Shown in pieces: positions 1-64,000 of a DNA stretch of 64,000 nt (its first letter is position 1; each line of letters opens with the position of its first letter). The position numbers and the translations under genes were made by a program. Source of the DNA: Piromyces finnis finn (lineage: Eukaryota; Fungi; Neocallimastigomycota); assembly GCA_002104945.1 (NCBI GenBank), contig MCFH01000005.1, positions 434,001 to 498,000 of the forward strand, written 5' to 3'. The notes beneath the pieces are model-generated. The model saw only the letters and a program-made list of their open reading frames with translations, was not told the origin of the DNA and searched no databases.

Positions 1-23
1 ATATTTTTTTATGATAAAAATAG

Positions 24-1571
24 AGTTGTATTAGAAGACTTGATAAAGACATTACTGTTATGTCAGATAAAATCATGACTACTCTTTTAAATATTATTTC
101 TTCTGCTTCAAAATCATCTACTGTTTTAGAAGATGCTTTCCTTGCCGTTGGTGCTTTAAGTGCTGGTATTTAAAATAAATTATTTTTATTTTAAATATTA
201 AAAATTATTTATTATTTATGTATAAATTAATTAATTATTTTTATTTTATTCTTATAATGTATAAAATTATAGTTATTGAAGGTGGTTTCAGTAAATATAT
301 TGAGAGCTTTGTTCCATATCTTAATATTGCTCTTCAAGCTCATGAAGAATATCAAGTATATTGGTTTTTTTTTTTTTAATATTAATATTTAAAAATAAAA
401 TATATAATTAGTATATATTTTATGTTATAATATTAATGTTGCTATTAAATTATATTATAATTTATAATAGATGTGCTCCATTGCTGTTGGTCTTGTAGGT
501 GATATTTGTAGAGCTCTTAATGAAGGTGTTATTCCATTTACTGATGAATTTATGAATCATTTACTTGAAGATTTACAAGTATGAATATCATATAATTATA
601 ATGAAATAAAATTGTTATTTATAATATAATGTTAATAAATTAACTATAAATAGAGCTCAATTCTTCACCGTGATGTCAAGCCTGCTATCCTTTCATGTTT
701 TGGTGATATTGCTTTAGCTATTGGAAGTAACTTTGTTAATTACTTACAAATTGTTATGGTAGTTTTAAAACAAGCTAGTGGAATGGAAGCTTCACCAGTA
801 TGTTGAAATATATTAACCTTTGTAAAAAATTAATATTTTTTATTTATTAATTGTTATATATTATATATTTTATATGATTAATTCAAATACAATAACAAAA
901 GAATGACTATGATATGATTGATTATGTTAATCAATTACGTGAAGGTATTTTAGAAGCCTATGTTGGTATTGTTCAAGGTTTAAAGAGTGGTAACAGTGGT
1001 AAGTATGATGACTTCATATTACAAAAGTTACATAATAAATTATCATTTATATTTATTTATATATTTATTTATTATTATTAATATTATATATTACTTATAA
1101 AGCTGGTGAAATGGCTAGTTATGTTAATGATATATTCGCTTTTATGCATAATATCCATAATGATGTTGAGAAGACCGAAGCTTTAATTAGAGGTATTCTT
1201 GGTTTAATTGGGTAAATATTAATATAGAATATCATATGTATATTTATATAATATTATTATTGAATAGTAGGACTAAATATCTATTATCTAATTAAATAGT
1301 GATTTCGCTGATGCATTCCCTAACGGTGAATTAAATCCATTATTCAATGAACCATGGATTTCTGAAATTATTAGAGAAGGAAAGAGAATGAGAGGTTCTA
1401 TTTCAACAAAGGAAGTTGCTAAATGGGCTAATCAAGTAAATAATATAATATTTTTATATAATAAATTAATTAAATTAATCGAATTTATCGTTAATGAAAA
1501 ACTATTATTTATCTATTTATTATTAATAGATGGTAAAGAGATCTTTACAAGCTGCTTCTGTTTCTTATTAG
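24..1571 (+). CDS. KAP95: Importin subunit beta-1 (karyopherin beta), C-terminal 8 exons; 5' part lies outside the window
   Basis: Manually spliced GT-AG exons 24-165, 273-355, 471-578, 654-797, 902-998, 1103-1211, 1300-1435 and 1530-1571 join in frame. They give HEAT-repeat peptides typical of importin beta ([64 protein letters not shown]) and end at TAG 1569-1571. Confidence 0.93.
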
Positions 1572-2308
1572 GAAAACATTATTTTTAAGATATAAACTAT
1601 ATTATTCAGCAATTTTTTAATTTTTTATTTATAAATTTTTTAATTCTATTTTTAAACATATTTTTAATAATATTCTCTGTTTTTTACTTTAAAAAGTGCA
1701 AAAACAAAGTTATAAACATCATTATTAAGCAACTTATTATTTTTTTTTTTATTTATTTTTTTTTAATACTAATGTTTAAAGAAAGAAAATTATTTTAATA
1801 TTTATTTCTATTTTAATCTGTCAAAAGTAGTTGCTTTACATTTATATATATTCACTTAATAATAACTATTATATTTTTATTCTGGAGATGCGTAATAGTT
1901 GATTAAATCTTTATATATTAAATATATTAAAGATAATTACTTTATTTAGAAATAAAGCATTTTCCTTTCAACGATTTAGTATTAAAAAAAAAAAAAAAAA
2001 AAAAAGGAAGAAAGAAATAATTTAGAATATGTTTTAATTTTTATTTAAAAAGTGTATATTTCTTTTTGTTATTATTAATGCATATATATTAAGAAAAGAA
2101 ATATTTACTTATTGTATATTTTTTTCTTTCAAAATGCAAATAATATTTATAAATTAACAAACAAAATAAATAAATCAATAAATAAAATAATACAAAATAA
2201 AATTATTAGATATAACTTGTATTAATAATCTATGTTGATTAGAGTAATTGGTAAAATAAATAATTAAATGAAAATTGAATGTATTTATATGTTTATGATA
2301 TGATTTAT

Positions 2309-3251
2309 GCCTAATGCATATCGGTCTCAACAAACCTCACTTAAATTTAGGAATTACCTGGATTATTCGTATTCGATGCGATTATGAATACGCTACCAGA
2401 ATTGCTATTGCCAGTAATAGAGTTACTCCTGACTGCCCTCGTGTCTGTCTATGTTGCGGATATGATGAATAATCTTTTTACCATTGGATATTAGAATGTT
2501 CTGCATTCTTTTAGTACAGAACTTCTTCACTTAGCTTTCTTGATGATCTTTTTACCCTTTTTTACAATAAATATAAGAATCAATTCATCACATACTTACT
2601 CCCTGAAATGGAAGTAAGAAAAACAATTTATAACTATATTTTTACGTTTCTTCTTGGTGGAACTTTAGCTTATGATGAGCTATAAATCGATAAGGCGGAA
2701 CAAAGACATTTGAATGAACAGCTTTACAGTTCATCGGGGTCTCATGTTCCATATGTAGAGGGTCTCGCGGCTTTTCTTACTAAAACAATCCCTATCATTA
2801 GTAGCTCTATGAGGCTATTTTTTGATAGGTTTAGTATAACACCTAACGTAATCAAGAGCGCCGACGTCGTACCGATATGGCAAAGGAACATTCTCAGTGT
2901 TCCGTACACAGGGTTCAATGTTAGTATTTCTTCGAATGAAAATATTATGAACTCATGGGAGAGTTTAGTGGACACCACACTATCATACCTGATGTTACTT
3001 CTTTTTTTTATTTCATTTAATTTATTAGGTAGGGATCAATCCCACACAGTACAAATTGCAGAGTTCATTGAACTTTTATGCAACTTATATAATTATTTTA
3101 TATTATTTTATATTTATATTTTTATTATTTTTATTTATTATTTATTATATTAATATGTATTATCACCTAATATTATGTAATATCACAAATTAAATAAATA
3201 AATAAAAGATGTGTATTCTCTTCCTAGTCTAAAAAAAAAAAAAAAAAAAAA
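2309..3251 (+). mobile_element. 5'-truncated family-B LINE copy (B0) with poly(A) tail and 14-bp TSD
   Basis: Reverse complement of about 18330-19270. It encodes a decayed zinc knuckle (CPRVCLCCGY..HWILEC) and IFTFLLGG, with poly(A) at about 3231-3251. TSD atgatatgatttat lies at 2295-2308 and 3252-3265. Confidence 0.93.
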
Positions 3252-3841
3252 ATGATATGATTTATACATTTAATTTATTACAGTATAATTTTAATATATT
3301 TGTCACTTAAATATTTCACATTTTCTAACATTAACCTAATTATTCTGTAAAGAATTAATTGGTTTGGTATTGAATATAAATGTTAAAATTACAAGCAATT
3401 AAATATAATTATATTTTAAATAATCTTTTAAAATTAATTTACATTTTTAATAGTTAATTGGAATATATATTTTTGATTGTTATTTTATATATATATAATT
3501 ATTCATTTTTCATAAATGCTTTTCTGGATAATAGACAACCTTTCATGAATAATAATTTAAAATAAATATTTATTGTATCATGAATTGGATATATATTTGG
3601 CTCTCTATGCCATCTAATTATTTAGTAATTTAGGATTAGAAACTCGTCTTATTTACTCTTGTCCTTTTAATGATTAATCTTCTAGCTTTACATCAGATTT
3701 ACAGTTAATCTTTTAGTTTGTATTTATACTATCCTTTAATAATTTGTAGATAGCTACTCAATTATTTTTTTTTTTTACACTATTTATTAAGTGATATATA
3801 AATAGATAACGAATGATTTACTTTTTTTTTTTTTTTTTTTT

Positions 3842-4045
3842 GTTTTGTGTCCTTTTGACGATGCATGATTCAACACTTTGATTTTTGTGCCTTATATCGT
3901 ATTGACAAAGCATGATTCACCTTTTTGGTTTTATGTCCTATTGAAAACTCATAGATTCATGGATTACTACTTTAGTTTTACATTTTTGGACAAACTCATG
4001 GCTAACACTGGTTTTGTGTTTATTAGATGATTCATGACTAATTGG
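3842..4045. repeat. Degenerate tandem repeat, about 6 units of 35-45 bp, directly after a 20-nt T run
   Basis: Recurring ggttttgtgtcc..attgac..catgattcaacact-like units follow the T run at 3822-3841. Confidence 0.55.
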
Positions 4046-6660
4046 CTTTGTGTCAATATATATATATACGATTTTATCTTTTTAATAAAATAGATATTAG
4101 ATTAGTATTTGATATACTTATTGTTTTCAGTTTATGTGAATTTTAAGTCTTGTTACTAGAGGTTAAATTTGTTAATATGCTAATATGTATATTGACATTA
4201 ATAAGTTCTTCAAATATAAGATACGAAAATCTTGTTTGATATGAGGTAAACACAGTATAGTTGCTTAATGCTTGGGAATATCAACCCCCAAAATACGGTA
4301 ACTACCAGAAAAGATAATATTGTAAGTTTTAGTAAGTTGAGGTGCCTTTTTTACTAAATTTAATTAATAATAAAGGTATTCCTAACATTTTCCTGAATGT
4401 TGGAGATTAAAGATATATGATGAAATTTAATTATCACTACGATTAATTAATAATGATGATTTTTACAACATTTTTCTGTATGATGATAAATATAAACGTA
4501 TAATGAATTGTTGTCATCATTAAGTATGTTAACTTTTATAGAATGTCTTATGCCATAATAAGTTGATAATATATCGATGTGACACTCTCTTTGATATGTA
4601 AATTATAAATTATTGTCAATTAAAACATAATTTATATGTGAATATACCTCTTTATATGTAGGTTTTATTATTCATATTTTAATAAAGTATTTACACTATT
4701 ATTAGTGATACTTTAATTAACGACACTTCAAATACCCGATTTCAGTTTAATAGTAACTAATATATATTTAAATAATAAGTAATAAATTTTATAATTTAAT
4801 AGAAAACTATTATGAATAATTTACAATCTATTTTGTAATATATAGTAGTAACTACTATGAATAAACGTGATATGTCTATACATGTATATTAATGTATAAA
4901 TGTTTTTTTATTCAGTGAAAAAATAGTTATTAACATAGTATGATGCTACTTTATATTTATTAAAACTATTGAAAAATATTTTTATTTAAGACGGTTGTAT
5001 TTAATTCATGAAATTAGTATGATAAAATAATGTATTTGGACAGTATTTTTAAGAAAGTTGCGATAATTTTCATGTTAACGTAATGAAAATATCTGTGGAA
5101 GTAATATATTTGTGATTTTTGGTTTCGTTGATGTTATGATTCATTTTTAGAAATATTACCATTTTCAATATATATCAAAGTTGATAATCATTAACTTTTA
5201 TAATCATATTCCCAGACTCTTTCTTTAGATAATGTATGAATCTTTTAAAACTTATTTTATTAAAGTCATACTCTAAGTATGTATTGTTAGAAAATATTCT
5301 TTCTATTGCACACACAAACTTCAATAATTTTCTTGATAAATAATCAATATTAAAAGAACAAATTTATTTAGATTTCATGTATCATATTTTCAAAGTGAAT
5401 ATTACTATATAATCTCCTTTGAAATAGAAGTTAAATTAATTTTAATATCATAACTATCTATATTTAAGCAATTTTAAATTCTCTAGCTATTTTTTTTATT
5501 TTACTATTGATGATTTTATTTTGAATTACAATGCCATCCAGTTGATATGGTGATATAGGTGTCGTTGTTCCCCGGGGTTAAAGTTACTTATTTAAATTTA
5601 GGTTACTTTTTATATTTTCTAAGCTAACTAAATTCAAATTAATTTAAATATTAGTAATTTATTTGTTTTAGGAAATATAATGTTTGAATTCTTCCATTAT
5701 AAGTTCATTTATATTATATTAAAAAATAGAACACTACATATATATTATATTTTTCATATTGATTATTTTTCTTTATATTATTAATCTCTTTTATTTCTAT
5801 TCTTTGGCTATGAAAGTTAATATATAATTTCTAAAACTCAAATTCTAGGACTTTTTAAAAATATTATCTATCATTTAGATAATATCAGACTAAATAATTT
5901 ATATATAATGGTTAGAATTTCCAATTTTTTATTTACTCTTTGTCCTTTGTTATAATTTAGTATTTGGCGGTTAATTCACCTTTTAGAGAATCAATCTAGA
6001 TTCATTCAAGACTCTTAATCTATTAGGTATAATCTTTATTAAGGTTTATTAATACTTAGGTTAAGAATTAACTTAGATTAAAAAGTTAGTATAAAAAAAA
6101 ATACATATTACATGTATTTATATATTTATAATGTGGCTTATATATTTAATTCGTTACAATATGTATCAACATATTTGACCCTTCTTTAAAATAATTCACA
6201 TATTCTAACAAAATAAAGAAGTGAAAAATGAAATATAAAAGATGATATTTCAGAAATAAATTTATAAAAATATTTATAAAAATATTATTAATTTTTAATA
6301 ATTTAAAAAATGATATTAAAGGTTTTAATATTATTTATTAAAGATTTATAATTTCTAGAAATTTTAATACTATTTTATTTTATAAATTATAGAAAACATT
6401 TATAATAAGTGAATAAATAAGTTAAAAAATTGTCATATCAGACTCAAATTCTCTAGATTGGATTTTCCAAACTGTCGCGTTTTCATTAGATCATTTGATA
6501 TACACTTTTTTTTTGTTATATAGAATGAAGTGTTAACAAATAAACAAATAGATCAATAAACTTCAGAATAAGAAATAATAGTCAAATATTTTGAAACTTA
6601 TTGTAATAAATTAATATATAAGCCACGTTATAAATATAGAAAAAAGTTAACATAATAATT

Positions 6661-6683
6661 TTTTTTTTTAGACTAGGAAGAGA
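6661..6683 (-). mobile_element. Ultra-short family-B LINE insertion (about 14 nt of 3' terminus plus poly(A)) with 12-bp TSD
   Basis: T9 plus agactaggaagaga is the reverse complement of the B0 terminus tctcttcctagtct-An. It is flanked by aacataataatt at 6649-6660 and 6684-6695. Confidence 0.8.
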
Positions 6684-7484
6684 AACATAATAATTATAAA
6701 TCCGAATTAAGATTATATCTAATAATTAATTAATTAATGAATCAATAAATAAATATGCATACAATTTTATTCTTCTTTTTCATTATTGCTAGTTTTTTTT
6801 TTTTTTTTTTTTTATAAAGGGTTTATTGCTTTAATTAAAGTTATTTTAATAATTGGTAGAATATCCAAAAAATTGAAAGAAAAAAGGCGAAAGATTTGCT
6901 CGATCTACAAAAATCAAAAGATTGATAATGGGATTTTATTCCATGAACCATTGTTAAAATTAATTGGATAATATGAAAAGCATAGAATAAATAAATTAAA
7001 ACTAAAAAATATATATATATATAAATGGTAATTTATAGAAAATTGACAAAATTTAGAATTTTCCCATTTGTTGTTAAATAATTGATTTGTGCAATAGAAA
7101 TTAATATGACATTAGTTTGGTCAAACTTTAATTTTAGAAATGCCGTATTAATATTTTGTAGATCAAAAAATGGGAGACAACAAAACAATACAAGTAAACG
7201 ATAAAAATTGAAAACATTTATTATAATAAATATATTTATAAAAAAATAGTTCTTTAATAATTTATTAATAAAAACAAAATTTATATTAAATTTTGATAGT
7301 ATTTTATTTATTATAATTATTATTTTTACAATTTATATTATTAACAATAATAATATATTATATTTCAAATATTATTTATACTATTTTACTATTTATATAA
7401 AGAACTTTATATTAAATAACTTTTTAATTAACTTTTAATTTATTTTATAAAATTTTATTTATATAAAGTCTCATATTAAATAAC

Positions 7485-8975
7485 TTAGAGTGGTGGGTTA
7501 GCGTTCTTAAGACCTTCTTCGAAGAAGGCTTGGAACCATTGACCGGCTTCTGGAGCTGGCTTCATGGCGGTTCTGTGACCACAGTAACCATCGTAACGCT
7601 TAGCACTTTCATCAGAAGTACCATCAGATTCACCGTATGGCTTAACCCAGTAGAAAGCATCAAGGTAATCCATACCAGCAATTGGACTGGCTTGTGGACG
7701 AGCACCAATACCAGATCCCATTTGGTTACACCATTCTCCTGGGTGGAAACGGTCGTTCTTAACACCATTACGAGAAGTATCTTCAATGAAGTAGACAGAC
7801 TTGATACCAGCAGACTTGAAGTCCTTGTACATGGCTTCAATGTATCTCTTTTCATCTGGGCAAGAGTTCCATTCAGTTTCTGGACCACGAGAAAGTTCTG
7901 GGTCTTCCCATGGAGTGTAGTTAGCAACGTTGGAAGCGAAACCACGAACTTGACCTGGAGAACCAGAGGAAATAACCTTAGAGTAAACCTTACCGGCCTT
8001 TTCACGGTTGTCATCCCAACCTAACCAGAAAGCGTGACCAATATCAAGGTACATAGAAACGTGTGGAAGAACACCGAACTTCTTAATTAAGTAAGCGTGA
8101 CCATCGTAGTAGTACTTTTCAGACTTAGCACAAGCTGGAGTAGATTCAATGTTGGTAACCATGTTAGCAAGGGAATCTGGTTCAATAATAAGGACAACTG
8201 GTTGAGAAATGTAAGTCTTTAACTTTTCTTCAATGACATCAATGTATTCAGACTTGTAACGAGCGGCATCAGCATCGTTGGCAAGAAGTTCACCATTGGA
8301 AGCAAGAGCGTGACAATCACGACCTGGTAAATCGTAAACAACAAAGACAGTTAAGACAGTTTGACCAGTGGCGTTTTGTTCAGCAAGAGCAGACTTAAGG
8401 TTTCTTTCTAACCAGTTTTGCATGTTTTCAATGTTATCTAACCAGATAGCGTTAGAGTATTCCTTCATCTTTTCAGCCTTAGCAATAAGGGAAGAGTCAC
8501 TCATTTGAGCAATAGCAGCATCAACTTCAGCAGTGTAGTATGGGTTGATGAAGAATTTGTGACCCTTGAATGGGTTACCACTGTGAGTGTATTGGGAACC
8601 AATACTTGGGTTAGAATCATCGTAACTGCCGTTGTTAGATGAAGAGTTGTTACTGCTACTTCCACCAGTAACAATACCACACCAATCACCGTTTTCAACA
8701 CCCCACTTACCATCACTATCAGTGTAAACAGCTTGAGTAGTGGAAGTACAACAGTTGTAACCTAAAGCCTTAGCCCAGCAAGAAGCAGAGTTAGTAGCGG
8801 CTGGAATACCACACCAGTTACCGTTTTCAATACCCCACTTACCATCAGCGTCAGTGTATTCAACCTTAGCGCTAGAAGAAGAACAGCATGGGTAACCTAA
8901 GTTTTGGGACCAGCAAGCAGCAGAAGCCTTAGCGGCAAGAGCAGCAGCAGCAATTAAAGCAACAGAAGTTTTCAT
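7485..8975 (-). CDS. Secreted GH6 cellulase (cellobiohydrolase-type) with two N-terminal fungal dockerin (CBM10) domains, intronless, 496 aa
   Basis: Signal peptide, two CW..LGY.CC...D.DGKWG.ENG.WCG dockerins, and GH6 motifs VYDLPGRDC, IEPDSL, WCN and WVKPYGESDG. Confidence 0.97.
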   Translation of the reverse strand: MKTSVALIAAAALAAKASAACWSQNLGYPCCSSSSAKVEYTDADGKWGIENGNWCGIPAATNSASCWAKALGYNCCTSTTQAVYTDSDGKWGVENGDWCGIVTGGSSSNNSSSNNGSYDDSNPSIGSQYTHSGNPFKGHKFFINPYYTAEVDAAIAQMSDSSLIAKAEKMKEYSNAIWLDNIENMQNWLERNLKSALAEQNATGQTVLTVFVVYDLPGRDCHALASNGELLANDADAARYKSEYIDVIEEKLKTYISQPVVLIIEPDSLANMVTNIESTPACAKSEKYYYDGHAYLIKKFGVLPHVSMYLDIGHAFWLGWDDNREKAGKVYSKVISSGSPGQVRGFASNVANYTPWEDPELSRGPETEWNSCPDEKRYIEAMYKDFKSAGIKSVYFIEDTSRNGVKNDRFHPGEWCNQMGSGIGARPQASPIAGMDYLDAFYWVKPYGESDGTSDESAKRYDGYCGHRTAMKPAPEAGQWFQAFFEEGLKNANPPL

Positions 8976-9032
8976 TTTGAAATTAAAATAATACTAAAAA
9001 AAATTATATATTTTGTTTTTTATATTTGTAGC

Positions 9033-9039
9033 GACTTGC
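9033..9039 (-). promoter_or_regulatory. Candidate cellulase upstream motif GCAAGTC (also at 30875-30881 and 52556-52562; GCAAGCG at 61469-61475 on +)
   Basis: The same GC-rich 7-mer lies 53-105 nt upstream of the ATG on the sense strand of all four cellulase genes, in extremely AT-rich flanks. Confidence 0.4.
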
Positions 9040-9922
9040 ACCTATTAATTATTTATTTTCTTCCAGAGAAAAATAAAATAAAAATTAATAATGAATTAAA
9101 AAAAAAAAAAGAAAAAATTCTTCTTTTATATAAAATAATTTAATTTATTAATGATAGATTTTTGTATGTCAAACTTGACAATATTTAAAAAAATAATATT
9201 AATTAAGATAAAAGCAAATAAATTTGAATTTTGTTTTGTAGATCAATTCCTTTTTTTTAATATTAATAATATTTGTTAATATAAATTAAAAAATATTTAA
9301 TAATATTTTAAATTGAAATAAATGACCTATGAGCAATAATTACAATATATAAAAAAATTTAAAAAATATAAATTAAACTATTTATTAATATATGTTTAAA
9401 TAAATAAAATTAAGATATTATTCGTTAAAATAACAGTTTCAAAAAAAGTTACACAAAAAAATGTATCATGCCCAAATTCAACATTACAATTCTAAATCCT
9501 AAATTGCAATTACCGTATATAACACCACTTTTATTTTAATTTGTTATTATTTAATTTTTTATATTAATATCATATGTTCTTATTTGTCTTTGATATTAAA
9601 TTTTTAAAACTGTATATATGTAATAAAGTATATAGTAAATATTATTTAATAATAAATTGTGAGGATTATTAGCTTGAATTGGTATACATTTTATAATTAA
9701 GAAAATTAGTTTAATAAATATTATTTTGAAGCTTCAAAATAAATATTATTAATGTTTTTTTCTCAATATGTTATATTAATGACTTTTATAAAGCTAAATA
9801 TTATTAAATATTTATATTTTGGTAATAAAAATCATAAATTAAGTGTTTTTTTTTTTTAATTATTTTCATGGTCATATAATTAATTTATTTATAATAGAGT
9901 AATAATATACTTTTTAGTTAAC

Positions 9923-10027
9923 TTTGTTTCTAATAAAATTTAACAAGATTTTATTTTTTAAACAAAAGGTATTTTTCAAATTTAACATTTAAAAAATAAA
10001 GTCTTGTTAAATTTTATTAGAAACAAA
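9923..10027. repeat. 40-bp inverted repeat (1 mismatch) with 25-bp spacer
   Basis: tttgtttctaataaaatttaacaagattttattttttaaa (9923-9962) versus tttaaaaaataaagtcttgttaaattttattagaaacaaa (9988-10027). Confidence 0.85.
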
Positions 10028-11027
10028 TACCTTTTGTTTTTACTAATGATTTAATTAAAACAAAAAATATATTTATATATATTTTAATGAATATTTAATT
10101 ATATAATTAATTTCTTTATTTACAAAAAAGAGCCGTTAATGAAAATAGAATTTAAGTAATGAAATTATAAGGCCGCTGCTAATAAATATAAAAAATAAGT
10201 TATATAAATAAAATACTTTTTTACAAAATACCAAATTTTATTTTTTAATTAATTATCCCATTATTATGTAAAGAAAGTATTAATAATAAATTCTTTTTTA
10301 TTTGATAGAGTCGCTTATTAATATATTATATATATTATATAAAAATAAAAAAACATATGGATAATGAAAAAAATTTATTTATATTAACTTTAATTAAAAA
10401 GGTTAAGTTTAGAAAAAAAAAAAGTTTGTTAATAATATTTTTGTTATTATATTTCACATCAGACAAAAATTAGGAAGGATTTAAATATTTATTATAATTA
10501 AAAATATATATATAAAATTATAGAATTTCCTTATTAAAGGTTAAATATTTAATATTCCTATTAGAAAAATTATAAATAGTTTCATAGTATAATAATTTCG
10601 ATTAATCTATAATTTTCATTTTTATACTTTTTTTATACTAATTTGTTATATTTCTTAATTTTAAAATTCTCAATTAATATAGATATAACAATAAAGAATA
10701 TTTAGACCACCTACACTTCTTATTTCATTTCTATAAATTAAACTTCTATTACTCTTTTTAATACAAACAACCATTTCGTTACTTTAAAAATGAATTTTAA
10801 ATATTTTATTATTAAAATTTAGTCAAAAATATTACTCAATTCAATATACATAATTCATTTATTATTTATTCATATATAATTATATATTTTTTAATTTAAA
10901 ATTTATTTTTTTTTTGAATAATAAATATTACTACATTGTCATTTTTAAATACAATATACTACTACTTATTTTTTGAGTCACAGAATTTAGATTAGTAAAA
11001 ATTTTCTTTAATCGATGATTTATTTAT

Positions 11028-11441
11028 TAGAAGTAACTGAATCTATAGCTGTGACAATTTTTTTATCCTTTATATTTTTGGATAAATATTTACAATATTA
11101 TTACTATTACATAACTACATTTGCTATATATTTATATAATACTAATAATATATGTAAATATTAATTTGTAATAAAAATATTTTAATGATTAACACTAAAT
11201 ATTCATATTTCATTTTACAGTATGTAAGAAAGTAAAAAAAAAAACCATAATTTGTTTGAAAATAGAAGTAACTGTTCTTATAGCTGTAAACTTATCCATG
11301 AATTTTTATCTAATCATTTATATTTAATATAAATATTTTAAAAATATTTATTTTGTAAAATACTCATATTATTTTTGCGGTACGTAGATTAGTGTAAATT
11401 CAAGTGAGGAATAATTTTAGAAGTAACTATTTCAATAGCCG
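11028..11441 (+). repeat. Three dispersed copies of TAGAAGTAACT-N6-ATAGCYG
   Basis: Copies start at 11028, 11263 and 11418. Confidence 0.55.
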
Positions 11442-13199
11442 CAAATTAAAATGAGCTTTCCAAATAAGTATAATTATAAATTATATTTTTATATTTTATA
11501 ATTACACTTATTACTACTTCAAATGAAATTCTCTTTACGTTTTTCCATTAGATCAAATTTTAGTTCTTTCTCTCCATTTTCATATATATTATTTCTTCGA
11601 TAATTTCATTTCTTCTTTTAATCCCTAATAGAATAATGATTCTTAAGAAAATTTCTTCAGATCCAATTTTACCGAACAGCGTAAACTAAATATTTAATTA
11701 ATAATTAATTTATTTCTTAAATATTTTTTTAAAAGTTTTATTGCTGCTAACTTTCAAAAATTTTGGAATTTTAAATGCCTTTTATACTTTTTTTTAGAAA
11801 TAAGAAATATTAAATTAAAAAATTTAAATATATATTATCATGATATATATTTTAATAAACTAATAATATACTATATACTTCAGTTTTATATAATTTTCTT
11901 TTAAAATAAATTAATTAAAATATACTAAATTATATTAGTAATATATTGTATCTAATTTATTAATATAATTTAAACTATATAGAAATATATTTATAATAAA
12001 TTTAGTGTGATTAAAAATATAAATTTTAAAGTTATTTAGGCTATGAAATGAATCAATCATATTAAAAGTTAAAAGTCAATTAAAAAACTTTTATATATAT
12101 TGCAATACAAATTATTATTTAGGGGGGGAATAAAAAAATTGATTTACTATTATATATATTTTTATAGAATTATTTTGTTTACTATTATTTTTTATAGTGT
12201 ATTAAAAAAGCTGTAATAATTTTTATATAGTTGGTTTTATATTTCTTCATAGTTATATTAGCAAAAAAAAAAAAAAAAGAGAAAATAAATATAATATTTT
12301 TAAACTTTTTATTTAAAATCTTATTAAAGTTTATATTAAAAAAATAACAAAATATTTAAAAAATTCTTATTATTAAAAATAATTTAATTTGTAAAAAATC
12401 TTAATAAATATAAATGTAAAATTAGCTTTTTTTTTTCAGTATTTTGTGATTATTAACAGTAAAACAACTCGGTTCAATACACTCAAGATTTGTGGTTGAC
12501 TTATATACTTTATACTTATAAATTATTCAAACACATACTTAATATTATATGATTGTAAGAATATCTTTTCCTAATTATTATATTCTTAGATAGAGTTTAT
12601 ACCAAAATCTAACTATAAAATTTGTTTGTTTATCTGTTTATATTAAATACTATAATTACTATAAATACTTTAATTTATCACATGATTATAAAATATGATA
12701 AATACATTAATGTGCTAAATAAAATGTACCAAAAAACTACATGATAATCTATTCCAATATTACATTAATTACTTATATAACATTTATAGTAATATTCAAT
12801 TATATTACTAATTAAGGTTTTTTATAAATTAATATTAATATATTTAAAGTAAATAACTAAATATTGTGGGAGAAATAGGTGAAAGGTTCATTTTTAAAAA
12901 AAGATATTGAATAAACATATAGTGTATTAGAATGCAGTTAAAATTTATAGGCTATAAATATTTATTAAACAAATAAAAATTTCAACAGTTTTTATTAAGT
13001 ATGTAATATTTATATTAAAAATGCCTTTTTTTTTATTATTATTATTTCGTTCAGATTGTTTCAACTGGTTATTGTTATTTTTAAGTATTTTGTAATATAA
13101 AACTATTATGAAAATCTATTAATTTTATTTATTAAAAAGATATTGCTTTTAATAAAATGTATTTAAAGAATGTAGATAAATAATAAGAAAAATGCTTTT

Positions 13200-13600
13200 A
13201 TTGAATAGAATGAAGCATATTTAAACTATTTTGGTCAACTTAGTATCCAATTTATTTCCTTTTATATAATAACCAGCTGAAAAAAATATGTGTGTTATCA
13301 TAGTTTAATAAAATCCTTGGTTTATTCAAATTTATTATCGTAATACTATGCTTTTACTTTTTTTCTTGTTAAATATTATCAATAAAAAAGATTTTAATTG
13401 TTTTATCATTTATATTTTTTTAATTTTTTTTTTTTAATAAAATTTATTCATTTTGCAACTTGTGTATGTGTAGTTAATTAGGTAAAAAATAATAAAGTTC
13501 GAATTTTCCATTTGCTTTAATATTTAATTAATTAGAGCCAAGGCACATTTTTCTGATAATTGAGAAATATTTAAATATTTCGAAATTAATAGAAAGTTTA
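13200..13600 (-). mobile_element. Ancient, heavily decayed LINE remnant related to the C-terminal half of the family-A ORF
   Basis: tttaataaaatccttggtttattcaaatttattatc (about 13300) and ttttccatttg..gagccaaggcacattt..ctgataattgagaaatatttaaat (about 13505-13580) align by eye with 24140-24185 and 24355-24430. Boundaries are approximate. Confidence 0.55.
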
Positions 13601-13944
13601 TTTCACTTTTCAATTAAATAAAATGTTTTTAATTTTTCTTGTTTCTTGCTCTGATATTAATTTAGAATTACTATCATTGAGCATTTTTTTATACTAGATT
13701 CTATTTTTATTTCATTGTAGAAAGAAAATCATTAACTCTTAAGTAATTATTTTAAAAAATAATTTTGTTGGTATTATTATAGCAATCATCATATATCTTA
13801 CACCAACCTAACATATTATTTTTGAATTCTTTAATGATATTATTAATTAGAAATATATAATTCTATTTATTAATATTTTAATTTACTTAAAATAAGCTAT
13901 ATTTAATAAAAAATTAAAATATAACATAAAAATTAATATAAAAC

Positions 13945-16900
13945 TACATTATAATAGGTGATAATACATATTGATAATTGATATTAATAATAAATTATAA
14001 ATAAAAGCAATAAATATATGTATATAAATAAAAAATAAATATAAAAAAATATAATAATTATTTAAGTTGCATAAAAGTATGATGAATTTTGCAATTTGTA
14101 CTGTTCTTACCTAATAAATTAATATAAACTAAATGAAATAAAAGAGAATAGAAGCATTAGATATGATAGTGTGGTGTTCACTAAACTCTCCCATGAGCTC
14201 ATAATGTTTTTATTTGAAGAAATACCATTGAATTCTGTGTATGAAATATTAGAAATATTCCTTTTTCATATCAGTACGACGTCGGCGCTATTGATTACAT
14301 TAGGTATCTTACTAAACCTATCAAAAAATAGCTTCATTGAGCAACTAATGATAGGAATTGTTTTAGTAAGAAAAGCCGCGAGACCCCTCTACGTATGGAA
14401 CATGAGACCCCACCGATGAACTGTAAAGCTGTTCATTCAAATGTCTTTGCTCCGCCTTATCGATTTAGAGTTTAGCATAAGCTAAAGTTCCACCAAAAAG
14501 GAATGCAAAAATGTAATTATAAATTATTTTTCTTACTTCCATTTCAGGGAGTAAGTAAGTGATGAATTGATTATTGTATTTGTTGTGAAAAAGAGTAAAA
14601 ATATCGTCAAGAAAGCTAAGTGAAGAAGTTCTGTACTAAGAGAATGCAGAACATTCTAATATTTAGTACTTTTAATATTTATTTTCATAAGTTTCTTATG
14701 TAGAGAACAAGTTTCTTTGGCCCAAGAGTAATGAGACATGGGAGGAATAGATCGGACGAGATCTATAATTTGATTTTCTCCATTTAACAAAGCATATCAT
14801 TTGTTGCGCAGCATAAATACCAAAGTGTTGGAATCCTCAAATCCCTTGTAAAAGCATACAGGTTAATAAATGAATTTCGTTCAAAAACAAAATCCTTGTT
14901 ATTCAAACTTTTATTGTGAAAGCTATTGACACTCCATAAAATAGCAGTATTGATAAGAGATTGAACTCTGAGAGTTCTATTTTTGTTGGAACCAAGTAAT
15001 GAAGCATAATAAGAGACTTTACTTAAAACATAGGAATGAGTGACTATATTTTTTAAACCAATAGAAACACAATTGTTGGTAAGAAAGCTCTTGAAAGAGA
15101 ATAAAGATTTTTGAATTTTTTGTACATGTTAGAATAGGAGTCAGAGGAAGATCTTCGTCGAAAGGGATTCCAAGATAGGTATAGCATGAAACCTGTGGAA
15201 TCGAGTACATGCCGATGTAAAATGTTGGGTCTACATAACCAGGGGATCTATTAAAGTTGATAGATTTAACAACAATAGTTGCACACTTATTTATTCCAAA
15301 AGACATTTCATTTAAATTAGCCCAGTTAAGTACTAGATTAAGCATCTTTTGAAGGTTCTTTATACTAGGAGCAATAAAAACAATGCAATGTCATCAGCAA
15401 AAAGGCCACCACGGCAACGTTTATTTCCTAAGCTAACTCCAAGCCTTTCACATTTATTTAAAATATTATTGATGAAGAGATTAGTATGTGGTATGGGACA
15501 TCCTTGTCTTACAATGGAAATAAATAGGCTAATACATTTTTCTTTATTACGAAAACCAAATTGCTTAGGTCTGATAAAACTATGAGAAAGAGCATACTTT
15601 GAGATTCTATCAGTTATGATTTTTGAGATGATTTTAAAGCCTACATTGATGAGAGAAATACCGCGATAATCATTAGAGTCTGAACGATCACCTTTCTTTG
15701 GAATAGAGACAATGGAAACAGAATTCCATTTCATAGGAAAGGAACCATTCCATATTTTAATGAAAATTAATTTAAGACAGTTTCCAGCAAACTTATGCTC
15801 TTTTTTTAGTTCTTTGTTGCAAAAGAAAGCTTTGAGGAATTCAATTGGGACACCATTGGGACCTGAAGTCTTATTATTCTTCATTGATAGAACAGTATTT
15901 CTAATTTCTTCAATAGAGATGGAACCATTAATACCCCATGCCATTTGATTAATATAATTGAAACGGAAGACTCTTTCTCAATAATCACGATTTAAGCTAT
16001 GATTTTTAACATCAGATGCGAGATTTTCATAGTGTTCAGCCCACAGTTTTAGTTGTTCTTGTGGAGAAAATAAATCCTTACTATTCTTGTCTTTAATGGT
16101 TGAAAATGAGAGGACAAATAACTTGGTTTGGCAAGTTTTTTAAGACCTTTCTAACTATGTCTAAAACTTTTGTCAATAAAGTGTTTACCAATAGAGGCAA
16201 TATTTTCTTTATGAAGATTGGATCTGAATTTACTCTTAACTTTTTTGATAGATTACATAAATTTTGGTAAATGGAAAACTGGTTAAGGTAATTTTCCATG
16301 GCAGCAACAATCTGAGAGAAGCTTTATATTTTTATAAGTCAGGTGTTTTTATGTGATAAATTTTTGGTGTATTAAGGACAATGGAATGCTGGACCTTTTA
16401 AATTCGCAGACACAATGGCTTTTATTTTTTTTCCTATAGCTTTGGAAGTATCTAAAAATTTGGAAACCATATCATCAGCTGATAGACTATCGCAATTAGC
16501 TTAAAGCTCAGAAGTAAGAGTGGCAAAACGGTTGCTAGAAAGAATGTAAGAACACTTTGTGTTACAAATATGACTCGACCACTTAAAAAACTTTTTTAGG
16601 TATTTTAAAACCATCAGAAGAGTCTTTTTTACAAGATACAAGGATCAGTTTGTGGTCGGACACATCATGGAAGATTTCACAAACTGAAGATTTATTAATT
16701 TGTTCTGCCATAGCTTTGTTGTATTGAAGATTTAGATCCTTTTTCCCAGGTGAAATTATTACCAATTAGCTTTGCCATAGTCCAATCAGGGAAGTGCTAT
16801 AAAAAATAAGATTTGATTTTAATAGCTAACAAATTAAAATCTCCTATAAGGATAGCCGGGTGTTGAACTTGTTATGCGATGCTAACTACTACTCAAGTTC

Positions 16901-17143
16901 ATCAAAGGCAATTAATCTGGTATCCGGCCATCTAGTTTGCGGGAAGTAAAAATTACCAATTGTACATCTCTGGCTCCAAAATGACAATAATATAACTGAA
17001 ATAATATACTTATATAGAAGAGATTCAGGTGTAAAGGAACATGTGTTTAAGTGACTAAAGTAGAAATGTCAGAGAGTGGATTTAATAAATCGTTTATTAT
17101 CCATTGCGCAATGCTTCGGTTTATTTCTATTCACTCAGTATGA
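13945..17143 (-). mobile_element. Degenerate family-B LINE copy (B1): broken EN and RT, internal deletions, ending in a 5'-repeat-like motif
   Basis: RT fragments at 15019-15944 (KKGD..DYRGISL, QFGFR, RQGCP, LFADD, YTYLGIPF) and an EN fragment SDHKLI. The 3' region matches B0/B2. 17098-17143 atccattgcgcaatgct..ctcagtatgag resembles the family-A 5' repeat. Confidence 0.88.
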
Positions 17144-18322
17144 GTTTTTTTATTTTTATTAATAGCATCAAATATTTTTAAGCATTATTACTTTATAATT
17201 ACTTTATTATTAATTTAATTAAAATTATAACACATGTAATAAAAAAAAATTAAAAATAAAAAATATAAAAAATATATATATATAAAAATAAACACAAATG
17301 AATAAAAATTGGGTATAATATATTCTAGTAATTTTAATTAAAGTAAGAAAGTATAATAATTGTATTTGACTTCCAATGGGACACCGAGCCAAAGGTCAAA
17401 ATTATGATCTCAATTGGTTGCGCTGGCCCTCCTGACATGTCTTACTGTTTCTTCAGCATTGACGCTCTTGGATGTTGCTTCAAACCTTTTGAACATTGAC
17501 CATTGCTGGCAATAGCAAAAGGTATGATTTTGGTTAGATGTTCCACGGTTACCGTCAAGAATGGTGTTCCTTCGTTAGTGCCAGAATGAATCTGACACTT
17601 ACAAAGTTCTTTCCATTCCCTTGAATTGTAATTGATATTGTTAAAACTTCTTCCCCCAAGAAGGAATTTAAATATTTTACTGCACACACTAGAATAATCA
17701 TACACGTTAATATTCACGGAATTATTAGAACTATTACTATCATTAACTAAATTACTATCTAAATTAGAATTATTATCTTCACTATTGCTATCATTACTAA
17801 TATTATTATTTCTACTACTACTATTGTTATTATTACTATTGTTATTATTACTATTGTTATTATTACTATTGTTATTATTATTACTACTATTGTTACTATT
17901 ACTATTAATGTTATTGCTATCTCTACTGATATTAACATTTTCATTATTATTGATAGGACTATTAGAATTACGTTGACTGAAAAAATTTAGTAACTGGACT
18001 ATGGAATCATAATGTTTAATACGGATATCTCTAAATGTTGGACAATCTAAAAACCAATGTTTAATATGTTTAATACTTTGAACACCACACTTGCAACATG
18101 GACAGTAGTTAGGACAAACTGGATCAACAAATTTAGCAGCTTTTGCAACTCTAGCATTCAACTTGTATCCGCTTCTTGCTTTCAATAGCCAGTAGAAACC
18201 ATAACATAATTTGATAAAATCTTTAGTTTCAATAAATTTATTATCATCATAATATTGCGCTTTGATTGAATTCCCTTTGAGATCTTTCCAATAAAAGTTT
18301 TTAACTGCTTTAACATCTCCAT
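17144..18322 (-). mobile_element. 5'-truncated family-A LINE copy (A0): zinc knuckle, Asn-rich tract and 3' UTR
   Basis: ORF 17442-18185 matches the C-terminus of the 1511-aa ORF. It has a degenerate T run at about 17144-17160 and is truncated at taacatctccat. Confidence 0.9.
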
Positions 18323-21300
18323 TTTTTTTATACTAGGAAGAGAATACACATCTTTTATTTATTTATTTAATTAGTGATATTACATAATATTAGGTGATAA
18401 TACATATTGATATAATAAATAATAAGTAAAAATAATAAAATATATATAAATAAAAATATAAATATAAAAAAATATAAAATAATTATTTAAGTTGCATAAA
18501 AGTTCAATGAACTCTGCAATTTGTACTGTGTTGAATTGGTCCCTACCTAATAAATTAAATGAAATAAAAAAAAGAAGTAACATCAGGTATGATAGTGTGG
18601 TGTCCACTAAACTCTCCCATGAGCTCATAATATTTTCATTCGAAGAAATACTAACATTGAACCCTGTGTACGGAACATTAGGAATGTTCCTTTGCCATAT
18701 CGGTACGACGTCGGCGCTCTTGATTACGTTAGGTATTTTACTAAACCTATCAAAAAGTAGCTTCATAGAGCTACTAATGATAGGGATTGTTTTAGTAAGA
18801 AAAGCCGCGAGACCCTCTACATATGGAACATGAGACACCGATGAACTATAAAGCTGTTCATTCAAATGTCTTTGTTCCGCCTTATCGATTTGTAGCTCAT
18901 CATAAGCTAAAGTTCCACCAAGAAGGAACGTAAAAATATAGTTATAAATTATTTTTCTTACTTCCGTTTCGGGGAGTAAGTATGTGATGAATTGATTCTT
19001 ATATTTATTATAAAAAAGGGTAAAAAGATCGTCAAGAAAGCTAAGTGAAGAAGTTCTATACTAAAAGAATGCAGAACATTCTAATATCCAATGGTAAAAA
19101 GATTGTTCATCATATCCGCAACATGGACAGACACGAGGGCAGTCAGGAGTAATTCTATTACTGACAATAGCAATTCAGATAGTATTTTCATAATCGCATC
19201 GAATACGAATAATCCAGGTAATTCCTAAATTTAAGTGAGGTTTGTTGTTGAGACCGATATGCATTAGGCGATTTGAATTAAGGAATTTGTTGTTAGTATA
19301 TCTGAGGGCTTTGCTTCCATTATTTAGGCTACTATTATTCCAATAATATTATCTAATATCTTTAGTACTTTTAATATTTATTTTCATAAGCTTCTTATGT
19401 AGTGAACAAGATTCTTTGGCCCAAGAGTAATGAGACATGGGAGGAATAGGTCGGACGAGATCTTTAATTATACAATTTGATTTTCTCCATTTAGCATGGG
19501 ATATAAATGGTCACATTTCTATTGAGGAAATTAGGAATGTTGTTCTGTCAATGAAGAATAATAAGGCTCCAGGTCCCGATGGTATACCAATTGAATTCTT
19601 TAAAGCTTTCTTTTGTAACGAAGAACTGGAAAAAAACATAAGTCTGCTGGAAATTGTCTTAAATTAATTTTTAATAAAATCTGGAATGGATCCTTTCCTT
19701 TGAATTGGAACTCTGCTTCCATTGTTTCTATTCCAAAGAAAGGCGATCTTTCAGATTGTAATAATTATCGTGGTATTTCTCTCATCAACGTAGGTCTTAA
19801 AATCATTTTAAAAATTGTAACTAATAGAATTTCAAAGTATGCTCTTTCTCATAATTTTATAGGACCTGAGCAATTTGGTTTTCGCAATAAAGAAGAATGT
19901 ATTAGCTTATTTATTTCCATTAGAGAAATCTGTCAAAGAAGAAAATTTAAAGGAAAAGCCACTTATGTTGCCTTTCTAGACCTTAAAAAAGCATACGACT
20001 CAGTTCCTATTTTTAATATCCTTACAAAGTTATATAAATTAGGTATACGTAGTAAATGTTTTGATTTTCTCAATAATCTCTACTCTACCTCTAAAGCTCG
20101 TGCACGTTTCTTGGATATGCTTTCCAATGAATTTCCTATCAACCGTAGTGTAAGACAAGGATGTCCTCTTTCTCCTATACTGTTTAATCTCTTTATCAAT
20201 GATATTTTAAACAAATGTGAAAGGCTTGGAGTTAGTTTAGGAAATAAACGTTGTTGTGGTGGCCTTTTCGCTGATGACATTGTTTTGATTGCTCCTAGTA
20301 AGAAGAACCTTCAAAAGATGCTCAATCTAGTCCTTGATTGGGCTAATTTAAATGAAATGTCTTTTGGAATAAGTAAATGTGCAACTATTGTTGTTAAACC
20401 TATCAACTTTAATAGATCCCCTAGTTATGTCGACCCAACATTTTACATTGATATGTACTCGATTCCAAAGGTTTCTTGCTATACTTATCATGGAATCCCA
20501 TTCGATGAAGATCTTTCTCTGACTCCTATTCTGTCTAATATGTACAAAAAAGTTCAGAAATCTTTATTCTCTTTTAAGAACTTCCTCACCAACAATTGTG
20601 TTCCTATTGGTTTAAAAAATATAGTAATTCATTCTTATATTTTATGCAAAGTCTCTTATTATGCTCCTTTACTTGGTTCCAACAAAAATAGAACTAGAAG
20701 AGTTCAATCTCTTATCAATACTACTGTTTTATGGAGTGTCAATAGCTTTCACAATAAAAGTTTTAATAACAAAGATTTTGTTTTTGAACGAAATCTTTGT
20801 TACAGATATGACTTGACCACTTAAAGGTCTTCTTAGGCTTTTTGAAACCATCAGAAGAGTCTTTTTTACAAGATACAAAGATCGGTTTGTGATCAGAAAC
20901 ATTGTGAAAAACTTCACAAACTGAAGATTTGTTTATTTGTTCTGTCATAGCTTTGTTGTATATAATGTCCAATCCGGGAAGTGTAGTGATATATAAGATT
21001 TGATTTTAATAGCTGACATATTAAAGTCTAGTTTGCGGGAAGTAAATATTACCGATGATACATCTCTGGTTCCAAAATGATAGTATTGTAACTGAAATGA
21101 TGTATTTATATAGAAGAGGTTCAGGAGTAAAGGAACAAGAGTTATGAACACCAATGTAAAGTCCTCTCATACCTGGAACTTTAGGATTAGCACGTCTGTG
21201 TACTGGTTTATAGTTCGGTAGGCATGGTGAGGAAATTGCATTACTACAGAGGAATTGGCTGTTACCTACTTCTTGAAGGCAGACACATACAGGTTTGAAA

Positions 21301-23064
21301 ACAGAGATGAAGTATAAAACACCGTCCTTTTTCTCAGGGTTCCAACCATTGATGTTCCAACAAGTAAATAAGTTGAAAAAGGAAGCATTAGAACTCAAGT
21401 GACTAAAATAGAAATCGTCAGAGAGTGGACCAGTAGTAGACTTGATAGATCGTTTGTTTTTGTATGATCTATTGTTTTTGAGTTTATCAATGAATTTCCA
21501 AGATATTTTACTAGAGATTGGGAGTTTTTTAGAAAGAGAGTGTATAAGTAATATGGCTTTAAGAGGGCATTTTCCATTGACTTTTAGAATGAAATAGGTA
21601 CCGAGTGATTGTGAATATTTTTTGGTGAGGGATTGAAGAATATCATTGAAAGGTTGAATATCCTTTAAAAGAAATTCCATAAGTCGTTGTTTTGACCATG
21701 AACTAAGATCATGGATAAAAATTAGATATGATTTATTGGAGTTAGATCCGAAGAAACGAAATCACGTCGTAAGGTAGGTACAGTACAGTTGGTATTGTTC
21801 ATTTTGAAAGAACTTATTATGACAATGGATATTAATATATTAATAAATTGAAGTATTGATATATTGATATAAATAAGATAATGAAATAAAATATATAGTA
21901 AAATATAAATAATAATAGTAAAGACGGATATGTTATATAGCTAGTGGATTATTTGTCAAACAATATTTTAAATTTTATGGCTGGAAAAGTGGCTAAGTTG
22001 TTGACAAACTTAGTTTTAACTTTACTGAAGACTTTAAACGGGAAAATAAATTTTGAATATCTATCACTCTGGATTTCTGTATTATAACTGTATTTTGAAA
22101 GCTCTTTAAATTTATAAGATTTGTATTATTTATTGGATGATTTTTGTATTGTGTTGATTCTGATTGTTGAATTTGAACATTCATTAAGGTTATTTATGTT
22201 GTAAGATAGAGAGATAATAAGAGTGAAAAATTATTATATCAAAAATAATGGAAAAAAGTTGAAAAATTTTGGGTAAACATAATAATTTTTTTTTAAAAGA
22301 TAAAATTGAAACAAGAGTAGTATTTATAATATAAAAATAGAATACTCGATTTTCCAGGATTGAAGCTTTGATAATAAAAAATGTTAAAAAAAGGAGTTAA
22401 TACTTACCATAAGAGTCCATAATAAACCTAATAAAGTTATATAAATATATAAAAAATACATATAATATAAAGTATATAAAATATATATATATATATATAA
22501 ATAGAAAAGAGATAGAAAGAGTATACAAAAGAATGTTAGTAGGAAAGAGATTCCTTGGAAAATCTATAGTTTCAAAAAATAAGAAATAAAAAAGATATTA
22601 CTAGAATCATATAAAATCATAAAAAATAAAAAAATAAAAAGCCGCGCCCCTCGAAAAAATAAAAAATAGAAATAGAAAAAATAAAAAGATTAAATATGAC
22701 TATAGTAATGAAAGCCGCACCCCACAACGAAACTCAAGAATAAATGAAAGGAATAGCAAACTAACTGAAAAAACAAAGCTATCTGACTAATCAACATATA
22801 AAGAGTAGAAAGGAATAAAAGAACAAAGAGAATAAGTAATAAACTGGGATAACAAAATGTCTATGAAAGCTAAAAAATAAAGAGAAATCAAAAATATTCA
22901 AAATCAGTATTTAATACTACCGAATTCAACAATATTAAGTTAAATATTATGTTATAAAGGTTGTAAAAAACAATTACTATCTAATGTAAGTTGAAGGTGT
23001 AAGAGAAATATGATATAACAACTAACCCTCAGATTATCAACTCTACTCGCTCAGTACCATGAGC
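18323..23064 (-). mobile_element. Near full-length but disrupted family-B LINE (B2) with an internal inversion of the RT region
   Basis: The 3' terminus cttcctagtat-An is at about 18330. The EN ORF at 21021-21680 (WNINGW, LQEV) is on -, while RT ORFs at about 19493-20794 are on +. The 5' end finishes in ctctactcgctcagtaccatgagc. Confidence 0.9.
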
Positions 23065-23318
23065 TTTTTTTTTTTTTTTTTTTTTTTTTTTAACGGCATC
23101 AAATATTTTAAACTTTATTAAAATTATAATACATGTAATATAAAAATTAAAAAATAAAATAAAAATAAAAAAATATGTTTAAATAAGCACAAATGAATAA
23201 AAATTGGGTATAATGTATTCTAGTAATTTTAATTAAAGTAAGAAAGCCACTATTATACTAAAGTATAATAATTGTATTTGACTTCCAATGGGACACAGAG
23301 CCAAAGATCAAAATTTTA

Positions 23319-26300
23319 TCATGGAACAAAATTATGATCTCCATTGGTTGCGCTGGCCCTCCTGACATGTCTTACTGTTTCTTCAGCATTGACGCTCTTG
23401 GATGTTGCTTCAAACCTTTTGAACATTGACCATTGCTGGCCAATAGCAAAAGGCATGATTTTGGTTAGAAGTTCCGCAGTTACCTTCAAGAATGGTGTTC
23501 CTTCATTAGTACCAGATTGAATCTGATGCTTACAAAGTTCTTTCCATTCCCTTGAATTGTAATTGATATTGTTAAAATTTCTTCCCCCAAGAAGGAATTT
23601 AAATATTTTACTGCACACACTAGAATAATTATACACATTAATATTCACCAGATTATTAGAACTATTACTATTATTAACTAAATTACTATCTAAATTAGAA
23701 TTATTATCTTCACTATTGCTATCATTACTAATATTATTATTTCTATTATTGTTATTATTACTATTGTTACTATTACTATTGTTACTATTACTATTGTTAT
23801 TACTACTATTGTTACTATTACTATTAATGTTATTACTATCTCTACTGATATTATCAATTTCATTATTATTGATAGGACTATTGGAATTACGTTGACTGAA
23901 AAAATTTAATAGCTGGACTATGGAATCATAATGTTTAATACGGATATCTCTAAATGTTGGACAATCTAATAACCAATGTTTAATACTTTGAACACCACAC
24001 TTGCAACATGGACAGTAGTTAGGACAAACTGGATCAACAAATTTAGCAGCTTTGGCAACTCTAGCATCCAACTTATATCCGCTTCTTGCTTTCAATAGCC
24101 AGTAGAAACCAGAGGCAAACTCTGGGTATTCATAACATAATTTAATAAAATCTTTAGTTTCAATAAATTTATTATCATCATAATATTGCGCTTTGATTGA
24201 ATTCCCTTTGAGATCTTTCCAATAAAAGTTTTTAACTGCTTTAATATCTCCATGTTTCTTTAGTTTTTTATCAAGTGTCCTACTTGATTTGCACCACGTG
24301 TATTTTCTAAATTTAGGAATGTAATTGACAAGGTGTGAGATAATACAATTTGAGTTTTTCCATTTGTTAAAACATCTAACCTGAGCTAACGCACATTTGG
24401 CTGACAATGGAGGAATATTCAAATCTTTTGAGATAGAGTATAAAGATATAAACGATACAGCTTTATGAACTCCGGTAACCCATCGTATTCCTTTGTTAAC
24501 ATGTTTCTGAGCAATCCTAGACCTAGCTTTGTTGGATCCAAGTAATGGTGCAAAGTATGAAACTCTGCTAATCACTTGTGAGTTAAGTACTAACTTTTTG
24601 AAGGGAATAGGAATATTAGGATTTCTTAAGAATTTACTGACTGAAAAAAGTCCTTTCAAAACCTTGTTATTAAGAGTTTTAATAACTGGTTTAAGAGACA
24701 GATTCTTATCAAATGGAACACCAAGATAAGTATAACAATCAGTAGTTGGAATGGGTTTTCCTGCTAAGTAAAATGTTGGATCTCTCTTGTTCTGATTTTC
24801 TATTGATTCAGGACGAATCACCATCGTTGAACACTTCTGGATACCAAATTCCATTTCATTATACAAGGCCCATTCATTAACTCTTCTAAGCATCTTTTTT
24901 AAGCATCCTCTTGTTGGAGCACAAATAACTATATCATCTGCAAAAAGTCCACCACAGCATCGAGTGTCACCTAAACTGACTCCGAGATCTTCACACTCTT
25001 TAAATATATCATTAATAAAGAGATTAAAGAGAATAGGAGAAAGAGGGCATCCTTGACGGACTCCTTTCTTCACATCAAAAGATTTCGAGAATTGTCCATC
25101 TAATTTGACATTAGCCTTAGATGTTAAATATAAATTTTTGATGAATTGTAAACTCTTACCTCGGATTCCTAAACAATCTAATTTATGGAGAATATTACCG
25201 ATTGGGACTGAATCGTATGCTTTCCTGAGATCTAAAAAGGCCAAATATGTCTCTTTATTATCTAATTGACGTCTACGGCATATTTCTTGGATTGAAATGA
25301 AAAGACTAATACTTTCTTCCTTTTTTCGAAAACCAAATTGTTCAGGTCTAATGAAATTATTCTTTAGACCATATTCTGAGATTCTAGTGGTGACAATTTT
25401 GGAAATCAACTTAATACCATTATTGATAAGTGATATACCTCGATAGTTATCACAATCTGTCAAATCTCCCTTCTTAGGAATAGAAACAATACTGGATTCA
25501 TTCCATGAGTTGGGGAAGTCTCCATCCCAAATACGGTTGAATAATTTAAGAATAAAATTTAAACCATAAGCATCATTATCTGAAGTGGTATTACCGGAAG
25601 AATTATTATCTGTAACATTATTAGAATCATTACTTGATGGAATTAATGCTTTGTAAAATTCAATTGGAATACCATCTGGACCTGATGCTTTATAATTTGG
25701 AGTAGAGAGGATAGCTGACTTGACTTCATCAATACTAATATCTTGGTTGATATCCCATTCATCAAGCATAGGGAGTGAAAAACGTTTATTCGTTGGTTCT
25801 TCATACCAATGCTCCAAATCAAGACTTACACCACTTGGATCTGATGCAAGCTTTTCGAAATGATCATGCCACACTTCTAGTTGTTCTTCCGTAGCAACAA
25901 CTAATTCTCCATTTTTATTTTTAATTGGTTGAGCAATAAAGAAAGAATCTTTTCCAATTTTTGCAGTTTTCTTGATCCATTTCCAGGCCTTCTTAGGATT
26001 ATGACTCTTCATATACTCACATTCTGTTTTAATCCAATGAAGATATTCTTGTTTCCTAAATTCATTACATCTTTTGTGGATGTAATCAATGAGCTTACGG
26101 TAGATTTTAATTCTTTTAATAAATTCATCTATATCATAAATTCTTTCTTTTTTAAATCTCTTATACAACTTCATTTTGATTTTTTGGAGATTAAAAATTT
26201 GTTGTGAAATATGAAATGAAGACTTTATAACATTATTTGCTGAGGTAATACTGAGCTCGTCTGCAATTGAAAAAGCAGTTGAAGTAAACTCTTTGGAAAG

Positions 26301-27854
26301 TTCATCTGTAGAAACATTAGGATCGTTGAATTTTGCTGAAAGTATTTGGAATTTATTATGACTGAGAATAGATTCCTTTTCCTCAATACATTTTAATCTA
26401 TTCCATTTCAGAATTTTCTTAGGAACATTAAAGTCATTAGAAAAATCTTCCATAGGAATAATTTTACCATTAATAAGAAGTGGCTTATGGTCTGATACAG
26501 GATAAAAATTATTTATAAATGATCCTGAGTGAATAAGATCTTTCATCTTCGAATTGATAAGAGCATGGTCAATGTCGGAAGATTGATCACCTCGAGTCCA
26601 AGAGATAGTAGACCCTCTAAGCGGAAGAATTTCCCAATCTCCTAATCCATTAGTTGATAACCAGTTGGATAATTTTACTTTAGACATATTAAAATCACCA
26701 ACAAGAATCGATGGATGGGATGAATGAGTTTGTAACCACAAGCGAACTTCTAACTTTGCATGATCAACATAGATGTTGTGATGACTATGAGGCATATAAA
26801 CATTTCCAATCGAGCATTTGAATCTATTCCAGAGACTAAAAGTATAAATAGAAATAATATACTTTCCAGAGAAGTTTTCAAGTGAGGCTTGACACGAATT
26901 GTGAAAACCTAAATATAAACCTCTCATTCCCGGAACTGATTCGTCAGCTTTCTTGAAAAAGTGTCTATAGTTTCGCAAAGTAACACGACAAGGATAATCT
27001 GTATTCGATCCAGAACCATTACCAGTTTCTTGGAAACATAAGAATAATGGTTTGAAAATAGCTGTGAAATAGCTAATACTATCTCTCTTTTCATGATTCC
27101 ACCCATTGGTGTTCCAACTAAGACAAAAAGAAAAGTTATCAGGCTTGTTGGATGAGGAAGAATCGTTGCTATTATTATTATTATTAAAGTCATCGTTATT
27201 AATGGATGATGCATCAGAGGAATAAGTAGAACTATTACTAGATGGCTGTGAAACTGAAGAACTATCAACTATTGAACTGTTATCAGAGTTGATAGAACTA
27301 TTAGAATTAATTGTTGAATGTTGAGATTGAAATTGTGTTTGCTGTAGATCTGGAATATTTTCATGATGGGAAACTTGTTGAAGATCCTGTTGAAGATCTT
27401 GTTGAAGATCGGATTGTTGATGAGATTGTTGAACTGATTGTTGAACTGATTGTTGAAATGATTGTTGAATAGAATGTTGATGTTTATTAGAAACTAAAAT
27501 TTTACGTTTGAGAGTGGAAAAAGTGTATTTGTGATTCCTTCTACTACGAGCTGAAAAGGAAATTGAGGTAACTGAAAGTTTCTTCTTTAACATGTGTAAG
27601 ATTTTAATACAATCTTTTGATGAACCATGAACCTTGACTAAGAAAAAGTGATCATTGAAAGTTTGAAAATATTTAACACTAATAACTGAATTAAATTTAT
27701 CTTCTAGAATAACCTCGAGTTTTTCCCATAGCATATTTACTGACCATGATCGAATACCACGGATAAAGAAGGAGCGAATATCATCTAAGGGGATACCATA
27801 AGACCGGGTACCACGTCTGATATAATTCTTATCTTTAATATAAAGGACTGACAT
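23319..27854 (-). CDS. LINE polyprotein, 1511 aa: N-terminal domain, Q/S/N-rich linker, AP endonuclease, reverse transcriptase, CCHC-type zinc knuckle, Asn-rich tract
   Basis: APE motifs SWNTNG, FQET, GDFN, SDIDH, SDHKP. RT motifs GPDGIP, NYRGISL, QFGFR, DLRKAYDSV, RQGCPLSP, LFADD, YLGV. Knuckle CPCC..HWLLDC. The ORF is uninterrupted. Confidence 0.97.
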   Translation of the reverse strand: MSVLYIKDKNYIRRGTRSYGIPLDDIRSFFIRGIRSWSVNMLWEKLEVILEDKFNSVISVKYFQTFNDHFFLVKVHGSSKDCIKILHMLKKKLSVTSISFSARSRRNHKYTFSTLKRKILVSNKHQHSIQQSFQQSVQQSVQQSHQQSDLQQDLQQDLQQVSHHENIPDLQQTQFQSQHSTINSNSSINSDNSSIVDSSSVSQPSSNSSTYSSDASSINNDDFNNNNNSNDSSSSNKPDNFSFCLSWNTNGWNHEKRDSISYFTAIFKPLFLCFQETGNGSGSNTDYPCRVTLRNYRHFFKKADESVPGMRGLYLGFHNSCQASLENFSGKYIISIYTFSLWNRFKCSIGNVYMPHSHHNIYVDHAKLEVRLWLQTHSSHPSILVGDFNMSKVKLSNWLSTNGLGDWEILPLRGSTISWTRGDQSSDIDHALINSKMKDLIHSGSFINNFYPVSDHKPLLINGKIIPMEDFSNDFNVPKKILKWNRLKCIEEKESILSHNKFQILSAKFNDPNVSTDELSKEFTSTAFSIADELSITSANNVIKSSFHISQQIFNLQKIKMKLYKRFKKERIYDIDEFIKRIKIYRKLIDYIHKRCNEFRKQEYLHWIKTECEYMKSHNPKKAWKWIKKTAKIGKDSFFIAQPIKNKNGELVVATEEQLEVWHDHFEKLASDPSGVSLDLEHWYEEPTNKRFSLPMLDEWDINQDISIDEVKSAILSTPNYKASGPDGIPIEFYKALIPSSNDSNNVTDNNSSGNTTSDNDAYGLNFILKLFNRIWDGDFPNSWNESSIVSIPKKGDLTDCDNYRGISLINNGIKLISKIVTTRISEYGLKNNFIRPEQFGFRKKEESISLFISIQEICRRRQLDNKETYLAFLDLRKAYDSVPIGNILHKLDCLGIRGKSLQFIKNLYLTSKANVKLDGQFSKSFDVKKGVRQGCPLSPILFNLFINDIFKECEDLGVSLGDTRCCGGLFADDIVICAPTRGCLKKMLRRVNEWALYNEMEFGIQKCSTMVIRPESIENQNKRDPTFYLAGKPIPTTDCYTYLGVPFDKNLSLKPVIKTLNNKVLKGLFSVSKFLRNPNIPIPFKKLVLNSQVISRVSYFAPLLGSNKARSRIAQKHVNKGIRWVTGVHKAVSFISLYSISKDLNIPPLSAKCALAQVRCFNKWKNSNCIISHLVNYIPKFRKYTWCKSSRTLDKKLKKHGDIKAVKNFYWKDLKGNSIKAQYYDDNKFIETKDFIKLCYEYPEFASGFYWLLKARSGYKLDARVAKAAKFVDPVCPNYCPCCKCGVQSIKHWLLDCPTFRDIRIKHYDSIVQLLNFFSQRNSNSPINNNEIDNISRDSNNINSNSNNSSNNNSNSNNSNSNNSNNNNNRNNNISNDSNSEDNNSNLDSNLVNNSNSSNNLVNINVYNYSSVCSKIFKFLLGGRNFNNINYNSREWKELCKHQIQSGTNEGTPFLKVTAELLTKIMPFAIGQQWSMFKRFEATSKSVNAEETVRHVRRASATNGDHNFVP

Positions 27855-28050
27855 GATAATAAATTCTAATTAAAAAATATTGAATATAAAATAAATACTA
27901 ATAAAAATTACAAATATAACGTATATGGAAAAAAATCTGTCTCTCTCTCTCTTCTTAAAAGTACTGGATAGTACAAAAATTGTTACGATGCTTTGTTTAA
28001 AGTTTCTTTTTTTTTTTTTGAATTCTAGTTGTAAATTTTCTTTAAAAATT

Positions 28051-28391
28051 CTAGTTTTGGTTTGTTGTTAGTAAATTCGATTCGCTTTTTGACACTAAAC
28101 TTGTTTGACTTTACTTTTCATTAAATATTTAAATTGGTAAAAAATTTGAATCAAGAATGTCGACACCAGAAAGCTTGTGAATAGTATTTTTACATGATGT
28201 AGAGTGAATCAGTCTCTTACAAGAAACAATACAACAATAGCTACATGAATATAAAAGTACAATGCAAATGCTAAAGTTGACTACATTGGATTCTTACAAG
28301 AGAAGAGTAGTACTACATGAATACATGAATAAAAGAAAAAATACAGCAACAAAATGTATTACTCTTCTAATTAAATACTATACAAACTTAC
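28051..28391 (-). other. Putative spliceosomal intron in the family-A LINE 5' UTR
   Basis: Sense-strand donor CAG/GTAAGT starts at 28391, branch point TACTAAC is at 28073-28067, and acceptor TAG ends at 28051. The same signals occur in A2, A3 and A4. Confidence 0.55.
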
Positions 28392-28504
28392 CTGAAAAAT
28401 CAAACATTCACTTATTCATCAAATACTTAAATTTGATGAATAAAATGTTTTTTAATCGCTCAGTACCATGAGCTTAGTCCTAATAATTTTCCCTTGAAGA
28501 CTAA

Positions 28505-28750
28505 CCAAGCATCCATTGCGCAATGCTTGGATTTAATTCTTTCTACTCTCTCAGTACCATGAGCATGAGTAGACCCCCTTGAGAAATTACATTTATTAAA
28601 TAAATGAAGGCACATTCCTAAGAGGGCACCAAGCATCCATTGCGCAATACTTGGATTTAATTCTTTCTACTCTCTCAGTACCATGAGCATGAGTAGACCC
28701 CCTTGAGAAACTACATTTATTAAATAAATGAAGGCACGTTCCCAAGAGGG
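28505..28750 (-). repeat. Two 124-bp tandem 5' monomers of LINE A1
   Basis: Units start ccaagcatccattgcgcaat at 28505 and 28629. Confidence 0.95.
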
Positions 28751-29358
28751 TTCACAAGAGGGTAATATAAAAAAAAACTCTCATTTCGGGAACTGATTCA
28801 TCAGCTTTCTTGAAAAAGAGTCACGTTCCCAAGGGGATCCTTTTACTCAAACGGGTTTTTAAATAATTTTTCATCAAAAAAAAAAAAAAAATAAATAAAT
28901 TACATACATTTGAAAAATAAATTTAATCAAACACAAATTAAATATATTGAAATATTATACTATAGTAATTTTATACTATTTTCCATTATACATAATTAAA
29001 TAATGAAAAAATATTAATATCTTTTTTACATATTTAAATTACTATATTATAACACTGAAAAGCTAATAATAAAACAAATTTTAATATTTTATTTTTAATA
29101 TACTTTTATTTTTTAATTTATATTTATTTATTTGTTTTTTATTATTTCATTTCATATTTATGATTTATTCTTATGAATTTTTATTTTTTTTAAAATTAAA
29201 CTCTAATACCAATAACAAAAACCTTTTTTTAATTTTTTATTTTATTCAATTATTATTTATTTTTCTTTTGAATGTCTTTTATAGTAATTATTACTTTTTA
29301 ATTAACTTTTAATTTATTTTATAAAATTTTATTTATATAAAGTCTCATATTAAATAAC

Positions 29359-30822
29359 TTAGAGTGGTGGGTTAGCGTTCTTAAGACCTTCTTCGAAGAA
29401 GGCTTGGAACCATTGACCGGCTTCTGGAGCTGGCTTCATGGCGGTTCTGTGACCACAGTAACCATCGTAACGCTTAGCACTTTCATCAGAAGTACCATCA
29501 GATTCACCGTATGGCTTAACCCAGTAGAAAGCATCAAGGTAATCCATACCAGCAATTGGACTGGCTTGTGGACGAGCACCAATACCAGATCCCATTTGGT
29601 TACACCATTCTCCTGGGTGGAAACGGTCGTTCTTAACACCATTACGAGAAGTATCTTCAATGAAGTAGACAGACTTGATACCAGCAGACTTGAAGTCCTT
29701 GTACATGGCTTCAATGTATCTCTTTTCATCTGGGCAAGAGTTCCATTCAGTTTCTGGACCACGAGAAAGTTCTGGGTCTTCCCATGGAGTGTAGTTAGCA
29801 ACGTTGGAAGCGAAACCACGAACTTGACCTGGAGAACCAGAGGAAATAACCTTAGAGTAAACCTTACCGGCCTTTTCACGGTTGTCATCCCAACCTAACC
29901 AGAAAGCGTGACCAATATCAAGGTACATAGAAACGTGTGGAAGAACACCGAACTTCTTAATTAAGTAAGCGTGACCATCGTAGTAGTACTTTTCAGACTT
30001 AGCACAAGCTGGAGTAGATTCAATGTTGGTAACCATGTTAGCAAGGGAATCTGGTTCAATAATAAGGACAACTGGTTGAGAAATGTAAGTCTTTAACTTT
30101 TCTTCAATGACATCAATGTATTCAGACTTGTAACGAGCGGCATCAGCATCGTTGGCAAGAAGTTCACCATTGGAAGCAAGAGCGTGACAATCACGACCTG
30201 GTAAATCGTAAACAACAAAGACAGTTAAGACAGTTTGACCAGTGGCGTTTTGTTCAGCAAGAGCAGACTTAAGGTTTCTTTCTAACCAGTTTTGCATGTT
30301 TTCAATGTTATCTAACCAGATAGCGTTAGAGTATTCCTTCATCTTTTCAGCCTTAGCAATAAGGGAAGAGTTACTCATTTGAGCAATAGCAGCATCAACT
30401 TCAGCAGTGTAGTATGGGTTGATGAAGAATTTGTGACCCTTGAATGGGTTACCACTGTGAGTGTATTGGGAACCAATGCTTGGGTTAGAATCATCGTAAT
30501 TGCTATTTCCACCAGTAACAATACCACACCAGTCACCGTTTTCAACACCCCACTTACCATCACTATCAGTGTAAATAGCTTGAGTAGTGGAAGTACAACA
30601 GTTGTAACCTAAAGCCTTAGCCCAGCAAGAAGCAGAGTTAGTAGCGGCTGGAATACCACACCAGTTACCGTTTTCAATACCCCACTTACCATCAGCGTCA
30701 GTGTATTCAACCTTAGCGCTAGAAGAAGAACAGCATGGGTAACCTAAGTTTTGGGACCAGCAAGCAGCAGAAGCCTTAGCGGCAAGAGCAGCAGCAGCAG
30801 TTAAAGCAATAGAGGCCTTCAT
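29359..30822 (-). CDS. Second dockerin(x2)-GH6 cellulase, intronless, 487 aa, near-identical to 7485-8975
   Basis: Same motifs as the first copy. It differs mainly in the signal peptide and a 9-aa shorter Ser/Asn linker. Confidence 0.97.
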   Translation of the reverse strand: MKASIALTAAAALAAKASAACWSQNLGYPCCSSSSAKVEYTDADGKWGIENGNWCGIPAATNSASCWAKALGYNCCTSTTQAIYTDSDGKWGVENGDWCGIVTGGNSNYDDSNPSIGSQYTHSGNPFKGHKFFINPYYTAEVDAAIAQMSNSSLIAKAEKMKEYSNAIWLDNIENMQNWLERNLKSALAEQNATGQTVLTVFVVYDLPGRDCHALASNGELLANDADAARYKSEYIDVIEEKLKTYISQPVVLIIEPDSLANMVTNIESTPACAKSEKYYYDGHAYLIKKFGVLPHVSMYLDIGHAFWLGWDDNREKAGKVYSKVISSGSPGQVRGFASNVANYTPWEDPELSRGPETEWNSCPDEKRYIEAMYKDFKSAGIKSVYFIEDTSRNGVKNDRFHPGEWCNQMGSGIGARPQASPIAGMDYLDAFYWVKPYGESDGTSDESAKRYDGYCGHRTAMKPAPEAGQWFQAFFEEGLKNANPPL

Positions 30823-33215
30823 TTTATAAATTTTATTATATAAAATATTAACTTTTTTTAAGTTTTTGTTATGTGACTTGCACTATTTATTAATTTATTT
30901 TCTTCCAGAGAAAAATAAAATTAAAATTGAATAATGAAAAAAAATAAAACGAGAAAAAATTCTTTCTTTTATAAAAACTTTTTTAATATAAATTAATTGT
31001 GACATAGAGGATTATCCCTTTTCTTAAAATTAAAATTTTAAGTTTTATGTTCGAATTTTAATTAAAAAAAATTAATTTCATATTATAATTGAGAAATATT
31101 TAAAATCCAGTCCAGTAATATTTAATTTTGGAATGTCGATCAGTTCCTTTCAATTCCTTTTTTTTTTTTTTTTTTACTATTTTTTATCTAATAAAGTTTA
31201 TTTAAAAAATAATAAAATATTTTCAAAAAAATAAATAAATAAATAAGGATTAAATAATTTTAATATATAATAAAAAAATAGAAAATTAAAATTAATATTA
31301 TAATATATTAGTACTTTTAAGAAGTAATTAATTAATTTTAAAATATTCCTATTAAAAGCAAGAAAAGCAATCTTAGGACAAAAAAAAATTTATTTGTCCT
31401 AAAGTGAGATGTGTGATTTAGAGACATATAATAACCTGGAAAGACAAAAAGTATTATAAACATAATAAAAAAGGATATAAAAGGTATATTTTTTAATTTA
31501 TTCACCCATTTTTTTCAATATGTATATTAAAATCTATTATATCATATAAAAATCAATTTTTTATTATTAGTGATAATATTAATATTTTAGTCTTAATTAG
31601 TAATATAAAAGTAGTCATAATTATTAATATTTGAAATAAATTAATTCTATTATTCTTCAATACATATTTTGTATATATAATATACTTTTGGCTTTTAATA
31701 ATAAAAAATTAAATTATTACTATTATATTAAATTTTTAGAAAATTTTTTTAAAATTATATATATGGAATATGAAATAATAACAATTTCTATTTTTCTCCA
31801 TTGTTACAATTTTAATAAAAATATTTTTTTTATTGTTAAAAGATTATAGGTATAATGGTATTGATATAAATAAGAAATTATATATTATAATATATTAATT
31901 TCTTTATATTTATGAATATGAAATATATTTAATATTTTAATTTTAGATGTAACAATAATAAAAATATATTGTAATTGTTATTTTATTATATAAAATAATG
32001 AATATAAAAAAATATATTGTGGAAAAGAAAAATTACAGATTAATTTAATTTATTTTATATATAATAAAGTTACATATAGAAAAAATACAAATTTCTATAT
32101 ATGTAAATTGTCTAATATTTTTTAATATATATATATATCAGAATATATTATTTTATAAATGAAAATTGAAAAAAAAAAAATAATACAAAAATGATATTTT
32201 TACAATTTATTTAATATTGTCAATAATAATATATCATAAATATTCTATAGTTTTATAATTTAATAATACATAAAATCATATTTCACATGTTTTATATATT
32301 TTGTAAAATGAAAAAAAAGGATAAAAATATATATTTATATAATTAATAATGTTATATAATATAAAATATTTTTCTTTAAAATATTATAATCCGAATTAGT
32401 TATATTCTATTATTGAAATATTGTGTTACTATAAATTAAAAAAAAAAAAAAAGTATTAATGCAACAATAGCAATAGAAAATTTAAAAGTCTTTATTAATA
32501 AAAGTCTAATAAATAATAAAAATTATAATAGGCGGGAATCAACCTCATATGAATCATAATTTATTAATTCTAAATTTACATATTTGTTTTATCAAAACAT
32601 CTTATGACTTTCATAAGTGAATTAAAAAACTCTAATATATACACGTGATCGTATTTTGACTTATAGTTGTTAATTTTTTTGGATAATATAAATTAGTTTT
32701 CCATATAATGTATTATTAATTAGCCCATTATCATTATTATTATAAGCAAAAAAGAAATATTCATTTATATTTAATTATTATCTTTTTGTTTTGTTTTTAT
32801 ATACATAGAATTTTAAAATTATATCTTCATTATATATTAAAATATATACCATGTGAGCTTCTATGTCAATGTTTATTTTTATGTAAAATGAATTAAACTT
32901 AAAATGACATATATTTTTATAAAAAACTTAATTTATCACATTCTAATATTATTTTCATAGTAGATATTTTTATATATTTTACTTTTTTCCTAAATATCAA
33001 AACAACTAAAATTTATTATAACAATAAACTTTTAATAATAAATATTTTTTAGTTTGCTTATATCATTGAGGCTTATTTAATAATTAATTGTCCAATTATC
33101 ACACTATATGTATTTTACATTTCCATTTTACCATCTACATAAGCTTACATTGATTTACATTAATTATACATTTTTTTCATATAGAGATTTCATAATTGAA
33201 ATTAAAATTATATTC

Positions 33216-33840
33216 TTTTTTTATGGCAGCTATTTTAAAATATTTATTATAACAAAAAACTATAATACATCTATTTAAAAATAAATTTATAAATTAAAAA
33301 AAAATAAAATAAAATAATTAAACAACACAAATGAATAAAAAATGGATGTAATATATTCTAGTAATTCCATAAATTAAATTTTAATATAGGAAAGAAAGTC
33401 ACTATTATACATGAGTATAATAATTATGTTTTGACATCCAATGGGACTCAGCCTCACAAATTTTGGTGGACAAAATTATTATCTATTAGTTGTGTATTGA
33501 TTTAATATTTTTCTATTGTTTCTTTAATATTGGTGCTCTTAATTGTTTTAACCCTTTTAAGCATTGATTTTTGCTTCCCAATAGCATAAGGCATTATTAT
33601 GGTTAGATTCATATGTACTTTGTTTAGTTTGACAACTTAAAAGACCTCACCATTTTCTTATTGTATCATTATTTTTAAAACTTCTTCTCCCAATCAGGAA
33701 TTTAAATATTTTTTATATAGGTAATATATATTAATGTCCATAGAATTATTAAAACTATCATTAACTAAACTATTTAAACTATAGGAATTGTTTAAATTTA
33801 AAGAATTAGAATAATCATCTTTATTATTGCTATTATTATT

Positions 33841-33882
<42 letters not shown>

Positions 33883-34158
33883 GATAAGAATATTTAAATG
33901 CTTTCTTACAAGATAAATGAATAATTGTTGGACAAAGCAATCGTAATATTTATTACCGATATAATTAAATTTTGGTTAATGTTGAATATTTTAATTATCC
34001 TTCTTGCAACATAGACAAATTGGATCAATTAATTTCGTGTCTTTAGCAACTTTTATATCTAATTTGTATCTATTTTCTTGTTTATATAGTTAGTGGTAAG
34101 CATAGAAAAACTCAAGATCCTCATAACAAAATTTAATGAAATCTTTAGTTTCTAAATT
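33216..34158 (-). mobile_element. Old diverged 5'-truncated family-A-like LINE remnant
   Basis: ttttttatggcagctatttt 3' end, cacaaatgaataaaa..ccaatggga 3' UTR, (ATT)n Asn tract at about 33830-33880, and a match to the region upstream of the knuckle at about 34030-34158. Confidence 0.8.
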
Positions 34159-34472
34159 GTAAAATAAATTTAATAAATAATTTTAATGATAATATATAAT
34201 ATTAACAAAGAGAAAAAGTTATATTGAAAATATTACAATTATATAATGATATGAGACATTAAATCATATAAAATATGTAAAAATTATGTTTACAACACTT
34301 TAAATAAATGTTTATGTTTATATGTTTTTTTCAAGTTAGTCACTTGTACACATAAAATATATATTAAATAAATGATATTTAAGATTTAATTTTTCACAAA
34401 TATAAAAAAATATAATTTTTTAATCATAACACATAACCCATAGAAATATTTTATAAATAGAATAGTTTGTAT

Positions 34473-34505
<33 letters not shown>

Positions 34506-37143
34506 AGAAAACGGTTTTAAAATCATTATGTCTTTTCAATATATTTAAATAAATAAAAGGGATTACGTTTAGTGTGATAGATTTGTATAATAAAGAGTTT
34601 TACTAAAAGCATATTAAATAAGATAAAATAGTAAAATTTTATTTTTCTAAAAATTGAAAGGTTAACTTTTCTATATAACTGATTTTTTTATTGATTGTTT
34701 TCTGATTCCTATATCTGATATTAAACCACAATGGTTAATACCAATTTTAAAAGAGTTATAAAATATATTTAATATTTTTTTCTAATAATAAAATGTCCAT
34801 TACTAATTTTTCCCTTACATCAATACCACATTTTGTAAATTTAAAAAGTAATTAATAAATTATGAAACTATGTACAAGAAATTTTTTTTATTTAATGTAT
34901 ATAATAAAAAATGAGTAATTTAAAATTAAATAAATAATAACGATATAATATATTATAGTAATTATATTTTTTTAGATAAACAAAAAAAAGTATATGGGTC
35001 GAAAAAAATAACATATATAAATTAGTTTTTGAGCTTCTGCCCTTGATAAATTTTTATGATATAAATTAATTAATTACTGTATTCTTTATTATTATAAAAA
35101 ACAAAAATATTCTGTTAAATTATTAGAAAAAGTATAATATGAAATTTTATTTATCACATTTTTAGAAATAATTTTAAGAATAAATTTTATGAGTGATATT
35201 CTATTATAGTAATTAAAATCTTAAATATTACATTTTTTTTGAGATTGAAATAATAGAAGCGAAGTTTCAAAGGAAAAAAACTAAATACTTATATAAAACA
35301 TATTTTTGCTAAATTAAAAATTAAAAAAAAAAACTTTACGTCTTATAATAATTAAAGTATATTAATTATATTTAATAAAAATTGCTTATTAATAAATGAA
35401 CTATCTCTATTTCATAAATAACTTAATATTCACTCACATTTTATTGATACAATAAAATATTAACTAATAATTAAAAATTATTCAAAAAATATACATGGTA
35501 TATTATTATGGTAAATAAATACATATTTATTTAAAAATATGTTAATTTAAATAATATTTTATAATTTATTACATTAAAAAAAATAAAAAAAAGTTTTAAA
35601 ATATTTAATAATAATCATTAAGAAATTATATATAATGTTTTAACTATAAAAAAAAAGTTTCTTTATCTAATACGATTTAAATATATAAATTTATCTATAT
35701 GTATTTTTTATTTGTACATTTATTTTATATTTATAATAACATTCACATTATTAAATATTTAAATATTTATTATATTTATTAAATTTAATTTACCTAGTAC
35801 TATATATTTTATTAACCTTTTCTACATTTGTCCCTGTTATGTATCTCGCATTATATGATAAAATAGACAATTTACTTGGACCTCTATATTTTATTTCTTT
35901 CAAAATCTTTAGTGATTTCTTTTTTAAAGCTCATGCTAAAATTTATTTTTATTGGGGTTTTTCTTGAATCATATTACCATTAGCGCTTTTATTATCACTT
36001 TTATTATTATTTTCTTTCTTTTTTTTATTATCATAATCTAATAAATTTTAATAATTCTTTAAATAATGTGTCACTATTATAAATATATTCATCTAATACT
36101 TTAATTTCACCTTTATTGCATCAATAAAATTCAAAAGAATTGTTTCTGACTTTTGACACAATACATGATAGACCAGTATTTATTCATAATAATTTAAAAT
36201 TTTAATATAATATATATATATATTGCATCTTTTGCAACTCTAGCATCCAACTTGTATCCGCTTCTTGCTTTCAATAGCCAGTAGAAACCAGAGGCAAACT
36301 CTGGGTATTCATAACATAATTTAATAAAATCTTTAGTTTCAATAAATTTATTATCATCATAATATTGCGCTTTGATTGAATTCCCTTTGAGATCTTTCCA
36401 ATAAAAGTTTTTAACTGCTTTAATATCTCCATGTTTCTTTAGTTTTTTATCAAGTGTCCTACTTGATTTGCACCACGTGTATTTTCTAAATTTAGGAATG
36501 TAATTGACAAGGTGTGAGATAATACAATTTGAGTTTTTCCATTTGTTAAAACATCTAACCTGAGCTAACGCACATTTGGCTGACAATGGAGGAATATTCA
36601 AATCTTTTGAGATAGAGTATAAAGATATAAACGATACAGCTTTATGAACTCCGGTAACCCATCGTATTCCTTTGTTAACATGTTTCTGAGCAATCCTAGA
36701 CCTAGCTTTGTTGGATCCAAGTAATGGTGCAAAGTATGAAACTCTGCTAATCACTTGTGAGTTAAGTACTAACTTTTTGAAGGGAATAGGAATATTAGGA
36801 TTTCTTAAGAATTTACTGACTTAAAAAAGTCCTTTCAAAACTTTGTTATTAAGAGTTTTAATAACTGGTTTAAGGGACAGATTCTTATCAAATGGAACAC
36901 CAAGATAAGTATAACAATCAGTAGTTGGAATGGGTTTTCCTGCTAAGTAAAATGTTGGATCTCTCTTGTTCTGATTTTCTATTGATTCAGGACGAATCAC
37001 CATCGTTGAACATTTCTGGATACCAAATTCCATTTCATTATACAAAGCCCATTCATTAACTCTTCTAAGCATCTTTTTTAAGCATCCTCTTGTTGGAGCA
37101 CAAATAACTATATCATCTGCAAAAAGTCCACCACAGCATCGAG

Positions 37144-37691
37144 TTTTTTTTTTTTAACTTCCGAGTGTATTTCTCCCATCGATCAGAGTTAGCTCCAATG
37201 GTGGTTCTTAGAGAAACGTTGGCTCATTCCTATTGCTAGGTGGTTGTGACCCTCTTGGTCTGTCATACTGTTTCTTCAGCTTCGACTCTCACTTAATCCA
37301 TGTACATTAGATGCATGTCGTTGTACGATATTTCACAACTATAATGCTAAGCCTCTTATAGTCAATTTGATCACGTGTCAACCGCCCCCTAATGTTTACA
37401 CTTAAATTGATTAAGGAATATTATGTGTTTTTGGCATAGCCTAAGTCACCACTTATTAAGTTCTAATTTGGAATGTACCATGTACACTAGACCCTCTCAG
37501 GCCGGCTAGACGAGTGTTATTATCATAGTAGTAAATTAGAAAGTTCATTTATACTTACCTGAATATCATAACCCAACCCATGGCAAACCCAGTGGGAAAA
37601 TCCACAGGCACTGACATCTGCGGGGTCGAACCAGAAGCCTTATGTATGCTAAGGAAACGCCTTAACAACCAGGATAAAAACTGGAACGACT
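37144..37691 (-). mobile_element. Candidate tRNA-derived SINE (about 548 bp) with poly(A) tail, LINE-like 3' segment and 11-13-bp TSD
   Basis: T run from 37144. TSD acagcatcgag at 37133-37143 and 37692-37702. The 5' head has cttagcat and B box GGTTCGACCCC. 37250-37290 matches the LINE-A ORF end (43631-43671) at 35/41. Confidence 0.8.
37612..37689 (-). other. Decayed tRNA-Ala(AGC)-like head of the SINE (not a functional tRNA)
   Basis: Sense strand ..tggttgttaaggcgtttccTTAGCATacataaggcttctGGTTCGACCCCgcag retains the anticodon loop, variable loop and T loop of eukaryotic tRNA-Ala, but the stems no longer pair. Confidence 0.65.
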
Positions 37692-40600
37692 ACAGCATCG
37701 AGTGTCACCTAAACTGACTCCGAGATCTTCGCACTCTTTAAATATATCATTAATAAAGAGATTAAAAAGAATAGGAGAAAGAGGGCATCCTTGACGGACT
37801 CCTTTCTTCACATCAAAAGATTTCGAGAATTGTCCATCTAATTTGACATTAGCCTTAGATGTTAAATATAAATTTTTGATAAATTGTAAACTCTTACCTC
37901 GGATTCCTAAACAATCTAATTTATGGAGAATATTACCGATTGGGACTGAATCGTATGCTTTCCTGAGATTTAAAAAGGCCAAATATGTCTCTTTATTATC
38001 TAATTGACGTCTACGGCATATTTCTTGGATTGAAATGAAAAGACTGATACTTTCTTCCTTTTTTCGAAAACCAAATTGTTCAGGTCTAATGAAATTATTC
38101 TTTAGACCATATTCTGAGATTCTAGTGGTGACAATTTTGGAAATCAACTTAATACTATTATTGATAAGTGATATACCTCGATAGTTATCACAATCTGTCA
38201 AATCTCCCTTCTTAGGAATAGAAACAATACTGGATTCATTCCATGAGTTGGGGAAGTCTCCATCCCAAATACGGTTGAATAATTTAAGAATAAAATTTAA
38301 ACCATGAGCATCATTATCTGAAGTGGTATTACCAGAAGAATTATTATCTGTAACATTATTAGAATCATTACTTGATGGAATTAATGCTTTGTAAAATTCA
38401 ATTGGAATACCATCTGGACCTGATGCTTTATAATTTGGAGTAGAGAGGATAGCTGACTTGACTTCATCAATACTAATATCTTGGTTGATATCCCACTCAT
38501 CAAGCATAGGAAGTTAAAAACATTTATTCGTTGGTTCTTCATACCAATGCTCCAAATCAAGACTTACACCACTTGGATCTGATGCAAGCTTTTCGAAATG
38601 ATCATGCCACACTTCTAGTTGTTCTTCCATAGCAACAACTAATTCTCCATTTTTATTTTTAATTGGTTGAGCAATAAAGAAAGAATCTTTTCCAATTTTT
38701 GCAGTTTTCTTGATCCATTTCCAGGCCTTCTTAGGATTATGACTCTTCATATACTCACATCCTGTTTTAATCCAATGAAGATATTCTTGTTTCCTAAATT
38801 CATTACATCTTTTGTGGATGTAATCAATGAGCTTACGGTAGATTTTAATTAGTTTAATAAATTCATCTATATCATAAATTCTTTCTTTTTTAAATCTCTT
38901 ATACAACTTCATTTTGATTTTTTGAAGATTAAAAATTTGTTGTGAAATATGAAATGAAGACTTTATAACATTATTTGATGAGGTAATATTGAGCTCGTCT
39001 GCAATTGAAAAAGCAGTTGAAGTAAACTCTTTGGAAAGTTCATCTGTAGAAACATTAGGATCGTTGAATTTTGCTGAAAGTATTTGGAATTTATTATAAT
39101 TGAGAATAGATTCCTTTTCCTCAATACATTTTAATCTATTCCATTTCAGAATTTTCTTAGGAACATTAAAGTCATTAGAAAAATCTTCCATAGGAATAAT
39201 TTTACCATTAATAAGAAGTGGCTTATGGTCTGATACAGGATAAAAATTATTTATAAATGATCCTGAGTGAATAAGATCTTTCATCTTCGAATTGATAAGA
39301 GCATGGTCAATGTCGGAAGATTGATCACCTCGAGTCCAAGAGATAGTCGACCCTCTAAGCGGAAGAATTTCCCAGTCTCCTAATCCATTAGTTGATAACC
39401 AGTTGGATAATTTTACTTTAGACATATTAAAATCACCAACAAGAATCGATGGATGGGATGAATGAGTTTGTAACCACAAGCGAACTTCTAACTTTGCATG
39501 ATCAACATAGATGTTGTGATGACTATGAGGCATATAAACATTTCCAATCGAGCATTTGAATCTATTCCAGAGACTAAAAGTATAAATAGAAATAATATAC
39601 TTTCCAGAGAAGTTTTCAAGTGAGGCTTGACACGAATTGTGAAAACCTAAATATAAACCTCTCATTCCAGGAACTGATTCATCAGCTTTCTTGAAAAAGT
39701 GTCTATAGTTTCGCAAAGTAACACGACAAGGATAATCTGTATTCGATCCAGAACCATTACCAGTTTCTTGGAAACATAAAAATAATGGTTTGAAAATAGC
39801 TGTGAAATAGCTAATACTATCTCTCTTTTCGTGATTCCACCCATTGGTGTTCCAACTAAGACAAAAAGAAAAGTTATCAGGCTTGTTGGATGAGGAAGAA
39901 TCGTTGCTATTATTATTATTATTAAAGTCATCGTTATTAATGGATGATGCATCAGAGGAATAAGTAGAACTATTACTAGATGGCTGTGAAACTGAAGAAC
40001 TATCAACTATTGAACTGTTATCAGAGTTGATAGAACTATTAGAATTAATTGTTGAATGTTGAGATTGAAATTGTGTTTGCTGTAGATCTGGAATATTTTC
40101 ATGATGGGAAACTTGTTGAAGATCTTGTTGAAGATCTTATTGAAGATCGGATTGTTGATGAGATTGTTGAACTGATTGTTGAACTGATTGTTGAATAGAA
40201 TGTTGATGTTTATTAGAAACTAAAATTTTACGTTTGAGTGTGGAAAAAGTGTATTTGTGATTCCTTCTACTACGAGCTGAAAAGGAAATTGAGGTAACTG
40301 AAAGTTTCTTCTTTAACATGTGTAAGATTTTAATACAATCTTTCGATGAACCATGAACCTTGACTAAGAAAAAGTGATCATTGAAAGTCTGAAAATATTT
40401 AACACTAATAACTGAATTAAATTTATCTTCTAGAATAACCTCGAGTTTTTCCCATAGCATATTTACTGACCATGATCGAATACCACGGATAAAGAAGGAG
40501 CGAATATCATCTAAGGGGATACCATAAGACCGGGTACCACGTCTGATATAATTCTTATCTTTAATATAAAGGACTGACATGATAATTAATTCTAATTAAA

Positions 40601-41301
40601 AATATTGAATATAAAATAAATACTAATAAAAATTAAAAATATAACGTATATGGAAAAAAATCTGTCTCTCTCTCTCTTCTTAAAAGTACTGGATAGTACA
40701 AAAATTGTTACGATGCTTTGTTTAAAGTTTCTTTTTTTTTTTTTTTTTTTTTGAATTCTAGTTGTAAATTTACTTTAAAAATTCTAGTTTTGGTTTGTTG
40801 TTAGTAAATTCGATTCGCTTTTTGACACTAAACTTGTTTGACTTTACTTTTCATTAAATATTTAAATTGGTAAAAAATTTGAATCAAGAATGTCGACACC
40901 AGAAAGCTTGTGAATAGTATTTTTACATGATGTAGAGTGAATCAGTCTCTTACAAGAAACAATACAACAATAGCTACATGAATATAAAAATACAATGCAA
41001 ATGCTAAAGTTGACTACATTGGATTCTTACAAGAGAAGAGTAATACTACATGAATACATGAATAAAAGAAAAAATACAGCAACAAAATGTATTACTCTTC
41101 TAATTAAATACTATACAAACTTACCTGAATATCAAACATTCAACTTATTCATCAAATACTTAAATTCGATGAATAAAATGTTTTTTAATCGCTCAGTACC
41201 ATGAGCTTAGTCCTAATAATTTTCCCTTAAAGACTAACCAAGCATCCATTGCGCAATACTTGGATTTAATTCTTTCTACTCTCTCAGTACCATGAGCATG
41301 A

Positions 41302-41304
<3 letters not shown>

Positions 41305-41342
<38 letters not shown>

Positions 41343-43314
41343 GGCATCAAATATTTTAAACTTTATTATTAATTTAATTAAAATTATAATACATGTAATA
41401 AAAAATTAAAAATAAATAAAAATAAAAAAAATATGTTTAAATAAACACAAATGAATAAAAATTGGGTATAATGTATTCTAGTAATTTTAATTAAAGTAAG
41501 AAAGCCACTATCATACTAAAGTATAATAATTGTATTTGACTTCCAATGGGACACCGAGCCAAAGATCAAAATTTTGTCATGGAACAAAATTATGATCTCC
41601 ATTGGTTGCGCTGGCCCTCCTGGCCTGTCTTACTGTTTCTTCAGCATTGACGCTCTTGGATGTTGCTTCAAACCTTTTGAACATTGACCATTGCTGGCCA
41701 ATAGCAAAAGGCATGATTTTGGTTAGAAGTTCCGCTGTTACCGTCAAGAATGGTGTTCCTTCATTAGTACCAGATTGAATCTGACGCCTACAAAGTTCTT
41801 TCCATTCCCTTGAATTGTAATTAATATTGTTAAAACTTCTTCCCCCAAGAAGGAATTTAAATATTTTACTGCACACACTAGAATAATCATACACGTTAAT
41901 ATTCACCGGATTATTAGAACTATTACTATCATTAACTAAATTACTATCTAAAATAGAATTATTATCTTCACTATTGCTATCATTACTAATATTATTATTT
42001 CTATTATTGTTATTATTACTATTGTTACTATTACTATTGTTACTATTACTATTGTTATTACTACTATTGTTACTATTACTATTAATGTTATTACTATCTC
42101 TACTGATATTATCAATTTCATTATTATTGATAGGACTATTGGAATTACGTTGACTGAAAAAATTTAATAGCTGGACTATGGAATCATAATGTTTAATACG
42201 GATATCTCTAAATGTTGGACAATCTAATAACCAATGTTTAATACTTTGATCTCCACACTTGCAACATGGACAGTAGTTAGGACAAACTGGATCAACAAAT
42301 TTAGCAGCTTTGGCAACTCTAGCATCCAACTTATATCCGCTTCTTGCTTTCAATAGCCAGTAGAAGCCATAGGCAAACTCTGGGTACTCATAACAATCTT
42401 CTAGAATAACCTCGAGTTTTTCCCATAGCATATTTACTGACCATGATCGAATACCACGGATAAAGAAGGAGCGAATATCATCTAAGGGGATACCATAAGA
42501 CCGGGTACCACGTCTGATATAATTCTTATCTTTAATATAAAGGACTGACATGATAATTAATTCTAATTAAAAAAAATTGAATATAAAATAAATACTAATA
42601 AAAAATATAAATATAACGTATATGGAAAAAAATCTGTCTCTCTCTCTCTTCTTAAAAGTACTGGATAGTACAAAAATTGTTACGATGCTTTGTTTAAAGT
42701 TTCTTTTTTTTTTTTTTTTTTTTTTTGAATTCTAGTTGTAAATTTTCTTTAAAAATTCTAGTTTTGGTTTGTTGTTAGTAAATTCGATTCGCTTTTTGAC
42801 ACTAAAATTGTTTGACTTTACTTTTCATTAAATATTTAAATTGGTAAAAAATTTGAATCAAGAATGTCGACACCAGAAAGCTTGTGAATAGCATTTTTAC
42901 ATGATGTAGAGTGAATCAGTCTCTTACAAGAAACAATACAACAATAGCTACATGAATATAAAAATACAATGCAAATGCTAAAGTTGACTACATTGGATTC
43001 TTACAAGAGAAGAGTAGTACTACATGAATACATGAATAAAAGAAAAAAATACAGCAACAAAATGTATTACTCTTCTAATTAAATACTATACAAACTTACC
43101 TGAATATCAAACATTCAACTTATTCATCAAATACTTAAATTCGATGAATAAAATGTTTTTTAATCGCTCAGTACCATGAGCTTAGTCCTAATAATTTTCC
43201 CTTAAAGACTAACCAAGCATCCATTGCGCAATGCTTGGATTTAATTCTTTCTACTCTCTCAGTACCATGAGCATGAGTAGACCCCCTTGAGAAACTACAT
43301 TTATTAAATAAATG

Positions 43315-43316
<2 letters not shown>
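41305..43316 (-). mobile_element. Internally deleted family-A LINE (A3) with 35-nt poly(A), both UTRs and an in-frame fused 324-aa ORF (41577-42551)
   Basis: The junction KLEVILED/CYEYPEF at about 42386 removes EN and RT. Its 5' repeat appears to resume at 49099, after A4. Confidence 0.93.
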
Positions 43317-43356
<40 letters not shown>

Positions 43357-46300
43357 GGCATCAAATATTTTAAACTTTATTATTAATTTAATTAAAATTA
43401 TAATACATGTAATAAAAAATTAAAAATAAAAATAAAAATAAAAAAAATATGTTTAAATAAACACAAATGAATAAAAACTGGGTATAATGTATTCTAGTAA
43501 TTTTAATTAAAGTAAGAAAGCCACTATCATACTAAAGTATAATAATTGTATTTGACTTCCAATGGGACACCGAGCCAAAGATCAAAATTTTATCATGGGA
43601 CAAAATTATGATCTCCATTGGTTGCGCTGGCCCTCCTGGCCTGTCTTACTGTTTCTTCAGCATTGACGCTCTTGGATGTTGCTTCAAACCTTTTGAACAT
43701 TGACCATTGCTGGCCAATAGCAAAAGGCATGATTTTGGTTAGAAGTTCCGCGGTTACCGTCAAGAATGGTGCTCCTTCATTAGTACCAGATTGAATCTGA
43801 CGCTTACAAAGTTCTTTCCATTCCCTTGAATTGTAATTAATATTGTTAAAACTTCTTCCCCCAAGAAGGAATTTAAATATTTTACTGCACACACTAGAAT
43901 AATCATACACATTAATATTCACCGGATTATTAGAACTATTACTATCATTAACTAAATTACTATCTAAATTAGAATTATTATCTTCACTATTGCTATCATT
44001 ATTAATATTATTATTTCTATTACTACTATTGTTATTATTACTATTTCTATTATTACTATTACTACTATTGTAATTATTACTATTGTTATTATTATTATTG
44101 TTACTATTACTATTACTGTTATTGCTATCTCTACTGACATTATCAATTTCATTATTATTGATAGGACTATTGGAATTACGTTGACTGAAAAAATTTAATA
44201 GCTGGACTATGGAATCATAATGTTTAATACGGATATCTCTAAATGTTGGACAATCTAATAACCAATGTTTAATACTTTGAACACCACACTTGCAACATGG
44301 ACAGTAGTTAGGACAAATTGGATCAACAAATTTAGCAGCTTTGGCAACTCTAGCATCCAACTTGTATCCGCTTCTTGCTTTCAATAGCCAGTAGAAGCCA
44401 TAGGCAAACTCTGGGTATTCATAACATAATTTAATAAAATCTTTAGTTTCAATAAATTTATTATCATCATAATATTGCGCTTTGATTGAATTCCCTTTGA
44501 GATCTTTCCAATAAAAGTTTTTAACTGCTTTAACATCTCCATGTTTCTTTAGTTTTTTATCAAGTGTCCTACTTGATTTGCACCACGTGTATTTTCTAAA
44601 TTTAGGAATGTAATTGACAAGGTGTGAGATAATACAATTTGAGTTTTTCCATTTGTTAAAACATCTAACCTGAGCTAACGCACATTTGGCTGACAATGGA
44701 GGAATATTCAAATCTTTTGAAATAGAGTATAAAGATATAAACGATACAGCTTTATGAACTCCGGCAACCCATCGTATTCCTTTGTTAACATGCTTCTGAG
44801 CAATCCTAGACCTGGCTTTGTTGGATCCAAGTAATGGTGCAAAGTATGAAACTCTGCTAATCACTTGAGAGTTAAGTACTAGTTTTTTGAAAGGAATAGG
44901 AATATTAGGATTTCTTAAGAATTTACTGACTGAGAAAAGCCCTTTCAAAACCTTGTTATTAAGAACTTTAATTACTGGTTTAAGGGACAGATTCTTATCA
45001 AATGGAACACCAAGATAAGTGTAGCAGTCAGTAGTTGGAATGGGTTGTCCTGCTAAGTAAAATGTTGGATCTCTCTTGTTCTGATTTTCTATTGATTCAG
45101 GACGAATCACCATCGTTGAACATTTCTGGATACCAAATTCCATTTCATTATACAAGGCCCATTCATTAACTCTTCTAAGCATCTTTTTTAAGCATCCTCT
45201 TGTTGGAGCACAAATAACTATATCATCTGCAAAAAGTCCACCACAGCATCGAGTGTCACCTAAACTGACTCCGAGATCTTCACACTCTTTAAATATATCA
45301 TTAATAAAGAGATTAAAAAGAATAGGCGAAAGTGGGCAACCTTGACGGACTCCTTTCTTCACATCAAAAGATTTCGAGAATTGTCCATCTAATTTGACAT
45401 TAGCCTTAGATGTTAAATATAAATTTTTGATAAATTGTAGACTCTTACCTCGGATTCCTAAACAATCTAATTTATGGAGAATATTACCGATTGGGACTGA
45501 ATCGTATGCTTTCCTGAGATCTAAAAAGGCCAAATATGTCTCTTTATTATCTAATTGACGTCTACGGCATATTTCTTGGATTGAAATGAAAAGACTAATA
45601 CTTTCTTCCTTTTTTCGAAAACCAAATTGTTCAGGTCTAATGAAATTATTCTTTAAACCATATTCTGAGATTCTAGTGGTGACAATTTTGGAAATCAACT
45701 TAATACCATTATTGATAAGTGATATACCTCGATAGTTATCACAATCTGTCAAATCTCCCTTCTTAGGAATAGAAACAATACTGGATTCATTCCATGAGTT
45801 GGGGAAATCTCCATCCCAAATACGGTTGAATAATTTAAGAATAAAATTTAAACCATGAGCATCATTATCTGAAGTAGTATTACCAGAAGAATTATTATCT
45901 GTAGCATTATTAGAATCATTACTTGATGGAACTAATGCTTTGTAAAATTCAATTGGAATACCATCCGGACCTGATGCTTTATAATTTGGAGTAGTGAGGA
46001 TAGCTGACTTGACTTCATCAATACTAATATCTTGGTTGATATCCCACTCATCAAGCATAGGAAGTGAAAAACGTTTATTCGTTGGTTCTTCATACCAATG
46101 CTCCAAATCAAGACTTACACCACTTGGATCTGATGCAAGATTTTCGAAATGATCATGCCACACATCTAGTTGTTCTTCCGTAGCAACAACTAATTCTCCA
46201 TTTTTATTTTTAATTGGTTGAGCAATAAAGAAGGAATCTTTTCCAATTTTTGCAGTTTTCTTGATCCATTTCCAGGCCTTCTTAGGATTATGACTCTTCA

Positions 46301-49084
46301 TATACTCACATCCTGTTTTAATCCAATGAAGATATTCTTGCTTCCTAAATTCATTACATCTTTTGTGGATGTAATCAATGAGTTTACGGTAGATTTTAAT
46401 TCTTTTAATAAATTCATCTATATCATAAATTCTTTCTTTTTTAAATCTCTTATACAACTTCATTTTGATTTTTTGAAGATTAAAAATTTGTTGTGAAATA
46501 TGAAATGAAGACTTTATAACATTATTTGCTGAAGTAATACTGAGCTCGTCTGCAATTGAAAAAGCAGTTGAAGTAAACTCTTTGGAAAGTTCATCTGTAG
46601 AAACATTAGGATCGCTGGATTTTGCTGAAAGTATTTGGAATTTATTATGACTGAGAATAGATTCCTTTTCCTCAATACATTTTAATCTATTCCATTTCAG
46701 AATTTTCTTAGGAACATTAAAGTCATTAGAAAAATCATCCATAGGAATAATTTTACCATTAATAAGAAGTGGCTTATGGTCTGATACAGGATAAAAATTA
46801 TTTATAAATGATCCTGAGTGAATAAGATCTTTCATCTTCGAATTGATAAGAGCATGGTCAATGTCGGAAGATTGATCACCTCGAGTCCAAGAGATAGTAG
46901 ACCCTCTAAGCGGAAGAATTTCCCAATCTCCTAATCCATTAGTTGATAACCAGTTGGATAATTTTACTTTAGACATATTAAAATCACCAACAAGAATCGA
47001 TGGATGGGATGAATGAGTTTGTAACCACAAGCGAACTTCTAACTTTGCATGATCAACATAGATGTTGTGATGACTATGAGGCATATAAACATTACCAATC
47101 GAGCATTTGAATCTATTCCAGAGACTAAAAGTATAAATAGAAATAATATACTTTCCAGAGAAGTTTTCAAGTGAGGCTTGACACGAATTGTGAAAACCTA
47201 AATATAAACCTCTCATTCCCGGAACTGATTCGTCAGCTTTCTTGAAAAAGTGTCTATAGTTTCGCAAAGTAACACGACAAGGATAATCTGTATTCGATCC
47301 AGAACCATTACCAGTTTCTTGGAAACATAAAAATAATGGTTTGAAAATAGCTGTGAAATAGCTAATACTATCTCTCTTTTCGTGATTCCACCCATTGGTG
47401 TTCCAACTAAGACAAAAAGAAAAGCTATCAGGCTTGTTGGATGAGGAAGAATCGTTGCTATTATTATTATTATTAAAGTCATCGTTATTAATGGATGATG
47501 CATCAGAGGAATAAGTAGAACTATTACTAGATGGCTGTGAAACTGAAGAACTATCAACTATTGAACTGTTATCAGAGTTGATAGAGCTATTAGAATTAAT
47601 TGTTGAATGTTGAGATTGAAATTGTGTTTGCTGTAGATCTGGAATATTTTCATGATGGGAAACTTGTTGAAGATCCTGTTGAAGATCTTGTTGAAGATCG
47701 GATTGTTGATGAGATTGTTGAACTGATTGTTGAAATGATTGTTGAATAGAATGTTGATGTTTATTAGAAACTAAAATTTTACGTTTGAGAGTGGAAAAAG
47801 TGTATTTGTGATTCCTTCTACTACGAGCTGAAAAGGAAATTGAGGTAACTGAAAGTTTCTTCTTTAACATGTGTAAGATTTTAATACAATCTTTTGATGA
47901 ACCATGAACCTTGACTAAGAAAAAGTGATCATTGAAAGTTTGAAAATATTTAACACTAATAACTGAATTAAATTTATCTTCTAGAATAACCTCGAGTTTT
48001 TCCCATAGCATATTTACTGACCATGATCGAATACCACGGATAAAGAAGGAGCGAATATCATCTAAGGGGATACCATAAGACCGGGTACCACGTCTGATAT
48101 AATTCTTATCTTTAATATAAAGGACTGACATGATAATAAATTCTAATTAAAAAATATTGAATATAAAATAAATACTAATAAAAATTACAAATATAACGTA
48201 TATGGAAAAAAATCTGTCTCTCTCTCTCTTCTTAAAAGTACTGGATAGTACAAAAATTGTTACGATGCTTTGTTTAAAGTTTCTTTTTTTTTTTTTGAAT
48301 TCTAGTTGTAAATTTTCTTTAAAAATTCTAGTTTTGGTTTGTTGTTAGTAAATTCGATTCGCTTTTTGACACTAAACTTGTTTGACTTTACTTTTCATTA
48401 AATATTTAAATTGGTAAAAAATTTGAATCAAGAATGTCGACACCAGAAAGCTTGTGAATAGTATTTTTACATGATGTAGAGTGAATCAGTCTCTTACAAG
48501 AAACAATACAACAATAGCTACATGAATATAAAAGTACAATGCAAATGCTAAAGTTGACTACATTGGATTCTTACAAGAGAAGAGTAGTACTACATGAATA
48601 CATGAATAAAAGAAAAAATACAGCAACAAAATGTATTACTCTTCTAATTAAATACTATACAAACTTACCTGAAAAATCAAACATTCACTTATTCATCAAA
48701 TACTTAAATTTGATGAATAAAATGTTTTTTAATCGCTCAGTACCATGAGCTTAGTCCTAATAATTTTCCCTTGAAGACTAACCAAGCATCCATTGCGCAA
48801 TGCTTGGATTTAATTCTTTCTACTCTCTCAGTACCATGAGCATGAGTAGACCCCCTTGAGAAATTACATTTATTAAATAAATGAAGGCACATTCCTAAGA
48901 GGGCACCAAGCATCCATTGCGCAATACTTGGATTTAATTCTTTCTATTCTCTCAGTACCATGAGCATGAGTAGACCCCCTTGAAGGCACATTCCTAAGAG
49001 GGCACCAAGCATCCATTGCGCAATACTTGGATTTAATTCTTTCTACTCTCTCAGTACCATGAGCATGAGTAGACCCCCTTGAGA
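43317..49084 (-). mobile_element. Full-length intact family-A LINE (A4) inserted into the 5' monomer of A3, 14-bp TSD
   Basis: 37-nt T run at 43317-43353, ORF 43593-48131, and attaaataaatgaa at 43303-43316 and 49085-49098. Confidence 0.93.
43593..48131 (-). CDS. LINE polyprotein, 1512 aa (APE-RT-zinc knuckle), uninterrupted
   Basis: Same motifs as 23319-27854 with scattered substitutions and small in-frame indels in the low-complexity tracts. Confidence 0.97.
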   Translation of the reverse strand: MSVLYIKDKNYIRRGTRSYGIPLDDIRSFFIRGIRSWSVNMLWEKLEVILEDKFNSVISVKYFQTFNDHFFLVKVHGSSKDCIKILHMLKKKLSVTSISFSARSRRNHKYTFSTLKRKILVSNKHQHSIQQSFQQSVQQSHQQSDLQQDLQQDLQQVSHHENIPDLQQTQFQSQHSTINSNSSINSDNSSIVDSSSVSQPSSNSSTYSSDASSINNDDFNNNNNSNDSSSSNKPDSFSFCLSWNTNGWNHEKRDSISYFTAIFKPLFLCFQETGNGSGSNTDYPCRVTLRNYRHFFKKADESVPGMRGLYLGFHNSCQASLENFSGKYIISIYTFSLWNRFKCSIGNVYMPHSHHNIYVDHAKLEVRLWLQTHSSHPSILVGDFNMSKVKLSNWLSTNGLGDWEILPLRGSTISWTRGDQSSDIDHALINSKMKDLIHSGSFINNFYPVSDHKPLLINGKIIPMDDFSNDFNVPKKILKWNRLKCIEEKESILSHNKFQILSAKSSDPNVSTDELSKEFTSTAFSIADELSITSANNVIKSSFHISQQIFNLQKIKMKLYKRFKKERIYDIDEFIKRIKIYRKLIDYIHKRCNEFRKQEYLHWIKTGCEYMKSHNPKKAWKWIKKTAKIGKDSFFIAQPIKNKNGELVVATEEQLDVWHDHFENLASDPSGVSLDLEHWYEEPTNKRFSLPMLDEWDINQDISIDEVKSAILTTPNYKASGPDGIPIEFYKALVPSSNDSNNATDNNSSGNTTSDNDAHGLNFILKLFNRIWDGDFPNSWNESSIVSIPKKGDLTDCDNYRGISLINNGIKLISKIVTTRISEYGLKNNFIRPEQFGFRKKEESISLFISIQEICRRRQLDNKETYLAFLDLRKAYDSVPIGNILHKLDCLGIRGKSLQFIKNLYLTSKANVKLDGQFSKSFDVKKGVRQGCPLSPILFNLFINDIFKECEDLGVSLGDTRCCGGLFADDIVICAPTRGCLKKMLRRVNEWALYNEMEFGIQKCSTMVIRPESIENQNKRDPTFYLAGQPIPTTDCYTYLGVPFDKNLSLKPVIKVLNNKVLKGLFSVSKFLRNPNIPIPFKKLVLNSQVISRVSYFAPLLGSNKARSRIAQKHVNKGIRWVAGVHKAVSFISLYSISKDLNIPPLSAKCALAQVRCFNKWKNSNCIISHLVNYIPKFRKYTWCKSSRTLDKKLKKHGDVKAVKNFYWKDLKGNSIKAQYYDDNKFIETKDFIKLCYEYPEFAYGFYWLLKARSGYKLDARVAKAAKFVDPICPNYCPCCKCGVQSIKHWLLDCPTFRDIRIKHYDSIVQLLNFFSQRNSNSPINNNEIDNVSRDSNNSNSNSNNNNNNNSNNYNSSNSNNRNSNNNNSSNRNNNINNDSNSEDNNSNLDSNLVNDSNSSNNPVNINVYDYSSVCSKIFKFLLGGRSFNNINYNSREWKELCKRQIQSGTNEGAPFLTVTAELLTKIMPFAIGQQWSMFKRFEATSKSVNAEETVRQARRASATNGDHNFVP

Positions 49085-49187
49085 ATTAAATAAATGAAGG
49101 CACGTTCCCAAGAGGTAAGGCACGTTCCTAAGAGGACACCAAGCATCCATTGCGCAATACTTGGATTTAATTCTTTCTACTCTCTCA
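48782..49187 (-). repeat. Four 5' monomers (124, 99, 134 and partial 49 bp)
   Basis: Units start ccaagcatccattgcgcaat at 48782, 48906, 49005 and 49139. Confidence 0.95.
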
Positions 49188-49274
49188 ATTGGGTATAATG
49201 TATTCTAGTAGTTTTAATTAAAGTAAGAAAGCCACTATTATACTAAAGTATAATAATTGTATTTGACTTCCAAT
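49188..49274 (-). mobile_element. Isolated 87-bp fragment of the family-A 3' UTR at the outer 5' junction of array 2
   Basis: attgggtataatg..gacttccaat matches about 23203-23289. Confidence 0.88.
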
Positions 49275-49730
49275 ATTTTCTTTTAAATCATTCCTTTATT
49301 ATTGCTATTATTATTAATATTAAAGTTATAATTAGTTTCTTTTTACCTTTGCCATCTTAATTTTTACCAATAAAATTTTAAAAATATATAATTTTTCAAT
49401 TAAATAATGGTTAAAAATAATTTACTTAATATTATATATAAATCTTTAACAATATAAATATTTCCTTAATTTTTCTACTCCTTTTATCAAAATAAAAATA
49501 ATTTAATTTAAAAATGATTTTTTCATGCCTTTAATTTATAATTAATACTTTATTTATTTGTTCTTTATTAATTTTTTTTCTTATTTTAAATTATATTTTT
49601 TACTTATATTTTTTTTATTTATTAATTTTATGTTTCAATATATACATAACATTATTTGTTAAATTCAAATAATTTTATTATATATATATTATTATATACA
49701 TATATTATGTATTATTGTTTTCTATCTCAT

Positions 49731-52457
49731 TTAACAGCTACTCTTAATACCACACCATTCACCATTCATAATACCCCATTTACCATCATTATCAGTGTAG
49801 ACAACATTACAAGTATCACAACATTGATAACCAGAGTTCATACCAGTACAGGTAACAGCACTGCTACCACCGCATTTTGATTCCTTAATAAGACACCAAT
49901 TACCATTTTCAACACCCCATTTACCATCATTGTCAACATAGACTGATTCACATCCACTACAGCAGGCGTAATCACCGCACTTTTCTTCTTGTTGTTGTTG
50001 TTGTTGTCCTCCACCAATACCACACCATTGGCCATTTTCAATACCCCATTGACCATCATTATCAGTGTAAACTACTTCGGTACCGACACTACAGCAAGCA
50101 TAACCCATAGACTTTGCAAAGCAAGATGAACTAGATGTTGGTTCACTCTTTTTGGTTGTGGTAGTAGTCTTCTTAATAGTAGTTTTTGGAGTAGTGTTAC
50201 TTCCTCCACAAAGGAAAGCTGGCCAGCATTCAGATTGTTCAAATAATGGAGTAGTATTACCAACACCACCAGAACCAGTAACCTTGTATCTACGACCATT
50301 TTCTGGTCTGTAAACTGGTTTGTGAGATGATTGTGGAGCGTGCCATCCATCACACATAACAACAGATTCATTAATGGTAAGTGGATCTTGTCCATTACTA
50401 CCTTGATACTTAATAATTTGTGGAGTACCCTTACCATCTAAGAAGTTAGATTCACGACGGTTACAGATAATGTAATCTGGACCAGATTGATGCATAATAC
50501 AATCATGAACAGCTTCAATCTTGTAATCAGTAGTAAATTCAATACACCATGAACTACACATCATATTAGAACCAGTAGAAATTTCAATAGTCTTTTCAGT
50601 AACTTCAACCTTAACATCTGGAGTATCGGCCTTCTTTGGGAAAGATCTGTCATGAATCTTAACACTATCTGGATCTGGTTTATTGAAACCTTCCTTTACG
50701 AGGAAAGCAAGATTCATTTGGAAAGCAGCATTGTAATCAAGTGCAACTTCGTTCATTTCATAATTCTTTCTAGAATCAGTGTATTCATCATCTGGACCTG
50801 GACCACCAGCTAAAGCACCCCATAAAGTAAAGATGTTGTAATCAGTTGGCTTGGCATTAGTATCTTGAGAATCATAAGTACCAGAAGCACCACGATGGTG
50901 AACGGCCTTTGGTGAGTTGGCTTCAGCACCAACAACGTAATTAATCTTAGCTGGATTATCACCAAGAATATAATCAGTTTGCTTCTTAACAAAATCTACA
51001 TATTTAGAACGCTTAGAATCAGAACTTGGAAGATAGTTAGCATACATAGCAACCATAGCAGCAGCATTTGAAGCATAACGGTTAGAAGCCCACTTAGAAA
51101 GGTTGGCATCATACCATAAACCTCCTGGAGTTTTTGGTTGTGTTAAGACATTATCACAATACCAAGAAGCTTGTTTCATACGCTTTTCATCACCAGTAAT
51201 AATAGCGGCAAGAATATAAGCACCTGGTCTCTTATCATCCCATGAAATTGGACCAGTACATGTACCATAAGCCTTAGTATCTTGTTCACCGTAAGAAGCA
51301 TCAGCAATTTTACTGAATTTATCCATATACTTACTTTCACCAGTAGCTCTGTATAACCATAAAGCACCAAAGGCTAATTCATCATTGTAACCACTCCAGT
51401 TAGAGTAGAAACCTTGAGCATCTGGAACAGCCTTAATGTATTCACCACGGTAAGAATCAGCAAAATCATATATTTCAATAGCATGTTTTAATAAATTAGA
51501 AGAATATGAAGAATCAATATCCTTGAAAAGAATAGAGGCAGCAGCTAAGAAAGAAGCAGTATCACCAGCAACTTCGGAACCTGGAGCAGCAGCAGTAATT
51601 TTGTAAGATGGATGATCATATTGAACATATTCTGGTGGATACCAGAACTATTTTATTTTTTATTTTTATTAAAAAAAATATAATTATTATTAGTAATTAT
51701 ATAAATTTTTTTAATTTATAAAAAACATTTTATATTTATGCCATATATACTTACACCATGATCAGTAGCACCCTTACCTACTTGAACGTAGAGTTCATTC
51801 TTTCTATTTTTCATAAAAATAATATTAATATTTTGTTTACATAATAAATATAATTAATACTTATTTTATTTACCCAGTGTGACACTTGACAAAGTAATCA
51901 GCACCCCAACGAACTGCATCTAATATATAATCCCATTGACCAGCTTCTTTGTAACCATCAGCATAATCAATACCACTCCAAGCAAGAAGAGTTAAGGCAG
52001 CAGCACCTGGGAAGTTGAACTTAACATTATCACCAGCATCATAATCTTTATAAGAATATTTAATTATTAATACATTTTTTAATATCTTATATATCTTATT
52101 AATTTATATTATTATACACTTAAAATACTTACAACCACCGGTAAGATCAACACCTAATATATTTCATTTTATTATTTTTTATTTTATAATTATTAATATC
52201 ACTACCATTTCAAATATTTTAAATTTATAATTTTAATAAAAATTTTCCATTCTTTTAATACCATTATCGGCACCAGCATCAAGTAAACTATCATGTCTCC
52301 AGTAAACTCTGTTATTTTCTGGAAGTTTACCAGAACGTTGAGCTTCATAGAAAAGAAGAGATAATTCAATGTGTCTAGCATAATCTTGAGATTTAGCGAC
52401 AACGGCCATTGGAGCCACCAGGGCTGCAATAGCAGAAACAATTTTTTGGAATTTCAT
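49731..52457 (-). CDS. Secreted GH9 endoglucanase, about 784 aa, 4 introns, with an intervening module and three C-terminal fungal dockerins (Cel9A-like cellulosome subunit)
   Basis: Exons 52457-52262, 52153-52133, 52045-51874, 51803-51755 and 51647-49731 sum to 2355 nt in frame. Motifs: [50 protein letters not shown]. Confidence 0.95.
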
Positions 52458-55085
52458 TTTTTAAAAAAAAATTATTAAAATATTTCTTTATATCGAATTA
52501 TTTATAATGTTTTGTTTTGTTATGTTAATTGAATTTTTGCTCAGTAATATTTTTCGACTTGCGAAAAATTTAGTTAACTTTACAAAAAAATTTTTTAAAA
52601 CTAAAAAATTTTGAAAAAGGAAAAGAAAAAAAGTCAAATATAAATACGAAAAAAAAATAAATATATAAGTATATATTACTAATATACAATAATACTAATA
52701 TATTATAAAAAAAGGTTCATTTATTAATATAAATAGTTTAATTATTATCATGAAACTATAATTATTAGTATTATTTTATATCATGGATTAATATTAAATA
52801 TTAAAGGATTTATTTAATATTAATTAAGGAGCTTATTAACTATATATACAAATATAGTTTTTTGTTTTTTAATTAAAGTATTTTAAAAACTTAAAACATT
52901 ATATATTATAGTGTATTATAATATATTAAATATATGCTTAATAAATTAATATTAATATAAAAATTTCAATATTGGTATTATGTTTATTAAAATATATTAT
53001 TAATTAAACTTTACTATCAATTCAATTAATTATTAATTAAGTTAACAAATAAATTAAATGGAAGATTAAAAGAAGTAATATTTCTTTTAAAAATATAAAA
53101 AACAATATAAATATATAAATATGAAACCAAATTTATATTTAATATATAGGTAAAATATATTAGTATTATTTTTACTTGATAAAAATTTTATTGGTAAATT
53201 TATCATATATATACATTATACATTTCACTAGATATATTAATAATGGTAAATTTTCCCAAGTTTCCTCCTAATACACAAGGGTTATATATACGATCCTTTA
53301 TATTTTAATATATCACATTACTAATTTAAAATATATAAATAAAACATAAATATAATATAAAATTTACCAATAATAAAATTGAAAAATTTTTATAATTTTT
53401 TTGTATGAAACTGATGATTTTCTATTTAAATTTTAAATTATTTCATCTCTTTTTTTTAAAAAAATATTAAAAACTTTATTTAATATAGAAATATAGACTG
53501 TTTTGAAACAATTAATATTATATGTATTTAATATAAAGATTATTAATATTTTTATCTTATCATAAAGAAAAAAATAGTAATATGTATCTTATATTTATAA
53601 TATACGTTATTTCAAAAATAAAGGAAAAGCATATTTATAATTAACTAACAAATATTTAATTGTTTTGCTATAATAAATGTAATAACCTGGAATATAAAAT
53701 AAATATTTGAATTAAATAAAAAAATTACTCTTTTGATATGAATAATATTTTAAATAACACAATAAATTTAAAATCTTTTTGTTATTTATAATTTATCCAT
53801 AAATAGTAATATCTAATTATATTAAAAACGTTATTTTTTTATAATGAGACTAAATACATAAAATTTATATGTATATTATTTAAACAAAAATTATATATTA
53901 TTTATATAATTAATTTTTATATTTTTTAAAGTTTGTAAAAACTTTCAAAAATATAAAAAGTAACTATAAATTTATATAATTAGTATTGATGTGTTTAATT
54001 TATATAAAATTGACTCTAATATTAAATATTTTTTATTTGGTTTTATTACTCATAATCTTAAACATTATAATACTAGAAATGTATCAGTCTTTAGTTATTC
54101 TAATGTCATACTAAAACAACTATTAATTGTATCATAAAATATAATAATAATCAAGGGTGGTTATATCTTTTTTAATATATAAATATAGCGTTACAATTAT
54201 AGAAATATAAAATATAGAAGTTTCAAAAAAACTTTTGAATAATATTAATAATAAAGTTAGTGTCATAATTCTATTTTCTGGTTTGTAATACCAAAACCTT
54301 ATAATTTTCCTATTTATTAAATATCAATATGATATTTTGTGGCTTATTAATTATCCGTTTTAAACCAAAATTGAATGAATAATCTTGTTTAATTATTTTA
54401 TTAATATAGTTTGTATTACAACTATTGGATAAATTATTTTTTTTTATTAAATTTAAATATTAATATATTACCCATTTATATATAATAATAAGGAATTTGA
54501 TATTTCATATTATTTCAAAATTAAACAGAAAATCTGTTAATCATAATAAACATTTTAGAATTTTTTACCAGATTTTATATTTTTTTTACTCAAAATAATG
54601 GTTATATTATTTTCAATTATTAATAATAAACCTGAAAATAGATCATTTTATTCTAATTTAAAGTCGTATATATTTTTTTTGAAGAAATTGTGATAAATTA
54701 TACTTAAAAAAACATAAGATAAGTGATTATAATTCCCTATATTATTATTATATAGTAATCTTTTATATATATAAAAGAAATATTGAAATCTTTGGAATTA
54801 ATATAAAATACATTTTAAACTCATTTATTTTTAATATTTTTTCTATCAGTTTAATTATTATTAAGCTTATGAATTAAAATTATAACAATATATTTTAAAT
54901 TAATATAAAATATTTTTTCATTGATATACATAAAATATAAAATACATTTTAATTTTCTTTATTAATGAAATTATTCATACTTGTTATTAATATTTTATAA
55001 TGATATACAATAAAAAAAACATTATATTAACAAATTATTTGTTATTTGATTATGTAATTAAATACTTTTTTTTAATAAATATCTC

Positions 55086-55129
<44 letters not shown>

Positions 55130-55281
55130 TATAATAATTATAATAAAGTTTTTTTAATTAGTTTTTTTTTATTTATTTTTTATTTTATTATTTTATATAT
55201 ATATTATTATTTATTAAAAAAAATTATTTGTAACAAAACTTTTAAAAAATTATTCCCATTACACAATTACTTTATTAATGA

Positions 55282-55282
<1 letters not shown>

Positions 55283-55355
<73 letters not shown>
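55283..55355. repeat. (ATT)n microsatellite, about 24 units; poly(A)/(TA)n tract nearby at about 55087-55132
   Basis: Seen directly in the sequence. Confidence 0.95.
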
Positions 55356-55357
<2 letters not shown>

Positions 55358-55532
55358 ATAGTTTCACAATTTAAACTATATTTTCACAAAATTTAACTTT
55401 TAGATATCATTATATCTTATTATAATAGTATTAAGATAACATAATTTAATTGTAGAATTTCATTCTTAAAAATGAAGATTATTATTTCTATTAAACATTT
55501 ATATTACTATAGGAAAAAAAAAAGTTAAATAT

Positions 55533-56534
55533 TTAACATGGATAGATTTTTTCAGAAAAGAATTCAGCAGAAAGATCAACAATATTATCATCACGTAAAA
55601 TTCTACGATGACCAAGACCTTTTGAAGTATAGAAAGTTGGCTTCTTCTCAGCATCTTCGCTACCAACCTTATAATGTTTATAATGTAAATGTTCACCAAT
55701 AGTCTTACATACATCATAGGATAATTCTTTATCATTTTCATCATGAATAATAAGAATAGGAATCTTAAAGTTTTCAATAATCTTACTCTCGGAAACTTCG
55801 GTAATTTTTATACCATGTAATTTATCATTAACCTCTACAAACGGTTCCCAAGCTCTATTAGATAAACCAATCATATCCATAAAGCGTCTCATAATAAATT
55901 GAAATTCATCTGGACAAGCAATACCAACATAACGCTTAATTAAGCTTCTTTCATATTCTGACGAAATAGCATAGTTTACACAAAATGCTACATTTCCTAA
56001 GGAATGAGCAATAAGATAAACTGGACTATTCAAATAACGAATAAGAGCATTGAGAGTATGTCCAAAAATATGACAACCAGTCTCAGTTCCACCAGTTAAA
56101 CCATGTTGTGGAAAATCTGGAGCTAGTATTCTAAAACCTTGACTTTGATATTTTTTTATGAATTTAAAGAAATTTAAACTTTTACCACCCCAACCATGAA
56201 TACAAATAATAGTTTCTTCACGTTTTGGAACATTTGGATCTGGTAAGTATTCTAAACAAGAAAATGTTTCTGGTAAGTTTGGAATTAAAGTAATTTCAAA
56301 AGGAGTAGATTTATCTTTCATACGCTTATTCATTTCATCAATATGTTCCTTGTATGGAATATTGAGTACGTTGTGTGGAACATTTTTTTCGAATTCAACT
56401 TCCCATTCTGGATCTTTTTTTGGATAAGTTGGTGTAGCAAATAATTGAAGTGCTTTATCTGCTGATGAAATTGGAGCAATAAATGAGGTTACTAATGTTT
56501 TATAATAAAATAAGTTGTAAAGTAATTGACTCAT
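55533..56534 (-). CDS. Alpha/beta hydrolase (esterase/lipase-like), 333 aa, intronless
   Basis: HGWGG oxyanion motif, AHSLG nucleophile elbow, HDENDKE acid, GLGHRRILRD histidine. Confidence 0.92.
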   Translation of the reverse strand: MSQLLYNLFYYKTLVTSFIAPISSADKALQLFATPTYPKKDPEWEVEFEKNVPHNVLNIPYKEHIDEMNKRMKDKSTPFEITLIPNLPETFSCLEYLPDPNVPKREETIICIHGWGGKSLNFFKFIKKYQSQGFRILAPDFPQHGLTGGTETGCHIFGHTLNALIRYLNSPVYLIAHSLGNVAFCVNYAISSEYERSLIKRYVGIACPDEFQFIMRRFMDMIGLSNRAWEPFVEVNDKLHGIKITEVSESKIIENFKIPILIIHDENDKELSYDVCKTIGEHLHYKHYKVGSEDAEKKPTFYTSKGLGHRRILRDDNIVDLSAEFFSEKIYPC

Positions 56535-57892
56535 TTTAGATATAATATAGTATATAGAATTGGAATGAAAATTTAACTATAATTCTAATAAAAATTCATT
56601 TATTTTAAAAATTATATATAAGGTTAGATATATATAAGAAATATCATTATTTTATTAGTTAAAAAATATAATATCAATAAATTAAAATTAATTGTTCAAT
56701 TTTCCCATTAGTATTTTTTTTCTTTCTTTAATTTTTTTTTATTAATAATTTGATAAAATATATTTATATTATTATAATACTTATTCATTTAATAACAATT
56801 ATAATCATTTTACTTATATAAATATATATTATATTAATTAAATACTACTACATAATTATCTATAAAATTATTAGTTGGATTTTATATACATCGATTTAAT
56901 TCCATTTTCATCATAATATCAAAGCAGTTTAGTATCTTTATCAATGTTTATATTAATTTATTCTTTATTAAGTAATAATAAAATAAAACCCTTTTTATCT
57001 TAATAATTATTATTAATCATTAGGTTAAGTTTTCACTGACTTTTGCACTATTTAACATATATTCATTCAACTACTATATTATTAATATAAAATAAGAATA
57101 TATATTTATTTAAATTATTCAATTAATTATTTACCTTTTATTCTATAACTGATAAAATATTTTATACTTAAAATATATAAACAAAAAGTTTTTTTTTTAT
57201 TTATTCATTTTATCTCCATAATTTAATTTTTATTAATTTATAAAAACAACACATAAAATTTTAATAAAAATATTATTAATATATTATATTAATTTAAATT
57301 ATAATTAATGTAATAAAATAATTGGATATGTAATCAAAGATTAAAAAAAATATAAAAGGATGAACCATTTATAATATATTATAATAAATAATTAATATAA
57401 TAAATCTTTTTCTTAATATTTCTATTAGATAAAATATTTTCATTAAAAAAGTATATGAATAAAAAATGAATAATAATTATATAATTTAAATAATAATTTG
57501 TTATTCAGAGTGGTATGGCTATATTAAAAAAAGCACAATTTTAATATTTATAATTACATCTATTAAAATTTATTTATATTATTTACTTTAATACATATTC
57601 TATCCTCCACCTATGATGCTGATTTACAATATTGTATTGTGTGTAGTTTATATTTAATTACTATTATTTTATTGTTATTATTATTATTATTACTATTTTA
57701 TATTATTTTGTATTATTTTATATTATTTTTTGTATTTTTATATTATTTTGTATTATTTTATATTATTTTTTATATTATTATATTATTATGCTTATTAGTA
57801 TAAAAAATATATATGATAATGATATTTTACATATTTATTAATTATTTTATTAATATATAAAAAATTAAATCAATATTATCTTGATTTTGCAC

Positions 57893-58888
57893 TTAATCTT
57901 GAAGTTCAATATTTTCAGAAAAGAATTCCACGATTCTATCAACAATATCATCATCGCGAAGAATTCTACGATGACCAAGACCTTCTGATTCATAAAAGCA
58001 TGGTTTTATTTCATTATTAACTTTATAGTTTTTATGTGGTAATAAACTAGCAGAATTTGATGCTTTATTAAAATCTAATTCTTTGTCGTTTTTATCATGA
58101 ATAATTAATGTTGGAATACTATAATTATTTATAATTTCACCAAATACCATTTTACTAATATCAAAACCTAGATTTTTGTTATTTTCAGCAAGAAAATATG
58201 GATGGCATCTGTTTGCAATACCAATCATATTCTCAAAAATTTCGACAATATCAGTAAATTTATCAGGTATAGCAATACCAGCATAACGTTTAACAAGTTT
58301 CTTTTCAACTTCATTACTAAGACCATAATTAATACAGAAACCACCATTACCTAAGGAATGAGCTAATATATATACTGGAGCATTAACATAACGAATAAGG
58401 GCATTAATACTATGACCAAAAACATGACAACCACTTTCTTCACCTAGTGTTTTACCATGTCTAGGAAAATCAGGTGTTAAAACTCTAAATCCCTTAGCCT
58501 GGAATTTTGGAATAAATTTGAAGTAATTAAAACCTCTACCATCCCAACCATGAACACAAATTATAGTTTCTTGGCGTTTTGGAACATCAGGATTAGGTAA
58601 ATACTCCAAAACGGTAAGTTCTTCTGGGAAATTTGGAATTCTAGTAACTTCAAAAGCGGTTGAATTCTTTACCATTCTTTCTTTAATTGTATCGATATGT
58701 TCAGAGTATGGTATTTTAATAATGTTAAATTCATGTTCTTTTTCAAATTCTTTTTCCCATTCTGGAACCTTTGGTGGTAATTTTGGAGTTTCAAATAATT
58801 TATATGCTGTTACAGCAAATGATTGTGGAGCAACAAACGAAGTAATTAAATTTTTATAATAAAAAAGATTATATATTAATTTATCCAT
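57893..58888 (-). CDS. Alpha/beta hydrolase, tandem paralog, 331 aa, intronless
   Basis: HGWDG, AHSLG, HDKNDKE and GLGHRRILRD; collinear with 55533-56534. Confidence 0.92.
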   Translation of the reverse strand: MDKLIYNLFYYKNLITSFVAPQSFAVTAYKLFETPKLPPKVPEWEKEFEKEHEFNIIKIPYSEHIDTIKERMVKNSTAFEVTRIPNFPEELTVLEYLPNPDVPKRQETIICVHGWDGRGFNYFKFIPKFQAKGFRVLTPDFPRHGKTLGEESGCHVFGHSINALIRYVNAPVYILAHSLGNGGFCINYGLSNEVEKKLVKRYAGIAIPDKFTDIVEIFENMIGIANRCHPYFLAENNKNLGFDISKMVFGEIINNYSIPTLIIHDKNDKELDFNKASNSASLLPHKNYKVNNEIKPCFYESEGLGHRRILRDDDIVDRIVEFFSENIELQD

Positions 58889-61537
58889 ATTATTTCTTTT
58901 AAATAATAAAAATCGAAATTCTTATATACTATGAATATAATTAGACTGATGTTTCAATGAATATATGTTTAATTTTAATTGATTTAAATTTATATTGATT
59001 GTTAAATTTTGGGGGGGAAATAAATAAATAAATTTTATTTATAATTTGAGCATTTAATTTTAAATTAATAAATTATAAAACGGGAATAAAAATAATAGAA
59101 TAATAAAAAATATTAATGATTTATATATTATTAAATTATTATATGATAGTTTTATCACTAACAATAGAATATTAATTATATCTATAAAAATATTTACCTT
59201 AATTATTTAATTTCATAACTTTTAGAAGATATATTATAACAAAAATTAAGTTTAAATAAATATATAATATAATAAATATGCTATATATATTTAAAAAAAA
59301 AAATACATAAATGCATATATTTAAAATAATACAAATAAGGTGATTTTTTATGGAGAAAAATAATAAAAAAAAACATAAATTTAGATTTTCATTGGTGATA
59401 TGAAATTAATATGTCTAGCTACATATTAGCCAATATTTAAAATAATTTTTATTATTTAAAATATTCAATTTCATCTTTAAAAATTTATATATAATATTTC
59501 ATAATAATAATATAATAATTGATATATATTATAATACATTATTTATATATTAGTTATAGAATTCATGTACATATTTCATTATATTCTTAAATATTAATAT
59601 TATATATTAGTATTAATTTTATTGTAATACTTATTTGTATTACATTACCTTTCCTTATATAGTAATATTTCATATAAAATGTAAAATATATTATACTATA
59701 TCCTATTTAATTATTATTCATATATTATGAATACATTACATTATATAATTGATATTCAATTATATTATAGGAATTTTATAATATAAAAATATTCATGTAA
59801 AAATAATTAATAATTAGAAAGAGAAGAGCTTTAATAATTAATAAGAAAATATTATAAGTGAAATTATTAATAAGAGAGAAGTTAATAGTAATAAAATATT
59901 TTTCACCTAATATAATAAATTATAAATAAACTAATATTAAATTACTACAAGATAAAAGAAACTTATATCATTGGAATAGTCACATGATATGATAACATAA
60001 AATAAAATTATATATCCACAAAAAATATTAATTATTTACATAACAAAAAGCTTGATATTATATTATTAATTTAAATTAAGTGTGCAACTTATAAAGCATT
60101 AAATATATAATAAAATAAAAATATTATAAAAAAAAAAAAAGCCTTCATATATAAATGTTGTTGTATTATGAAGATTTATCTTTTCTTTTAAATATTAAAA
60201 TGGATTTACAGCATTATTTATATTTAATATTCTTTTTAATTATTTAATAAACTAAAAAGCAAAATATTCACTTTTATCTAAAATTTATATTATTAGTCAA
60301 AATATGTAATATTTATACGCTGCTTATTAAACATTCAATTCACTTTATTCTTCAATATTGTTAATTCAAAGCATTTTTTTTAGTAAATTTTTATTTCCTT
60401 ACAACAATAAGAAAGAATTCTTAAATAAATATATGATATATATGATTAAAAAAAATATTTACGGCCTTTTTCTTTAATATTTCACGTTTTATTTATGGTA
60501 TAAAAACATTATTTTTAATATTTTTTATTAATTTAATGTATAATATTATAGTAATAATTAAGATTTAAAAAATTTTTATTAGTATTGAAAAATATTAATA
60601 AATAAAGTTGATTTTAATATATGCTAAAAATGATATGCATTAATATATAATATATTAATATAACTTTATTTGCTAATAATTTTTTATATATATTGTTATA
60701 TATTGTTTAATAATAATATCACAATATAATATGACCTTCTAATGTATCATAATAATATTATTTCTATTTTTATTGCATATTACAAAAGTTATGTATATAT
60801 ATATACATATAAATTGACTAAGTATTAACTAATATTAATTGAAATACAATTGTATATATAATGACTTACATATATTTAATATATTATGTTTTACAATAAG
60901 TAAAATATAATGTTATATACCAAAAAATTAAATATAACTTTCAAATAATACAGTTCTTTCATGAAGAAATTTTTCAAAATTTTATTATATTAAGTATATA
61001 AAACATCTCACTACACATTCTAATTGGGAGTAGCAATATAAAGTATCTCTTACTTAATTATCACTATCCATTTTTAATAATCTTTTAAGTTATTTATTAA
61101 AATAAAATATTTTTTTCCCCTTTCAAAAAAATAATTTAATTTTTGCTTTTATAAGAAATTAACAACTTAAACTTTGTTTTTAATAATTTATTTAAAATGC
61201 TATATATGAATAATTATTCATCATTAATTTATATTTAATATTTTAGTACTACTCATATTTTTTAATATAAGTTTAATAATTAAAATTAATATAAATAAAA
61301 AATAATAATCCCAGCTTTATAATATTTAAAAATCAAATTTATTATTATTATAATTATTATTCAATTATTTAATAAAATAATTTATTAAATATTATAAAAA
61401 ATTTTATAGAATAATAATTTTTAGTTTATTTTTTAAAGATTTATAAAATAGTTTTAAACAATTTGTTCGCAAGCGGGCAATAAAAGATAAATAATTGAAT
61501 ATAAGTAAAATTATTTTTGTAATTCATTAAATAATAA

Positions 61538-64000
<2,463 letters not shown>

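What the first reader, a model, noticed from the sequence alone, without database searches (positions are those of the whole stretch)
36225..49274. Array 2: self-targeting LINE, with TSD evidence of insertion into its own 5' monomer
Seen: A2 (nonsense mutations, SINE), A3 (deleted) and A4 (intact) are joined head-to-tail, each poly(A) landing inside the previous copy's monomer (after gagcatgagta at 41304 and after aaataaatgaa at 43316). The 14-mer attaaataaatgaa recurs at 49085-49098 at an otherwise anomalous deletion in the monomer series. The sequence after it (ggcacgttcccaagagg) is the variant that follows the gagaaactac allele found in A3, as seen in the second monomer of A1. So A4 inserted into A3's repeat with a normal-length TSD. 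Overall 4 of 5 family-A tails abut this motif; the oldest remnant at 33216 does not. Inference: a LINE that carries its own landing pad, using resident copies as a safe haven and possibly inheriting extra upstream monomers with each round. No TSD is visible for the A3/A2 junction.
Basis: partly seen in the sequence, partly recalled or inferred. Interest (0 to 1): 0.9.

Follow-up and report, generated by a model that had tools for sequence, protein, structure and literature searches.

The report
LINE copies nested in own repeats
Three copies of an abundant jumping gene (an L1-like LINE) of the gut fungus Piromyces finnis sit head-to-tail because new copies landed inside the short repeat at the front of older copies. 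This is a real but non-exclusive preference of a kind already known from the LINEs Zepp and Cnl1.

Summary
On the minus strand, A2 (36225-41304; three in-frame stops, a 544-bp retroposon, 3' end missing), A3 (41305-43316; 3.5-kb internal deletion) and A4 (43317-49084; intact 1512-aa APE+RT ORF) lie head-to-tail. Each poly(A) abuts the 124-bp 5' monomer of the next copy, at the coordinates given.

The 14-mer at 43303-43316 recurs at 49085-49098 and is followed by the terminal-type monomer end.

Contigs of the source DNA run show the same two monomer positions next to canonical LINE 5' termini at many other loci.

The 'landing pad' idea is only partly supported. In about 99 kb of P. finnis DNA fetched without regard to LINEs, 3 of 3 family copies sit at ordinary sites, two of them with 12-13-bp TSDs. 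Nesting is therefore a preference, roughly 5% of full-length copies on a crude estimate.

The two 'motif' junctions of Array 1 are broken 5' regions of other LINE families with no TSD. RT template jumping is not excluded for them or for A3/A2.

Self-nesting in tandem orientation is published for Zepp and Cnl1. This scan had already found the same behaviour on other pieces of this genome.

Verdict: real, a new variant of a known kind, moderate interest.

The parts
36225..37144 (-). A2, 3' portion (equivalent to A4 44335-45254). The last ~1 kb and the tail are missing; homology stops at an (AT)n tract.
   Evidence: one in-frame stop
37145..37688 (-). 544-bp poly(A)-tailed retroposon (SINE-like) inserted in A2's RT region in the same orientation. 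TSD is c[c/t]acagcatcgag, 11-13 bp.
   Evidence: ARAGORN finds no tRNA in the window
37689..41304 (-). A2, 5' portion with two in-frame stops. Its first monomer (41237-41304) is cut after ...catgagcatgagta.
41305..43316 (-). A3: T35 tail (41305-39), 3' 1.1 kb (to 42395), then 5' 0.9 kb (42396-43316), with a 3.5-kb internal deletion. Its single monomer (43212-43316) is cut after ...aaataaatgaa.
43303..43316 (.). TSD copy 1 (attaaataaatgaa), the last 14 bp of A3's monomer before A4's tail
43317..49084 (-). A4: T37 tail, 3' UTR, intact ORF 43593-48131 (1512 aa; APE-type endonuclease, RT, weak zf-RVT), 650-bp 5' UTR, and monomers 48781-48904 (124 bp), 48905-49003 (99-bp variant) and 49004-49084 (cut at ...cttgaga).
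49085..49098 (.). TSD copy 2 (attaaataaatgaa)
   Evidence: Contigs of the source DNA run join canonical 5' termini to exactly 49085/49086 at other loci (table 5c).
49099..49115 (-). Rest of A3's monomer (ggcacgttcccaagagg), the terminal-type end. It reaches the canonical 5' terminus of the family.
49116..49118 (.). 3-nt filler (taa) between A3's 5' terminus and the next piece
   Evidence: inference
49119..49187 (-). End of one monomer plus 51 bp of the next. It starts exactly at the ...atgaa|ggcac position. I read it as the rest of A2's monomers, which makes the A3 insertion a 38-40-bp target deletion. Alternatively it is the rest of an older resident copy.
   Evidence: inference
49187..49274 (-). 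88-bp internal piece of the family's 3' UTR (equivalent to A4 43476-43563), same orientation, between the monomer stack and unique flank. Origin unresolved.

Best explanation
Array 2 is a stack built by successive target-primed reverse transcription events of one abundant, single-ORF, L1-like LINE of Piromyces finnis (window = MCFH01000005.1:434001-498000). Each newcomer inserted, in the same orientation, into the 124-bp 5' monomer of the copy already there.

Shown:
- A4 entered A3's only monomer at ...AAATAAATGAA|GGCAC (written on the nicked, antisense strand) and made a 14-bp TSD.
- The two halves of A3's monomer reassemble into a normal terminal-type monomer.

Inferred:
- A3 entered A2's first monomer at ...CATGAGCATGAGTA|. 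It lost the 38-40 bp up to the other hot spot, so no TSD was made.
- A2's 3' end and whatever lay beyond it were later deleted.

The family prefers these two positions but does not require them. Both lie at the 3' foot of small hairpins on the nicked strand. Most copies elsewhere use ordinary AT-rich sites with 12-13-bp TSDs.

The choice is most likely made when TPRT starts, through where the endonuclease nicks and/or which nicks can prime. Which of these applies is not shown.
For: Junctions and TSD strings.

Allele linkage: the C allele goes with the cgttccc end in terminal monomers of A1 and of the L051/L053 and L052 copies, and the T allele with cattcct in internal monomers.

Canonical 5' terminus...aagaggg in A1, L052 and L053. 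A3's remainder ends there.

Other loci: Logan contigs of the source DNA run join this terminus (+G) to 49085/49086 with depths 443, 323, 178, 162 and 148. They join it to 48836 (atgagcatgagta...) with depths 1221, 629 and 151. Unique flank depth is about 55-65. These are 5' junctions of the TSD type at the same two positions.

Enrichment: monomer-like DNA is 1.7% of the window, yet 4 of 5 tails lie in it, all in one orientation.

TSD length: the family's normal TSD is 12-13 bp. The retroposon in A2 has 11-13 bp.

Hairpins.
Against: - Only one of the four nested junctions in the window has a TSD.
- 0 of 3 copies in about 99 kb of unselected DNA are nested.
- A crude depth ratio suggests only about 5% of full-length copies are nested. 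The depths are summed k-mer depths, not copy numbers.
- Repeated joints could partly be one ancestral scar that was then copied by retrotransposition.
- The hexamer CATGAG is rare in this AT-rich DNA. 19 of 34 occurrences in the window are in monomer-like DNA, so a modest sequence bias could account for the CATGAG-containing hot spot (after ...gagta).
- The junctions could not be checked with long reads. The poly(T) runs exceed the 31-mers of the contigs.
- Divergence does not order the copies by age. A2 and A3 share 22 variants against A1=A4 in the last 870 bp.
Confidence: 0.62

Rival explanations
1. Template jumping. While copying one LINE RNA, the reverse transcriptase reached or fell off its 5' region and jumped onto the poly(A) end of a second LINE RNA. 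One insertion event then yields two head-to-tail copies with no TSD between them. This would apply to A3/A2 and to the Array 1 junctions (A1 on family D, the old remnant on family C), not to A4/A3.
For: - There is no TSD at 41304/5, 23064/5 or 17144/5.
- The expected remainder of the D element is not found beyond A1's 5' end. Instead 28751-28840 is an old LINE ORF fragment.
- The piece at 49119-49187 could belong to an older resident copy whose body was lost with the deletion at 36225.
- An 88-bp 3' UTR piece at 49187-49274 looks like a product of template switching.
Against: - None of the tails abuts the canonical 5' terminus ...aagaggg, which is where jumps from a full-length RNA should occur.
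- The A4/A3 junction has a TSD and both halves of the target.
- The genome-wide joints run terminus to 48836, which fits TSD-bearing insertions at the ...gagta site.
- An RNA contig of a D-like element continues past ...catgagc into ttagtcctaata, so D's RNA does not end there (tables 7 and 8).
Confidence: 0.17
2. Alternative parse of the 5' stack. A4 ends at the canonical terminus (49115) and merely carries a private 10-bp deletion in its last monomer. A3's monomer resumes at 49119 with no TSD.
For: All other full-length copies end at the canonical terminus. The piece at 49119 starts exactly at the nick position.
Against: - The deletion's right edge would coincide by chance with the position (49085/6) to which canonical termini are joined at other loci.
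- The remainder would be a hybrid cgttcct end that is not seen with the C allele in any canonical copy.
- A2's remainder would then be missing altogether.
Confidence: 0.1
3. No targeting. With thousands of copies, some insertions fall into monomers by chance or survive there because they do no harm. Local duplication made the array.
For: The family is very abundant. Summed depth is about 5x10^5 against about 60 for unique flank, and there are 9 copies in about 160 kb examined. Isolated copies at ordinary sites are common.
Against: - 4 of 5 tails fall in 1.7% of the window, all in one orientation.
- The two Array 2 junctions are at different monomer positions, so they are separate events.
- The same two positions recur at other loci.
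- Poly(A) tails at the junctions exclude simple unequal crossing-over.
Confidence: 0.06

Closest known systems
Cnl1 (Cryptococcus neoformans/deneoformans LINE)
   Same: [quoted passage not shown] TSDs are short or absent, and it can also insert elsewhere (PMC9942834; bioRxiv 10.1101/2021.08.11.455996).
   Different: Cnl1 arrays are subtelomeric and consist mostly of 5'-truncated copies. Here the array is interstitial (434-498 kb of a 1.37-Mb contig, next to cellulase genes), the hits are in a 124-bp 5' monomer at two defined positions, and the nested copies keep their 5' ends.
Zepp / Zepp-like L1 elements of green algae
   Same: [quoted passage not shown]
   Different: Zepp forms one cluster per chromosome (centromere or telomere), made mostly of 3' ends. 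It is not known to use a 5' monomer. Protein relatedness to Zepp was not tested here.
Telomere-targeted LINEs that carry target-like repeats at their 5' end (MoTeR of Magnaporthe; SART/TRAS, HeT-A/TART)
   Same: The concept is the same: each inserted copy brings a new target at its 5' end, so head-to-tail arrays grow (PMC7367193 holds the MoTeR description; the details here are from my own knowledge).
   Different: Their target is the host telomere repeat. MoTeRs use a restriction-enzyme-like endonuclease, and insertion is essentially site-restricted. Here the target is the element's own monomer, the endonuclease is APE-type and most copies are elsewhere.
Mouse L1 monomeric 5' UTR
   Same: Tandem monomers of about 100-200 bp at the 5' end of an L1-like element, in variable number (own knowledge).
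   Different: To my knowledge mouse L1 monomers are not reported as preferred insertion sites. Promoter activity of the fungal monomers is untested.

Membership tests
APE-type non-LTR retrotransposon (L1-like LINE) | Reverse transcriptase domain of the LINE type | tested here: met
   PF00078 E=1e-35. The best solved relative is human L1 ORF2p, E=1e-32.
APE-type non-LTR retrotransposon (L1-like LINE) | N-terminal apurinic-like endonuclease domain | tested here: inconclusive
   PF03372/PF14529 match with E about 2e-4 to 9e-4, below the Pfam cut-offs. Relatives carry PF03372. Catalytic residues were not checked.
APE-type non-LTR retrotransposon (L1-like LINE) | Poly(A) tail, variable 5' truncation, TSDs of about 10-15 bp | tested here: met
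   Tails of T27-T37, TSDs of 12, 13 and 14 bp, and a truncated copy in L050.
Self-nesting LINEs (Zepp / Cnl1 type) | New copies insert into resident copies of the same family in tandem orientation more often than chance | tested here: met
   4 of 5 tails lie in 1.7% of the window, all in the same orientation. There is a TSD at A4/A3 and recurrent joints at other loci. No genome-wide rate was measured.
Self-nesting LINEs (Zepp / Cnl1 type) | Arrays confined to telomeric, subtelomeric or centromeric regions | tested here: not met
   The array lies at about 470-483 kb of a 1.37-Mb contig between GH6/GH9 genes. Centromere status is unknown.
Strictly site-specific LINEs (R1/R2, Tx1-group, SART/TRAS type) | Nearly all copies at one target sequence | tested here: not met
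   3 of 3 copies in about 99 kb of unselected DNA are at unrelated sites, two of them AT-rich with TSDs.
LINEs with monomeric 5' UTR (mouse L1 type) | Tandem monomers at the 5' end that act as promoter | tested here: inconclusive
   Tandem 124-bp monomers are shown. Promoter activity and transcription start sites are not testable with these tools.

The most novel reading that the evidence does not exclude
The monomer is more than a passive target. One version is that its two hairpins create structure-specific nick sites at their 3' feet. Another is that transcripts of already-nested copies read through the tail into the next monomer. That read-through end would then anneal to monomers elsewhere and prime reverse transcription at the same nucleotide, giving a heritable, RNA-guided choice of site. 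Either way, each nested insertion leaves a short scar (TSD plus monomer end) that later transcripts can carry along. Self-insertion would then be the process that builds and remodels the monomer array; the 99-bp variant and the 10-bp gap would be such scars.
Probability: 0.15. Interest if true: 0.7.

Novelty: new variant of a known kind. Interest (0 to 1): 0.42.

Why it matters
No description of LINEs in anaerobic gut fungi turned up in the papers searched. Here one family appears to fill a sizeable share of the P. finnis genome and sits next to cellulase genes.

A LINE with defined, nucleotide-level hot spots in its own 5' repeat would allow two things. It would give a tractable case for asking how APE-type elements choose targets (sequence, DNA structure or RNA pairing). 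It would also suggest a route by which monomer arrays grow.

If the preference could be made strict, it would offer a harmless docking site in organisms that lack genetic tools.

As it stands, it extends a behaviour already described for Cnl1 and Zepp. It is not a new principle.

Tried and rejected
- Ribozyme or known RNA in the monomers: Rfam gave nothing at gathering threshold, and only chance-level hits at E about 8-9.
- tRNA gene as the real target (as for Dictyostelium TRE elements): no tRNA in the window.
- Metagenome scan for the family's 3' end: no match. A scan for the conserved palindrome core gave 45 loci, all chance matches.
- Relatives at 45-63% protein identity from rumen assemblies (L046-L049): no 124-bp monomers and no tail-to-monomer junctions.
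- Age ordering by private substitutions: not informative, because the differences mark subfamilies. A4's alleles are the minority type in the reads.
- My first idea that 28751-28836 is the rest of the D element's 5' region: rejected. It is homologous to the family's ORF at about 47173-47265.
- Search for a TSD of a putative older copy around the 88-bp piece: only chance 9-mers.
- Read-level check of the tail junctions: not possible. The runs are held as 31-mer contigs, which break at T35-T37, and only one read-laying run was allowed.

Full report
**What the window is**

The window has 16-33% GC. It encodes GH6 and GH9 cellulases with CBM10 dockerins. One of them is named Cel9A of Piromyces finnis at 100% identity. 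A fetched locus places the window at MCFH01000005.1:434001-498000 of GCA_002104945.1. The array is therefore interstitial in a 1.37-Mb contig.

**The element**

- Family A lies on the minus strand.
- It has a single 1512-aa ORF (43593-48131) with a sub-threshold APE-type endonuclease match, an RT domain and a faint zf-RVT match.
- Its closest solved relative is human L1 ORF2p.
- There is no ORF1 in the 650-bp 5' UTR.
- The 5' end carries 124-bp monomers.
- Three further copies were fetched from other contigs, and with A1 they define the canonical full-length form. That form has two monomers. The internal one is marked gagaaaTtac / ggcacAttccT. The terminal one is marked gagaaaCtac / ggcacGttccC. 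The element ends at ...aagaggg.

**Check of the observation**

A self-comparison and direct reading confirm every statement.

- A2 is 36225-41304. It has three in-frame stops. A 544-bp tailed retroposon sits at 37145-37688 with an 11-13-bp TSD. The last ~1 kb of A2 is absent.
- A3 is 41305-43316, with a 3.5-kb internal deletion.
- A4 is 43317-49084 and is intact.
- The tails (T35, T37) follow ...catgagcatgagta at 41304 and ...aaataaatgaa at 43316.
- The 14-mer is at 43303-43316 and at 49085-49098. There a monomer lacks 10 bp.
- Joining 43212-43316 to 49099-49115 gives a monomer that differs from A1's terminal monomer at one internal position, plus one difference at the base just past the terminus.
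- The C allele on the left and the cgttccc end on the right are both terminal-type markers. This pairing is seen in 3 of 3 full-length copies whose terminal monomer was read: A1, the L051/L053 copy and the L052 copy.

**Two ways to parse the 5' stack**

1. A4 truncated at 49084
2. the TSD
3. the rest of A3, up to the canonical terminus at 49115
4. taa
5. 49119-49187
6. an 88-bp 3' UTR piece

The alternative is that A4 ends canonically at 49115 and has a private 10-bp deletion. That alternative has three problems.

- It leaves the rest of A2 unaccounted for.
- It requires a hybrid monomer end that canonical copies do not show.
- It requires the deletion edge to coincide with a position that recurs at other loci.

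**Evidence from other loci**

I laid Logan contigs of the source DNA run on 48000-49500.

- The canonical terminus (up to 49115, plus G) is joined to 49085/49086 in five contig classes, with depths 443, 323, 178, 162 and 148.
- It is joined to 48836 (atgagcatgagta...) in three classes, with depths 1221, 629 and 151.
- A few other monomer positions are also seen.
- Unique flank depth is about 55-65.

These junctions have the form expected for full-length copies inserted at the two sites of this finding: 5' terminus, then TSD, then the rest of the monomer. The TSDs would be about 13-14 bp.

The depths are summed k-mer depths, not copy numbers. Identical junctions could also be one scar multiplied by later retrotransposition. 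The counts (roughly 60 junction equivalents) are therefore only indicative.

**The A3/A2 junction**

No TSD exists here. The piece after A3's terminus and the 3-nt filler starts exactly at ...atgaa|ggcac, the other hot spot. The simplest reading is one insertion that lost the 38-40 bp between the two sites.

An alternative is that A2's cDNA ended at ...gagta, the RT jumped to A3's RNA, and 49119-49187 belongs to an older resident copy. That resident's body would have been lost with the deletion at 36225. I cannot separate these two readings.

**How exclusive is the targeting?**

I fetched about 99 kb of P. finnis DNA around cellulase paralogs, chosen without regard to LINEs. It holds three family copies.

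- Two are full-length, with TSDs of 13 bp (ataaaaaaaacta) and 12 bp (ttaataattcgt) at AT-rich sites.
- One is truncated, and its tail is followed by unrelated sequence.
- None is in a monomer.

Taken with the joint depths, nesting concerns perhaps 5% of full-length copies. Monomers make up about 1-2% of the DNA, or half that per orientation. So there is a preference with sharp positional hot spots, not an obligatory landing pad.

**The '4 of 5' count**

The tails at 23065 and 17145 abut ...ctcagtaccatgagc and ...ctcagtatgag. These belong to LINEs that are only about 26-48% identical in protein.

A 23-bp block is 22/23 identical between family D and the A monomer, while the rest of D's 5' UTR is unrelated. 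An RNA contig of a D-like element continues beyond ...catgagc, so D is broken there.

The expected remainder of D is not found beyond A1. Instead 28751-28840 is an old LINE ORF fragment. These two junctions fit either insertion with target loss or template jumping.

**Possible basis of the preference**

- On the nicked strand, the monomer folds into hairpins (the RNA fold has z=-6.3).
- The nicks after ...gagta, ...tgagc (D), ...tgag (C) and ...aaatgaa all lie within 0-2 nt of the 3' foot of a hairpin.
- This regularity rests on two independent sites, so it is only suggestive.
- CATGAG is rare in this genome, and 19 of 34 copies in the window are in monomer-like DNA. A modest sequence bias would therefore also concentrate hits there. 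It does not explain the site after ...aaatgaa: only 5 of 67 aaatgaa copies are in monomers.

**Comparison with known systems**

- Zepp clusters arise from nested insertion that targets existing copies (PMC8226300, PMC3446292).
- Searches of the held literature found no description of LINEs in Neocallimastigomycota.
- Earlier notes of this scan report the same behaviour on other pieces of this genome. Two follow-ups reached a similar verdict.

**Verdict**

The TSD reading for A4/A3 is supported. Self-targeting is a real but partial preference. The 'safe haven' and 'monomer inheritance' ideas are untested. This is a new variant of a known kind and of moderate interest.

Noticed in passing
window 28751-28840: The DNA just beyond A1's canonical 5' terminus is an old, diverged fragment of a LINE ORF. 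It is homologous to A4 at about 47173-47265, in the same orientation, and is joined through a gagg(g) microhomology. So A1 (or an A1+D composite) sits inside yet another LINE remnant.
   Followed up: partly
window 27695-28571 vs 47976-48848, and 40425-41304 vs 42396-43279: A1 and A4, 20 kb apart, are identical over the last 872 bp of the 5' region. A2 and A3 share 22 variants against them. The A1/A4 alleles are the minority type in the reads. Possible causes are two subfamilies, local transposition or gene conversion.
   Followed up: partly
window 48905-49003: This 99-bp monomer variant lacks 25 bp. The right edge of the gap lies within about 1-3 nt of the ...atgaa|ggcac hot spot, and the left edge within 2 nt of A4's 5' end (...cttga). 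It could be the inherited scar of an older nested insertion.
   Followed up: no
window 49187-49274: An 88-bp internal piece of the family's 3' UTR sits between the monomer stack and unique flank, in sense orientation. It is either a relic of a short older copy or a product of 5' template switching.
   Followed up: partly
window 37145-37688: A 544-bp tailed retroposon sits in A2's RT region, in the same orientation as the LINE. Its 3' end shares only ttttaac with the LINE. ARAGORN finds no tRNA in it.
   Followed up: partly
window 48000-49274: Summed contig depth over LINE sequence is about 4-7x10^5, against about 60 for unique flank. There are 9 copies in about 160 kb examined. The family probably has thousands of copies and fills a sizeable share of the 56-Mb genome (genome size from my own knowledge).
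   Followed up: partly
L052 17893-18070: A full-length copy's tail is followed within about 40 bp by an old family 3' UTR in the opposite orientation (76-80% identity), a tail-to-tail pair.
   Followed up: no
window 36225 and 42395/42396: A2's truncation point (A4 equivalent 44335) and the left edge of A3's internal deletion (44426) lie only 91 bp apart in element coordinates.
   Followed up: no
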